Shown: piece by piece, positions 1-64,000 of the stretch
Layout: each line of letters opens with the position of its first letter
How positions within the stretch are numbered: the stretch's first letter is position 1
Assembly: GCA_004431415.1 (NCBI GenBank)
Contig: QPMI01000005.1
Location: 682,001 to 746,000 of the forward strand
DNA length: 64,000 bases
Reading direction: 5' to 3'
Source of the DNA: Cyanophora paradoxa CCMP329
Taxonomy: Eukaryota > Plantae > Glaucophyta
Made by a program: the position numbers and the translations under genes
The notes under the pieces: generated by a model
Databases searched by the model: none
Seen by the model: only the letters and a program-made list of their open reading frames with translations
Told to the model about the DNA's origin: nothing

Positions 1-2384
1 GCACGGGCGCGAGAGCTCGAGCCGCTCGAGCCGCCGGCTGCCCGCCGCCAGCGACTCCACCAGCGCGTCCCCCGCCTGCGAACGAAGGTTAGGCTCAGAG
101 TGAAATTCTTAGAGATTCTAGCTTAGACGTTCTTCTTTGTGAGATTCTTTGACGTTCTAGCTTAGATCTTACGATTCTAAGAGCGTTCTAGCTTATAAGT
201 TGATTTTAAGATTATGGATACTTAGGATCGGGGCGGGCCTGGTCGACGCGGAAGAGTTTGGCGACGCGCAGGCGCGGCATGCGGCGCGGGTCCAGCGCCG
301 TCCCTGCCCCCCCGTCAGGCCCCGGGGGGTACGGGGTACAGGGCCGGGAGGGGGGTACGGGCGCACCGAGGTCGCCGAGGGCGCCGCTCGCGTTGAGGAG
401 CTCGAGGGCGAGGGGCGGGCCCGGCGGGGCGGGCGGCGGCCAGGCGGGGGCCGGCGAGGGCCCCACGCGGCGGAAGGCGAGCGAGAGGGACCGCAGCCGC
501 GGGCAAGAGGCGAGGAGGGCCCGCAGCGCCGGCGCCAGGTCCGCAGAGGCCGCCGCCGGCGCCGACGGGTCGCCGAAGGGGTCGGCCGGGCCGAAGGGGC
601 CGAAGGGCGGCCCGCCGGTGACGCCGGGCGGCAGGCGGCACGCGTAGCGGTCGAGGGTCAGCTCCTCGAGCCGCGGGCAGCACGCCGCCACCGCCGCCAC
701 CGCCCCGGCCCCCGCCCCGGGGCACTGCGATCAGGCGAAGCGCGTGGTCGGGAGGGTACGGGCGGAGGCGCGGAAGGGGTACGCGCGCACGTCGGTGAGG
801 TCGAGGCGGGTGAGGTTCGGGAGCCGCGCGGCCGCCGCAGCGACGAACGCGTCCGTCGCCCACGGGCACTGCGGCGGGTGGGGGGTACGGTGTTCGACGA
901 TCGGGGGACGGGAGAAGCGGGGCGGGGTACGCACGTCCTCGAGGGCGAGGGACTGGAGCGTCGGGGGCAGCGCGGCGGCGGCGGCGGCCTCGGCGCCCGG
1001 CGGGGCGGCCTCGGCGAAGGGCGCCGGGCACGAGGAGAGGTCGAGGGAGCGCAGCGGGGCCGGCGGGCCGCGAGGGCGGCGACGGCGCCGGCCGCGTCGA
1101 GCCGCCGGTTGAGCCCCGCGTCCAGCAGCGCGAGCCGCGGGCACCGCCCCAGCAGCGCCGCCAGCCCCGCGCCCCGCAGCAGCCCGCACCGCCGCGCGTG
1201 CAGCTCCCGCAGCGCGTACCCCCCCTCCGCGGGCGTACCCCAGTCCAGGCCCGCGTCCGTCACGTCCGTCCCGGATACGTTCAGCACCTGCGGGGGTACC
1301 GGGTCGGGAAGGAGGGGGTACGTGGTGCGGGGGGTACGGGACCTGGAGGAGGGGTAGGCCCGAGCCGATGGCGCGGACGGCTTCGTCCGAGATGCGGCAG
1401 TACGACACATGCAGCGCCGTCAGCGACGGCGCCAGCGCCGGGATCCGCGCCAGGTCCTGGGGGTACCGGATCAGGGGCCAGGATGGGCGCGGCGGGGGCC
1501 GGCGGGGCGCACGGCGGGGTCGAGCCCGCGGCAGCCCGAGAGGACGAGGAGGGAGAGGCGCGGGCAGGCGGCGACCGCCTCCAGCCCCGGCCGCGTCAGC
1601 CACCCGCACCTGAAGAGCCTGCGGGGGCGGCTGGTCGGGAGGAGGAGAGAGGCGAGAGATTGGGGGAGAGGGGGTACGGGCGGACCGCAGCTCGAGCAGC
1701 CCGGCGCAGCAGCTGCGGGGCCGGCGTGAGCGGGGCGAAGGTGGGAGGGGCGGGCGGGGCGCGCACCGCTGGAGCATGTGCCCCAGGTCCTCGTCCATGA
1801 TGCAGCGTACCCCTCCAAGGTTGAGGGCGCAGAGCGGGGGCCCCCGGTCCGCCACTGCCCGCAGCCCGAGCCCTGTCACCTCCTTGCTCCTGGGCGGGCG
1901 TTGGGGGCGGGCCGGCGGGAGGGCGCTCGCGGCGGAGCGGAAGGGCGGACCAGAAGAGGTTCAGGCGCCGCAGCCGCGGGCCGCAGAGCGCCGCGAGGGA
2001 GCATACGTCATCGTCGGTCGCCTCCGCCCACTTCAAATTGACGGAGCGCAGCTCCTGCGGCCCAGCCGGGCCCAGCTCCCGCAGCGCCGCGAGGAACGGG
2101 CCGACGAGGTGCGGGCACTTGCCGAGGCACACGTCCGCCACGCGCGAGTAGGGCCCCGCGAGCGCGCGCTCCAGCTGCCGCTGGATCTCGACCGCCTGCA
2201 GCCCGCGGAAGTGGTAGGGCTTGAACGCGAGCGACGCCAATCGCGGGTCGGAGTAGGCGGTCTGCTTCCACGCGCGGCAGACGCCCGCCGCCCGCAGTAG
2301 CTGCGGCACCTCGAGCGACTGGAACACGAGGTGCAGCACGTCGCCCGGCAGCTCCGCTGCGTCGTGCCCACCCGCGGCATCCAT
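1..2384 (-). CDS. F-box/leucine-rich repeat (FBXL-like) protein, multi-exon, 3' end beyond the left edge
   Basis: ATG at 2384 gives MDAAGGHDAAELPGDVLHLVFQSLEVPQLLRAAGVCRAWK (F-box LP..VCRxW). Cys-containing LRRs follow across short introns (LRSVNLKW, LCALNLGG, LTALHVSYC, LNVSGTDVTDAGL, LRSLDLSSC, LTRLDLTD, LEELTLDR). The last visible exon 75..1 (AGDALVESLAAGSRRLERLELSRPC) follows a GC-AG intron at 238..76. Confidence 0.88.
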
Positions 2385-2796
2385 GCCGCGCGCTCGCAGT
2401 CGGCCCTTCGGAGGCCGGGAGAGAGCGACGCGAGTTCTGCTGCAGCTGCCGCTCGCAGTCGGCTCTGCGAAGGCCGGCAGAGAGCTCGAGCGAGTTCTGA
2501 CGTGAGACAGCGACGGAGGCTGCAGCGCGGCCACCGCTCCCCCTCCGCCGCGGTTCTGCTGCAGCTGCCGATCGCGCTGCCGATCACGCCTGGTTCTTCC
2601 TGTCGCCTTGCGAGCTGCGCGTCTCGGCCACACACGTACCCCGGCGATTGGCTTCTTCGTTCGGGGACTCGATAGAAGCGCGGTAACTGGAGTGTCCGGC
2701 TTCATGCGCTAGCGAAAAGCGCGCTACAGACGTAGCGTACGCGCACCCTTCGCGTAGCCGAACGCCTCGAGCGCCCGCGGATACGCGTCGGCGCGC

Positions 2797-4426
2797 ATGG
2801 GCATCGACGAGCTGCCCGCACCGCTCCTGGCCCGCGTCCTTCGCCTCGCGGCCCGCCGCGGCTTCCCGCGGCCCGCTCCGGGTCGCCCCAAGGCGTTCGC
2901 CCCGTGGGACGAGCCCGTCGCCACCGCCGCGGAGGAGGAGGAGGCGGCCGCGGCGGGGATCGACGTGGACCTGCGGCGGCTCGCGCGGCTGCGGGCGGTC
3001 TGCCGGTCCTTCGCCGCGGCCCTGGAGCTCGAGCCAGACGCGTGCGCCTTCCTGAGCGTCAGCTTCGCGACGGACGCGTGTGCCACGGCGCTGGAGCGGC
3101 TTCCGGCGGCGTGCGCGGCGGCCGTGCGCGGCGTCGCGCTGGTCGACTCGCGCCTCAGCGCCGCCGGCGTCGCGCGGCTCGCGGCGGCGCTGTCGAAGGC
3201 GCGCGTCGAGCGCCTCGAGGTGCGCGTGTCGCCGCTGGCGGACGCGGAGGAGGCGGCCGCCGCGCTCGTCGGCGCGCTCGGGAGCCCCGGGCTGCGCGCC
3301 AGCCTCCGCCGGCTCGTCTTCGTCTCGCCGGCGCCCGTGGAGGCGGCCGGCCGGCTCCTAGCCGGCGTCGCGCGGCTCGACCGGCTCGAGTCTCTGGCGC
3401 TGGGCGGCGCGCCCGTCGGCTCTTCCGCCCTCGCCGCCCTCGCGCAGCTCCCCGTGACCGGGGAATCCCTTTCGGAGCTCGACGTCGACGTACCCCTCCG
3501 CTTCGGGGAAGGCCCCGGCCCCGCCCTCGCCGCCGCCGCCCGCCTCCCATCCCTCCGCCGCCTCTGCCTCCGCTTCGGCGACGCAAAGGTCGGCTTCCCC
3601 CCTCCCCCCCCCCCCTCCCCCAAATCCTTCCCTGCCGGAGTCGAACCCGCGCGCAGGCGGCGTCCGAGGCCGACGCGGCGCCGCTGGCGGCGCTGTCGGA
3701 GCTCCGGTCCCTTCGCCTCGGGGGCCCCGTCCTCTCCTCCCTCGCGTTCCTTCCGGCCCTGCCCCGCCTCGAGGACGCCGCCCTGTCCGTCTCCGCCGGC
3801 GCCGACGCCGCGCCCCTCCGCCGCGCCGCCCGCCTCCGCTCCCTCTCCCTCGTCCGCGTCGCCGTCGGGAGCGCCCCCTCCCGCAGCCTCGCCTCCGCCC
3901 TCTCCTCCCTCCCCGCCCTCGAGGTGCGCGTGCCCCCTTCCAAACCTCGCGCCGCCCCGCTCAACCTTGTACCCCCAGCGGCTCCACCTGGTCTGCGACT
4001 CGCGTACCCTGGAGGCCCTCGCGGCCGAGCCGGGGCTCTCCTGGCCCCGCCTGTCCCTCCTCTCCCTCCGCCCCTCCTCCGTCTCGGACCCCCTCCCCGC
4101 CCTCCTCCTCCGCCGCCTCGCCTCGGCCGCCCCCTCCCTTCGTTCGCTCCGGCTGGACGGACCGCTGGAGCTGCCGGGCTGCCTGCAGGCGCTGGGGCCC
4201 CTCTCGGACCGCCTGCGCCGCGTGTGCTTCGGGCCGGCAGCGGCCTGGGCTCTCTCCGCCCCCCACAGGGCCCTCGTCTCGAATCTCCTACCCCCGCCCT
4301 CCGCCGAGATCGTCTACGAGAAGGGTGCGCGTGCCGTACCCCCCTAGCGCCGCCCCTACCCCCCTTTCCCCCTTCTCTTTCCCTTCCTGAACTTCGGAAA
4401 TGTTCGCAGAGGAAAGCTGGTCATGA
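2797..4426 (+). CDS. F-box-like/LRR (RNI-like) protein, 4 exons
   Basis: F-box-like start MGIDELPAPLLARVLRLAA..LRAVCRSF, then LxxLxL repeats (LESLALGG, LSELDVD, LRRLCLRF, LRSLRLGG, LRSLSLVR). Exons 2797-3588, 3657-3923, 3979-4324 and 4410-4426 join in frame with GT-AG introns and end ..YEKEESWS*. Confidence 0.75.
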
Positions 4427-4690
4427 TCATATGAGGGAGTAGGCCCAGCTGGCCGCTGGCCATGGGCAACTCGACTCGATCTTGGGAGAGATCATGATCA
4501 CGTGATCGGTTTCATCAATCTAGATCTGCCATCGGGTCTGGTCTGGTCTGGCCATGGGGGGGGAGGGGGGTGGAGGGGGGGAGGGGGGGGAAGGGGGGGG
4601 GCGCCCGTGGGCCGAGGGAGGGGGCCCGGGGAGGGGCGAGGTGGGGTGGGAAGGGGGGGGGAAGAGGGGGGGGGTTCAACCAGACCTGGG

Positions 4691-4870
4691 CAGGGGCGGC
4701 GCTGGACCCGCGCCGCATGCCGCGCCTGCGCGTCGCCAAACTCTTCCGCGTCGACCAGGCCCGCCCCGATCCAAATCATAATCAATCACAATCTAAAGAT
4801 CCAATTGCAAGCTAGAACGTCAAAGAATTCGAATCTCAGGAATCTCAAGATCGATGTCTAAGCTAGGATC
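4691..4870 (+). repeat. Inverted orphan copy of one exon plus downstream intron of the left F-box gene
   Basis: 4694-4758 equals the reverse complement of exon 239-303 with one mismatch. It keeps the CAG acceptor and the GCCCGCCCCGATCC donor. The next ~100 bp resemble intron 120-225 in diverged form (aagctagaacgtcaaagaat, tctaagctag). Confidence 0.9.
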
Positions 4871-6607
4871 ATTAGGAATTGTTAATTTGATTTAAGCCGC
4901 TTCCACTCCGGCGCGCCCGCCGCCAGCGCCCGCCCCGGCCCACCCTGACGCGCCCGACCCCGCAGGACGGCGCGGGGCCGGGAGGTGCTGGGCCTCGAGG
5001 CGGCGGCCCCCGGCATGCAAATTGAATGGGCGGGCGGCTGGCCGCCCCGGCCCGCCCGGCCCGGCCGGGCCGCGGCCCTTGGCGGCGGGACTCCTCCGGC
5101 CCCCCGCGGCTTCCTGGGCCCGGGCTCCGTCCTAGCCCGGTCCATGCGCATGCCAGTGGCCCATGGCGCACCCGTCGGCGAGCCATCATGCAGTGCTGTG
5201 CGGCCTGTGCACGTGCCCGGGTGTGACTGTGCCCCTCACCACCGACCGTCGGACTCGGGCGGACGATTCCCCGCCGGGCCCGGGCCCCGCCGAATCCCCG
5301 GCCCAGGCCTAGGCCGCGGCTGTCGCAGTGCCGAACTTCAGAAATGTGTGCCGAACAGAACTAGTACTAGTCTAGTAGTACCTGCCGCCGCAGTGCCGCG
5401 GCCCGCGGGCCGCGGCTACTAGGCTAGCGCTAGCCTTAACTTGGCCCTTAACCGTTGACCTTAGTAAGCTTACAAGTTACAACTTACAACTTTTTTTTTG
5501 GTGAATTACCGGCCACAGTCTCTAGACACCAGCACTGCGGGGGCTGCCCAGGGGGCATAAAGACAAAAAAGCAAAATAACTAAGACAAGAGCACGAAGAA
5601 AGATAAGACAAAAAGCCAAAATCGACAATAAAAAAGGAAAGACACAGAGCTCGAGACAGATCGATAGCGAGAAGAGACGATAAATCGAGCAGATCTAGGG
5701 ACATGTACAGAGGATAACTGACACGAAGAAGAGCCAGAGCTAGAGTTACAACATGGCATCATTGGCATGGCCAGAATTCAATCTACTAGTAGATCGAATC
5801 TGCTCGATCGCGATCGGACGTTTCGATCCAGCCCGGCCACGCGGATCACGAGATCACTTCAAGAATTATTTAATTCGATTATCGGATATGCCAAGTTTTC
5901 AAGTTTGTTTCTGGATTCAGCAACTGAATCCAGAAACAAACTACTAAACTGCAGCTGAATTTCAGCTGCAGTTTAGTGGTATAAGGTCGTGCTACGACCT
6001 CCCGGATTCCCGGGTTCGGTTCCTGCTGTTTCCGCTACGTTGTACTTCGAATCCCTGTGATTTCCGATACCGTGACTTGTATCCTCGTTGTGTACTACGA
6101 GTGGGCACGCCCACCGTAGATCTTAAAAAAAAATAATTAGTAATTCGAAATTTTATGTATAATTAATTATAACACGAAATGTTAACTTTCCTAATAGTAA
6201 TAGACGAAATGAATCACGATATTACAACAATCAACTTTCAAGTTTCATGACCTGCTGCGGCCGCGGCCCTGGCTGCAATGCGCTGCATGCGGGCAGGCTG
6301 TGACAGCCTGTGAGCCTGCGGCCCACTGCAGCTGCCACAGCCTGCCAGGCCACTGGCCCGGCCCACTGGGCCCCGGGGCCAGCCCGGCTGCCCGCGGCCC
6401 GCCGGCGCCGCCGCCCGGCCCGCGCAGTGCAGTGGCATGCAGTGGCAGTGACTTTACAAGTGGACTGCAGCTCAGACAGCCTGCGCATGCACTGCCATGC
6501 ACTGGCATGCAGTGCCATCGTCGGCAATGACTCGGCATCGTGTGCCATCACTGAGTCGACGTCAGTGAGTCATTGCCAATTTGCCATGCACTGGCAGCTG
6601 CCAGCTA

Positions 6608-6851
6608 CCGTCGGGCACTAAATTACTGCGGCGTTTATTAACGCGGTTTCAAAAATGGCCCTCCTCTTAGCGAAATACCGCGGTACCAAATTAACGCGGG
6701 TTTAAAAATTTGAGGCTTGTATGGGGCAGTAATTTCAAGGGGTACTGTATTGGGCAACTTCTCAGCAGCAAATTACCGCGGCACCAAATTACCGCGTTTT
6801 AACAAACTTTTGGCGCGTTAATTTGGTACCGCGTTAGTTAAGTGCCCGCGG
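6608..6851. mobile_element. MITE-like non-autonomous DNA element, copy 1
   Basis: Imperfect ~24-bp TIRs (CCGTCGGGCACTAAATTACTGCGG vs reverse-complemented right end CCGCGGGCACTTAACTAACGCGG), flanked by TA on both sides. Repeated internal AAATTACCGCG motifs. Homologous to 62003-62301. Confidence 0.65.
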
Positions 6852-7527
6852 TACTCAAGTGCCCTACGGTAGCTGCAGCCTGCATGCGCAGCAGCGCAGG
6901 CTGCGCAGCTGCAGCCTGCAGGCTGCAGGCTGCACTCAGTGACTGCCGCTGCAGGCTGCAGCCTGCAGGCTGCAGTGCCCTCAGTGCCCTGCACCGTGCC
7001 GCGGACCGCGGTCCGTGCGGCGTGCGGCGTGCGCATGCCATGATCATGGGCATCACCAGGGCATGATGGCCGATCAATGGCGATCATCGCCGATCGCGAG
7101 TCGGATGACTCGCCGAGTCGGATGACTCGGATCGCGATCCGCGACTCCCCGGCCCGGGACCGCGAGTCGACAATTGACTCGCGAATCGCGATCGATATGC
7201 ACGCAGCTGCCAATGCCTGCCATGTGCATGCAGCTGAGCGTGCGCGCACCGGGTACCGCCGCGCAGTGCGCCGCGCACTGCCGCGCAGTTCCGAAGTTCC
7301 GAAGATCGCAGCTGCGCCGTGCGGTCCTGGCAACCGTCCTGCGCGGCGGAGCGGCAGTGCTCTCCAGCCTCCAGGGCAGGCCTAGCCTCCTAGGCTAGAG
7401 TCCTAGCCTCGAGAGTCCTAGGGACGGCGAGTCGAAGTGCGCACGTGCACGGGGCGCGGGCCCGGGGAGACCGCCGGACCGGACGTACCGTAGTACCGTA
7501 CGCGTAGTACGGTAACCCGCGACCGCC

Positions 7528-10500
7528 ATGAGGGGGCCCTGGGGACTTCTCGTCGCCTTCCTGGCTGCAAGCGCGTTTGCGCTATGCCTCGCTGGTAAGC
7601 CATATACATATTTGTGCATGCCTTGATGCTCGCGCTGTACATCAATATCTGCATATGCATAATGCATGTTGATGGATGCATATGTACTGCGGCGCCGCGT
7701 ATGCATATGATTCTGATATCGATCATGAGACGCTTGACCTCCCGACCGATGCAGATCTTCAGATAGTTGTTCCGACCAGCCCCGTGTGCATCACCGGGTC
7801 CACTGCAGACGGCTCCGCGGCCACGAGCAAATGCAGCATCTCCTGGACCTTGCAATTGTGGGGGGGCGGCACCCCCGCCCAAGTCCGCATCTACGTCTGT
7901 CCCGCAGCCGGCGCGCGGGCAGCCTCGAGCATGGATCGCGTCGCGGAGTGCGCGCAGGTGAGCGCGGGCCGGGCGCGCTGGCGCGCGCGCACGCGTCGGT
8001 TTCTCTGTTGTCAAGCTGCTAATTGCAATTGCGACCATCGAACATTGACGTCGACGATCATGCGTATGCCAGGTGGGGGAGACGGCCTCCCAGGCGGACG
8101 GGTCTGCGAGCTTCCTGCGGGTCGCACTCTCCGAGGCCGCGCTCCTCGTGGCCTGCGGAGGCTCCGGCACTCCCCCATTAGAGAACAGCGGCGGGTGCGC
8201 GCGCATCGCTTTAATTCTTCGCTACATGTGCAGGCTTGCTAGCTCTAGGCTAAGCCCATAAACCCTGTCCATGGCCAGGCAATATATAGCCCCAGCACTG
8301 TGGCAAGGCCCTATATAGCTAGCTATAGGCCATTAAGGGCGGCGCCCATTAAACTGCTTTCATTGCGTTTGCAGTGGCTGCGTCGCGGAGTGGTTGGCGG
8401 TCGCGTTTGTCGACCCGAGCCCCGCGGCCGTCTACAATGCTACCCGCCCCCTCGCGCTCGTTCCTGCGTCAGGTCTGTCGGCGCAAAACGAGTCACTGTG
8501 CTCGCACGTAGTCTGAGATTGAGCGCGCGAGCACACGCGCAGGTCTTGGAGCCAGCGGAGCTTTGAACGTGACGGCGAGCAGCTCGGATGTCTGCTTGGT
8601 GGGCGGAGGGCCCTGCCAGGTTCAGTTCACCTACTGGGTCGCGGCGGACTGGGTCCTCGTCTACCTCTGCAGGGGCGACCCCTCTTCGGCCGCGATCGCG
8701 AGCGTCGACGCCTTCAACAACGACGGTTGCCTTCACGTGCGCCTGCGATATCGATCTCGATCGCCTTGAGCTCCAGTTGCGATCGCGAGTTCCACGTTTA
8801 ACTGCCGGCGCCGCGCAGATCGCGACCGTCGACAACACATACGCCCATGCCCCGATGTCCGCGAACGCGTACCTCTCCTCCGCGCAGTACGAAACCCTCT
8901 GCGGCGCTGCGAGCTCCTGCCCGGCTCGCTGGGTAGTCTCCTCGGGGAGCGTCCCTGCGATCGTTGGCACGAGGAGCGTTCAACTCTACTCGCGCACGAG
9001 TGAGTCCGGCCCGGCCCCCGCGATCATGATACCGGTATCATGACGGCGGCCCTCAGCGCTGCTTCTGACGTCGCGGACGGCGGCCTCGTGCACTGCTATG
9101 CCCGCGTCGGGCGACTGGACGGCGACAGAGTCGTGCCCCGTGGCGTGGATAGCCTCACAGTACTACCACTGGAGCGCATACATCTGCGTCTACGTTTGTC
9201 CTCCGACGGTCTCTACATCGGTGAATCAAACGAGCAATGATACTGTGACGATACAGACAGCTGTCTACTCCGGCACCTGCGTCATGGTTCGCTTCAGACC
9301 TTGAAATGAGCTCAGGCAATGCACGGTTATGCACCGAGCTCGAGTAGGCTATGGCTAGATCTAGATCATCTGCATATGCTTTTTTGACGCGGACCCATCG
9401 GCCGCGGGGCGCTCCGTCCAGGTCGGGTGTGTATATCACTATGGTCCGGGAGACTACATGACGGACTTCCGGCCGCCGGCGTCGTCGTACTCGGCCATTT
9501 GTGGCTCGAGCGCGAGGTGCACCTCCATTATATTCCGAAGTTCGGGGGCCAGGATCCTTAACTTTCCTTACTAAAGATCTAGATACCACATTATATGCAT
9601 ATATATATAAAACTATGATATTCTTGCCTCCGGCGGTCGGCATCCTTGCGCTCGTTCTCTACAATGACGCCGCGATAAGCAGCGGCTGCGACGCTCAGTG
9701 GGTCGCGATGAACCAATGGTACACGATTGAATATGATACCCGGCCTTTCCGCTTCCTGCCGCCGCCCCCGGAGCGGCCCATGGCATTCACCCCATGGACG
9801 GCTGCCAACTGCTCAGCTGGCGGCGAGCCCTGCAACGTTGGCTGGACAGGCTACGGGGCGGGCTTTTGCTGCAGCGCAGTGCAGCTCTTCATCTGCCCTG
9901 CCGACGTCGATGCCCTCGCGTCCGGCTCGGCCAGCCCGAATGCGACGGAATCTTGCGTATGGGTGCGTGGCGCGTGCGCCCGCGTGCGGATGCATTTCGG
10001 TAGGCTTATTATCACTGCAATCGGCTCGCAGGTGGCAAGCGGAGGGTACGGATCCTTCTCAGCAGTGCCCACTCTTGCCTCGTACCAGCGGATCTGCGGG
10101 ATGGCGCCCAGGTCCGTCCAGGCATATTGAGAAATCTATGGCTGTTCACTGACGCCGTGGTGCACACGCGCAGCGGCTGCCCCGCGGTCTGGCGCATTGT
10201 CTCCACCACAGATTCCACGAATTTCGCCTCCCAGAACATGACGCTGCTGCCACCACCGCCCATCGCCATCGCCGACTCGAGCACGGCCAACTGCTCGGCG
10301 GGCAGCTACTGCTACTTGTACTGGACGGGGTACGGCGTCAGCCGCGGTAGCGTGGCGGTGTACGTGTGCAGCGCGGCGGTGACGCAGGCGTCCGACGCGG
10401 CGGGGTCTCCCTCGTGCTTCCACGTGCGGGCCTTCGAATTCTAGATCTTTGCAGTCCTCGTTGCAATTGCAGGCGCTCCGCTCTTTTCCTCGGGTCTGAT

Positions 10501-13500
10501 CATGAGCAACCTGGCTGAGCGCAGGTGGGGTCGGGGTCGTGGGGTAATACAGCAGTTCAGCTAACGGCCGGCGCGTTCCACATCGCCTGTGGAGGGGGAT
10601 CCAGGTGCACTGTGCCGAGAAGCGCTCGGCCAGTACAAGCCCGCCCTGCCTGAAGCTTTTGATGCAGTTCGTGCACGGCTCATTGGGTCCTGGTGCCGAA
10701 CGAGGACTCTACATTCGGATCGATCGGGTCTCTCCGGCCGTTCGCATTCGGCGGCCCTGCCCCAGTGACGATTTCCGAGTATTCGTCCGCGTCGTGTACC
10801 CCCGATTGGAACAGCTGCTACGTCCAATGGAGCGGATACGGGAGCACGTACGGCCCATCGGTCAACGTCTACATGTGCAGGTCGGGCGTCACGCAGTTCG
10901 CCAACGAGAGCTGTGTCATGGTGCGCGTGCGTCGCGCTGTGGAGATACGGGTGCCCTGACCACCCCCCTGCAATTGCAGGCTGGGACTTCGAATTGGGGC
11001 GGCGCGTATCTGAACTTCGTCGAGAGCGCTTATCAAACCGTCTGCGGTGATTGCCCGGCCGCAGGCAATGCGTGCGTTTCTGCCATCGCCGTCTCTCCTA
11101 TCTACTGCTTCAGAAATAAACCCTGTCTCAGATCGTGCGTAGCCAACTGGGTCGTGATGCCCGCCGACGCTGTGCACCCGATGGCACAGCGCGCCATCAC
11201 CCTATTCTCTCCTCCGGCGATCGCTTTCACCGGCGGAACGTCCGCGAACTGCACCGCCGACATGGCCAGCTGCACCGTCACGTGGAGCGGTTTTGGAAGC
11301 GGACAGTACGGCTACGTGCGCCTCGCCATTTGTCGCGCTGGCGTCACGAGTACATTGGATGCGACTTCTGGATGCTTTGTCGTGCGCATGCACAGCCTCT
11401 ATCCGTGTCCACTGTTTATAATGTGGAGCCTGAGCCCCCTCCCTCCGCTATTTGCTCTCTCAGGTGCAATCGAACCTTAATGGTGGCTCAGCTTCGGTGA
11501 TCCCGCCCTCCTCCGCTTTCGCTCTCGTCTGCGGACAGGCCACGTGCACGCTTCTTGTCTGTATTTCTTTAGTATCTTCCAACGCGTCGCAGCTCCTGCG
11601 CCGCGAACTGGGTGCTCGAGTCCGCAAACGGACCCTGCCCCTCCGCCAGCCGCCCCTTCGTCTTCACGGCGGCACCAGCGCTGTTCCTCTCGGATTCAAC
11701 CTCTGACCCATGCTCTGTTGGCGGAGCTTCTTGCACCGTCGCATGGTCTGGGGCCGGCCGAAGCGAGATCATTGGCGTGTTCCTGTGCCGTACGGGCGTC
11801 ACGGTACCGGTGGCCAATGTCTCCGCCTTCAATTCCACAGGAGACACCTGCGTGCAGGTCTGCCCTTGATCTCGTCCCACTTAATTGACGCGCATCACTT
11901 TGTAAAACAAAGTCAACCCTGACACTTCCCATGTCTCGACAGGTGGGCACAAACGCGACAAGCTTCAACCAAGGCTCCGTCAGCTTTTATCTTCAGGACA
12001 GCACATTCGGCGCAATCTGCGGTTTCGGCGTAACGTGCACTCCTCGGCCGCCCCCTGAAACTGTGACAGTGCACAAAAGATGACGAAAGCCCGATGCCGC
12101 ACGCACAGATCGTGCTCGGCGAACTGGGTGGTGTCGACCGCCTCGGGCTCTGCAACCAACACGTCGGCCTACCGCCCCGTCACGCTTTACCGAGTTGCGG
12201 GTGCGCTGCGCTTGTGCACATTAAGATGACCATGAGAGCAACGAACGCTGATTTTGGCATGCGCTGATTTCAATGCCGCGATCGACAGCACTGCGCCTCA
12301 CAAGTCAGACAGCTTTATCTTGTATGGCGTCGCCCGCGGATCCCAGTTTGCAGCGGACAGCTCCTAATTGCTTGGTTCACGTGACGACTCCATCGTACTA
12401 CCATGGCAACTACTGGTGGTCGCCTCCTTCGACGCTGCGCGTCTATGTGTGCCCTCTGGGCGTCGCTCGGCAATTGAACGTGACCGGCGCGAGCTCCTGG
12501 ATCTTCATTGCGAGCTGTTTTGAGGTGCTTTTCCGAGTGACGCGGCGCATGCACGACATATATTCTGATCTCAAGCACGCACAGGTTGCCGGTTATTCCA
12601 CGTGGTGGTATATCACACAGGATATTCCTTTTGGAGTGGCCCCAACTGCCGCATCATACCGATCTATATGCGGAGCGAGCCACAGGTTTTCCCAGCTATC
12701 TTTATTATTCTAGATCTCTGAATAATCCTTCCCTCGACTCAAGGGCCCCTCGTTCTCGCAGCGGCTGCGCTTCGGCCTGGATCGTCTTCCATGAATATTA
12801 CGGGCACTACGATGTGCGGCCGTTCGACTTTCTGCCACCGCCCCCGGAGCAACCCATCCTCTTCGCCCCGTGGTCGGCCACCAACTGCTCAGCTGGCGGC
12901 GAGCCCTGCAACGTTGGCTGGACAGGTCACGGAACGGGCTTTTGCTGCAGCGCAGTGCAGCTCTTCATCTGTCCCGCCGACGTCGATGCGCCAGCGTCCG
13001 GCTCGACCGGCCCGAATGCGACGGAATCTTGCATATGGGTGCGCGACGCACGTGCCCGCATGCGGGTGCATTTCAGTAGGCTCATTATCACTGCACCCGG
13101 CTCGCAGATGGCGAGCGGAGGCTACGGATCTATCTCGGCATCGCCCACTCTGGCCTCTTACAGGCGGCTCTGCGGGATGGCGCCCAGGTCAGCCCCTGCA
13201 TGTACCGGCTCTGGTACTGCGCGGCGCTGACGCCGGTTTTGCTGTGCACACGTGCAGCGGCTGCCCCGCGGTCTGGCGCATTGTCTCCACCACAGATTCC
13301 ACGAATTTCGCCTCCCAGAACATGACGCTGCTGCCACCACCGCCCATCGTAATCGCCGACTCGAGCGCTGCCAACTGCTCCGCGGGCGGCGGCTCTTGCA
13401 TCATTTCTTGGGCGGGGTACGGCATCAGCAGCGGAAGCGTGGCGGTGTACGTGTGCAGCGCGGCGGTGACGCAGGCGTCCGACGCGGCGGGCTCCCCATC

Positions 13501-16500
13501 TTGCTTCAACGTGCGGGCCTTCGAATTCCTCCTTGTTGCAATCGCAGGCACTCTGCTGACTTTCTCGGGTCTGCGCGACCTGGCTGAGCGCAGGTGTGGT
13601 CGGGATCTTTGGGTAATACAGCAGTTCAGCTGACGGCCGGCGCGTTCCACGCGGCCTGCGGAGAGGGATCCAGGTGCACTGTGCCGAGAAGCGCTCGGCC
13701 AGTACAAGCCCGCCCTGCCTGAAGCTTTTGATGCAGTTCGTGCACGGCTCATTGGGTCCTGGTGCCGAACGAGGACTCGACGTTCGGCTCAATCGCTTCT
13801 CTCCGACCGTTCACATTCGGCGGCCCTGTCCCAGTGACGATTTCCGAGTATTCATCCGCTTCGTGTACCCCTGATTGGAACAGCTGCTACGTCCAATGGA
13901 GCGGATACGGGAGCACATACGGCCCATCGGTCAACGTTTACATGTGCAGGTCGGGCTTCACGCAGTTCGCCAACGAGAGCTGTGTCATGGTGCGAGTGCC
14001 ATTTGTGTCCCGCCTGTCAATAGATAGGCCCATCACCCTTGCGTCTGCAGGCCGGGGCTTCAAATTCGGGCGTCGCGTATTTGTACGCCGTTGAGAGCGC
14101 CTATGAAACGGTCTGTGGCGGCTGCCCGGCCGCAACCAATGCGTGCGTTTCTGCTGTAATCATTGTCACCATATCCCTGCCGTTCTGCTGTCTTTTACAG
14201 AATTCAACTCGATCGCAGATCGTGCGTAGCAAACTGGGTCGTGACTCCAGCGGACGCTTCGTACATGTCGGCGCACCGTGCCGTTACCCTTTTGTCTCCC
14301 CCGGCCATTGCTTTTACCGGGGGAACGTCCGCGAACTGCACCGCCGACATGGCCAGCTGCACCGTCACGTGGAGCGGTTTTGGAAGCGGACAGTACGGCT
14401 ACGTGCGCCTCGCCATTTGTCGCGCTGGCGTCACGCGCACAGCGGACGCGACTTCTGGATGCTTTGTCGTGCGCAGCCCTTGTTCATGAGCGCTGTCTAT
14501 AATGTGGAGCCTGAGTCTCCTCCCTCCGCACCTCGCTGCTTCAGGTGCAATCGAACCTTCATGGTGGCTCGGCTTCGGTGATCCCGCCCTCCTCCGCTTT
14601 CGCCCTCACCTGCGGACAGGCCACGTGCACGCTTCTTGTCTGTATTTCTGTAGTATCGTCCAACGCGTCGCAGCTCCTGCACCGCGAACTGGGTGCTCGA
14701 GTCCGCAAACGGACCCTGCCCCTCCGCCAGCCACCCCTTCGTCTTCACGGCGGCACCAGCACTGTTCCTCTCTGAGTCGACTTCCGACCCCTGCTCCGTT
14801 GGCAATGTGCCTTGCACCGTCGCGTGGTCGGGGGCCGGACGGAGCGAGATAACCGCCGTGTTCCTGTGCCGCGCCGGTGTCACGGCGGCCAATATTAATG
14901 TCTCCGCATACAACACCACAGGGGACACCTGCGTGCAGGTTCGTCTCTCGCCTCACGCATGCGCAGTGGCATTCAGCCCTGACCCATCCCACATCCGAGC
15001 AGGTGAGCTCCGCAGGACCGTACCAAGGCTCGGCCAGCGTGTATCTCCAGGACAGTACATACGCCGTCATCTGTGGCTCCAGCATACGGTGCGGTGCAGC
15101 TTTTCCCATGAACCGCAGGACCGCAGCAGCTCCGTGCACGTGCAGTGACGAGGACTTCTATTTCGCGCGCGCAGATCGTGCTCGGCGAACTGGGTGGTGT
15201 CAACCGCCTCAAGCTCTGCAACCAACGCGTCGACGTCGGCGTACCGCGCCGTCACACTCTACCGAGCTGCAAGTGCGCTGCGCGTCCGCGTCCCCTGTTA
15301 AAAACGATCACGATGTACATTACCTACGAAGTCCTCTGTCGGCTGAGCGCGCGCTGTATCGACAGCGCTCCTGCTGTCGAGTCAGACGGCGTCAAGCTGC
15401 AGCGCCTCGAGCGCCGATGGCTCGCGGAATTCTTCGACCTGCCTGATTCGCTGGACGTCGCCGAATCAAAAGTATTATGGGTGGTCTCCGCTGCATGTCT
15501 ACGTGTGCCCTTCAAGCGTTGAACAGCTTTCGCAATCAAACGCGACCAGCTCCAGTCTCTGGAACATTATCGCGACGTGTATTCATGTGCGCATGCCATT
15601 TCGGGTTCCATCACACCGACGCGCATTTTTAGAATGATCGCATATGCACGAGTGCAGGTAGCTAGTACGTACTCCTGGTGGGATTATACAACTTATCAGG
15701 GAGACGCCCTGTGGGTGGCCCCAACTGCTACGGCGTACCGCTCGATCTGCGGGGCGAGCCAAAGGTGCTGCCAAAACTACCCTAGGCTCCGGATGTTCTA
15801 CATCTGACCGTGGTATCAAACTTGCGACGATTGCAATCTCGCAGTGGATGCACGGCTGCCTGGCTCGTCTCTATGGATTATTACGGGCACTACGATGTGC
15901 GGCCGTTCGACTTTCTTCCACCGCCCCCGGAACCGCCCATCGTCTTCGCCCCATGGACGGCCACCAACTGCTCAGCTGGCGGCGATCCCTGCAACGTCGG
16001 CTGGACAGGCCACGGAACGGGCTTTTGCTGCAGCGCAGTGCAGCTCTTCATCTGTCCTGCCGACATTGATGCCCTCGCGTCCGGCTCATCCATCCCGAAC
16101 GCGACGGAATCCTGTGTTTGGGTGCGCTACACGCGCGATCGCGTGCGGTTGCATCTCTGCGGGCTGATTATGAAGACCCCCGGCTCGCAGGTGGCAAGCG
16201 GAAACTACGGATCCTTTTCGCCATCGCCCACTCTGGCCTCGTACCGGCAGATCTGCGGGATGGCGCCCAGGTCTGCCCGTGCATGTGGCGATCGAGAATC
16301 GAGGGCTGTTCGCTGACGTCGACGCCGGTGTGCACACGCGCAGCGGCTGTCCCGCGGTCTGGCGCATTGTCTCCACCACAGATTCCACGAATTTTGCCTC
16401 CCAGAACATGACGCTGCTGCCGCCGCCGCCCATCGTGATCGCCGACTCGAGCGCTGCTAGCTGCTCCGCGGGCGGCGAGCATTGCTACTTGTACTGGAAG

Positions 16501-19500
16501 GGGTACGGCGTCAGCAGCGGAAGCGTGGCGGTGTACGTGTGCAGCTCGGCGGTGACGCAGGCGTCCGACGCGGCGGGCTCCCCCTCGTGCTTCCAGGTGC
16601 GAGCCTTTGAATTTGACACACTTCGTTATTGATCATGAGTTGCCTTCCTGGACGTCGACGCAGGTGGGGTCGGGGTCTTGGGGATACGCAGCATTCCAAC
16701 TCACGGCTGGCGCGTTCCAAACAGCTTGTGAATTTGGATCCAGGTGCGTTTTTCCGCGTCCTAGATCTAGACGCGCTCGGCCAGTACAAGCCCGCCCGGC
16801 CTGAAGCTCCTTGGTGCAGTTCGTGCACGGCTCATTGGGTCCTGGTGCCGAACGAGGACTCGTTCGGCTCGATCGCGTCCCTCCGGCCGTTCACGTTTGG
16901 CGGGCCTGTCCCAATGACGATCTCCGAGTATACGCCCTCTTCGTGTAGATCTGATTGGAGCGCTTGCTTCGTCCAATGGAGCGGATACGGGAGCACGTAC
17001 GGTCCGTCGGTCAACGTTTACATCTGCAGGTCGGGTGTCACGCAATTCGCCAACGAGAGCTGTGTCGTGGTGCGCTTGCGCCGCGCTGTGTAGAAAAGCG
17101 GGTCCCGACCACCCTGCATCTGCAGGCTGGGGCTTCAAGTACGGGTATTGTGTATTTGGACCCCGTCGAGAGCGTCTATGAAGCCGTCTGCGGCGGCTGC
17201 CCGGCCGCAGGCAATGAGTGCGTTTCTGCGTGCCATCACCGTCTCTTCAATCTGCTGCTTCATAAATCAACCATGCTGCAGCTCTTGCATAGCCAACTGG
17301 ATCGTGAGAGCCTCCGACGCTTCGTACCTGTCGACACACCGCGCTGTCACCTTGCTCTCTCCACGGGATATCGTTTTCACCGATGGGACGGCCTCGAACT
17401 GCACCGCCGATATGGGCAGCTGCGCCGTCACGTGGAGTGGCTTCGGAAAATATGGGTACAGTCATCCAGGCACGTACAACTACGTGCGCCTCGCCATATG
17501 TCGCGCTGGCGTCACGCGCACAGCGGACGCAACTTCTGGATGCTTCGTCGTGCGCATACCTCGAGCATTTGTTTTATTAACATTTTATTAACATAATCGA
17601 GCCTGATCTCCCGGCCGCGGCTTTTTGCACTTCATGCTGTCTCAGGTGCACTCGAGCCTTTATGGCGGCTCTGCTTCAGTACACCCGTCCTCATCCGCCT
17701 TCACCCTCGTCTGCGGAGAGGCCCCGTGCGCGCTTCATGTCTCCATCCTCCTAGAATCGCCTGACTTGTCGCAGCTCCTGCGCCGCAAACTGGGTGCTTG
17801 AGTCCACAAATGGGCCCTGCCCCTCGGCCAGCCACCCCTTCGTCTTCGCCGTGGCGCCAGCGCTGTTCCTCTCCGAGTCCACGTATGACAGATGCTCCGT
17901 CGGCAACGTGCCTTGCATCGTCTCGTGGTCGGGGTCCGGCCGGAACGAGATAATTGGCGTGTTCTTGTGCCGTGCGGGTGTCACGGCGGCCAATGGCTCC
18001 GCCTCCAATTTCACGGCAGATACCTGCATACAGGTGCGTCCCTCGAGCTTGCCTCACGCAGTCGATGCATTCAACCCTTATCCATCCCGCGTCTGGGTAG
18101 GTGAGCTCCGCAGGGCCATACCAAGGCTCCATCAGCTTGTATCTTCAGGACAGCACATTCGTCGCCATCTGCGGCTTCAGCGTAACGTGCACTCATCGGC
18201 CACCCTCCATCTGCCACGCGGCTGCCCGATCGGTCGCGCGAATGTGCACGCGTACAATTCTGACGGGAGCCCGATGCCGCACGCGCAGATCGTGCTCGGC
18301 GAACTGGGTGGTGTCGACCGCCTTGGGCTCTGCAACCAACGCTTCAGCCTACCGCGCCGTCACGCTTTATCGAACTGCGAGTGCGCTGTGCTTCTGCCCC
18401 GTCTTTGGAGAGTGCCGAATGAAGATTTCGGCATGGTCTGATCGTGCGGGTCGCTGGCAGCACTCTTCCTGACGATTCAGACGGCTTCAAGCTGCAGCGC
18501 TTCCGGTGTTAACGGATTGCGGAATTCTTCGACCTGCCTGATCCATTGGATGCATCCTTTGGACTATTACTACTCATCGGCGTTGCGCGTCTACGTGTGC
18601 CCGGCGGGAGCCGTGCAGCTCTCGCAGTTGAACGCGACAGTATCGAGCCCCTGGAACATCATTGGGAGCTGTTTCGAGGTGCCGGGATGGAGACCGCTAC
18701 CCTGAAACGCTTTGTACTTTAGATCTGATTGCACGCGTGCTCAGGTGTCCAGTACATACGGGTGGTGGGGGTATACGCAGGAGAGCTCGATGTCTGTGGC
18801 ACCAACAGCCGCTGTGTACCGCTCAATGTGCGGTTCAAGCCAAAGGTGCTTCTAGCGTTTTTGTCCTAATGCGCACTTCCTCTCCCCTTGGGCCAAACGG
18901 TCTTACAGCGGCTGCGCGGCCGCCTGGCTCATCTTCATGGAATCTTACGGGCATTACGATACCCGGCCCTTCCACTTCCTGCCGCCGCCCCCGGAGCCCC
19001 CAATGAGGATCGATTCCGGCACTCAGACGAGCTGCGCCATCGGGGCTTACTGCTGGATCTACTGGACCGGCCCACCCGGGTCTATTTATGCTTGCCGCCA
19101 ATCGGCATTCGATTCTTACGCAACTGTAATTTCGAACACAAACCTTAATCGAACGGGGCTCTGCGTTACGGTGACTCGTGTTCATGTTCTTTCTTTCAAT
19201 AGTTTCGGCTCGAGATCTATGCATTGCAACTGACTCCTGAGAACGCAGATCGCCACGGATGGGGGCGCTGGCTCCCGCGTTCACCCTTATTCGCCGCGCT
19301 CCCACGACCTGGACGTCCTCTGCGGAAGCAGCTCTCCGTGCGCATCTCTTTCAAATGAGCTCTATAATTTATACATTGCAAGATAATAGAAAAACAATTT
19401 CTAATTGAGCTATAATTTCGAAATCGAAGTTTCCCAGGATTCTCGAGGAGCTCAGAAGCTTAAGCTTCAGCTCTCGAGAATATTCATCCCGAAGATGCGA

Positions 19501-22500
19501 GCTTACGCACTATCTGCGTGCACAGGAGGTGCACGGTCGTCTTGGCGGCCATCTCAACCTACGAGCCATCCAACATTGCCACGCTCAGCCCCGTCACACT
19601 CTTGCGAGGATCCTGTGCGTCCGTCCTTCCCTTTCTGCGTGGCCCTGTCACATTTTCTAACTCGATTTTCGTATCCAGACTTGGATTCGAATTCGAGCAC
19701 AGACAGTAGCCAGACGTGCTCGTGGGGTAGTCAGGGAGCAGTGCGCCTCGTCGACGGTCCCTCCGCCTCTTCGGGTCGCGTCGAAGTCTGCCACAACGCA
19801 AACTGGGGCACCGTTTGCGGTCTGCACTCTTCCCGCCTCACGCTTCACGCTTCACTCTTCTCTACGTTTTCTGACGCGCCGCTTCGTACGCGTGGCAGAC
19901 GACAACTTCGGAATGAACGCTGCGAACGTGGTCTGCCGCCAGCTCGGCTACTCGTTCGCCGGGGCGAAGTACGCCTCTGCAATATTTGGCGAGGGCTCTG
20001 GCCCCGTCCTGCTCGACGGTCCGTGCTTTCGGTGGCAAAACTGCACGGAAAGGGTCTCTCCGCTGAAAGCTTAAGTTCGCAGGCTTTGCGTGTCTGGGGT
20101 GGGAACCAAGCCTCTGGAATTGCTACCTGCGCAATGGATGGGGCGTGCACGACTGCACCCACGCAGAGGACGCCGGTGTGGCCTGCGGCGGCGAGCCCCT
20201 GCCACCCTTCCCGCCCAAGCCCCCCCGCAACGACACTGGCCACGGTGCGATCACGATTCTCGGCACGCATCAGTGTCTGCCACGCACAAGTCTTGACCGC
20301 AAGCGTTTTTATCTGCAGCTGACAACACTTCCGGAGTCGACGTCTGTCCGGGATCGATGGCCCCGCCGAAAACCGTCGTGTCATCCTATCAGGTCCGCTC
20401 CTTCTTCTTTCTCCTTTTTGATACATGTCTTTCTTGAGCGCTTCGAAATCCGACCCACCGTCCGACGTACAGATCCGCTGCCCGCCGCGCCTGCGCGTGG
20501 CCCCGGCGCCGGAGGACACCGGCGGCGTTCTGGTGCCCGGCGTGGCCCGCCCCGTCTGCGCCGCCCGCATGCCGGACCTCTCCCGGGTCCTCACGCTCCC
20601 CGGTGCGCCCGGCAACCCTCTATCTTTGTTTAATGTATAAATATTTCTGGCGGCGGCTATAGGCCTCTAGGCTATAGGCCTTTATTTAATGTGTAATGTA
20701 TATAATCCTCACGCTCCCTGGTGCGCCCGGCGGCCCAAGGCCTCTCTCATTATTTCTAGATGTTTACGTGTCGCCTTGATTTCTTTGATATCTGACTTCT
20801 ATTATTTCTAGATGTTTATGTGCCGCCTTGCATTCTTTGATATCTGACTCGCGCCGAATTCGAAACAACAGCGGGCGTCGCGATCAGCCAGAGCCCCGCG
20901 GTCGGCGATGTGCTGTACCCGGCCTTCGCGGGCGCCGGCAACCCCGAGTGGACGTACCCCCTCCCCCCCTCCGCGCCGGGCGTGTACGAAGCGACGGTCG
21001 TCGTCGCCAGCAACCCGACCGGCTCGGGGCCCATCGGCTCGTGCAGCATTTTAATCGAGGTCGAGCCGGCGGAGGAGCGGCTCTGCGGCGCCGGCAGGCA
21101 GGTCGGGGACGCCGGCGGCAGCGCCTGCCCGCCCGCCTTCCTCGCGCTGCCGCTGCCGGCGGACGGCTCCTGCACCGCGTACCTGCCCGACCTCCGCCCC
21201 AACGTCACTTACAACGCCACGGGCGCCTGCCCGCGGCCCAACCCGCACCCCGTCCTCGTCCAGGACCCCGCCCCGCAGCCAGTGCGCGCTTTGATTGCAA
21301 AACAATCTCGTAATCTGCATGTATGCATGGCCTCGTGCAGATCGAGGTCGGGATGACGCACCGCGTCAACATCAGCGCCGGTTACGGCGCGCCTGCCATC
21401 TGCTCGACCAATGTTGCGGTGCGCATGCACAGCTCGAGCCAACGCCAAAGGCTGCAAGCCACGCTCCACGACCGCTCACGCCCGCGCATGCACAGGTGTA
21501 CTACGCTTCGGCGCCCGTCCTCCGCATCCTCGAGCCGCACGGCCTCCTCGCCGCCAAGTCACTCGAGGCCGGCGGCCCCCCGACGACCGATTTCTACCTG
21601 AGGTGCTTTAAAAGGCTAAGGCGATTTAAGCTAAGGCTTGCAGCAGAAGTGTTAAGGTGTTTTACGGTGGTTTAATTTAGACTAAGCGAAGGCTAGCAGC
21701 ATACCATAAAGTTCAGTAATAATGTAGAAACAATATGGTCCAGATAGTTCATCCTCGAGCTCTTTTGAAGTTCGCTTGAAATCAGCAAATCGAGGAATAT
21801 GGCCTGGGCCTATAGGCTTCCCGGGCCTCGCAATCGGCCCCGGCTCTCGCTCAGACGGCCGCTCAGATGGTCCGTCTCGCCGCACTGCGGCGACGTGCCG
21901 CGGGTGTGCCGCCTGCGCGTGCGGACCGCCGACCCCGACGTGGGCTTCGACGGGACGCTGGCCCCCGACTTCGCGCCCGGCGTGCCCGCCTGGGTGCTCC
22001 CCGCCTCCGTCGGCGGGCACTACTTCGCGCCGAACGTGCTTGCCGGGTTTTCCCTCGGGCTCTCGCCCGTCGTCCGAAACGCTACCCTCGAAGCGTGCGC
22101 GCCGCAAACAACAATATTCATTTCGAATTCACGCTGAAGCTTTAAAGCATCTTATAGAAGCTATATATGCCCTCGGAAGTACGGTTGTTATTGATTACAA
22201 CAACCCGATCGGCGCCCGCGCTCCGAGCCCTTGATTGTAGATGTTGAAGAAAATCCAATTCACCGCTGATTTTGTGATATATATATTCCTATTTGTTAAT
22301 TCATTACACTTTCGGATACGGTTTATTTGGCGATCGGCGCTCGCGCTCCTTCCCGCCCCGCCCGCTGCTCACGGGCCGCCGCCGCGCGCAGGGCGGCCCC
22401 CGGGGCGGTGCTGCGGCGCTACAGCGTGAACCTCGCGTGCTCCTTCAACGCAGGCCTCGGGCATGGAGTGCAGATCCACCACGCCGCTGCCGCGTGGACC

Positions 22501-22521
22501 TTCGACGTCGTCAAACAGTAG
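7528..22521 (+). CDS. Giant secreted Cys-rich repeat protein: signal peptide, 22 six-Cys domains, SRCR domain, Pro linker, HYR/Ig-like C-terminal domains
   Basis: [22 protein letters not shown] signal peptide followed by a GTAAGC donor. Manual splicing gives ~115-135 aa modules C-x(5-16)-C-x3-W..VxVYVC..C | ..ICG | xCxAxW with introns at conserved positions. SRCR at 19735-20186. HYR-like segments (IRCPP.., [18 protein letters not shown]). Stop TAG at 22519-22521. No TM or GPI signal seen. Roughly 3,300 aa (estimate). Confidence 0.8.
9770..18990 (+). repeat. Three tandem ~3.07-kb higher-order units, each encoding six domains (A-F)
   Basis: Near-identical exon and intron sequence recurs at ~9770, ~12847 and ~15930 (e.g. 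[61 protein letters not shown]). Confidence 0.95.
19735..20186 (+). other. Scavenger receptor cysteine-rich (SRCR) domain within the giant gene
   Basis: Spliced sequence [28 protein letters not shown]|[29 protein letters not shown]|[31 protein letters not shown] matches the SRCR consensus. Confidence 0.95.
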
Positions 22522-24299
22522 GCCGGGATCCGGAATATATGGACGAAGTTTAAGGGCTTCGAATTCGACCCTTGCAATGTTTTCTGCCTTGTTTCGTTTC
22601 AACCAGCAGCATCATACGTAGGAACAACCTTTAAAGCAAAACATACTTCAAGTCACTGAGACGGCAAGCGGAACATGCGTGGTTTTTAGGTTAGTGCTAG
22701 TTTTTCAAGGAAACTAGTACTTGTGGTGCTCTTGATCTGCATGGGCAGCACGTAGGGCATGATTGTATACGCACATCATGCCAAGATGGCATGATTTTGT
22801 AAATCCACTCACTTGGTGATCATTAGCTATACCGTAGTACATGACTAGTACTAGTACTGGTTTTGAAAACAATGTGACTGCTCGCATTCTCGCTTTTGAG
22901 CATCGGATCTCGCTTTTTGTAGTCGATAGCTTAGTAAATGTTTCCAAATCGGAAGTGCTTCGCTTTCTTCGCAAGTGCTCTGGATCCTGTATCGCGGGGA
23001 TCCGCGGCCGGGATCCGGCACGGTCATGGGATATGTTCTGAAGTAGACGCTGCGCCAGCTATAGCTAGCGCTCAGCGGCTGCCGCAGTGCAGCTGCAGTC
23101 GTGACTAGCCGGGGCCCGTGTATACGTACGCGCACTAATTTAATGATTGCAATCGGCTATGCCTGCGCACTGCGGCACATCACATGATGAATGGTCTCTT
23201 TCTGTCGCTCTTTCACTGATCATGAGCTTTGTACGTATGCATGCGCATATGGCGGGCACATGTACACGTGCATGCCTATTCGCGACTCGGCGAGTAACAG
23301 CTCAGACAGAGACTAGCACTACATGTTCGGAGCTAAAACGACCGATCGCAAGCTAAGAAGAGACAACGATGTCAGGCGATGCTCTGCCAGGGCTGGCCTG
23401 GCCTTAGCCACAGCGGGGTGCCACAAAAATACAAACCGGTGACGCGAAAAATGGCCACCCCCTTGGCCCGCGGCCGGCTTCGAATTCTGCCGACCCCACC
23501 CGCCCCCGCGGCCGCCCGCCCCCTGATCCGATGATCCCGCCGACCCCTCGCCGCCCACCTCGCCCTCACCCTCCTCGCTCTCTGCTCCGCCTGTAATTTC
23601 CCGTGCTCCCTCGAGTTCCTCACCGTCGTCCCCGCCCCCCTTTCCGGAGTCCCGCCCCACCCCGTATCCGCTGCCCTTCTCCTGCGCCGCCCTCGCCTCT
23701 TTCTCTTCCTCTCCCTACCACGTGCACCTTTTCCACCTCCCTAAAGCTAGCTGGCATCTTCGACTATCTAGTCATGAGTATTCGGTCGGATGGGCACGTG
23801 CACGTCACGTAGAACATTAATATTGATACGCACATACATATGTGTCGTGGCGTACAACGGTATATATCATGATCAACGCGACGTCCACTTTCGCAAAAAT
23901 TAAAAAGGCGATGCGAAAAACGCCGGCTTCGAATTCCGAGCTGGCTAGCTAAGACGTCACAGCACGACAGGCAAACCGACGGTTAGCAAGGGAGGGATGA
24001 CCCCCATTGTATTCAAACGAAAATTAATATATAGGGATTTGAAAATGATATAGTTAGAACTGCTGCAGCAAACGAAACGTTGGCCGATAAGAAGGCCGAT
24101 ACTTATTCAAGTAAACATCAGCGCAGCTCTCAGCTGTCGAAGCTAATGAAGGCCGATACGTATATACAAGTAGACATCAGCTCAGTTCGAAGCTGTGGAA
24201 GCCAATTGCAAGGCTAAAACTATGTTCGAAGTCGTTAAGGCTCGAATGCGTCTCACGTTAAGTTCACCAGGCGGATTAAACTGGCGATCGACATCATGA

Positions 24300-27200
24300 T
24301 CAGTGGACGCTCTCCACGTCGGATGCGTCGGCCTCCTCCTCCTCCTCATCCTCCAACTCCGACTCCGACTCCGACGCCGGCGCCGCGGCGTCGGCGTCGG
24401 CGTCGCAATCGCTCTCCTCCGACTCCTCGTCTCCGCCTTCGCCATCGGAATCGGAGTCGCCCTCGAGCTCGTTAACGTTCCCCCAGCCCACGCCGCCCTC
24501 CCCCTCGAACACGCGCCGGACCGCCTCGTCCGCCCGCGTCGCCTCGTCCGCCTGCGGCGAAGAAGTGCGTAAGATTAAAGTCAATATCTAGACTATCGGA
24601 GCAAGTTCTAGTCAAGACGTCGGGCTGCGTACGACAGCCTCCTCTAGGTCGAGGAACACGGTCCGGCCGAGTCGCCGGAGACAGTGCGAACCGGCGCCGG
24701 AGTCCTGCACGTGATCGCAAGTGAGCCTAATTATATATTATAAGGCGCCATCGAACTCGCGTTCGCTCATTTATGTGCCCGCGTAAGCAATCAAACAGCT
24801 GCACCTGCAGCAGTTTTTCCTCCACCACGTCCCAGAGGCGGACGGTCTCATCCCAGCTGCCCGACGCCAGCGTTTTGCCGTCCTGCATTCCCCGTGAGAC
24901 TCTTGAAAGCGCTCTAGCGCACACCAAACTCGACGCACAGAGGAGAACGCGAGCGACACGACCGAGTTCGTGTGCCCTTTGAGGGCAGAGAGCAGCGTGC
25001 CATCGACAACGCTCCACACAAGCACGTCATCGCCCTCGCTGTTGCCGGCGCCCGACGCCAGGACCTTGCCGCTCTGCATAAAGCGTCAATAAATACACAA
25101 GCGCGAGGAAATCCGGAATCCAACGGCGGCACCGGCGAGAACGCCACTGAAGCCGCAGAGGCGCTCTCCCCTTCGAAGACGCGGAGGAGGGCCCCGTCCG
25201 CGGCGCTCCACAGCCGAACGGCGCCGCTGCTGGTCGAAGCCAGCGTCGCGCCGTCCTGAATTTGGTTTTAATTTCCGCCGTTAGCATTCAGGTTCCAGCT
25301 TTTGAATTTAGAGATTATAATTAGAAACAAGGCATCGCGAGCAACGTTAACTCACCGGAGCGAATGCCACGCATTCTACTTCCCCAGGCTCGAGCTCGAG
25401 AACACGGAGCAGAGCACCGGTGTGCGCGTTCCACAGGCGCACAGTCTTGTCGTCACTTCCAGACGCCAGAGTCTCGCCGTCCTGCACGCCCCACGAATGT
25501 GAGCTCTCATATCCAATTTAAGACGTCGACCTGACTACTTGTTACTTTTACTTTTTTAAGTTTTACCTTCATTTCTAGGTACAGAGATGTAGATCTGATA
25601 CAATAATAAAACTGCAGGCTCACCGGCGAGAACGCCACTGACGTCACGGAGCCCGCGTGCCCCTCGAGCGCCAGGGTGCCGAGAAGCGCCGCGCGGCCGC
25701 CCCCCGCGTCCTCCACGCGCCACAGCCGCACGGTCTTGTCGGCGCTGCCCGACGCCAGCGTCCTTCCGTCCTGCGTTCCCAAGGTTTAACGAGCTTCGAA
25801 ACTCACTCGTTCTCCCCTTCTAGATCTGATGCGAGAACGGAGGCACCTGCGAGAATGCAAGCGACGTAACTTCACCACTATGCTCCTTGAGGGCGCAGAG
25901 AGCGACCCCTTCCGCCACGCTCCAGAGCCGTACGACCTTGTCCTCGCCACCCGACGCCAGGACCCCGCCGCGCTGCGCGTCCTTCGAGCATCAGCTTATC
26001 GCTAACGCAGCTTATGGCAGCTCATACGGCGCACCGGCGAGAATGCCACTGATTTCACATGCGCATCCTTTGTGCTCGCTCTGAGTACTCGGAGCAGCGT
26101 CCCATCTTCTGTGCTCCAAAGCCGCACTGTTTCATCGATGCCACCCGAAGCTAGCATCTTGCCATCCTGCGCAAAAGCTTCCGTCAAAACAGAGCACGAC
26201 TTCCCAATGAATGACCGTTTGCACCGGTGATAGTGCCACCGAGTCCACACTCCATATGTGCCCGTCACAGGCACGGTGGGCCACTCCTTGCGTCATGCTG
26301 AACAGTTGCACAGTTTTGTTCTCACCGCCAATGGCAAGCACGCATCCATCCTGTCGGCCAAGCGAGCATGAGCTCGCAGTCGGGAAGAGAACAGACCCTA
26401 GGCGCTTCGTGCTCGTACCCGCGAGAGCGCCACCGACTTGACGCCCGCTGTCGGTCTCCCAACGACCCGGAGCAGCACCCCCTCCTCCACGCCCCACAGC
26501 CGAACGCCCCCGTCTCCACTCCCCGACACCAGCGTCTTGCTGTCCTGCGTGGTCCACGAGCGTGAGCTGCAGCGTCATTGAATAAAGCTCCCTTTCCCGC
26601 CCTTCTGCCATCCTCTAGCTATTTGATTCAGCCGACCTATAGCTAGCTATAGCTCGCAGACATAAATAAAATAGAGCGGACCCACGTGAACGCCACCGAG
26701 TAGATGTCGTTGATTGAATAGTACGGCTGATCGAGTTTTCGAAGCGCAGCGCCGTCCGTCGGGCTCCACAGCCGTATTGAATGGTCCTCACTGCCCGACG
26801 CCAGAGTCCTGCCATCCTGCACGACCCGCATGGGATGATTGAGCAGTGAGCACACCGCCCAAACTCTAGATCTTGTAGTCCTTCAAACGCAAGCGGCGGC
26901 GCGCACCGGCGAGAACGCCACCGAGCGGACGGCACTTGAGTGCCCCTCGAGGGAGAGAAGCAGAGTCCCTTCCGCCACGCTCCAAAGCCGCACGGTCGTG
27001 TCGGCGCTGCCTGAAGCCAATGTCTCGCCGTTCTGCGCGCCCCGCCAACATGATTGTTCTGTCTTGCAAATTAAAAAAGCCGGAAGGTAAAGCGCACCGG
27101 CGAGAATGCGACTGAACGAATTTTGGCATTATGACTTTCCGTCGAGAACGCGATTCGATTTCCTTTCGAATCTAGACCTGCCACTGTTCTCGAAAGCACG

Positions 27201-30200
27201 CGGATCAGTTTCCCGTCTGCTACTCTCCACAGCTTCAAGGTCTTGTCTTTGCCGCCAGATGCGATCTTTCCATCCTGCTCAGGGATTTTCGAAAGTGATG
27301 TGAGCGTCATTTCAGAGTCGTGATCAGACAGCCAAGCAAGTTCTATATCTAGGCCCGTAACCCAAACAAATTCTCTTAGCTCAAAAATCAACAAGTCGAG
27401 CAACGTATCTCGAATTTCAGCACATGCCACAGTTAAACCAAAGCTCCCGTGCCCCACGTATATGCAATACAAATCCGTCCCAAGCGTTGCGACGCGCAGC
27501 GCACCGGCGAGAAAGCCACCGCGAGAACACCGCCCGCGTGCCCCTCGAAGCTTTGGATCGCTTCCCCGTCTGGAAAGCGCCACAGCTTCACGGCGGCATC
27601 CTTGCCACCCGATACCAGCGTCTTTCCGTCCTGCGCACACGTATAACGTGAAAACATAGGTAGGTAAAAAGAGCAGCGAGAGGACGTAAGACCGCACTGG
27701 AGACACAGAAATGGAGTGCACGGGTCCCTTGTGCGCCCTGAAGCGCTTAACCTCGCGGTGGGTTGTGGCATCGATAATGCATATTTTCCCGTCTTTGCAT
27801 CCAGAAGCGACCAGGCGACCGTTCTGCATGCAAAGATCATAAAGGACGATGAAGCTCATCAAGCTGATGTGCGCACCTGATCATGAGCCGGCGCGAACGC
27901 AAGACAAAGCACTTCCGATTCAAGATCGTATGCAGATAACAGGCCCAGGCTGCAGCCGGTGAGGTCGGCGCCCCGCAGGTCGGCCCCCGCGAGGTTAGCC
28001 TCGTCCAGCAGCGCTCCGCTGAGGTCCGCCCCGCGCAGGTCCGCCCCCGCGGCCTCGAGCCGGAACAGGCGTGCTCCGGGCACACGCACGCCTCGAAGCG
28101 ACTTCCCGGCAAACGAGACGCCAGCTGCCAAACGTCAGCGGAAAAGTAAAGGGCACCCCTCTTTTTATTTTGCAGAGCTGTGGTATTTGAGAAGGATGAA
28201 CGACGGACCGAGGTTCAAGATGGTCATAGCATTGGCAGATGCAACGGGGGAGCCGCCGCGCGCCGACTCGCGCAGGCATTGCCAGAGTGCCTAACGCGCA
28301 ATTTGTTAGAGGTTTAAACAAGCTTAAGCGCCCGTGAAAATGAATGTCGGCGAACCTCTGCAAAAGGCGGCTCGGAGCGGGCGCGATCCGCGAGGAGCTC
28401 AACGACGGCCCAGTCATCCACCAGCAGTTTGCTGCTCATCCTGCCCAGATCTAGAGATTGTACTACTTTCGCAAGCTCTTGCGGTTCCATGGGGACCGAA
28501 GCGTCCAGATTGGGGAGGATGCTGTCGGCGAGAAAGTACTCTTTCAGCGAAGCGTGCACGAAGCTGTATGAGACCTTGACGTCGCCCTCTCTCGACCGCG
28601 TGAGCGGGGCCGCTTCCAGAAATGCGCCATTGGCCTCGGCAGTCAGGAACGCAGTCGCTTCTGCAGTTGCGTCGCGATCACAATTGTCGTCGACGGCGGA
28701 ATCGCTGTCGACGTCCACCCGCACAGAGAAGACCGTCGTATTCTGTCGTCATCGCGATCGTATATATGCACACGCAATTGTGATGAGCCCGCGATCGCGA
28801 GCACAAACGAGAAAAGCCATTCAATTAATGTCCGACAGCAGACCTTCCTGTCCATCATGACGGCGAGCTTCCGGCAGAAGTTGCGGCACTTGGCGGCGAA
28901 GTCGACGAAGCGCCCCTGTCCCTCGCGTTTTCGCTCTTCCCGCTCGAGCAACTCCGTCACATACGCTTTATACACGTCTCGCATCAGCACACGTGCAACG
29001 CCCATCTTCCCCTTCGCTAGCGCTCTCCTGCAACCGCCAAGCCTGAGATAAGCAAAAAATAACAGATTCAGAAGCCGTGCACATTTTCTCGATGATCAAC
29101 GGGAGGGCTCTGCAGGTAATGAAGAGGACGAAAGGCGTGCGGATGATGTTGAATAGGCCGAGGATCGTGTTGATCTGCTCCTTGTACCACTCGCAATTGT
29201 GCTCTGAGTCTGACTGTAACTTAAGCCATTGCTCAATGTACGCCCCAATTTGGTCCTGTTCGAAGGGGCATGTCCACGCCTCGCATAATTGTTTCTGATC
29301 GCGATCGACTTCTGCATCCAGCTCCGATATCGCTGCAGGTTCTAGCAAGAAGAACTTCTGCCGACAGAAAAGGCAGATGTAAGATAACTGAAACGACGAG
29401 TAGTCGGACAATCATGATCACAATGATACCTTCGATTTCGAATCACCCCCCAAATTCAACAAATACTGGGCGCGGCAGGTGACAACGACACGGGCAGCCC
29501 ACGACTTGAGATCTGGGTACAAGATGTGAAGACCGTTTCTTAAACGGGCCTGAAGGCCTGCCTTTGTGAGAAGCTCCTCGACGAGGTCCCGGTTCGCGAC
29601 GGATACGTTGGGCAGGGAAACGAGAATGGGAAAAGGGGAGCCAGAGCCCGGCTGCCACTGCTCGAGCAGGCGCCTGTGCAGCCGCCGCAGGCTCGTCGTC
29701 TTGCTGCAGCCGGAGTCGCCTGTAGGGTCGGGATTTTAACTTGAAAGAACGGTGTATTTTCTGTTAACGACAGCAAGACGACTGCATGATGTCTCACCGG
29801 TGAGAAGGAGCACGCGGTGGCCGGCTGTGCCCCTGCCAGGCGCGGCGCCGGAGACCGCAAAGGCGTCAAGGGCGGCGTCGAGGTCGAACCGGCGCGTGCC
29901 GTCCGCCGCGAGGCACCCCTCGCGGTCCGCAGCAGCCCGCACAGGCATGTACACCTCCTTCTCCATCTCTTTCTCGTATCGCTTGAGCTTCGTTTCTCGC
30001 ACCTGGCACGCTATCAGCTAAAGGCAAATTAAAGAGCTGTGCTGCACAAAGGTAGGATGCACCCCGTTTAACGCGTCGTAAAGCTGAAGCGTGGGATTTC
30101 TCTCCGCCTCGGCCTTGAGGGCTTCCATGACGAGCGCACTCCACTCTGTACACGCATATGGTACTGGTCGAAGGCGTGTCCCAGATCTGGCGCCGGACTC

Positions 30201-32707
30201 CAGATCGATTTTAAAGCGCTTCGCTGCAGCCCTGACGGCGTCCTGCGCGACCTCACGCTTTTCTAGCCGCCGCAGTGCCTGCAGGGCTTCCACCGGAGCA
30301 GCCCCGCGACTGTCGACGTCCAGAGCCGCCGCCTGCGCCAGCGCCTCCGCCACCGCCTGCAGCTGCGAGCCGACGCCGTCCTTGAGCCCCGCCGCTGCGT
30401 CTGCGCACGCCTCCAGCAGCTTCACTGCGGAGACCGCGGCAGCCGCGCCTCCCTCGCCGCCATCCTTAGGCTCGATGACCTAAGCCGGCATTATATAAGC
30501 GCAGGCGCACTGAAGAATGGCGGGCCGCACGGCTAAGAGGGCGGAGCAGAGGGCGAGAGTGAGGTTCCCGGAGCAGGCAACCTCCTCCATTGCCTGCCTG
30601 CCCAAGAGCCCTTCCAACTCCTTCATCCGGCCCCTCCGAGCCAACGCCCTGATTATCTGCGCCCGCGCAATCCTGCGCAGTGGCAGCGGCATCACCATGC
30701 GGGGCTGTGCATCTGGTCGAAGTCGCTGGACTCTGAAATGACTCACCAGGCCCCGGCTTTCTCCGGCTTGTCGATGCCGAAAGAGATCCGGAAGTCGTCC
30801 CAAATCTCCCGCAGTGTTTCCGGCGCCTCGCCCGCCTTGTCCTACGCATACGGCGAACTCAGAGCGCGCGACATGATTACGAAGAGAGAGATAGACGGGG
30901 TACATATACAGACCTTTATCTTCAGTACAATGTCGATAATGTTCGTGACACAAAAGCTCGTCACTCCCTGCGCCACCCACTTTCCAGCTTTGTACAGCTT
31001 CTCTAACAACCGGACTGCGCCACGAACTTCAGCAGGGATGCCAAGACTTAAAGTGCTCGCCTCGAGAACTAGAGCGGCGCACCAGCAGCCTTGGCACGGC
31101 GGATGAACTCTCCGAGACGCGTGTAGTCGGAGGCCGCACACATTAAGGCCTGCAGCACATTCAGGGAGGCAGGCCGTGTGCAGTCCAAGCAAAGGGGGGG
31201 ACGTACTTCGCGAGCTAGGCAGGCTGCCGCCTCCGCTCGCCATGAGCCCGCCTCCTCCGCCCGCTTCGCAATCTCTCTCAGCCGCTCATTCAGTGGTATC
31301 ACCTCCTTCTCGTAACTCAGCTGTCGCCCGGCCACTGCGAGTGTCTCAGCTGCCGCTTCACACTGGCGAGGGCGATCGCAACAGCGAACCTTCAGCTGGA
31401 GGGCCGCCCTTGTTGGTTTCCTCGAGGGCGGTGAGAGCCGCTCCGACGAACTCGAGGCGTGCGAGGTCGTCGTTGTCATCTATGCCGGCCCCCTCCACGT
31501 CTTTCAGCTGCGCCGCCGTCACGGGAAGAATGCGCCAGTGAGCAGAGCACGCATGCAGGCCGCTGCACCTGTCTGGAGCAGAAGCTGATGAGTTTCTTCC
31601 AGTTGGAGGAAGTAAAGGTCCTGCGCGGGAGGCAGAAGAATATCCCAACAAGCGCTGCCAGCACGTCGCTATCCACCAGCACCGCCCTCTCCACCCGCTC
31701 CAGCAGCACGTTCACCAGCTGCGTGGCGTCAATGTACGCGTAATAGTTAGATGAAGGCTGCCGGGCGGCGCGCCTTCTGACAGAGCTGCGGATCCCCCGA
31801 AGCCAGGAGGCCGCACACGTCGGCAAGTTTGCCCTCACTTGGCACTTCGATGGCCGCGAATGCCGAGAGCGCTACGGATCCGGAGCGGCTCAGGACGCGC
31901 GCGCGAGATGGTAGCATGCAGATCAGGCGCACCGCTGTCACAGAGGTCACGCAATCGAAGCCGTGTGGCTTTGAGTTTCTGCAGCTTGTCATCACCCGCC
32001 GCGGCCTGCACGATCGAAAGCTGTAGCGCTTGCCCTGCAGGACCGTCCATGGCGCCCTCTCCGCGACGAAAAGCAGCCTCAAAAGCGGCCTCGCCGGCGG
32101 CGACGAGGCGGAGGAGGGCGGCGAGCTGCGCGATGCTGCGCGCCTCCCGCAGCTGTAGCGCCTGCAGCTCCTCCAGCGGCGGTCCGACGCCCAGCGACGG
32201 ATCCTCCAGATGCAGGTCTACGTCCTCCCAATCCGGTGGCGCCGACTTAACGACGTCACGCCCAGGGTCGCCTGCTGCTGCACCTGCGCACGCAGCTGCG
32301 CGTGCTGCAGTCGGTAATGGGACAGCTGCAGCTGGCTTGCTGTTTGACGCTTTCTTGCTACGAGTGCGGCAGCTCCGCAAAACTGGCCAGGGGCAGGGGC
32401 AGGGGCAGCGGGGAGTACTTGCAGGTGTGCTGCCGCTCTTTGCTGGTTGCTGCGTGCGCGCCGGCTTCTCATGAACTGGCGGCGGCGAGTTGTCAAAGTC
32501 GTTTGGAGGATTGAGAATGACGAGAGAGACGTCTTCAGGATTAGAAGCGGTCGTAATTACGGATTTCATGATCAGCTCGCGATCTACGGGTGGCACTTTC
32601 GCAACGGGTGCTGCGGTTGGAGCTGCGACCGTGGCTAGCGCTGCGGCCGCGGCGCCGGCTGCAGGCGCAGCTGGGCGCGGCTTGGGTTTGCTGCACCCAC
32701 AGCCCAT
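24300..32707 (-). CDS. NLR-like STAND protein: acylated N-terminus, helical region, NACHT-like domain, pentapeptide repeats, ~14 WD40 repeats, acidic tail
   Basis: Starts MGCGCSK. NACHT-type motifs: VLLLTGDSGCSKTT, PILVSLP, RVVVTCRAQYL, PFEQDQIGAYI, IIRTPFVLFI, YSFVHASLKEYFLA. Then ASANAMTILNLAGVSFAGKSLRGVRVPGARL..ADLRGADLSGALLDEANLAGADLRGADL, and DGxTLASGSxDxTVRLW..VAFSP repeats at 27823-24805. D/E-rich last exon with stop at 24300. Confidence 0.9.
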
Positions 32708-33153
32708 CGCGGGACAGGCGGTCGCACCCTGAAGGCACGGAAAGCCTCGATGGATGGCCCCTGCGCACATTCGAGCGCATCAGCAGCTGCGCGCGGCGCC
32801 GGGGATGCGGGAGAGATCAAATGGCCCGCGCACACGCTCCCGACTCCCGCAGACACGCGAAGGGGCACTGAAAACTGCTGGATTGATGCCAACTTCTCGC
32901 GCGCTGCTCGCCCTGCTCGCATTCGCGCGCTCGCTCGCTGGAGGTGGATGCTGCGACGCGTCCAAGGTGCGCCTTCGCCAAGCCGCGACCTCTCTCGAGG
33001 CTGCGGGCCGCACCAGCCCAGCCCTAACGCTTCGCTTCGGCGCGGCCATCAGCCCGAAACCGGACCGGCGCAGCCTTGACCTGTACCCCGCTTCGCTCAA
33101 AAACACCTGTAGCCCCCACTGCTGTCAGCGCGGTCGTCTGCGAATCATTAGCG

Positions 33154-33693
33154 ATGGTGCGGAAGCACGTTCTAGCCTGCTCCGTGCCATCTGAGCGCCA
33201 AGCGCAGTCGCGGAAGAACAACAAGCAGAATCGGAAGAAGCACGTGGCGAAGCTCATCGAGAAGGAGCGGGAAGAGACGAAGAAGCGCCAGGAGCGCAAG
33301 GAGAAGAGGGAAGAGGTGCGCTCGCCGCGGCTCTTCGGCCAGCGCTGCACTTCCCAATCCCCGTGCTGACTCCGCCGGCTCGTGCGCCCACGCTGCGCTT
33401 CGCCTGCGCGACGAGTGCAGAAGCAGAAGTGAGTGGCCGCCCTGCGCGCATCGGCGCCCCCCGATCGCGACTCCTCTGAACGCTTAGCTAAGCCTGCGCC
33501 ACGCGCCCGCCGCAGGATGAAGATGGAAGCGGAGACCTTCGGGTGAGCCAGCGGTCGCGCAGTGGCCTGCGCCGCGCCCCCGCGCCTCACGCCGTGCTGC
33601 AGGAAGCAGAAGAAGGAGAAGAAGCACACCAAGACGTCGAAGAGCCCGTACGCGCGCCCCGACAAGAAGAACAAGATGGACATGTCCGATTGA
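33154..33693 (+). CDS. Small Lys/Arg-rich protein of unknown function (4 exons including an 8-nt microexon)
   Basis: Exons 33154-33315, 33421-33428, 33516-33542 and 33603-33693 splice in frame: MVRKHVLACSVPSERQAQSRKNNKQNRKKHVAKLIEKEREETKKRQERKEKREEKQKMKMEAETFGKQKKEKKH..KMDMSD*. Confidence 0.7.
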
Positions 33694-34198
33694 TTCCTTT
33701 CCGCGCCTCCTACTCCTCTGGCTCCCTTTCCCGCCCCGCTGCCCTTCCGCTGCGGCCGGGGCGCCGCGGCGCTGTGCTTTGCATCCTCCATCCATTCTCC
33801 CGCCCGCCTCCTTCGCCGTTGACGGCGCCGCGCTGGACTCTTGTTCGCCTATTCCACTCCCCCCCCCCATTTCTCCGTCGCCCATTCTCTCTCTCGCGTG
33901 TGCGGAGCAGCTTCGTAGACTATTAGGTTCGTTTTTGCTTTTAGTCTTTGCGGATAGTTTCAGGCAGGATGTCGTCGCTCTCGTGTGCATAATAGTCTTG
34001 ATGGATACCGATACTCAGCACGGCTCAATTGCAATGCTCTATTAATATTATTGAGATTTTCAAACATGCGGACAGAGAGAAGGCGAGCAGACCTAGGCAG
34101 AAGAAGGCTAGCTAGCGTAGTAGCGTAATAGCGCCTGTGTGGCATGCGCAGGCGCTCCCCTAGCTAGCTAACGCACGCAGCGGAACGGCGCGCCGGCT

Positions 34199-34359
34199 TC
34201 ACTTGCGGATGAACTTGTCGTATGCCATGAGCCAGTTCACAGCGGTGGCGCGGCCTGCGCGCGCGGGCGGGCGGATCGGCCGGGGGGCGAGGGGGGGGAG
34301 GGGGGGGGGGGGCAGGAGGGGGGTGGGGGTGGGGTGGGGTGTGTGTGTGTGTGTGTGTG

Positions 34360-34398
<39 letters not shown>

Positions 34399-35395
34399 AA
34401 ACAGCGCACGAGTCTTGCGAGGGAAGAGCTCGCCGATCTGGGGTACGTTGAGCAGAAGGGGGGCAGCGGACGGGGCTTCGCATACCTTGTAGCCCTCGAA
34501 CTTGAGTTCGTCCTTCAGCAGCTGCTTGCCCTGCTCCGGAGTCGAGCGGGTGAGCTTGACCATCGGGGGCCGGCAGCCTGCGGGCGGGCGGGCGGGCGGG
34601 CGGGCCGAGCGCCCGGCCTGGTGAGGGTCTGCGAGAGGGGCTCGAGGAGCGAGACCGACCGATGAAGTCGGGCGGAGAGACGAAATCTGTGTTGAAGGGC
34701 GGCAGGACGCCCTCGACGGACCAGGCGCCGTCGACGTAGCGGTAGCCGAGGCAGTAGCCGAGGAGCGCGTTCACGAACCTGTCCGAGATCTCCGGCTTCT
34801 CGTCGTTGATGATATCCTGCGAGCCGAGCGCCCGGCGCGCGCTGCGTGAGCCCCCTGCTAGAAGCGTCCGCCGAGCGTTTCGAGCTCCGCACGGGAGCGC
34901 ACCCACATCTGCGCAGGACGTGGGCGGGGCGCGTGCACGTGAGCGAGATGCGAGATGAGGCGCGTACCAGAGCATGCGTGATCTCCGGATCCTCGTTGTC
35001 GCGGAGCGGGATGGAGATCTGCGGCGCGAGCTCGCCCTCGCCGGGCCAGGGCCAGTCGAGCCAGCTAGGACGGCCTGGCGCGCGCCTGGAGTCAGAAGTG
35101 CGCGCGAAGCCACGCAAGCTACACAGCGAAAGCGCTCCGAAGGCGGGCGGGCGCTCGCACCATCGGCCGAAATGACGGGAAGCGGCTGGGGTGCGGTCGT
35201 GTGGACGAGCGGAACAGCTTTGATGGCCGTGAACGATACGGAGGAACGAACTGCCTCGCCGACGAAGGTGCGGCGAGCGGCGCGGGCCGCCGAACGGCTG
35301 GGCTGCGGGCGCGTCGGAGCGACGACGCTCGAGAGCTGAACGCCCGAGCTGGTCGCCTGGCGCGCCGCGGGGGCTGGGCACACGAATGCGTTCAT
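34199..35395 (-). CDS. DUF1823-family protein with N-terminal plastid transit peptide
   Basis: Spliced core MWDIINDE..SDRFVNALLGYCLGYRY..W..PPDFIGCRPPMVKLTRSTPEQGKQLLKDELKFEGYKIGELFPRKTRRATAVNWL matches cyanobacterial DUF1823 as I recall it (LGYRY, VKLTRS, KQLLK, GYKIGE, TRRATAxNWL). The leader is Ser/Ala/Arg-rich and begins MNAFV. Confidence 0.85.
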
Positions 35396-35507
35396 CGCTG
35401 CGCGTGGCGCTTCGAGTCTTGGTGGACGGCTTGTCGCGGTATCCCCCGAGGTCGATGCCGACCGAGCAGCCGATGCCAACCGGAGGGCCGTAGCATTCAG
35501 CGGAAGG

Positions 35508-38500
35508 ATGCGAGCGCTACTGCTCCAGCTCGCGCATTTGGCGGCGCTGGCGGCGCTGCTGCTGGGTGCCGAGACTCCCGCCCGCGAGGAAAGCCCGCAT
35601 CTGACTCCGAATCGCCGCCGCAGCTGGCGCACTTCGCCAGAACATCATTTCGCTGGTGCGCCGATCGCCGCCGCGCCGCCAGTCGAACGTCGGCTAGGAG
35701 CCAAGTTGGCCCGCTCCACCCGGGGGACTTGCCGCGACCCCTGTGCGGCGCACACGCCCCGCCTGGCACCTAAGGATGCGTTTCGACAGGTGTATCTGAT
35801 CCTCTTCTTCCTCGGGACGTTCTTCCCGCGATGCCGTACCTTCAAGGCGGTCTTCGCGGGCTCGTCGTGTGCGTGCCGCTCTGAGCCATTTCCCGAGGGG
35901 CGTGCGGCGGCGGGCAGCGGATTTCCGCGCGCTCGCGGCGCGGCGCCCCGCGTTGACAGGACGACGCCGCAGACCGGTCGGAGCCCTCGACGCTCACTTC
36001 GGTCTTCTGGGCCACCGCGGCGCTCTTCAGCACAGGTGCGCGACTCGCCTGCGCGTGTGCCGTGTGCCTTCCACTTCGCCCGCGGCCGACTCGGGAGCGG
36101 CAGCCGTGCTCGTGATGCACATCCTGGCGGTCATCGTCGTCTCCACCGTCGGGACGTTCGACGCGGGGCCCTGGAGCGACTTCGTCGCCGCCGTCGGATT
36201 TCCGGAGCTTTTCCACCAGTGGAGCGACGCCTACGCCCGCGCGCTCCTCCCCGACGTCGCGGTACCCGCCCCGCCCGCCCCGCGCCTCCGCCTCCGCCGC
36301 CGGTGCCGACGCCGGGCGCGCAGGTCGTGTTCACGTCGGCGGCGTTCTTCGCTATCGTGCACCACCCGCGCTCCCGGGGCCTCGACGAGGGTACCCCCCT
36401 CCCCCCGCCCAGCCCGCCGCGCCCCCTCCGCCCGCCCGCGCCCGACCCCGCTCGCCTCCGCCCGCAGCACTCTCGCTCTTCCCGTCGCTGCACACGCGGG
36501 AGGGCGACTGGCGCGAGACCGGCGCCGGCGCCATCGGGGCAGTCATGCTGTTCGTCGCCGGCGCCTCCACGCAGGCGCGCGCGCACCGGAGGACCGTTCG
36601 CCTCGCCGCGCCGATCGCGCCGCTCACCGTACCCCGCCCGCAGTGCCTGGCCGGCGCCCCGTACCTCCTCCTCTCCTTCGTGCGCCTCTTCCGCTGGGCC
36701 CGCGGCGAGTCCCTCTGGCTCGCCAGCGCCGCGTGCGCACCCGTACCCCGCTCAGCTTCTCCCCCCCCCTCTGCCGACGCCCCCGGACAGGCTCTGGCCC
36801 TCCCTCGTCGCGCCGTACGCGTTCGTCCACTTCCTCGCCATGTGAGCCCGTACCCCCCTCCCCATCGGGCCCTGCTCTCACGCCGGGGGGTACAGGTACG
36901 TCTTCCTGCTGCCGCGGGTCCCGGCGGCGCTCGGCGGGGAGGGCGGCGTGGCGGCGGGCGTCCTCGGGGCCGGCCCCCTCTCCGAAGGCCGCATCGGCGC
37001 CATGCTCGCGCTCGGCGCCCTCTTCTGCGCGGTACCCCTCCCCGGACTTCCCCCCCCCCGCCGCCCCCGCTGATCGCGTACCCCCGGCAGTGCGTCGTGC
37101 TGCGGGAGATCGGGCGGGACGACCTGTACGAGTTCGAGGGGGACGCGCCCGTCGGTCCGCCCGCCCGCCCGCCCGCGTGTTCGCGCGACCGGAAGAACGC
37201 TCACGCGAGCGTTCGCTCAGACGTGGACGCGATCCTGCGGATGCAGTCGTCCGACGGCTCTGAATCCGAGTCCGAGGCGCCCGTACCCGGCGCCGGCGCC
37301 CGCATTGTGGCCCCCGGGGGCGGCGGCCGCGCCCTCTCCTTCTCGGTACCCTCCCCCTCGCCGCCCCCGTCCTCCACGGCCCCGACGCCGTCGCCGTACC
37401 CCGCCGCCTCGCCCCCGCCCCCGCCCCCGCTGCTGCCGCCGGCCGTGCGGCTCTCCGCCCCGATGGGCCCCTCCCCGCTCGCGGGGGACGAGGGCGGCTC
37501 CGCCTCGCCCCGCCCGCTGGAGGGGGAAGGGGGCCCGCCCCCCGCCTCGGACGCGGCGCCGCCCTACGACCTGACGAGCGAGGCCGAGGCGGTCGCCGAG
37601 CGCCGGCGCCGCTGGAACTGGCGCTGGCTCCTCTCGCGCCACCGCGTCCTCGCCGTGGCCGCCGTGCTCGCCTGGTCGCTCGCGTACCCCGGCGTGCTGG
37701 CCTTCCCCCTGCTCCTCGCCGGCCTGTGGGGCATCGCCTTCCCGCTCCGCCGCGGCGTCGTCGGCGCCTGCCTCCTCTTCGCCCTCGGCCTCACCGCCGC
37801 GACCTACGCCGTCAACCTCCCGTTCCCCTCCACCGGCGAGTTCCTCCCGGGCCGCCGCGTCGGCCTGCTCTTCCAGCCGGCCCGCGCCGTCGTCGCCGTC
37901 CTGGGGCAGGGCGCCCTCGCCCTCGCCGTGGCGGCCGCCTACCGCGCCGCCGCGCCCGCCGTCGGGCCCAGCGCCCTCCTCGAGGAGGAGGACGAGGACG
38001 AGGACGAGGACGAGGAGGAGGAGGTCGGGGGGGTGCGCGCCCCTCCCCCTTCCCTCCCTTCTTCCCCGCCGGCCCCCTCTGACCCCGCTTCAGGACGTGG
38101 AGCGCATGTCGATCCCGCGGCGCCGCTCGGGCCTCGCCTCTGACGCCGAGGGACCCGGCGGCTCCTGGCAGGTGCGCCCAAAGACAAGGCAGACAAACAA
38201 GGAAAGACGAGCCTGGCTGACCGACTGCCGCGCAGGAGCGTATGTACGGGGCGCTGCGGGGCGCGGTGCGGCGGACGCTGCGGCTGGCGTACCTCCTCTC
38301 CGTCGCCGTCCTCTACGTCGGGGCCCTCTCCTCCAACGACCTCCTCCACGCCGCCTACCGTGCGCCCTTTGAAGCTTACGCGGCTTGGAGCTCAGCGTGG
38401 GGCATCTCCGCCTAAAGATTCGATTCGATTAGCTTCATAATAGCAATGTTTTTGGCGCCCTTCAAAGCTTGGCTGGGGCCGAGCTCCGCCTAAAGATTCG

Positions 38501-41500
38501 ATTGGATTCGCTTGGATTCGCCTCCCTCACCCCGCCCCGCCCGCCGGCGCCGCGCAGTGCTCTTCTGCGTGGCGTTCGTGAGCTCGCCGGCGCTGGCGCG
38601 CCGCTTCTGGCACCTCGTCGTCCTCTACGCAGCCGCCGCCTGCGCCGTCCGCCCCCGCCCGCCCGCCCAGCCGCCCAGCTCGATCCGGTCCCTTAAGCTT
38701 CGCAGGTGGTGTACCTGTACGCGGCGCTGGCGGGGTGGGCCTGGGACGAGGCCCGCGTGCCCCTTCTCCTGCGAGACCTCCTCGGTCCGCCCGCCCGCCC
38801 CCGCGCCTCTAGACAGCGCGCTTCTAAGCTGCTGCTGCCGGCTTCTACCGCCCTTCCTCCCTTCTTCTTCGGCCCCTCTGACGGGGCGCGCGCCCTTCCG
38901 CCTCGCGGCAGGCCTGACGGAGGCCGGGGCGCGCTTCTACGAGAGCGTCCTGCCCCACGTCGCCATCGCCGTCGCCACCGGCGCCCAGCTCCACGTCTAC
39001 CGCGTGCGTTCGTTTCTGTGAGATTTCAAGGGCCGGGAGAACCTCGAAAACTCTTAAGGTCGCCTCAAACGCTAAGGATGCAGCTAGATCAGAGCCTTAT
39101 ATATGCGCCGCCTCACGTCCCGCGCAGAGCCGGGCGTACCGGGAGGCGGCGCGGGCGGCGCGGGCGGCCGCCGGGGACCTCTCGACGGCGGGGGCGCGGG
39201 GCCCACGCCCCGCGCCGGCGCCGACGACGGCTCCAACGCCTCCCGCGCCCGCGCCCGCGCCCGCCTCCGCTCCGCCGCCGCCGCCGCCGCCACGCCGTCG
39301 CCGCCTCCGTCGCCGGCTCATCCCCCCCGCCGCCAACCTCCTCTCCTCCTGGCGCCTCCTCGAGGTCCGCGATCGTCGTACCCCCGCGATCGTTTCCCCC
39401 CCCCGCCCCTCACTCCGCCGCGCTCAGATGTGGCTCCCCGCGCTCGCGGCGCGCGCCTCGTTCCTGCCGGGGTACGCCGCCGCCGTCCTGCTCCTCCTCA
39501 TCGAGCCGGCATCGATCCTCCTCCTGGGGTGCGCGTACCCCCTGCCCTTCCCCCCCCTCCCGCAGCATACCAACCTGTTCCCAGGTACCTCCTGCTGCTC
39601 TCGGTGCTGCTGCTGCACCACCCGCTGCAGGATGCGCGCCGCGGCTCCTACGCGCGCGCCTGGGCCGTCACTCTGGTCTACTCCTCCCTCGTCCTCTTCG
39701 GTCCGGCCCCCCCCCCCCCCCCCCCCCCCCACCCCACCCGTCATAGCGACGCGGCCCGCCCGGCGGCCGCTCACTTCGTTCGCACCGCAGCGCGCTACGG
39801 CTTCCAGTTCCCGTCGGCGCAGGCGGCGCTCTCCGGCCTCGCCCCTCCCTCGCCCGTGCGCCCCGCGCCCGCGCGCCTGTACCCCGCCCCGCCCCGGTCG
39901 ACCTTTCGCCGCAGCGGTGACGCTTCAGGAGGTCGGGCTCCAGTCGTACGACCCGCGCCGCCTCATGCTCTCCCTTCTCCCGAGGTACCCCCCACCCTTC
40001 TCCCCCCTCCTCTCCCCCTCCCTCCGACCGGGCTCCCTCCCTCCTCAGCTTCCTGGTGTGCGCGCTGGCGGCGCTGCACCTGCGCGCGTACGACCCGGCC
40101 CGCTCCCTCGCCGTCGCCGAGGAGGCCGGCCTCCTTCTCCAGGTACCCCCCCCTCCAATCCCTTCCCCCCCTCCCCCCCCCCCCCCCGCGCTTGACCTCC
40201 GCGGCCCTCGTCCGATGCCCGCACCCGCAGCCGTCCCCGGGGCTCTTCCTCTGGCTCGTGGACGCCCTTCAGGTACCCCCCCGTCCTTCTCCCCTCCCAC
40301 CCCCCTCCCCCCCGCTTTTCTCTTCTGATCTCTGACCGCTCCCCTCCTCGCCAGTTCCTTCGCCGCGCCGCTGTCCTGCACGCCCGCAAGGTCCTACCTG
40401 CTCCTCGCCCCTCTTCCCCCCCCTCTTTCTGAGGGAGGGGTACGGCGCGCAGCTTCTCGCGCTCTCCCTCGGACTCGTCGCCATCCAGCACGCCTGCCTC
40501 CGTGCGCACCCCCCTCCCGCCCGCTTCTCCCCCCCCTTTCTTTTCGCATCTGAGCTTCGTTCGCGCCTCAGTCGGCGCGCTCTTCGCTGTGGGACTCGTG
40601 TGGCACCTCTGCGGCCCGCGCCGCCCCAGGCGCGCCCCTTTCCTCGGCCTTACCTAACTTAGCTAGCCGAAGCTAGTCTAGTTTAGTTTTAGTTAGCTTA
40701 GCCTAACCTGCCTCGCTTCTCTCGGCTGACGCCTTCCCCGCAGCTTCGCGCTGCACCCCATCCTCTTCAGCCAGGCCTGCGCCCTCGCCCGCTATGCCTA
40801 CATGGTACACCCTTTCCTTCCCGCAACCCCTTCCTTCCTTATCTTCAGCTTCTATTATCTCGAACTAGAGCCTTCGATGCCCTCTGCGTTTCCGCTCCAT
40901 CTGATTCTTGCTGCAGATCCGGGGCCTGCGGGAGGCGGCGGGCTCGGGGAGCCACGCGGGGCTCGCCGCCTGGTTCGGCCTCGACGCCAGCCTGGTGCGC
41001 CGCGCCCTGGAAGAGGAACAAATTTAGAGCTTCGAGGATCTAATAGGGACTTCCTTTATGGATCTTAGTGAATATTATCTGATATCTAAGGCTCCTTAGT
41101 GAATGGATGGATATCTTAGTGATTCTTATCGCCCCGCAAACAACACGCTGACGCCCGCACGCCCCCCCCCCCCCCTCCGTCCCCCCGCAGAGCGTCCCGT
41201 CGGCGATCGGCCTCCTGCTCCTCGTCGGCCTCGCGGGCGCCTTCCGCCGCGCCGCCCGCGCCTGGGCCGCCGCCATGCCCGGTACCCCCCCGAGCATTCC
41301 CCCCTCCCCATACACGGCCCTTTCGCTGACCCCCCGCAGGGGATCCCTCGGAGCCGTGCCCGCTCTTCGTCGTCCCGCCGCGCTCCCCCGCGCAGTCCCC
41401 GGCCCCGCTGCCCTCCGCCGCCGCCCTCGAGCCGCCGCCGGCGGCCGCCTCGGCACCGGGCGCGATCTCGGTGTCGCCGGCGCCGCGGCCCTGGGTGCCC

Positions 41501-44500
41501 CCCGCGGAGGGTGCCCGCGCCGCCTTCTCCCGCTGGTGGCGGTGCGCCCGCGCCCGCGCCCCCGCTGAAGAAACCGATGGCGGGGAAGCATAAGGAGCTG
41601 ATGGAACTAAGGAACTGAAGGGGGCTCTTATAACATCTTTCTTACATCTTTCAACTTCTGACAACCCCCCTCGGCCAGGCCCTGGGTCTCGGCCTTCTAC
41701 CGGCGGTACGGCGTCGGCTGCGTGCGCCTCGGCCTCCTCCTCGTCGCCTTCGTCCGGTGCGCACGAGCTAGACCCCCCCATTCTTGTCCAGCTAGAGCTA
41801 GAGCTTGTTTATACTGTTTGGTTTCTAGTTATTCTATTCTAGATCCGGTGCGCACAAAGGCCCGGGACGGACCCGCCATCCTCGTCCAGATAGAGCGCCG
41901 AGCGCCGAGCGCCGTCACAGTGTCTTCTTCTTCTCACGAGCTGCTCGCAGGCTCAACGCGGTCTCGGTGCTGTACCTGCTCTGGATGGCGCTGCTGCTCC
42001 GCGCGGCCCGCGGCGCCGCCGCCCGCGCCTGGCCCGCCCTCCTCGCCTCCACCGCCTTCCTCTGCCTCGCCCAAGTGCGCCCGCTCAGAAGCGTAAACGC
42101 CCTTCAGACTTCTATCGAGCGTTTACTCACATCGATCGCTCAGTATGGGTCGGTGCTGGGGCCCCCGCCCTCCACCGGAGCTGTGTGGCCCCCGTCCGAG
42201 CTGGAGGTACCCCTTTTTCCCATCTCGGACGTACCCGTCTCCTCTGACACGCTCGGCCCCCGCTCCAGGCGCGCTGGGCGCGCTGGCTCGCGCTCTCCTT
42301 CCCCCTACCCCTCCTCTCGGCCGACCTCTTCCTCCTCTTCCTGCTCTCCCGCCAGCAGGTAAAGCCGTACCCCTTCCTTCCCTCCTTCCTCCGCCGGTCC
42401 CTCGGCTGAGGGGGGTACGCCTTTCAGGCCGTCTTCGCGCGGGAGGCGAACCGCACGCCGCGGCGGGCGCTCGGCTCGGGCCCCATCCTCCCTCCCCCTT
42501 ACGAGGCGGACGGCGATGTCGAGGTACCCCCTTTCCCCTTCCATGATTTCATGCCTTACCCCCCCGCGCTCAGGTGAGCGACGGCGAGTCGACGGCGGCG
42601 GGGGGCGGCGCCGCGTCGCCCCGCACCGCCCTCGCCCTCTCCGCCCCCGCCGCCGAGGTTCGCTTCCGCGTACCCCCCACACACACACACACGCACGCAC
42701 ACCTCTGACAATCTCTTACCCCACTACGCTGCGGCAGCTCTCGTGGCACAAGCGGCTCGCGTACGGAACCGCAGCCCCCACCGGCATTCTTTTCCTCGTC
42801 CTGATCGTCGGCACCTGTGCGTGTATCCCCCGCCGAAGCTCGCTTCGCCACTCTACCCCTCCTGAGGCCCCCCTCCTCCCTCCCGCAGCCCAGTACACGC
42901 TGCTCAAGCTGGGGTACCTCGGATTCGCACTCATTCTCCTCCGCAAGGTTCGGCGCACCGCATACCCCCCGCCGCTCTGCTGAGCGGCCTGTGAACGCGT
43001 ACCCCCGTCCCTGCAGCGCGCCGAGCTTCTCGACCGCCGGAGTTCCATGGTGCGGTACCCTCCACCGCGCGAATGCGTACCCCTTTACCCACCCGGCGAC
43101 CGGCAGTGGACGTGGCTCCGGGGGTACAACCTCCTGGTGCTCGCGCTCCAGCTGGTGTACCAGGCGCCCTTCGGCTTCTTCGGGAAGGCGGAGTACCCCT
43201 GGAGCTGGCAAAACGGCGCGCCCCGTCTACCCCTCCCCCTTCCACTTCTCTTTCTCAGTCTCTTTCAGTGATCGGGCTGTGGAAGATGGCGCCCGGGGCG
43301 GTGGACGGCGGCCTCCCCTCCCGCGGCTACGGTGCGCCTGTACCTGCTGGCCCCCCTGCTGGACCGGAGCCTCGAGCGCCGGGACCGGGGCGGCGATCCG
43401 AGCGCGGCTCCTCCCCTCGCGCCCTCACGCCCTCCCGCGGGGGCCAGCGTTCGGGCCGACGAAGGACGGGAGCGTGCTCGCCGACGTCGCCATCTTCGCC
43501 CTCGCCTCCCTCCAGGTCCGAAAGAGCTCTTTAAGGCTTCTGGCCTCGAGGCCTCGAGAGCCGGCCAGCCCGCTCTGCCCCGCCCAACTCCGCCTCTGAC
43601 GCGGCGCGGCGCGGCGCAGGCGCACCTCTTCTCGCACAAGCGCGAGGTCGACGCCGTCGTCGCCTTCCTCCGCCGCGACGAGGCCCGCCCGCCGCTTTAC
43701 TTGGCTTGGCTTGTTCTGAGGGGGGCACGCGCGCTGGGGCAGGCGGCGGCGCGGGCGCGGGCGGCGCGGGAGGAGGAGTTCGTCAAGGAGGAGCGCCTCC
43801 GCCGCCTCCGGGTGCCCATACTGTTCCCTTTCACTGTCTTCTTACTTGCTTGAATCTTATCTTTTGGCTTCTTCAGGACGTGGACGACGAGCGGGAGGCG
43901 CGGCACCTGCGCCTCAACATGCTCCGCAAGCTCCGGCGGGCCATCGGGGGCGGCGCCGCCCACGCCCACGCCCAGGCCCAGGCAAGCTCTCTCGCTCTTC
44001 TCTTCTCTCTCTCTTTCTCACTTGCGCGCAGGCGGCGCTGGTGGCGGCGGCGGCCGCGGTCAGCGCGCAGGCCTCGTCGCACACGCCGACGAGCCCGCAG
44101 GCCGGGCCCGCCTCCGACGGCGCGGCGCCGCTGCCCGCGCCGGCGCCGCTCGACGCCGCCGCAGCGCCCGCGGCCGCCCCGCCGAACCCCTTCGAGGACC
44201 CCCCTCCGTCTCGCCGGGGCTCGCAGGACGCGCCGCCGCCGACGCCCACGCCGACGCCGGCCTCCGCCTCCGCCTCCGCCGCCCTGGCGGAGCTGTCGCG
44301 CCGCGGCTCCGTCTCCGCGGTGCGCCCTGAACTTCAATCTCTTAACTTCAAACTGTGTTATCTGTGCTGCTGATCTTAACGATCCAACGAATGCATATTG
44401 ACATAACTTTCGCGTTCCTCTCCGATTTCTTCCTTCCAACGCAGGAGGTGAGCGAGTTCATTCGGCCGCCGGCGCGGGACGAGGACGAGGAGGAGGAGGG

Positions 44501-47500
44501 GGTGGGCCTCCCCGGGCGCCCGTCGCCCTCGGCCGGCGCCCGCTTCTTCCTCGCGCTGGACGCCCTGCTCTCCCTGCTCCTCGAGGGCCTCCGCATCCTC
44601 GCCATGCGCCACGTCGACAGCACCCAGGTCCGCTCCGCCGCCGATTCTTTCTTAGATCCGTTTGGATCCGTTCCTTGAGCTCCAAGGAGAGCTTTCCTAG
44701 CATCTTAAGCTTTGGTTAGCTCTCTCAGCCCTTCTTGGATCCGTCTCTCGTCTCCTTCCGCTCGCTCACTTTTCCCTCCCCCCTTCCGGCTCCTAGGAGG
44801 CGAGGTACCTCCTGCGCTCCGCCTCGTCGGCGCGGCCGCCGCAGCCGTCCCCGGCGCCGGCCGTCCCCAGCGAGTCGCCGGGCCCGACGCCCGCCCCGAC
44901 GCCCGCCCCCGGCGCCACCGGCCCCTCAGCCTTGCGCCAGCAGCAGCGCTTGTCCGTGCAGCAGCACCCGGCGGCGCCCTCGCCCGCCCCGCCGCCGGCT
45001 CCGACGACGACGACGACGTCGTCGTCGGTGGGGGCGCTCACGGCCGGCGAGGCGGCGCGGCAGGCGTGGGGCACCGCGTCGCGGTACCCCCGCGCCGTGT
45101 ACCGCATCCTGTGGCGCCACACCGGCATCCTCGCAATGACCCTCGCCGTCATCGGTGCGCACGAAGTGAAAGCTAAATATAGTACCCATCTATCTATTTC
45201 TAGCATCCCGTCCGCATCGACCCGGGAGCGCGTCTCGACGCGCGCCGCGCCGCGCAGCGCACGCGGCCTCGGGCTCGCTGCTCTCGGTCGTGTACCCCCT
45301 CGCCGTCCTGGGCTACGCCCTCATGCAGGTGCGCGCCCCGCTCACTGTACTCGCCCTCTCTACACTCACCCCGCCCCTCCTCCTCCGCAGGCGCCGCGGC
45401 CGGGGCGGGCCTTCTGGGGCTCGATGCTGGCCTACACGGAGGCTCTCATCTGCGTCCGCTTTCTCTTCCAGCTGCCCCTCTGGTGACCCCTTTGAATCCT
45501 TTAAGAACCTGGCGTCTAGAGCTTTAAGAACCTTTAAAAACCTTAATCCTTTAAGAATCTGAAAGCTTAAAGCTTCAGAGGGTCTGGCGTCCAGCGTCCT
45601 AGCAACCTTACAAAATGTCCCTCTTATGGCTCTCTCTTCCAGCTGCCCCTCTGGTTACCCCCTCTAGACCCCTTCAGAACCACCTCCCTTGATAGCTCAA
45701 CGACTCTCCCTCATTCGGCATTATCAGCTCAAGGGAAGCTTTCCTAGCTTCATAAGCTCAGCTTAGCTCTCTCAGATGCCCCTCTGTTGCGCTCTCGGCC
45801 CCCTCTGACCCTCTCCTTCTTTCGTTTCAGGTGCCCGCAGGACCCGAACACGCTGCCCTTCACGCGCCTGCAGCCCGACTGCTCGAACATGACCCCCTCC
45901 TCCTACGACACCATCACGGTACCCCCCCTCCTCCCTTTCCCCCCCCCCTTAACCTCTCTCATCCCGGCCCGCAGCGCTACCCGCGCGTGACGCTTCAGGG
46001 CGCGCTGGGCATCTCCAAGGCATCCGCCCACCTCCCCCCCCCCCCCCCCACCCCCGCCTCCTCCTCTTCCTAACCACTGACCCCTCTTTAGATCCCGCCG
46101 CACCTGCTGTTCGTGGAGGGCGTCGCGTGGGACCTCGTCCTCCTGCTCGCCCTCCACCTCCACGTCGCTATGCTCGTCCGCAAGGTCCGCTGCGTTAAAG
46201 AGCTCTTAAAGCTAGAGATAGATGCTTTTTATTAGCTAAAGCTAGCCTTGTTCGCTCCGTTCCGCTCTGTTCTGTTGGCTCCTTCTGTTCTGTTTAATTA
46301 GCTAGCTTCTTAGCTTCCTAGCTCTTCCTGGCTTCCTAGCTTCTAGTCGCCTTCTAAAGAGCTCTTGGCTTCTTCTAGCTAGATAAAGCTAGAAGAAGTT
46401 ACTTTTCTGGATGCTCGTCTTCTAGTCGCCAGCCTAGCGTCTTCTAGTCGCTTGCTCGTTCTCCATTCTTCTTCTTCTTCTAGATTCCAGTCGCCTTTAT
46501 TAGCTTCCTAGCCAGCCTAGCGTCTTCTAGTCGCCATGCTCGTCCGCAAGGTCTGGCCCCCTTTGCTACTTCTAGCTTCGAGCTAATACGTCTTTTGTGC
46601 TGGCTTCTACCTGCTGCTTCTAGTTTTTGTCATCGCCCTTCGTGCTTTGCCCCTCGCTGACCCTTCTGGTCGCCGCAGGGGTACTGGGCACACCACCACC
46701 ACCACCACCACGGCCCGCAGCAGGGCCCCCCCGCGGCCCCCGAGGCCCTGCACCCGTCGGAGGGCAAGGGCGGCACCCGCGCCCTCCCACCCTCCGGGCC
46801 CAAGGTCCTTTCTTTCTCTCTCTCTCGCCTTCCCCTCTCTCTGCTTTTCTCCGCGCCCTGAAGGTTGTTGTACCCCAGCCGCACCTCGGAGCCCTCTCGG
46901 ACCGGGCGGCGCGCACGTGGGCCCCCGGCAAGGTAGTACCCCCTCTCTACTCCCGCCTCCCCCCCCCCCTCCCTTCTGAGTTCGCGCCAGGGCCGGAGGC
47001 TGGGGAGTCCGGGGGCGCGCTCCCGTTCCCCCCCGCCGCAGCCTCCCCCGGCCCCCGTCTCGCGCGGGAAGGTCCGCCCCGTACCCCCCGCCCCCTTCCA
47101 ATTCCTGACTAATCCCTCTCCCCCCCCCCAGGTTCTGCCGACGGGCGTGGGTACCCCCCCGCCCGGGGGCTCCGGCCTCGCGATCGCCGTCCCAGGGCGC
47201 GATGTGGGACCCATCGCCGGTACCCCCGGCGCCTCCGGTACCCCCGGCGGGTCCTCCGGCCTCCGCCGCCGGGCGGCCCGCCGCGGGGGCGCCGGCCCCG
47301 ACGACCCGCCCCGGTGCGAACAAAGTGTACGGGCGTACCGTATCCCCTCGGCTAATCCCCCCCCCCTCTCTTATCAGGTCCCCTCCGGGGGGTAGGCGCC
47401 CGCGCTCGGACGGTAATCTGTTTGCGAGCGCCCCCGCAGCCGGCGGCGGCTCGGCCCCCGCGCCCCCCGGTCCCCCGTGCGCCCTTTCTTTAGTGTACCC

Positions 47501-50500
47501 CCCTTCTCCTCCCGCGCTAAAAATAGGCGCAGGGACGGCGACTCGGGCTGGGCCGGCACGGCCTGGGGGGGTATCCTGGACTTCTACTCCCGCACCCTCA
47601 GGTCCCGAAGCCCCGTACCCCCTCCATCCCCCAACTCATTCCCGTACCCTCCCTTTAGCACGGCGGGGAAGCCGGGCGTGGACATGTACGTACCCGCCTT
47701 CGCCATCGAGCTCATCGTGCGCCCCTCTACCCCCTGTACCCGCCCCTCCCTCCAATGTATTTTCGGCGCAGGCGTTCTTCTACCTTGCGCTGGCGTTCCG
47801 CTTCTCGACGACGGGGGCGACTCTGACGCAGCGCTTCTCCGGCGGCCTCTTCGAGGTACCCCCCGAAGCTCCCCCCCCCCCCCGCCCGAGCCGCCCCTCC
47901 TCCAGAAACCAACTCTTCCCTTCCTTCCCCCCTTCCAGATCGGGTGGATCGTGGTGCTGCTGCTGCAGTTCGGGGCGATCGTCGTCCAACGCATCGCCTA
48001 CCTCTTCCGCTCCGTCCAGGTGCGAGCGCGCGCCAGTCCCTGCGGCTATTTTTAGCACGGGAGGAGAAGGGGGTACAGGACCTCTCTGCTCTGCGCCCGC
48101 GCGCCTGCCAGAGAGCCAGAGAGAGCCTCCCCCTCTCTACTCTCTGCTCTGCTCGCCTGGGCTAGGCTCGATCCGTCCCCGCCGCTGCGCCCCTGACGCC
48201 GCCCCTCTTCCTTGGCAGGCGACGATGGCGATCATGTACGTCACCATGCTCTGCCTCCACGTCGCGGTCCGTCTTCTCTTATATATCTATCTTCTTAGAG
48301 CGCCCTCTTATGTAAATAGGCTTTGATAGCTCTAGATAGCGTCCTCTTATAGCAAATTATCTGATAGCAAATTATCTAATCGATGGAGTTCTAGCTCTAG
48401 CTCTAATGGCGAAAAAAATCGAACAGATAGAGCCCCTCGTCCACCCTCCTCTTTCTGTTCTACCCTCCTCTCTTCCCCTCCTCCCCTCACGCTGCGTGGC
48501 AGCTCTTCTTCTCGCCGGCGGGGCGGGCGGGGTTCCCGAGCTACGGCGTGGCGGTCGGCTTCTACCTCCTCAAGTGCGCCGCCGCCGCCCTCTGCTGCGT
48601 CCAGGTGCGCCGGGCCGGCCCTGGGCGGGGCGGGGCGGACCGCGCGGGCGGAGATGGGGCGTGGACGAAGAAGGGGGGTGAGGGGAGGGAACAAGGCGGA
48701 AACGGGACGCAACGCCTCGCCGCGCCTCACCTGTACCCCCCCCCAGATCAAGCTGGCGTACCCGGCGACGACGCGGGGCCACTACCTCACGCGCTCCTTC
48801 TCCCAGTTCCACCAGGTCGCCTTCCTGGCGCGCCCGTACCCCCCGCCCCCTCCCAACGCCCTCCAATCTCGCCTCCGCTCACCCCGGGCAGGCGTACATG
48901 TCGATCCCGTTCCTGTACGAGGTGCGGACCCTCCTCGACTGGACCTTCACCGACACCGCGTTGAAGGCGCGCCGCCCCTCCACTCCACTCTACTCTACTT
49001 GTACTCACCTTTGACCCCCCGCTTGCTCCGCAGTTCTACTCGTGGCTCAAGCTGGAGGACATCTTCGGCAACCTCTTCATCGTCCAGTGCGGTGCGCCCG
49101 CCCGCCCGCCCCCGCGCGCCCTCCGCCTGCAATTGGGCTGCGCTCTAGGCTTAGGCCTTAGGCCTTCCGATCCGCTATCTTCGATCGGCCGCTCTAATTT
49201 TGTTACATATGGCCGCCTCCGATCTGCTATCCTGTCTTCCACGCTTTCTCGCCCGCCCCACGCGCCCTTCGCTCGGGCTGCGCCCTTGGCTTAGGCCTTG
49301 GGCCTTGGCCGTTTCGCTCTAGCTTCGCGTCTGCCTTTTAGCTTTGCTTGGTTTTATGGCCGCTTTGGCCGCTTCCGATGCGCTATCTTTGATCGTCCGC
49401 TTTAATTTAACGGCCGCTTTTACGCTTTCGTCGCCCGTCGGGCCCCATCTCACCCGCCCGCGCGCAGAGCGGCAGGCGGACCGGGAGAACGGGCGGCGGA
49501 CGGGGGACCCGCAGCCGCGGCCAGTCAAGATCTCCGTCGGCTGCGCCATGTTCTGCGTCGTCCTCCTCATCATCTGGGGTCCGCCCGCCCGCCCCCTCCT
49601 CGACTCCCTCCCGACGGTTAAGACGCTTAAGACAAACGCTCAAGACGCGTGCACAGGCGATGTTGATAGGACCTTAGCGTCGCTTGCACGCGCGCGCCCG
49701 TCGCGTGCACATAGACGTTAGCGTCGCTTGCGCGCGCGCGCCCGTCGTCATCGCCCGTCCTCGCCGCTTATCCATCCTCATCATGAACGCCGCCGGGCAG
49801 GCCCGCTGCTGATCTTCTCGACGGGGAACCCGATCATGTCCGCGAACCTCGTCACCACCGCCTCCGCCCGCCTCAGTCCGCCCCCGCCCCCGCCCCCGCC
49901 CCCGCCCCGCCCAGCATCTCTTCTCCGCCCCGGCCTCTAGAATTCGAGGTAGAGAATAGCTTCCGCCCCGCCCGCGCTGACGGTGGCGGGGGGGCCGCAG
50001 GCCTGGCGACCGGCGAGGGCCTCTACCAGGTCTACGTCGGCGAGGTACCCCCCCCCCCCCGCCTCGCCCCGCCTCGCCCCGCCCCGCCCCGCCCGCATAG
50101 GAGTCCGCCGCTGCCCACTGAGGGGCCTAGACTCTCATCATCTGCGCCCTGCCCCCCGCCTCTACTTCTTCGTACTCTGAGCCCTCCTCCCACTTCTTCG
50201 GCAGGTGCACAACGCGCCGGCGGTGAGCGACGAGGCCTTCCTGCGGCTGCAGAACGCCCACCCCAACGTCCCCTGGGGTCCGCCAGCCCGCCCGCGCCCC
50301 CGGCCCCGGCCCCGGCCCCGGCGCCCGATGCCTTCAAACGTAGAAGGGGACTTCGACGAAACTTAGAGGAAGGGCCCGAGATCTGACGCCCGCCCCGCGC
50401 CGCAGACTCTTCGTTCCGGGGGAACACGCAGCTGCTGCGCTTCCCGCAGTGGTCCCTGGGCCAGTGGGAGATCTCCCCGCCCGCCCGCGCCGCCCTCGTG

Positions 50501-53438
50501 CGTGCCCCGCCCTCGTCCCCGCCCCCGATATCTTTCTTCGATCCCGAACTTTCCGTCGATCCCGAACGTTTCTTCGATCCCGAACTCGGCGCGCGCAGGT
50601 GCGCGCCCTCAACGACTCGGCCCAGGCCCTCTCCTTCACCTTCACGGTCCGCCCGCCCCCGATATCTTTCTTCGATCCCGAACTTTTGGTCGATCCCGAA
50701 CTATCTCTCTTCGATCCCGAGCCCGGGCCCGCCCGGTTCTAGAGGGGCCTGGCCCGCCCGCCCGCCCGGGCTTACATCTATGAGGAGCGCTGTCTGTCTG
50801 TCTCGGCCCCGCACAGGGGCTTACATCTATGAGGAGCGCTGTCTGTCTGTCTGAGGAGGGCTAGCGCTTCTTCTTCACACTGCACCCTCCTTTGAAGCGT
50901 GCCGTCGGTCTAATCGCCGTCTTGGTCCTATCTGGCACGGGTCTAGAAGGGGCTTGGGCGGGCCTCTCTTTGATCCCTTCTAATCGATCTGACGTCGGAA
51001 ATCCCCGTCCCCAGCTCACGTTCCTGCGGGGCGGCCCCCCCTCCAACGTCAAGGTCGAGGTCCGCGTACCCCCCTCTCTCCCATCCCCCGCCCCGCACTC
51101 GATCCCAGCGGGGGCGGGGGCGGCAGGTGACGTCGACGGGGGCCCTCACGGAGGAGATGCGCCGCTCCCTCCTCTCCGGTCCGCGTACCCCCCCCTCCCC
51201 CTCCCCCCCCCCCCCCCCACACACACACCTCCCTTTGTTCTGAAAATCACCTCTCACATCCCCCGCCCTCAGACGTCCCTGGGACGGCGCTGCCGCCGCT
51301 GGTACCCCGGTTCCTTCGGCTCCAGGGGCAGGGCCAGCCCCAGGACCTCGACCCCCAGGTACCCCCCTCCTACCCCCCCCCCCCCCCCCCCCCCCCCACA
51401 CACACACATTCGTTCCCTCGCTAGCTCTAGCGCTAGCTCTATATATTTCTGCGCGGCGCCGGCGCGCGAGGCCGGCACGAGCTTTCCCTTCCTCCCTTAG
51501 TCCGTAGACTGACAAAGACCGACTGACCGGACCGCGCCGGCGTGCGATGCCGGCCTGAGCGTTCCCTTCCCCCCTTGGTCCGAAGAGTGGCATGGACCGA
51601 CTGACCGGACCTGCCCCGGCGTGCGAGGCCGGCGGGGAACTTCCGCTTCAGCGAACTTTTAGTCGATCCCGAACTTTTAGTCGATCCCGAACTTTTAGTC
51701 GATCCCGAACTTGTAGTCGATCCCGAACTTTTAGTCGATCCCGAACTTTTAGTCGATCCCGAACTTTTAGTCGATCCCGAACTTTTGGTCGATCCCGAAC
51801 TTTTAGTCGATCCCGAACTTTTGGTCGATCCCGAACTTTTAGTCGATCCCGAACTTTTGGTCGATCCCGAACTTTTGGTCGATCCCGAACTTTTGGTCGA
51901 TCCCGACTGACCGGCCGCGGCAGGCGCGGCTGGCGGGGGCGCTCCGCTTCAGCGCGGCCTCGCTGAGGGGCCCCGACGCCGGCCCGCCCTTCTGGTCCCT
52001 CACCGCGCCCCCGGACTCCAAGGGCGGCCCCGAGGTGCGTTCTTTCGAGCGTTCCCGGCGAGCCGCCCGCCAGAGCGAGTAAGAAAGTAAGAAAACAGGA
52101 CAAAGAAGCCCAAGGATTATGTATCGCGCCTCGGCGCCCCTAAGCCGCCCCGCAGCCGCAAGCGCAGCTCCAGCAACTCTAGCAGCCGCAAGCGCGCCCC
52201 TAAGCCGCCCCGCCCCCGTTTCGACACGCCCCGCGCGCGCAGGTGGTGGCGGTGTCGGACCCGATCCCGACGGGGGTCATCGGGGAGACCCTCGCCTCCA
52301 TCGGCCTCTCCGGCCTCTGTGCGCCCCCCCCCCCCCCCCCTTGCCCTGTCCCGTCCCGTCGCACACGAAAGCAAGTGTCTTAGATCGAACATGGAAGAAC
52401 GTCTATAGCGTCGTAGATCGAACATAGAAGAACGCAGGAGACCGTTCTTCTGCCCGTCCCCCTCCCCCTCTGCCGCCCGTCTGACTGGGCCGCCGCTCTC
52501 GCGCCGCCTCCTCCTCGCAGATGTGACGGTGCCGCACCCTCCCCGTCGAGCTGGAGCTCGCGTCTAATTGTGTAACTTGAACAACCGACCCGCCGGCGCC
52601 GCGCAGTTTGTGCTCGGTGTCTCCCGCTTCCTCCGCCTCTTCCTCTCCCAGCTCCAGGCCCGCCCCCGCCCCCGACCCCGGCCCCCTCCCCTTAGAAGCT
52701 GCAGCGACGCCATAGAAGCGACGAGGAAGCTGACTTTCTCGCCCCGCCCCCGCCCCCGGCAGACGCGGATCATGTACGAGGACATCCCGGAGCCGGCGGA
52801 CGTCTGGCAGCTCTGCCTCGACATCTACGCCGCCCGCCAGGCCCGCCCCGGCCCCGCCCCTGCGCATTCCACGGCCCCCGCCCCCGCCCTGCGCCCGCCC
52901 TGGCACGTTGCCATAGGCCCTTCCATGAAACATTAGCTCCCCATAGCATCGGCCAGCTGGAGACGCGAGCTTCCATTAGCTGCCCATAGCATCGGTTCTC
53001 ACTGACCGACTGCGCGCCGCGTCGCCACAATAATTATAATAATAATAATAATTATAATAATAATAATAATAACAACAACAACAGGACGGGGACCACGTGC
53101 TCGAGGAGAAGCTCTACAAGGAGCTCATCGAGCTCCACAGGCGAGCTTTCTTATAATTGCATCCCATTGTTTTCTTAAGAGCCTTAAGTCTTCTTGTTTT
53201 CCTACGTACTGGAGACTAAGAGGCCTCCTAGGCCCGGCCTATGCCCGCCCCCTCCTTCGATTTCCTGCCTGGCGCGTTCGTTTGCCGCGTCCCAGTCTGA
53301 GCGGGCGGGGCGGGGCGGGCGCGCAGGAGCCCCGAGGCGCTCATCGCGATCACGGCGCCGCGGCACGCGGAGGGGGGCGGGGCCCCGCACCCGACCTCGC
53401 CCCCGCACCCGCACCCGCCCCGGCCGGCCCAGCCCTAG
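35508..53438 (+). CDS. PIEZO: Piezo-type mechanosensitive ion channel, full length, many dozens of short introns
   Basis: N-terminus LLLAGALRQNIISLVYLILF followed by many TM exons. The C-terminal pore module reads AYMSIPFLYEVRTLLDWTFTDTALKFYSWLKLEDIFGNLF, KISVGCAMFCVVLLIIWGPLLIFSTGNP, GLSGLYVTFVLGVSRFLR, RIMYEDIP..LCLDIYAARQDGDHVLEEKLYKELIELHRSPEALI. Stop TAG at 53436-53438. Confidence 0.96.
51652..51903 (+). repeat. Intronic 18-bp minisatellite, 14 copies (CGAACTTTTRGTCGATCC)
   Basis: Direct tandem array inside a Piezo intron. Related TCGATCCCGAACT units occur at ~50535-50590 and ~50670-50720. Confidence 0.95.
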
Positions 53439-54614
53439 GCAGCGTAGGCGCACAAGTTACAGCTAGTTTTCCTGAATTGCAGTCGGGTCGATCGCGAGCC
53501 CTAGGCGTCAGGCAAGTGAGCTTCCTTTATCACTGCAATTGCAAACATATCAGGCTCAGCTAGAGCCTTTGGAAAGAATAAATGAGATAACTGATCGCCG
53601 GCCGCGGCCAGGGCATGGTCGTGATATCGATGGAGAACCTCTTTTTCTATGGGGGATATCGATGTTTAGCTAGAAAAATTCCTTCTTTTAATGTGTAGTC
53701 AAGTTGCACTCGTAGAAGGATAAAGAAGCAGCAGGGGGGCAAGAGCCCCCCCCCCCCCCCAATTAAATGATGACATGACGAAAGAAATTTACATGCAGAA
53801 ATGAAGTTTTATTACGCGATCTAGAATTCGAATTGGAACGTGCATGCCATGATGCGCAGCCCTGGCAGCTAGGGGTGAGCAGAATAGCGCGCTAGCGTCG
53901 ACGTCGGAGCCGGGCCGCGGGTGCGCGGCCCGGCTCCGCGATCGCGAGCTCGAGCCTCGAGTTCACGTCTGTCGACGTCAGTACTAGTAGCGATAGTCTG
54001 TCACATGATCCGATGATCATGGACTGTGATGATGTACCGGTACAGACCGTAACATGCAGTGTGGACTCGCCGTGGAGACGGTGGCGCCATGGACTCTGGC
54101 ATGGAGTGGCATATGCATGGACTCGTGGAGGAGTTTTTCATGGATATGACTCGATTCAGTGCAGCGAGATCGTGAAACCCTTGAAGGAAGTTGGAGGAAC
54201 TTGAAAAACAGTTGGAGCGAGTTCGAATTCTTTTTTTCGTTTTTCATTCGCTAGCCTCTTAGGACCGCGCCCGTTTTTGCAGGGAATGGATCGTTGCTCT
54301 CGAGCTTGCGAGGTCTCGAGGTTCACCGAGTACGTCCTGGTGGCAAAAAAGAAGAGGGGTAGCCTGCGGCGGCTTGCACATGCGCGAAGCGCTCAGGTCC
54401 TCGGAATAAAGGCTCGGATACATCAGCAGCAGCGGCGCGGCGCTCGCATCAGCAGCCTGGAAGTACCGCCCGACCAGCAAAGCTCAAAGCTTAAGCCGCT
54501 GCGCAGCACGAGTTCTAGCGAATTTATATAGCAGCCGCCGGAGCAGCAGTTCGCCGCGGCGCGTCTGCCCGGCCTTCACCGCGTACGCCGCAGTTCGCCT
54601 CGAGAAACACGACC

Positions 54615-56866
54615 ATGTCCGCCGTGATCGACGACAGGGTGCGCGCAAGAGGTCTTAAGAATCTGCGCACAAATCTTAAGAGCCGCGGGCGCTTCTAGGC
54701 CTAGGCCTATAGCTAGGCCAGCAGTCGCCGCCGGGCCGTGCCGCCCGGCCGCGGCCGCGGCCGCGGGTCGCCGCCCGCGGCGCCAGGCGCGCGCGGGGCG
54801 CGGCCTGTATACGTATCGCCTCTAAGCGCGGCGCGGCCTGAAACGCCCCGGCCTGCAGCTGGCCCTCCACAGCGCTAGCGCGGGCCGGGGCGTGCAGGAA
54901 CTCACGACGCCGAGTCGCGCGCGCAGCTGCTGGCGATGAACAACGACCACGAGGGAGAGGACGAGGTGAGAGCCTGTCCGATTCGATTTCGGTTTATACA
55001 AATTTGCGCGGCTGAGCGGCTGCCGGCCAGAACCAGGAGGACGTGACAATCGAGGAGGCGGTAACGGCGTCCAACGACCACGAGGGCGAGGACGAGGTGA
55101 GAGGCTGCTCGATTCATTTCCGGTCTATTTAGAGTCGCCAGCCTAAGCCGCCGTCGGTCAGAATCAGGAGGACGTGACCCTCGAGGAGGCGGTGACGGCG
55201 TCGAACGACCACGAGGGCGAGGACGAGGTGAGAGTCTGTTCGGTTCGATTTCGGACTATATATTTAGAATCGCGCGGCTGAGGCGGCTGCCGGCCAGAAC
55301 CAGGAGGACGTGACCTTCGAGGAGGCGGTGACGGCGTCGAACGACCACGAGGGCGAGGACGAGGTGAGAGCCTGTTCGGTTCGATTTCGGACTATATATT
55401 TAGAATCGCGCGGCTGAGGCGACTGCCGGCCAGAACCAGGAGGACGTGACCCTCGAGGAGGCGGTGGCGGCGTCGAACGACCACGAGGGCGAGGACGAGG
55501 TGAGAGCCCGTTCGATTCGATTTCGGTTCATTCATATTTGCTCGGCTGAGCGGCTCGCGGCCAGAACCAGGAGGACGTGACCCTCGAGGAGGCGGTGGCG
55601 GCGTCGAACGACCACGAGGGCGAGGACGAGGTGAGAGCCTGTTCGATTCGATTTCGGTTTATTCACATTTGCTCGGCTGAGCGGCTCCCGGCCAGAATCA
55701 GGAGGACGTGACCCTCGAGGAGGCGGTGACGGCGTCCAACGACCACGAGGGCGAGGACGAGGTGAGAGCCCGTTCGATTCGATTTCGGAATATTCATATT
55801 TGCACGGCTGAGCGGCTCCCGGCCAGAACCAGGAGGACGTGACCCTCGAGGAGGCGGTGGCGGCGTCGAACGACCACGAGGGCGAGGACGAGGTGAGAGC
55901 CCGTTCGGTTCGATTTCGGTTCATTTAGAATCGCCCGCTGAGGCGACGGCCGGCCAGAACCAGGAGGATGTGACCCTCGAGGAGGCGGTGACGGCGTCGA
56001 ACGACCACGAGGGCGAGGACGAGGTGAGGGCCCGTTCGGTTCGATTTCGGAATATTCATATTTGCACGGCTGAGCGGCTCCCGGCCAGAACCAGGAAGAC
56101 GTGACCCTCGAGGAGGCGGTGACGGCGTCGAACGACCACGAGGGCGAGGACGAGGTGAGGGCCCGTTCGATCCGATTTCGGTTCATTCATATTTGCACGG
56201 CTGAGCGGCTCCCGGCCAGAACCAGGAGGATGTGACCCTCGAGGAGGCGGTGACGGCGTCGAACGACCACGAGGGCGAGGACGAGGTAGGGAGCTAGATT
56301 CATCAGATTCCGGTTTACGTCGAGTCGCCCAGCTGAGTCGACGTCGACGGGCGCGGGCAGAACCAGGAGGACATCGAGTCGTACATCGCCATGCAGCTGG
56401 ACCAGGACGCGCAGCTGCTCGAGCAGCTCGCGCTGGGCAGGTCCGCGTCTGCTCTGCGCGCGCCGGCTAGAGGGGACGGGAAGACGGGACGGCTAGAAGG
56501 GACACCGCCCGCCCGCCGGGCCGCTCCCGACACCGCTGCGTGGATAGCGCTCCCCACTGCCTTTCTCGCCTCTGATCTCGTTCCGGCCGCCCGCCGGGCC
56601 GCCTAGCTCCAACGACGCTGCGCGGCTAGCGCTCCCCACTGCATCTCTCTCCTCTCTGCCACTGCCGAATCCACTGCCTTTTAGAATCTCGCAGCCGTCA
56701 CTTAATCTGGCGCTTTTTCAATGCCTTTTGCCTTTTCTAACTAAATCTCTCGCCGGGCAGCCTGCACTTCGAGCTCGAGCTCGAGGACGGCGGCGACGCC
56801 TTCGCGAACGACGACCACGAGGGCGAGGACGAGAACCAGGACGACATCGCCTTCGACCTCTTCTAA
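54615..56866 (+). CDS. Acidic tandem-repeat protein encoded by repeated exon-intron units (UIM-like repeats)
   Basis: TATA-like TTTATATA at 54523 and ATG at 54615 (the first splice junction is uncertain). Ten 66-nt phase-0 exons (CAG|..|GT) each encode NQEDVT[L/I/F]EEAV[T/A]ASNDHEGEDE. Exons 56361-56440 and 56761-56866 follow, ending ..DHEGEDENQDDIAFDLF*. Confidence 0.8.
54940..56285 (+). repeat. Tandem array of 131-136 bp units (66-nt exon + 65-70 nt intron)
   Basis: Exon starts at 55031, 55162, 55298, 55434, 55565, 55696, 55827, 55958, 56089 and 56220. Indels and most substitutions fall in the intron half of each unit. Confidence 0.95.
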
Positions 56867-57179
56867 TTCCGAAGTTCTAGCTCGCATCTGTCATCGATCT
56901 ATAATGCAATTGCAATATATATTTAACACGCCCCACAACTGGCTTCGAGATTCTGCCGAAGCCCATAATGATCATGCGCTCTCCTTGATTGACTTTGTTT
57001 GGTTGGAAATGTACATGTTCTGTATGTAAACTTGATAAAAGCTGCTGTGGCACGCGTAGACACCGGCTCCCGTCTCGTGCAAGAATAGGCAGCCGGCCGC
57101 GGCTGTAGTGCTGAGACTAGGCAGCTAACTTCATTGGCCCGCCTCCACCCAGCCCTTTCTCTTCACCCAGCCCACAAAG

Positions 57180-57219
<40 letters not shown>

Positions 57220-57728
57220 CCGCATCGGGCTAGGATAGGCTCGGATAGGCAGCTGTTCGATTGTTCTATCACCATCGGCTCAGCGGCTGCTGCCCTTGCC
57301 TGACTCAGTGAGCCCTCTTTCACAGCTCGAGCCGACGGTCCGAAGCTCCATTACGTATACGGCAGAGTGCTGGTGCGCATGCTTTGGCGCTTCATGATCA
57401 TCACTCAGTGACTGCTTTTTAAGGGCTTTACAGAAACTGTGCAAGGGAGAAAGAACTGAAGGGTGTATGCTTATCGGCCTTGGGGAAAGGGGGCGGAGGG
57501 CCTAGGGCGGGGAGAGCGCGACCACGAAGGCTTCGCCCCGTAACCGCTGAGCTGTAGGCCTGAGTGCGACGTAGGACTCCGGCAGCGTGGCTTGTTGCTA
57601 TCTCCTGGAATATTAATCTAAACCGAAATATCGAAATCGAACTGTGAAATCGAGTCTGAAACGGCCACGATGCGATCATGAGGCGCGCGGGTTGACTTGC
57701 GATTGCAATTGGCAGTGGCCGGTCTGCT

Positions 57729-59090
57729 TTATTGAATGTCGACGGGGTTCGTCGCGCGCCGCCCGCGTCTCCTCAGACGCCCCAGCCCAGCTGCAGCATT
57801 GCGACGCCAGCCATCGCCAGGGCGAGCAGGGGCGGGACACAGTGTGCCAGGCCTAGGCCAATCTGCGCATGTTGCATCGGCCAGCTCAGTCATGATCAGC
57901 TCATGATCACCGCATTTTCGAATGGCCCGGTCGAAAATCTAGAAGACGTCAACAGGGCGCACGATTGCAGTGTGCGCATGCGATGCGCCCGAGATGAGGG
58001 GGCTGTACGGGATTGAATTCGCAGTACTCGTGGGATTGACGTACTTGAACGCCTGCGAACTCAAGTCGTGAACATGTACTGGGCCGTCGACGCCAGAGCG
58101 AACACCAAACCGCTCCTACCTTCTCAATGACGATGGCGGCATAAGTCTTCGAAGAAAACTCGATGCGCAGGTTGTAGGCTTGCTCCGTGTCCAGCAGGAG
58201 GTGGCGCACACGCGCACGCGTGCTGCTGCTGTTGGAAGCCGCGGCGCTGGGCGCCAGGAAGCGGATCTCGCTGCTGGACCATATTTCGGCATAGGGCGCC
58301 TTGCGCCGCTCTCCCGTCGCGGGGTCGATGACGAAGATCTCAATAGGTTCGGGGTACTGAGATCGATATCGGATATGGGTGTGAGTTCTAGAGCCCGTTC
58401 GCGTTTGACCACGGGACGCGAAACTGCCGCAACCCCGGCTCCCTTTAAATTTCTGCCCCTCCTCACTCCCTCTTCCCCACAGCACCCTCCTGATCCCCAA
58501 TCCTTTCAGGTGCGACGCACCGGGAAGTTGGATCCCTTAATCGTAATGACGCTGCTCGATCCAGCCTGCAAGAAGCTTTTCAGCGAGAGAGCCAAGCCAG
58601 CAGGGTGAGACGACTGAGCGCTGACCACAGGGGCGACCACGCTTGGCGAGGCGACCGGAATCGCGTAGGACCCGTCCTGCGTGCGCAAGTCACGTCAAAT
58701 CTCGCACAGGACCGCGTTTTCGATCCGGATATATAGCGAAGCCTTTCCCCGCACCGGCATGAGCGTCCCATTGGTGACAGTCTGCTTTCCGAAGTTCGGC
58801 AGCATTCAATTTCAGCCGGTAAAGCGTTTCATGGAGCGGTAACGACCACGCGCACCGTAGATCCGAGGCCTGCTATTATAATTTGAAGATCTTTCGGCGC
58901 GGCCTGCACGTACAGGCGCATCGGTTGCCACACTTAATCTTCCGGACCAGTCATTTGCAGCACTGACCGGCAGGACGGAGGGCGAGGGCGAGGGCGAGGG
59001 TGAGGGTGACGGGGGTATCGATGCAGATGCGGGCGGGCTCGGGCTCGGGCTCGGCGTCGGGCTCTCCAGGCTCGGGCTCGGCGTCGCGGC

Positions 59091-59130
<40 letters not shown>

Positions 59131-61505
59131 GAAGAGCTTGGGGAAGGGCTTGGGGACGGCGAGGAGCTGGGCGAAGGGGTTGGAGACGGCGTGGAGCTGG
59201 GAGAGGGACTAGGAGACGGCGACGGGCTCGGCGTCGGGATCGTGATGGAGACATTGGCGCGGTGAAGGTAGATGAAATGGCTGAATTGGCCGCCGCCCCA
59301 GACCTGGAAGGATGCCGCAGCGCGGCGCGATACAGTGAGATCAAATGCGTGCAACGCGTCGTGCGCGTGCGTGTCATACCACGTAGAAGTACGGGGCCTC
59401 CAGCCCGTTCAACGGCGCAATGCGCACTATCGGGAAAGAATTCAACAACTGCAAAGTGAGCTTTGTGCCACCGTCGGGCCTGCAACAAGCCAGCAATCAG
59501 AAAACACGAGGAACGCTGATATCGATCATGATCATGAACTGCTCACCCCAGCACGGTGTCAGAAATTCTCTCTGTTTCTGTCGTCTCGTTTCCAGTCGCA
59601 TCAAAAAAGCGGAACTTCGCGTTCGTTGCATTGGAGTTGTCGGCCCCGACGAGCCTGAACACACCGTATCTGCGCGAGAAAAGAACGCTGGAAACGGGAA
59701 GCTGCAGGCCAGACACTGCAGAGTGGCAAACCGCGTCGTGACCGGGACCGCCTGACCGGAGAAATTTTTCGAGCCAGTGAAATCCACATCAGGAACGGTG
59801 CCGAGAACAGGTGGGCTCGGGATATTGATCTGCGCATACGCAAACCGTCGGTGAAGACTTGCTCACTCATGATCATATCGGCACAATCGAGAAGTTTAAA
59901 TGGGGGGGAATTCGAAGGGCTGGAGGGCAAAAGGGGACCGGCGCCGGCAGAGGAGAGGGGGGGGGAGGGGGGGGGAGGGGGGGGAGGGAGGGGATGCAAA
60001 GGGGCCCGCACCTTTCGAATGGGAAGCGGAGTCCCCGCGAATGCAAAATTACTGGTCATATAGTAGGTGGGCGAACTCGAGCTTGTGTCCTGGAAAAGCA
60101 CTTGGTATCCAAGGTAGAAAGCGGTGTCTGCGCTGTTGGTGGCGCGGCGCATGTAGACAACGGTCGGATTGGTAGCGGCCTTGAGCTTGTCCGACCCTTC
60201 GAACATATATTAATTCACAAGTGCAAGGACATCGCACGCTGAATGCACAAGCTAGCTGAATTTAGGGTATAATTTCGAGGAAGAGGCGCCGCACCGTCGA
60301 CTGCCAATCGAACGATCAGCTTCATCCCTGAGTTGGATCCAAATCCACCCTCCGACAAGGCGATGAACAGGTAGCTACCGTGCACGGCGAGCCCCAGCGG
60401 CATCGCCGGTTTGACTGATCATGAGTTAAAAAACGTTGCAGTTGCGCATGCTGTCGAGAACATGCGCGGGAGAGCATTTTGCAACGGAAACTACGCACTT
60501 CCAAACGTGAGCCTGTCCGAACTAAAGAATGTCGTAGCCGTCCTGGAGTGAGGGTTGCGTAATGAGCATGACCAGAAACAAGTCGACGTCAATTGCAAAC
60601 GTGCGCATGCGCACTGCGGCACCTCGCAGAGCCCGTCAAATCGATTGCGAGTACCTTCGAGAAATACGCGTCGGCGACGAAGAGCCTCTCGCTTGAGGCG
60701 GCTGTGACTGCGCTAAGGCCCCTGCGCGCTCACGATAATTATAAGCACTCGTGCCGTTAATTAAATTATTTCGAAATTAAATTTGGCTCCTTCATGATCA
60801 TCCACTCACGAAAACTTGATCGAGAGCGGGTCGACGCCAGCGTCGTTCAGGGCGGGGAGAGGACCGGCGCCGCTGACATCCCCGGGGACCCCGGCGACGT
60901 ACGAAGTCGAGCACGAGCCGTTGACTCGCCACACGTGCGTGAAAGTTGCGGCGTACAAGTTCTCTGCCCATCCGCAAAGATTATAATTAGGTTGCGACTC
61001 GCATGCAAATGCAGACAGCCGCAGCTGCAGTCTCGTGACTCAGTGAGCGCTCGTACGCGCGATCACCGTCAAACGGAGAGTAGTACATTGCTGCGCGACT
61101 GGTTAATATACGAGATATAGACCGAAAACCGAACGATCGCACACCTGATATTCCCTGTCCGAAGATTGCGCCAGTGCCCGTGCCTATCCGCGCGCAGACG
61201 ATGCCGCGATCAGAGCAGCGCACATCGCGATATCGATCGGAGCAGCGGATGTATACGTAATCATGCCATGCTGATCATGGCATTGCGCACCCTCTTGCAT
61301 CGGCCATCCTGAACTTCCCGCGCAGAATCTGTGCGCTCCAGGCTCGAGGAGGGAATCGGGGTCGCCCGGAGGGGCCGCAGTGGCCACTCCGACTGTTGCA
61401 AGCAACGCCGCCGCAGCGACGAGGGCGCGTACGTATACGTAACCTGTCGGGGACGTTTCTCGCAAAGACTCGGGAAAATTGACAGGCGATTCGTTACGCA
61501 CGCAT
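57729..61505 (-). CDS. Secreted protein with NHL/beta-propeller-like N-terminal region, (Ser-Pro)n linker and IPT/TIG-like C-terminal region; possibly disrupted
   Basis: ATGC|gtgcgt..cag|GT gives the signal peptide [28 protein letters not shown]-like [17 protein letters not shown] and [14 protein letters not shown]. (SP)n at ~58980-59240. [21 protein letters not shown] is IPT-like. Apparent in-frame TAA at 60210-60212. The 3' end coordinate is approximate. Confidence 0.6.
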
Positions 61506-62002
61506 CTCAGATCTATATCTAAAGCCTGCAGCTGAAGCGCTGCAGCAGCGACGATCTGCAGATCTGCTGGTCAAAAACAAGTCCCGTGTCTAGATCTCCC
61601 GGGCGTACTACGTATACTAGCTATGGGCCCTGAGGGACTACTTTGCCGCTACTAGAAGTCCTGCCAGGCCCTGCAGCTGAGGCTGCGCGAGACGAGCCTC
61701 GGGCGCGCCGCGGCGGCCGCGGGCGGCGGCGCCGGCGGCCCCGGCCAGGGGGCCTCCGAGTCTCCGACTCGATTCTCCGAGTCGGACGGAGTCGACGCCG
61801 CGCGGCGCCGCCGGCCGCGGCGCGGCGCGGCGAACGGCCGGGCCGCGAACTTGCCACGTTGGGCGCGAATTCGAACTTCGAAGTCGGCGCGAACCCGATA
61901 TCATAGTATCGATCATCGGATCCTGGCGATCGGCAGTGAATTCGAAATTGAGTGAATGCCAGCTGCAGTGATTCAAATATTCCGGCAGTCGACGTCACGC
62001 CA

Positions 62003-62301
62003 CCGTCGGGCACTAAATTACCGCGGCATACTACTAGGCTAGGAAATTACCGCGTTATAATTATAAAACCCAGCCTCCGTGCATCATGATACATGCATTG
62101 AGCTAAATAACGAGGTACCAAATTACCGCGTTATAAATTTGGAGGCTTGCGTGGGGCGGTAAATTGGGACTCTGGGAGGTTACGTGTACCGTATGACGCA
62201 ACTTCCCAGCGGAGAATTATAGGCTTCATGCTACCGAATTTCCGAGCTATGTCAAGATTGCGGTGCGGTAATTTGTTATCGCGGTGATTAAGTGAGCGCG
62301 G
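62003..62301. mobile_element. MITE-like element, copy 2
   Basis: Begins CCGTCGGGCACTAAATTACCGCGG and ends TTAAGTGAGCGCGG|TA. Shares the internal blocks GGTACCAAATTAMCGCG, GAGGCTTGYRTGGGGCRGTAA and GCAACTTCYCAGC with 6608-6851. Confidence 0.65.
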
Positions 62302-63659
62302 TAATTAATATTCGAATCGCTGGAATTTGAATTGCGATGTCGGTCCATTGTCGGAGGCCCTGAATATCGATCGTGATTCATGAGGCTCGTAGCCTCGGCG
62401 CCTCGGCCCGGATGATGGGCCGGATCCCGGAGTCGGCCGCGCGCGCGCCCGGCGCCCGCCGCCCGGATGCCCTTTTTTGTTTTTCTCCAACGTTCCGGGA
62501 TGTCCGACGGTCCGGCGACGTCGACGGACCCGGCGGCGGTCCGCGGACGGCGGCGGACCGGCGACGGTCCGGCGGCGGACCGGCGCCGGCCTGTACCGTA
62601 TACCGGGGACCGTCGGTCCGGCGTGACGGCGGCGTCGGACCGGGGTCGACCGGTCCGGCGGCTCCGGCCGCGACTCCGGCGCCGGCCTGTACCGAAGCTG
62701 TACGGTGCTGTACCCGGTGACCGGGGTCGGGACCGTCCGGTACGTATGGGATCGAATCGTCGATCTCGGACTCTAATTCGGAAGAACTCCTAGTAGTTCA
62801 CTCGGAACTTCGTCGTCGGAACTTCGGAAGTACTCACGAGCCTCGGCCCTCGGCGGAGTCACGACTCAACTACTAGGCTAGCGCTAGCTACTAGTATATA
62901 GTACCAGACTACTACCAGTACTGGCAAGAGTCATGAATTACGATTCATGCCATGATGATCGATCTCCGAATCAGAGACTCCGATCACGAGACTCATGACT
63001 CTAGAGACGGTCGGACTCACGAGATCTACCGGGTACCGCCGTACCAGTACTACGGAGTCTACTGTCTACGGTAGCTATAAATCTAGATTCTAGACTCCGA
63101 TCCCGAATCCCGATCGCGATTCCCGACTCCCGAGTCGGACTCGGGATAATCACTCGGATCAAATAATTCCCGAGTCCCGAGTCCGATCCCGATTCCCGAG
63201 TCCCGAGTCCCGACTCCCGAGTCCCGACTCCCGACTCCCGAGTATATACGTAGGGGCGCGCATTTCGAACAAAATTAAATCGCCTTGTTCAGTGTTCGTT
63301 CGTTCAGTAGCCCCCGACGCGGCCCCCCGTGCAGCCTACTGTGCAGGCCGTGTTCATTGTTCAGTGAACGGCGCACTGAACGCTGTTCGAACTGCGAGCT
63401 CCTCGCTTCGCCCCCCCCTCCCGTCTCGGAGAGCTTCTCGCGCTTCGCGCGATGTAAGGAAAGAGCCTTAGAGGTTGCTAAAACACATTACTTAGAGCCG
63501 AGTCAGAGGGCGAACTACCTGTTTCTGTCAACTTTCTGACGGTTTCCGTGCCGAAACTTCCCCGGAACTTGCCCCGGAATGTGCCGAAATTTCGAAGAGA
63601 CGTTGCGCTCCGAATTTCGAAGAGACGTTGCGCGCCGCAATGGAGGGGAGAATTCGAAG

Positions 63660-64000
63660 CTATGGCTCTTGAAGCGGGTCCTGCTGGGGGCCTTGCAATT
63701 GCTGCAGCTGGCTGCCGCGCCCGCGGCCTCGCCCCCGCCCCCGGCCGCCGAGCTCGAAGGAGGGCTCGAGCTGCTCCTGAGAGAGGGAGGGCCCGGGGCC
63801 CGGGGGGAGGGAGGCCTGCGGCTCCTGCCGGTGCGATATCGATGCCGATCCTTCTACTCCGGCGTGGCCGCCGCCGCGGCCGCCGCGGCCGCCCCGCTGC
63901 CCGCGCCGCCCGCCGCGGCTGCCGTCGACGGTGGAGCCCTCGTGCTGCTGCTGCTCCCGCTGCTCCTGCAGCTGCTGCGGCGCTGCCGTCGGCTCTGCGG
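63660..64000 (-). CDS. Probable 3' end of a gene entering from the right: Q-rich, RGG/RG-rich tail
   Basis: Open frame 63998..63660: ..[60 protein letters not shown]. No recognisable domain. Confidence 0.4.
   Translation of the reverse strand, partial: AEPTAAPQQLQEQREQQQHEGSTVDGSRGGRRGQRGGRGGRGGGHAGVEGSASISHRQEPQASLPPGPGPSLSQEQLEPSFELGGRGRGRGRGRGSQLQQLQGPQQDPLQEP

Follow-up and report, generated by a model that had tools for sequence, protein, structure and literature searches.

The locus described here is a genuine protein-coding gene of 14 exons, with its coding sequence on the + strand at positions 54615-56866 of the window (i.e., the entire 64,000-nt stretch of DNA under analysis). In its architecture, it is a tandem exon-duplication repeat gene, a known kind of gene that is present here in an unusually compact form. 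The two limits given in the initial annotation of this DNA coincide exactly with the start (ATG) and stop (TAA) codons of our RNA-supported model (Table 1).

Anatomy, transcription, and splicing of the gene

Tandem Repeats Finder (TRF) revealed an array with a period of 131, 10.2 copies, and 90% matches. Unit extraction resolved this apparent 131-bp satellite, as the initial annotation had claimed, into ten 66-nt exons of phase 0, every one of which has CAG upstream and GT downstream. The repeat-exon product is a 22-residue unit, NQEDVT[L/I/F]EEAV[T/A]ASNDHEGEDE, which is read in a single frame throughout all ten exons and varies at just two positions (L/I/F and T/A). In the register chosen by TRF, the unit opens with the final 24 nt of one exon, passes through the intron, and takes in the initial 42 nt of the exon that follows. 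A 24-nt exon segment is present 12 times in the window and was found 0 times in 100 shuffles. Mismatches among the central units number 4-9 per 131 nt, and divergence is highest in the units at the edges. The rest of the window holds no further copy of the repeat unit, exon 13, or exon 14.

The array introns are 65 or 70 nt long, and that following repeat exon 10 measures 75 nt. They are of the GT..AG type, begin with GTGAG or GTAGG, and finish with CAG. A branch-like CTGA or CTAA motif had been noted in nearly all of the copies, and we found one in every array intron, 19-28 nt upstream of the acceptor. Similarly, a comparison of the array units bore out the observation that indels lie only within introns, given that all length differences are confined to them. 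The gene was also said to be hidden from the ORF track, and indeed no + strand ORF of at least 120 aa was found across the array. The only ORFs over it are two antisense ones of 130 aa each (at 55532-55924 and 55794-56186), which are due to the 393-nt (3 x 131) periodicity of the sequence.

Reads were mapped from four runs of one organism, three of which (X1, X2, and X13) are considered RNA by the guess of the tool only. The fourth, run X3, displayed an even depth of ~32 over the locus and its flanks, and it therefore behaves as genomic DNA. The spliced contigs obtained from X1, X2, and X13 are short, have a depth of 2-5, and each cover part of the array. In the X1 contig, 54445-54637/8 is joined to 54926/7-54965, followed by 17 letters that match the start of a repeat exon. 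The X2 contig (96 nt) contains the end of a repeat exon running straight into the start of another. The X13 contig comprises the end of a repeat exon and then 56359-56434/40, from which it jumps to 56755/61-56845. Collectively, the introns between exons 1, 2, and a repeat exon, between one repeat exon and another, and between repeat exon 10, exon 13, and exon 14 are skipped exactly at GT..AG. The mRNA is thus spliced at each junction tested, and the contigs of the three putative RNA runs skip introns as the initial annotation had predicted for a transcribed and spliced array. Since all repeat exons are 66 nt long and of phase 0, skipping any of them would, by arithmetic, leave the frame intact.

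Within the transcript, no ATG precedes that at 54615, and from this codon the + frame is open across the 14 exons to the stop codon. The 5' untranslated region is free of ATG codons, and its frame is shut by an in-frame stop just before 54519. At the other end of the gene, exon 14 contains a copy of the unit junction that lacks an intron (NDDHEGEDE-NQDDI), and its product ends in DDIAFDLF. The last intron holds an 82-bp repeat (1.9 copies, at 56505-56655).

Table 1. Features of the gene and its tandem array, in window coordinates.
Feature	Position	Strand	Basis
5' untranslated region	54438..54614	+	RNA-type contigs begin at 54438 and 54445 (two runs)
Exon 1, coding part, 8 codons (MSAVIDDR), donor GTGCGC	54615..54638	+	Contigs and frame check
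Intron 1, 288 nt, GT..AG, very GC-rich	54639..54926	+	Skipped by run X1 contig
Exon 2, 39 nt, phase 0, ends NDHEGEDE; left partial copy of array unit	54927..54965	+	
131-bp tandem array, 10.2 copies	54942..56287	+	Tandem Repeats Finder
Repeat exon 1, Ile variant; left edge, most diverged unit	55031..55096	+	Unit extraction
Repeat exon 2	55162..55227	+	Unit extraction
Repeat exon 3, Phe variant	55298..55363	+	Unit extraction
Repeat exon 4, Ala variant	55434..55499	+	Unit extraction
Repeat exon 5, Ala variant	55565..55630	+	Unit extraction
Repeat exon 6	55696..55761	+	Unit extraction
Repeat exon 7, Ala variant	55827..55892	+	Unit extraction
Repeat exon 8	55958..56023	+	Unit extraction
Repeat exon 9	56089..56154	+	Unit extraction
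Repeat exon 10, weaker donor GTAGGG	56220..56285	+	Run X2 repeat-to-repeat contig placed here
Diverged 75-nt intron, homologous to array introns	56286..56360	+	
Exon 13, 80 nt, NQEDI start as in repeats, then unique amphipathic segment	56361..56440	+	
Last intron, 320 nt, GT..AG	56441..56760	+	Skipped by run X13 contig
Exon 14, coding part, stop TAA at 56864-56866	56761..56866	+	

Constraint on the repeat peptide and origin of the array

Pairwise difference between the copies amounts to 3.8% in exons and 17.7% in introns. Eight exon columns are variable, including six synonymous third positions and two conservative first positions (those of the L/I/F and T/A changes). By Nei-Gojobori counting, the 13.3 synonymous sites hold 6 of the variable columns and the 52.7 nonsynonymous sites the other 2 (Fisher p = 4e-4), i.e., the variability is 12-fold lower at nonsynonymous than at synonymous sites, as measured among the copies of a single array that are themselves undergoing concerted evolution. 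Variability at synonymous sites equals that of the introns (31/70; p = 1), and GC at third codon positions (GC3) reaches 97% (293/301) versus an intron GC of 63%. The repeat peptide is clearly under purifying selection, which is the same conclusion that the initial annotation had drawn from exon changes described as mostly synonymous or conservative.

The array shows equal-length exons of symmetric phase, alignable introns, and spliced contigs, as expected of tandem exon duplication. The exon/intron anatomy and the splicing also agree with the earlier proposal that the gene was built by tandem amplification of an exon plus intron unit. We postulate a tandem amplification of a 131-bp segment that reached from the end of one exon, over a 65-nt intron, into the beginning of the following one. 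The duplication would have had both of its ends inside exons, and therefore each new 66-nt exon would be the start of one exon fused to the end of another. At the flanks of the array, exon 2 retains the right-hand motif of the unit and exon 13 its left-hand NQED start. Since the last exon has the unit junction without an intron, an intron was either gained before the amplification or lost there. The diverged edges and alike center of the array are what is expected of an array homogenized by unequal exchange.

The acidic product and its candidate functions

The predicted product has 302 aa and, when residues are summed per exon, it contains 117 Asp and Glu (39%), 13 His, 1 Arg, and no Lys, with a net charge of approximately -116. 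The 13 His are evenly spaced, each embedded in DHEGEDE. No signal peptide was found at the N-terminus, where MSAVIDDR is followed by LLAMNNDHEGEDE without a hydrophobic core. The C-terminal 60 residues are unique and more hydrophobic, with DDIAFDLF at their end. To gain insight into the unit, a 30-residue piece (one exon plus five and three intron-encoded flanking residues) was folded by AlphaFold2 as a single sequence, without an alignment. In this model, the only helix lies at LEEAVTAS (8 residues), with coil on both sides, the pLDDT being ~78 for the helix block and 70.6 on average for the piece.

Relatives of the protein were sought in several ways. Exons were scanned one at a time with hmmscan against Pfam-A at E<=10 (four variants of the repeat exon, plus exons 13 and 14), and no family was returned, although the HMMER filters discard matches above an E of ~0.1-0.3. 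The exons without a Pfam family thus include exon 13, which the initial annotation had loosely likened to an inverted (MIU-type) motif. Neither one repeat unit nor the last exon gave a phmmer match at E<=10 among all solved chains, and the 30-residue piece (i.e., one exon with 8 intron-encoded residues) had none at E<=0.001 among 1.84 billion representatives. A word search with the last exon, which covers proteins of 23-72 aa only, yielded no candidates, and look-alikes in the ESM Atlas for the repeat unit and the last exon included no usable match. In metagenome contigs, a degenerate DNA pattern for ASNDHEGEDE had 0 matches. That for QEDVTLEEAV had a single match, on contig L001, which we treated as chance because it falls in an ordinary, non-repetitive ORF resembling a bacterial CinA-type gene. 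Collectively, the product is an orphan, Lys-free polyanion without detectable relatives in the databases searched. These blanks are weak, both because the single-exon queries are short and acidic and because the proteins of this organism are poorly represented, given that the relatives found for a neighboring WD40 exon are all at <=41% identity. The high GC of the sequence fits a GC-rich, probably photosynthetic eukaryote, presumably an alga; among algae, the share of GC-AG introns is 56% in Emiliania huxleyi (PMC4028052) and 14-17% in Aureococcus (bioRxiv 10.1101/2024.10.30.620910).

We favor, with moderate confidence, the possibility that the protein is a multivalent acidic adaptor consisting of ten short helices on acidic spacers, for which ubiquitin is one candidate partner. 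Such a protein would be cytosolic or nuclear and, for the most part, a disordered polyanion. In this scheme, which we base on composition and periodicity, each unit would contribute one sticker for binding, the amphipathic LEEAVTAS helix, and one flexible spacer, the acidic stretch that contains His. Avidity arising from the ten stickers of a chain would permit binding to a partner that is repeated, oligomeric, or basic, and the hydrophobic C-terminal 60 residues may anchor or dimerize the protein.

The main rival to the adaptor is a buffer of cations, i.e., a polyanion that binds metal ions or polyamines (Ca2+, Mg2+, Zn2+, or polyamines) with high capacity and low affinity, and we consider it unlikely. 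Here, the carboxylates and the single His per unit would act, and the hydrophobic core would only set solubility or local structure. The content of Asp and Glu, the net charge, and the even spacing of the 13 His in DHEGEDE all suit such a role. In addition, DHEGEDE is better conserved than any other part when the 12 copies, the old ones among them, are compared, and the longer acidic segment NDHEGEDE-NQ(E/D)D(I/V) is likewise retained in each of them. However, non-acidic residues are also under selection (L/I/F and T/A being the only changes), which would be needless for a pure charge role. The lack of a signal peptide places the protein outside a calcium store or mineralizing compartment. Moreover, an EF-hand was rejected on inspection, as the spacing around Gly is unlike that of EF-hands, and the Pfam scan gave no match.

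Several other candidates were dismissed. The repetitive peptide precursor offered as an alternative in the initial annotation, which would be secreted, fails because the product has no signal peptide, no Lys, and a single Arg. SUMO-interaction, LIR, FFAT, clathrin-box, and dileucine motifs were rejected by inspection. A resemblance of the acidic-hydrophobic C-terminal tail to that of the ribosomal P-stalk proteins P0/P1/P2 was not borne out, since a phmmer search with the last exon found no match at E<=10 in the full set of solved chains, P proteins included.

We also regard as rather improbable that the protein is a reader of polyubiquitin with ten motifs akin to the ubiquitin-interacting motif (UIM), in which Ala and Ser would contact the Ile44 patch, avidity would confer binding to chains, and the reader, having no Lys, would be shielded from its own ubiquitylation. 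Ankrd13A carries four UIMs (PMC3315809), and no protein is known to exceed about this number, against the ten that would be required here. UIMs are helices of ~20 residues with the consensus AcAcAc-x-hydrophobic-x-x-Ala-hydrophobic-x-x-Ser-x-x-Ac (PMC5361193). The earlier claim that the repeat fits this pattern stood for the core, as Leu7, Ala10, Val11, and Ser14 of the unit occupy the hydrophobic-x-x-Ala-hydrophobic-x-x-Ser positions. It did not stand at the level of the profile, since PF02809 gave no match with any singly scanned exon at E<=10. Glu-Asp occupy two of the leading three acidic positions and Val the third, but Val-Thr, which is not acidic, directly precedes Leu, and the closing acidic position (Ser+3) is a His, albeit flanked by Asp and Glu. 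The core occurs by chance at 3.5e-4 per residue (54,345 residues of background ORFs in the window), which amounts to ~0.8% for a 22-residue unit, and shuffling of the unit produced it in 0.2% of cases; the ten units share one ancestor, and therefore this rare match counts as a single event, found post hoc among many short motifs.

The modeled helix covers exactly the UIM core, yet its 8 residues fall short of the ~20 described for UIMs (PMC5361193). The absence of Lys agrees with a report (PMC10169902) that lysine-free disordered regions are enriched among components of the ubiquitin-proteasome system. In contrast, no exon yielded a Pfam family and no solved chain matched at E<=10, and in exons 13 and 14, whose copies of the unit are older and diverged, the Ala/Ser pair is lost and the acidic segment kept. 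Furthermore, the choice of linkage by RAP80 is set by a rigid ruler between its UIMs (PMC2735176), whereas the spacer here is a predicted Gly-containing coil. When one unit was co-folded with a ubiquitin from a giant-virus contig (L005:9467-9694), the score was 0.02, which is no evidence for or against binding. It is quite improbable that the product is the reader in its full form, i.e., lysine-free, devoid of other domains, ten-valent, with a valency adjustable through unequal crossover or in-frame skipping, and with more motifs than any known receptor.

Another reading, which we find quite improbable, is that the array is a young, lineage-specific expansion without a specific function, its uniformity resulting mainly from recent amplification and gene conversion. 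The gene would then be transcribed, spliced, and perhaps translated, and would be under weak selection. The lack of relatives in every search run, the low depth of the RNA-type contigs, and the closeness of the central units are all consistent with this scenario. Nevertheless, the introns are 17.7% diverged and synonymous sites equally so, and therefore the copies are not very young; despite this divergence, the nonsynonymous sites are 12-fold less variable. The GC3 of 97% indicates long-standing codon adaptation, and the missing relatives may reflect the poor representation evident from the WD40 exon. Finally, that the locus specifies a spliced non-coding RNA or an opposite-strand gene is scarcely credible, because, although the long ORFs across the array are exclusively antisense, these are explained by the 393-nt periodicity, the GT..AG splice joints lie on the + strand, six of the eight variable columns are third positions of the + frame with no change of residue class at any, and that frame is open from the first ATG to the stop over 14 exons.

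Broader significance and relation to known systems

The locus is an example of a protein gene that is hidden from ORF scans, which see antisense ORFs only, and that repeat maskers would label as a 131-bp satellite. Its product, with no Lys and one Arg, would yield no useful tryptic peptides, and therefore standard proteomics would miss it as well. The array also records the birth of new exons by a duplication with both ends inside exons, and the intron-free copy of the junction in the last exon is relevant to how introns were gained or lost in this genome. Should the protein prove to read ubiquitin, or a different ligand that is repeated, in a multivalent manner, it would provide a simple natural scaffold for studies of avidity; if not, it would represent one more lineage-specific acidic repeat protein.

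The tandem-UIM receptors RAP80, USP25, ataxin-3, and Ankrd13 (PMC2735176, PMC5361193, PMC2951365, and PMC3315809) share with the predicted product short acidic motifs with the hydrophobic-x-x-Ala-hydrophobic-x-x-Ser core, several per chain, which in the product are predicted to be helical and to lie in disordered regions. In these receptors, two to four UIMs recognized by Pfam are joined to other domains, whereas the protein described here has ten near-identical units, no other domain, and no single-exon profile match. Its residues directly before Leu are non-acidic, and a flexible Gly-containing spacer is predicted in place of a helical ruler.

Prothymosin alpha and calsequestrin-type proteins are hyper-acidic polyanions. 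They have in common with the product a very high content of Asp and Glu, predicted disorder, a very low pI, and the potential to bind basic proteins or cations. The product differs from them in its periodic units, its conserved hydrophobic core, and its lack of Lys and of a targeting signal, and no sequence similarity to them was detected.

In terms of gene architecture, the closest parallels are the exon arrays of collagen, titin PEVK, and the apolipoprotein(a) kringles, which are of symmetric phase and arose by tandem exon duplication. As in those arrays, there is one repeat per exon, the phase is symmetric (0-0), the introns are homologous, the edge units are more diverged, and the frame survives the gain, loss, or skipping of units. 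In contrast to them, the unit here is tiny (131 bp), its exon and intron are about equally short, and its regularity is satellite-like; the duplicated segment appears to be bounded inside exons, so that the exons would be fusions, and the last exon bears the same junction without an intron.

Unit junctions and introns of the gene

In the last exon of the acidic repeat-protein gene, NDDHEGEDE is followed directly by NQDDI (56810-56848), forming a junction between repeat units within uninterrupted coding sequence, whereas in the array copies a 65-nt intron splits the NDHEGEDE end of one unit from the NQED start of the next. This difference implies that an intron was gained prior to amplification or lost in the last exon.

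Intron 1 is extremely GC rich at 54700-54850, with palindromic GGCC/GCGGCC runs. Several DNA contigs from run X3, which behaves as genomic DNA, break or diverge in this intron, with loose ends at 54717-54805, suggesting an element that is repeated or hard to assemble.

Surrounding features and antisense ORFs

Two overlapping antisense ORFs, and no other long ones, run across the array; they arise from its 393-nt (3 x 131) periodicity, and a gene caller that relies on ORFs would be misled by them.

Features in and around the gene and elsewhere in the window
Feature	Position	Strand	Details
WD40-repeat open stretch	27074-27862	minus	263 aa; Pfam E 6.6e-13
(AAT) microsatellite	53029-53072		14.7 copies; upstream of gene; surroundings otherwise GC-rich
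Antisense ORF	55532-55924	minus	130 aa; overlaps next
Antisense ORF	55794-56186	minus	130 aa
82-bp tandem repeat	56505-56655		1.9 copies; 82% matches; within the gene's 320-nt last intron
39-C run	57180-57218		~310 nt downstream of stop codon

Database relatives

An ORF in metagenome contig L001 encodes, at 9511-9539, the identical ten residues QEDVTLEEAV; the match is single and non-repeated, and was treated as chance. We take this ORF to resemble a bacterial CinA-type protein.

The best database relatives of the WD40 stretch are just 27-43% identical, over short parts, which shows that protein collections represent the organism poorly.
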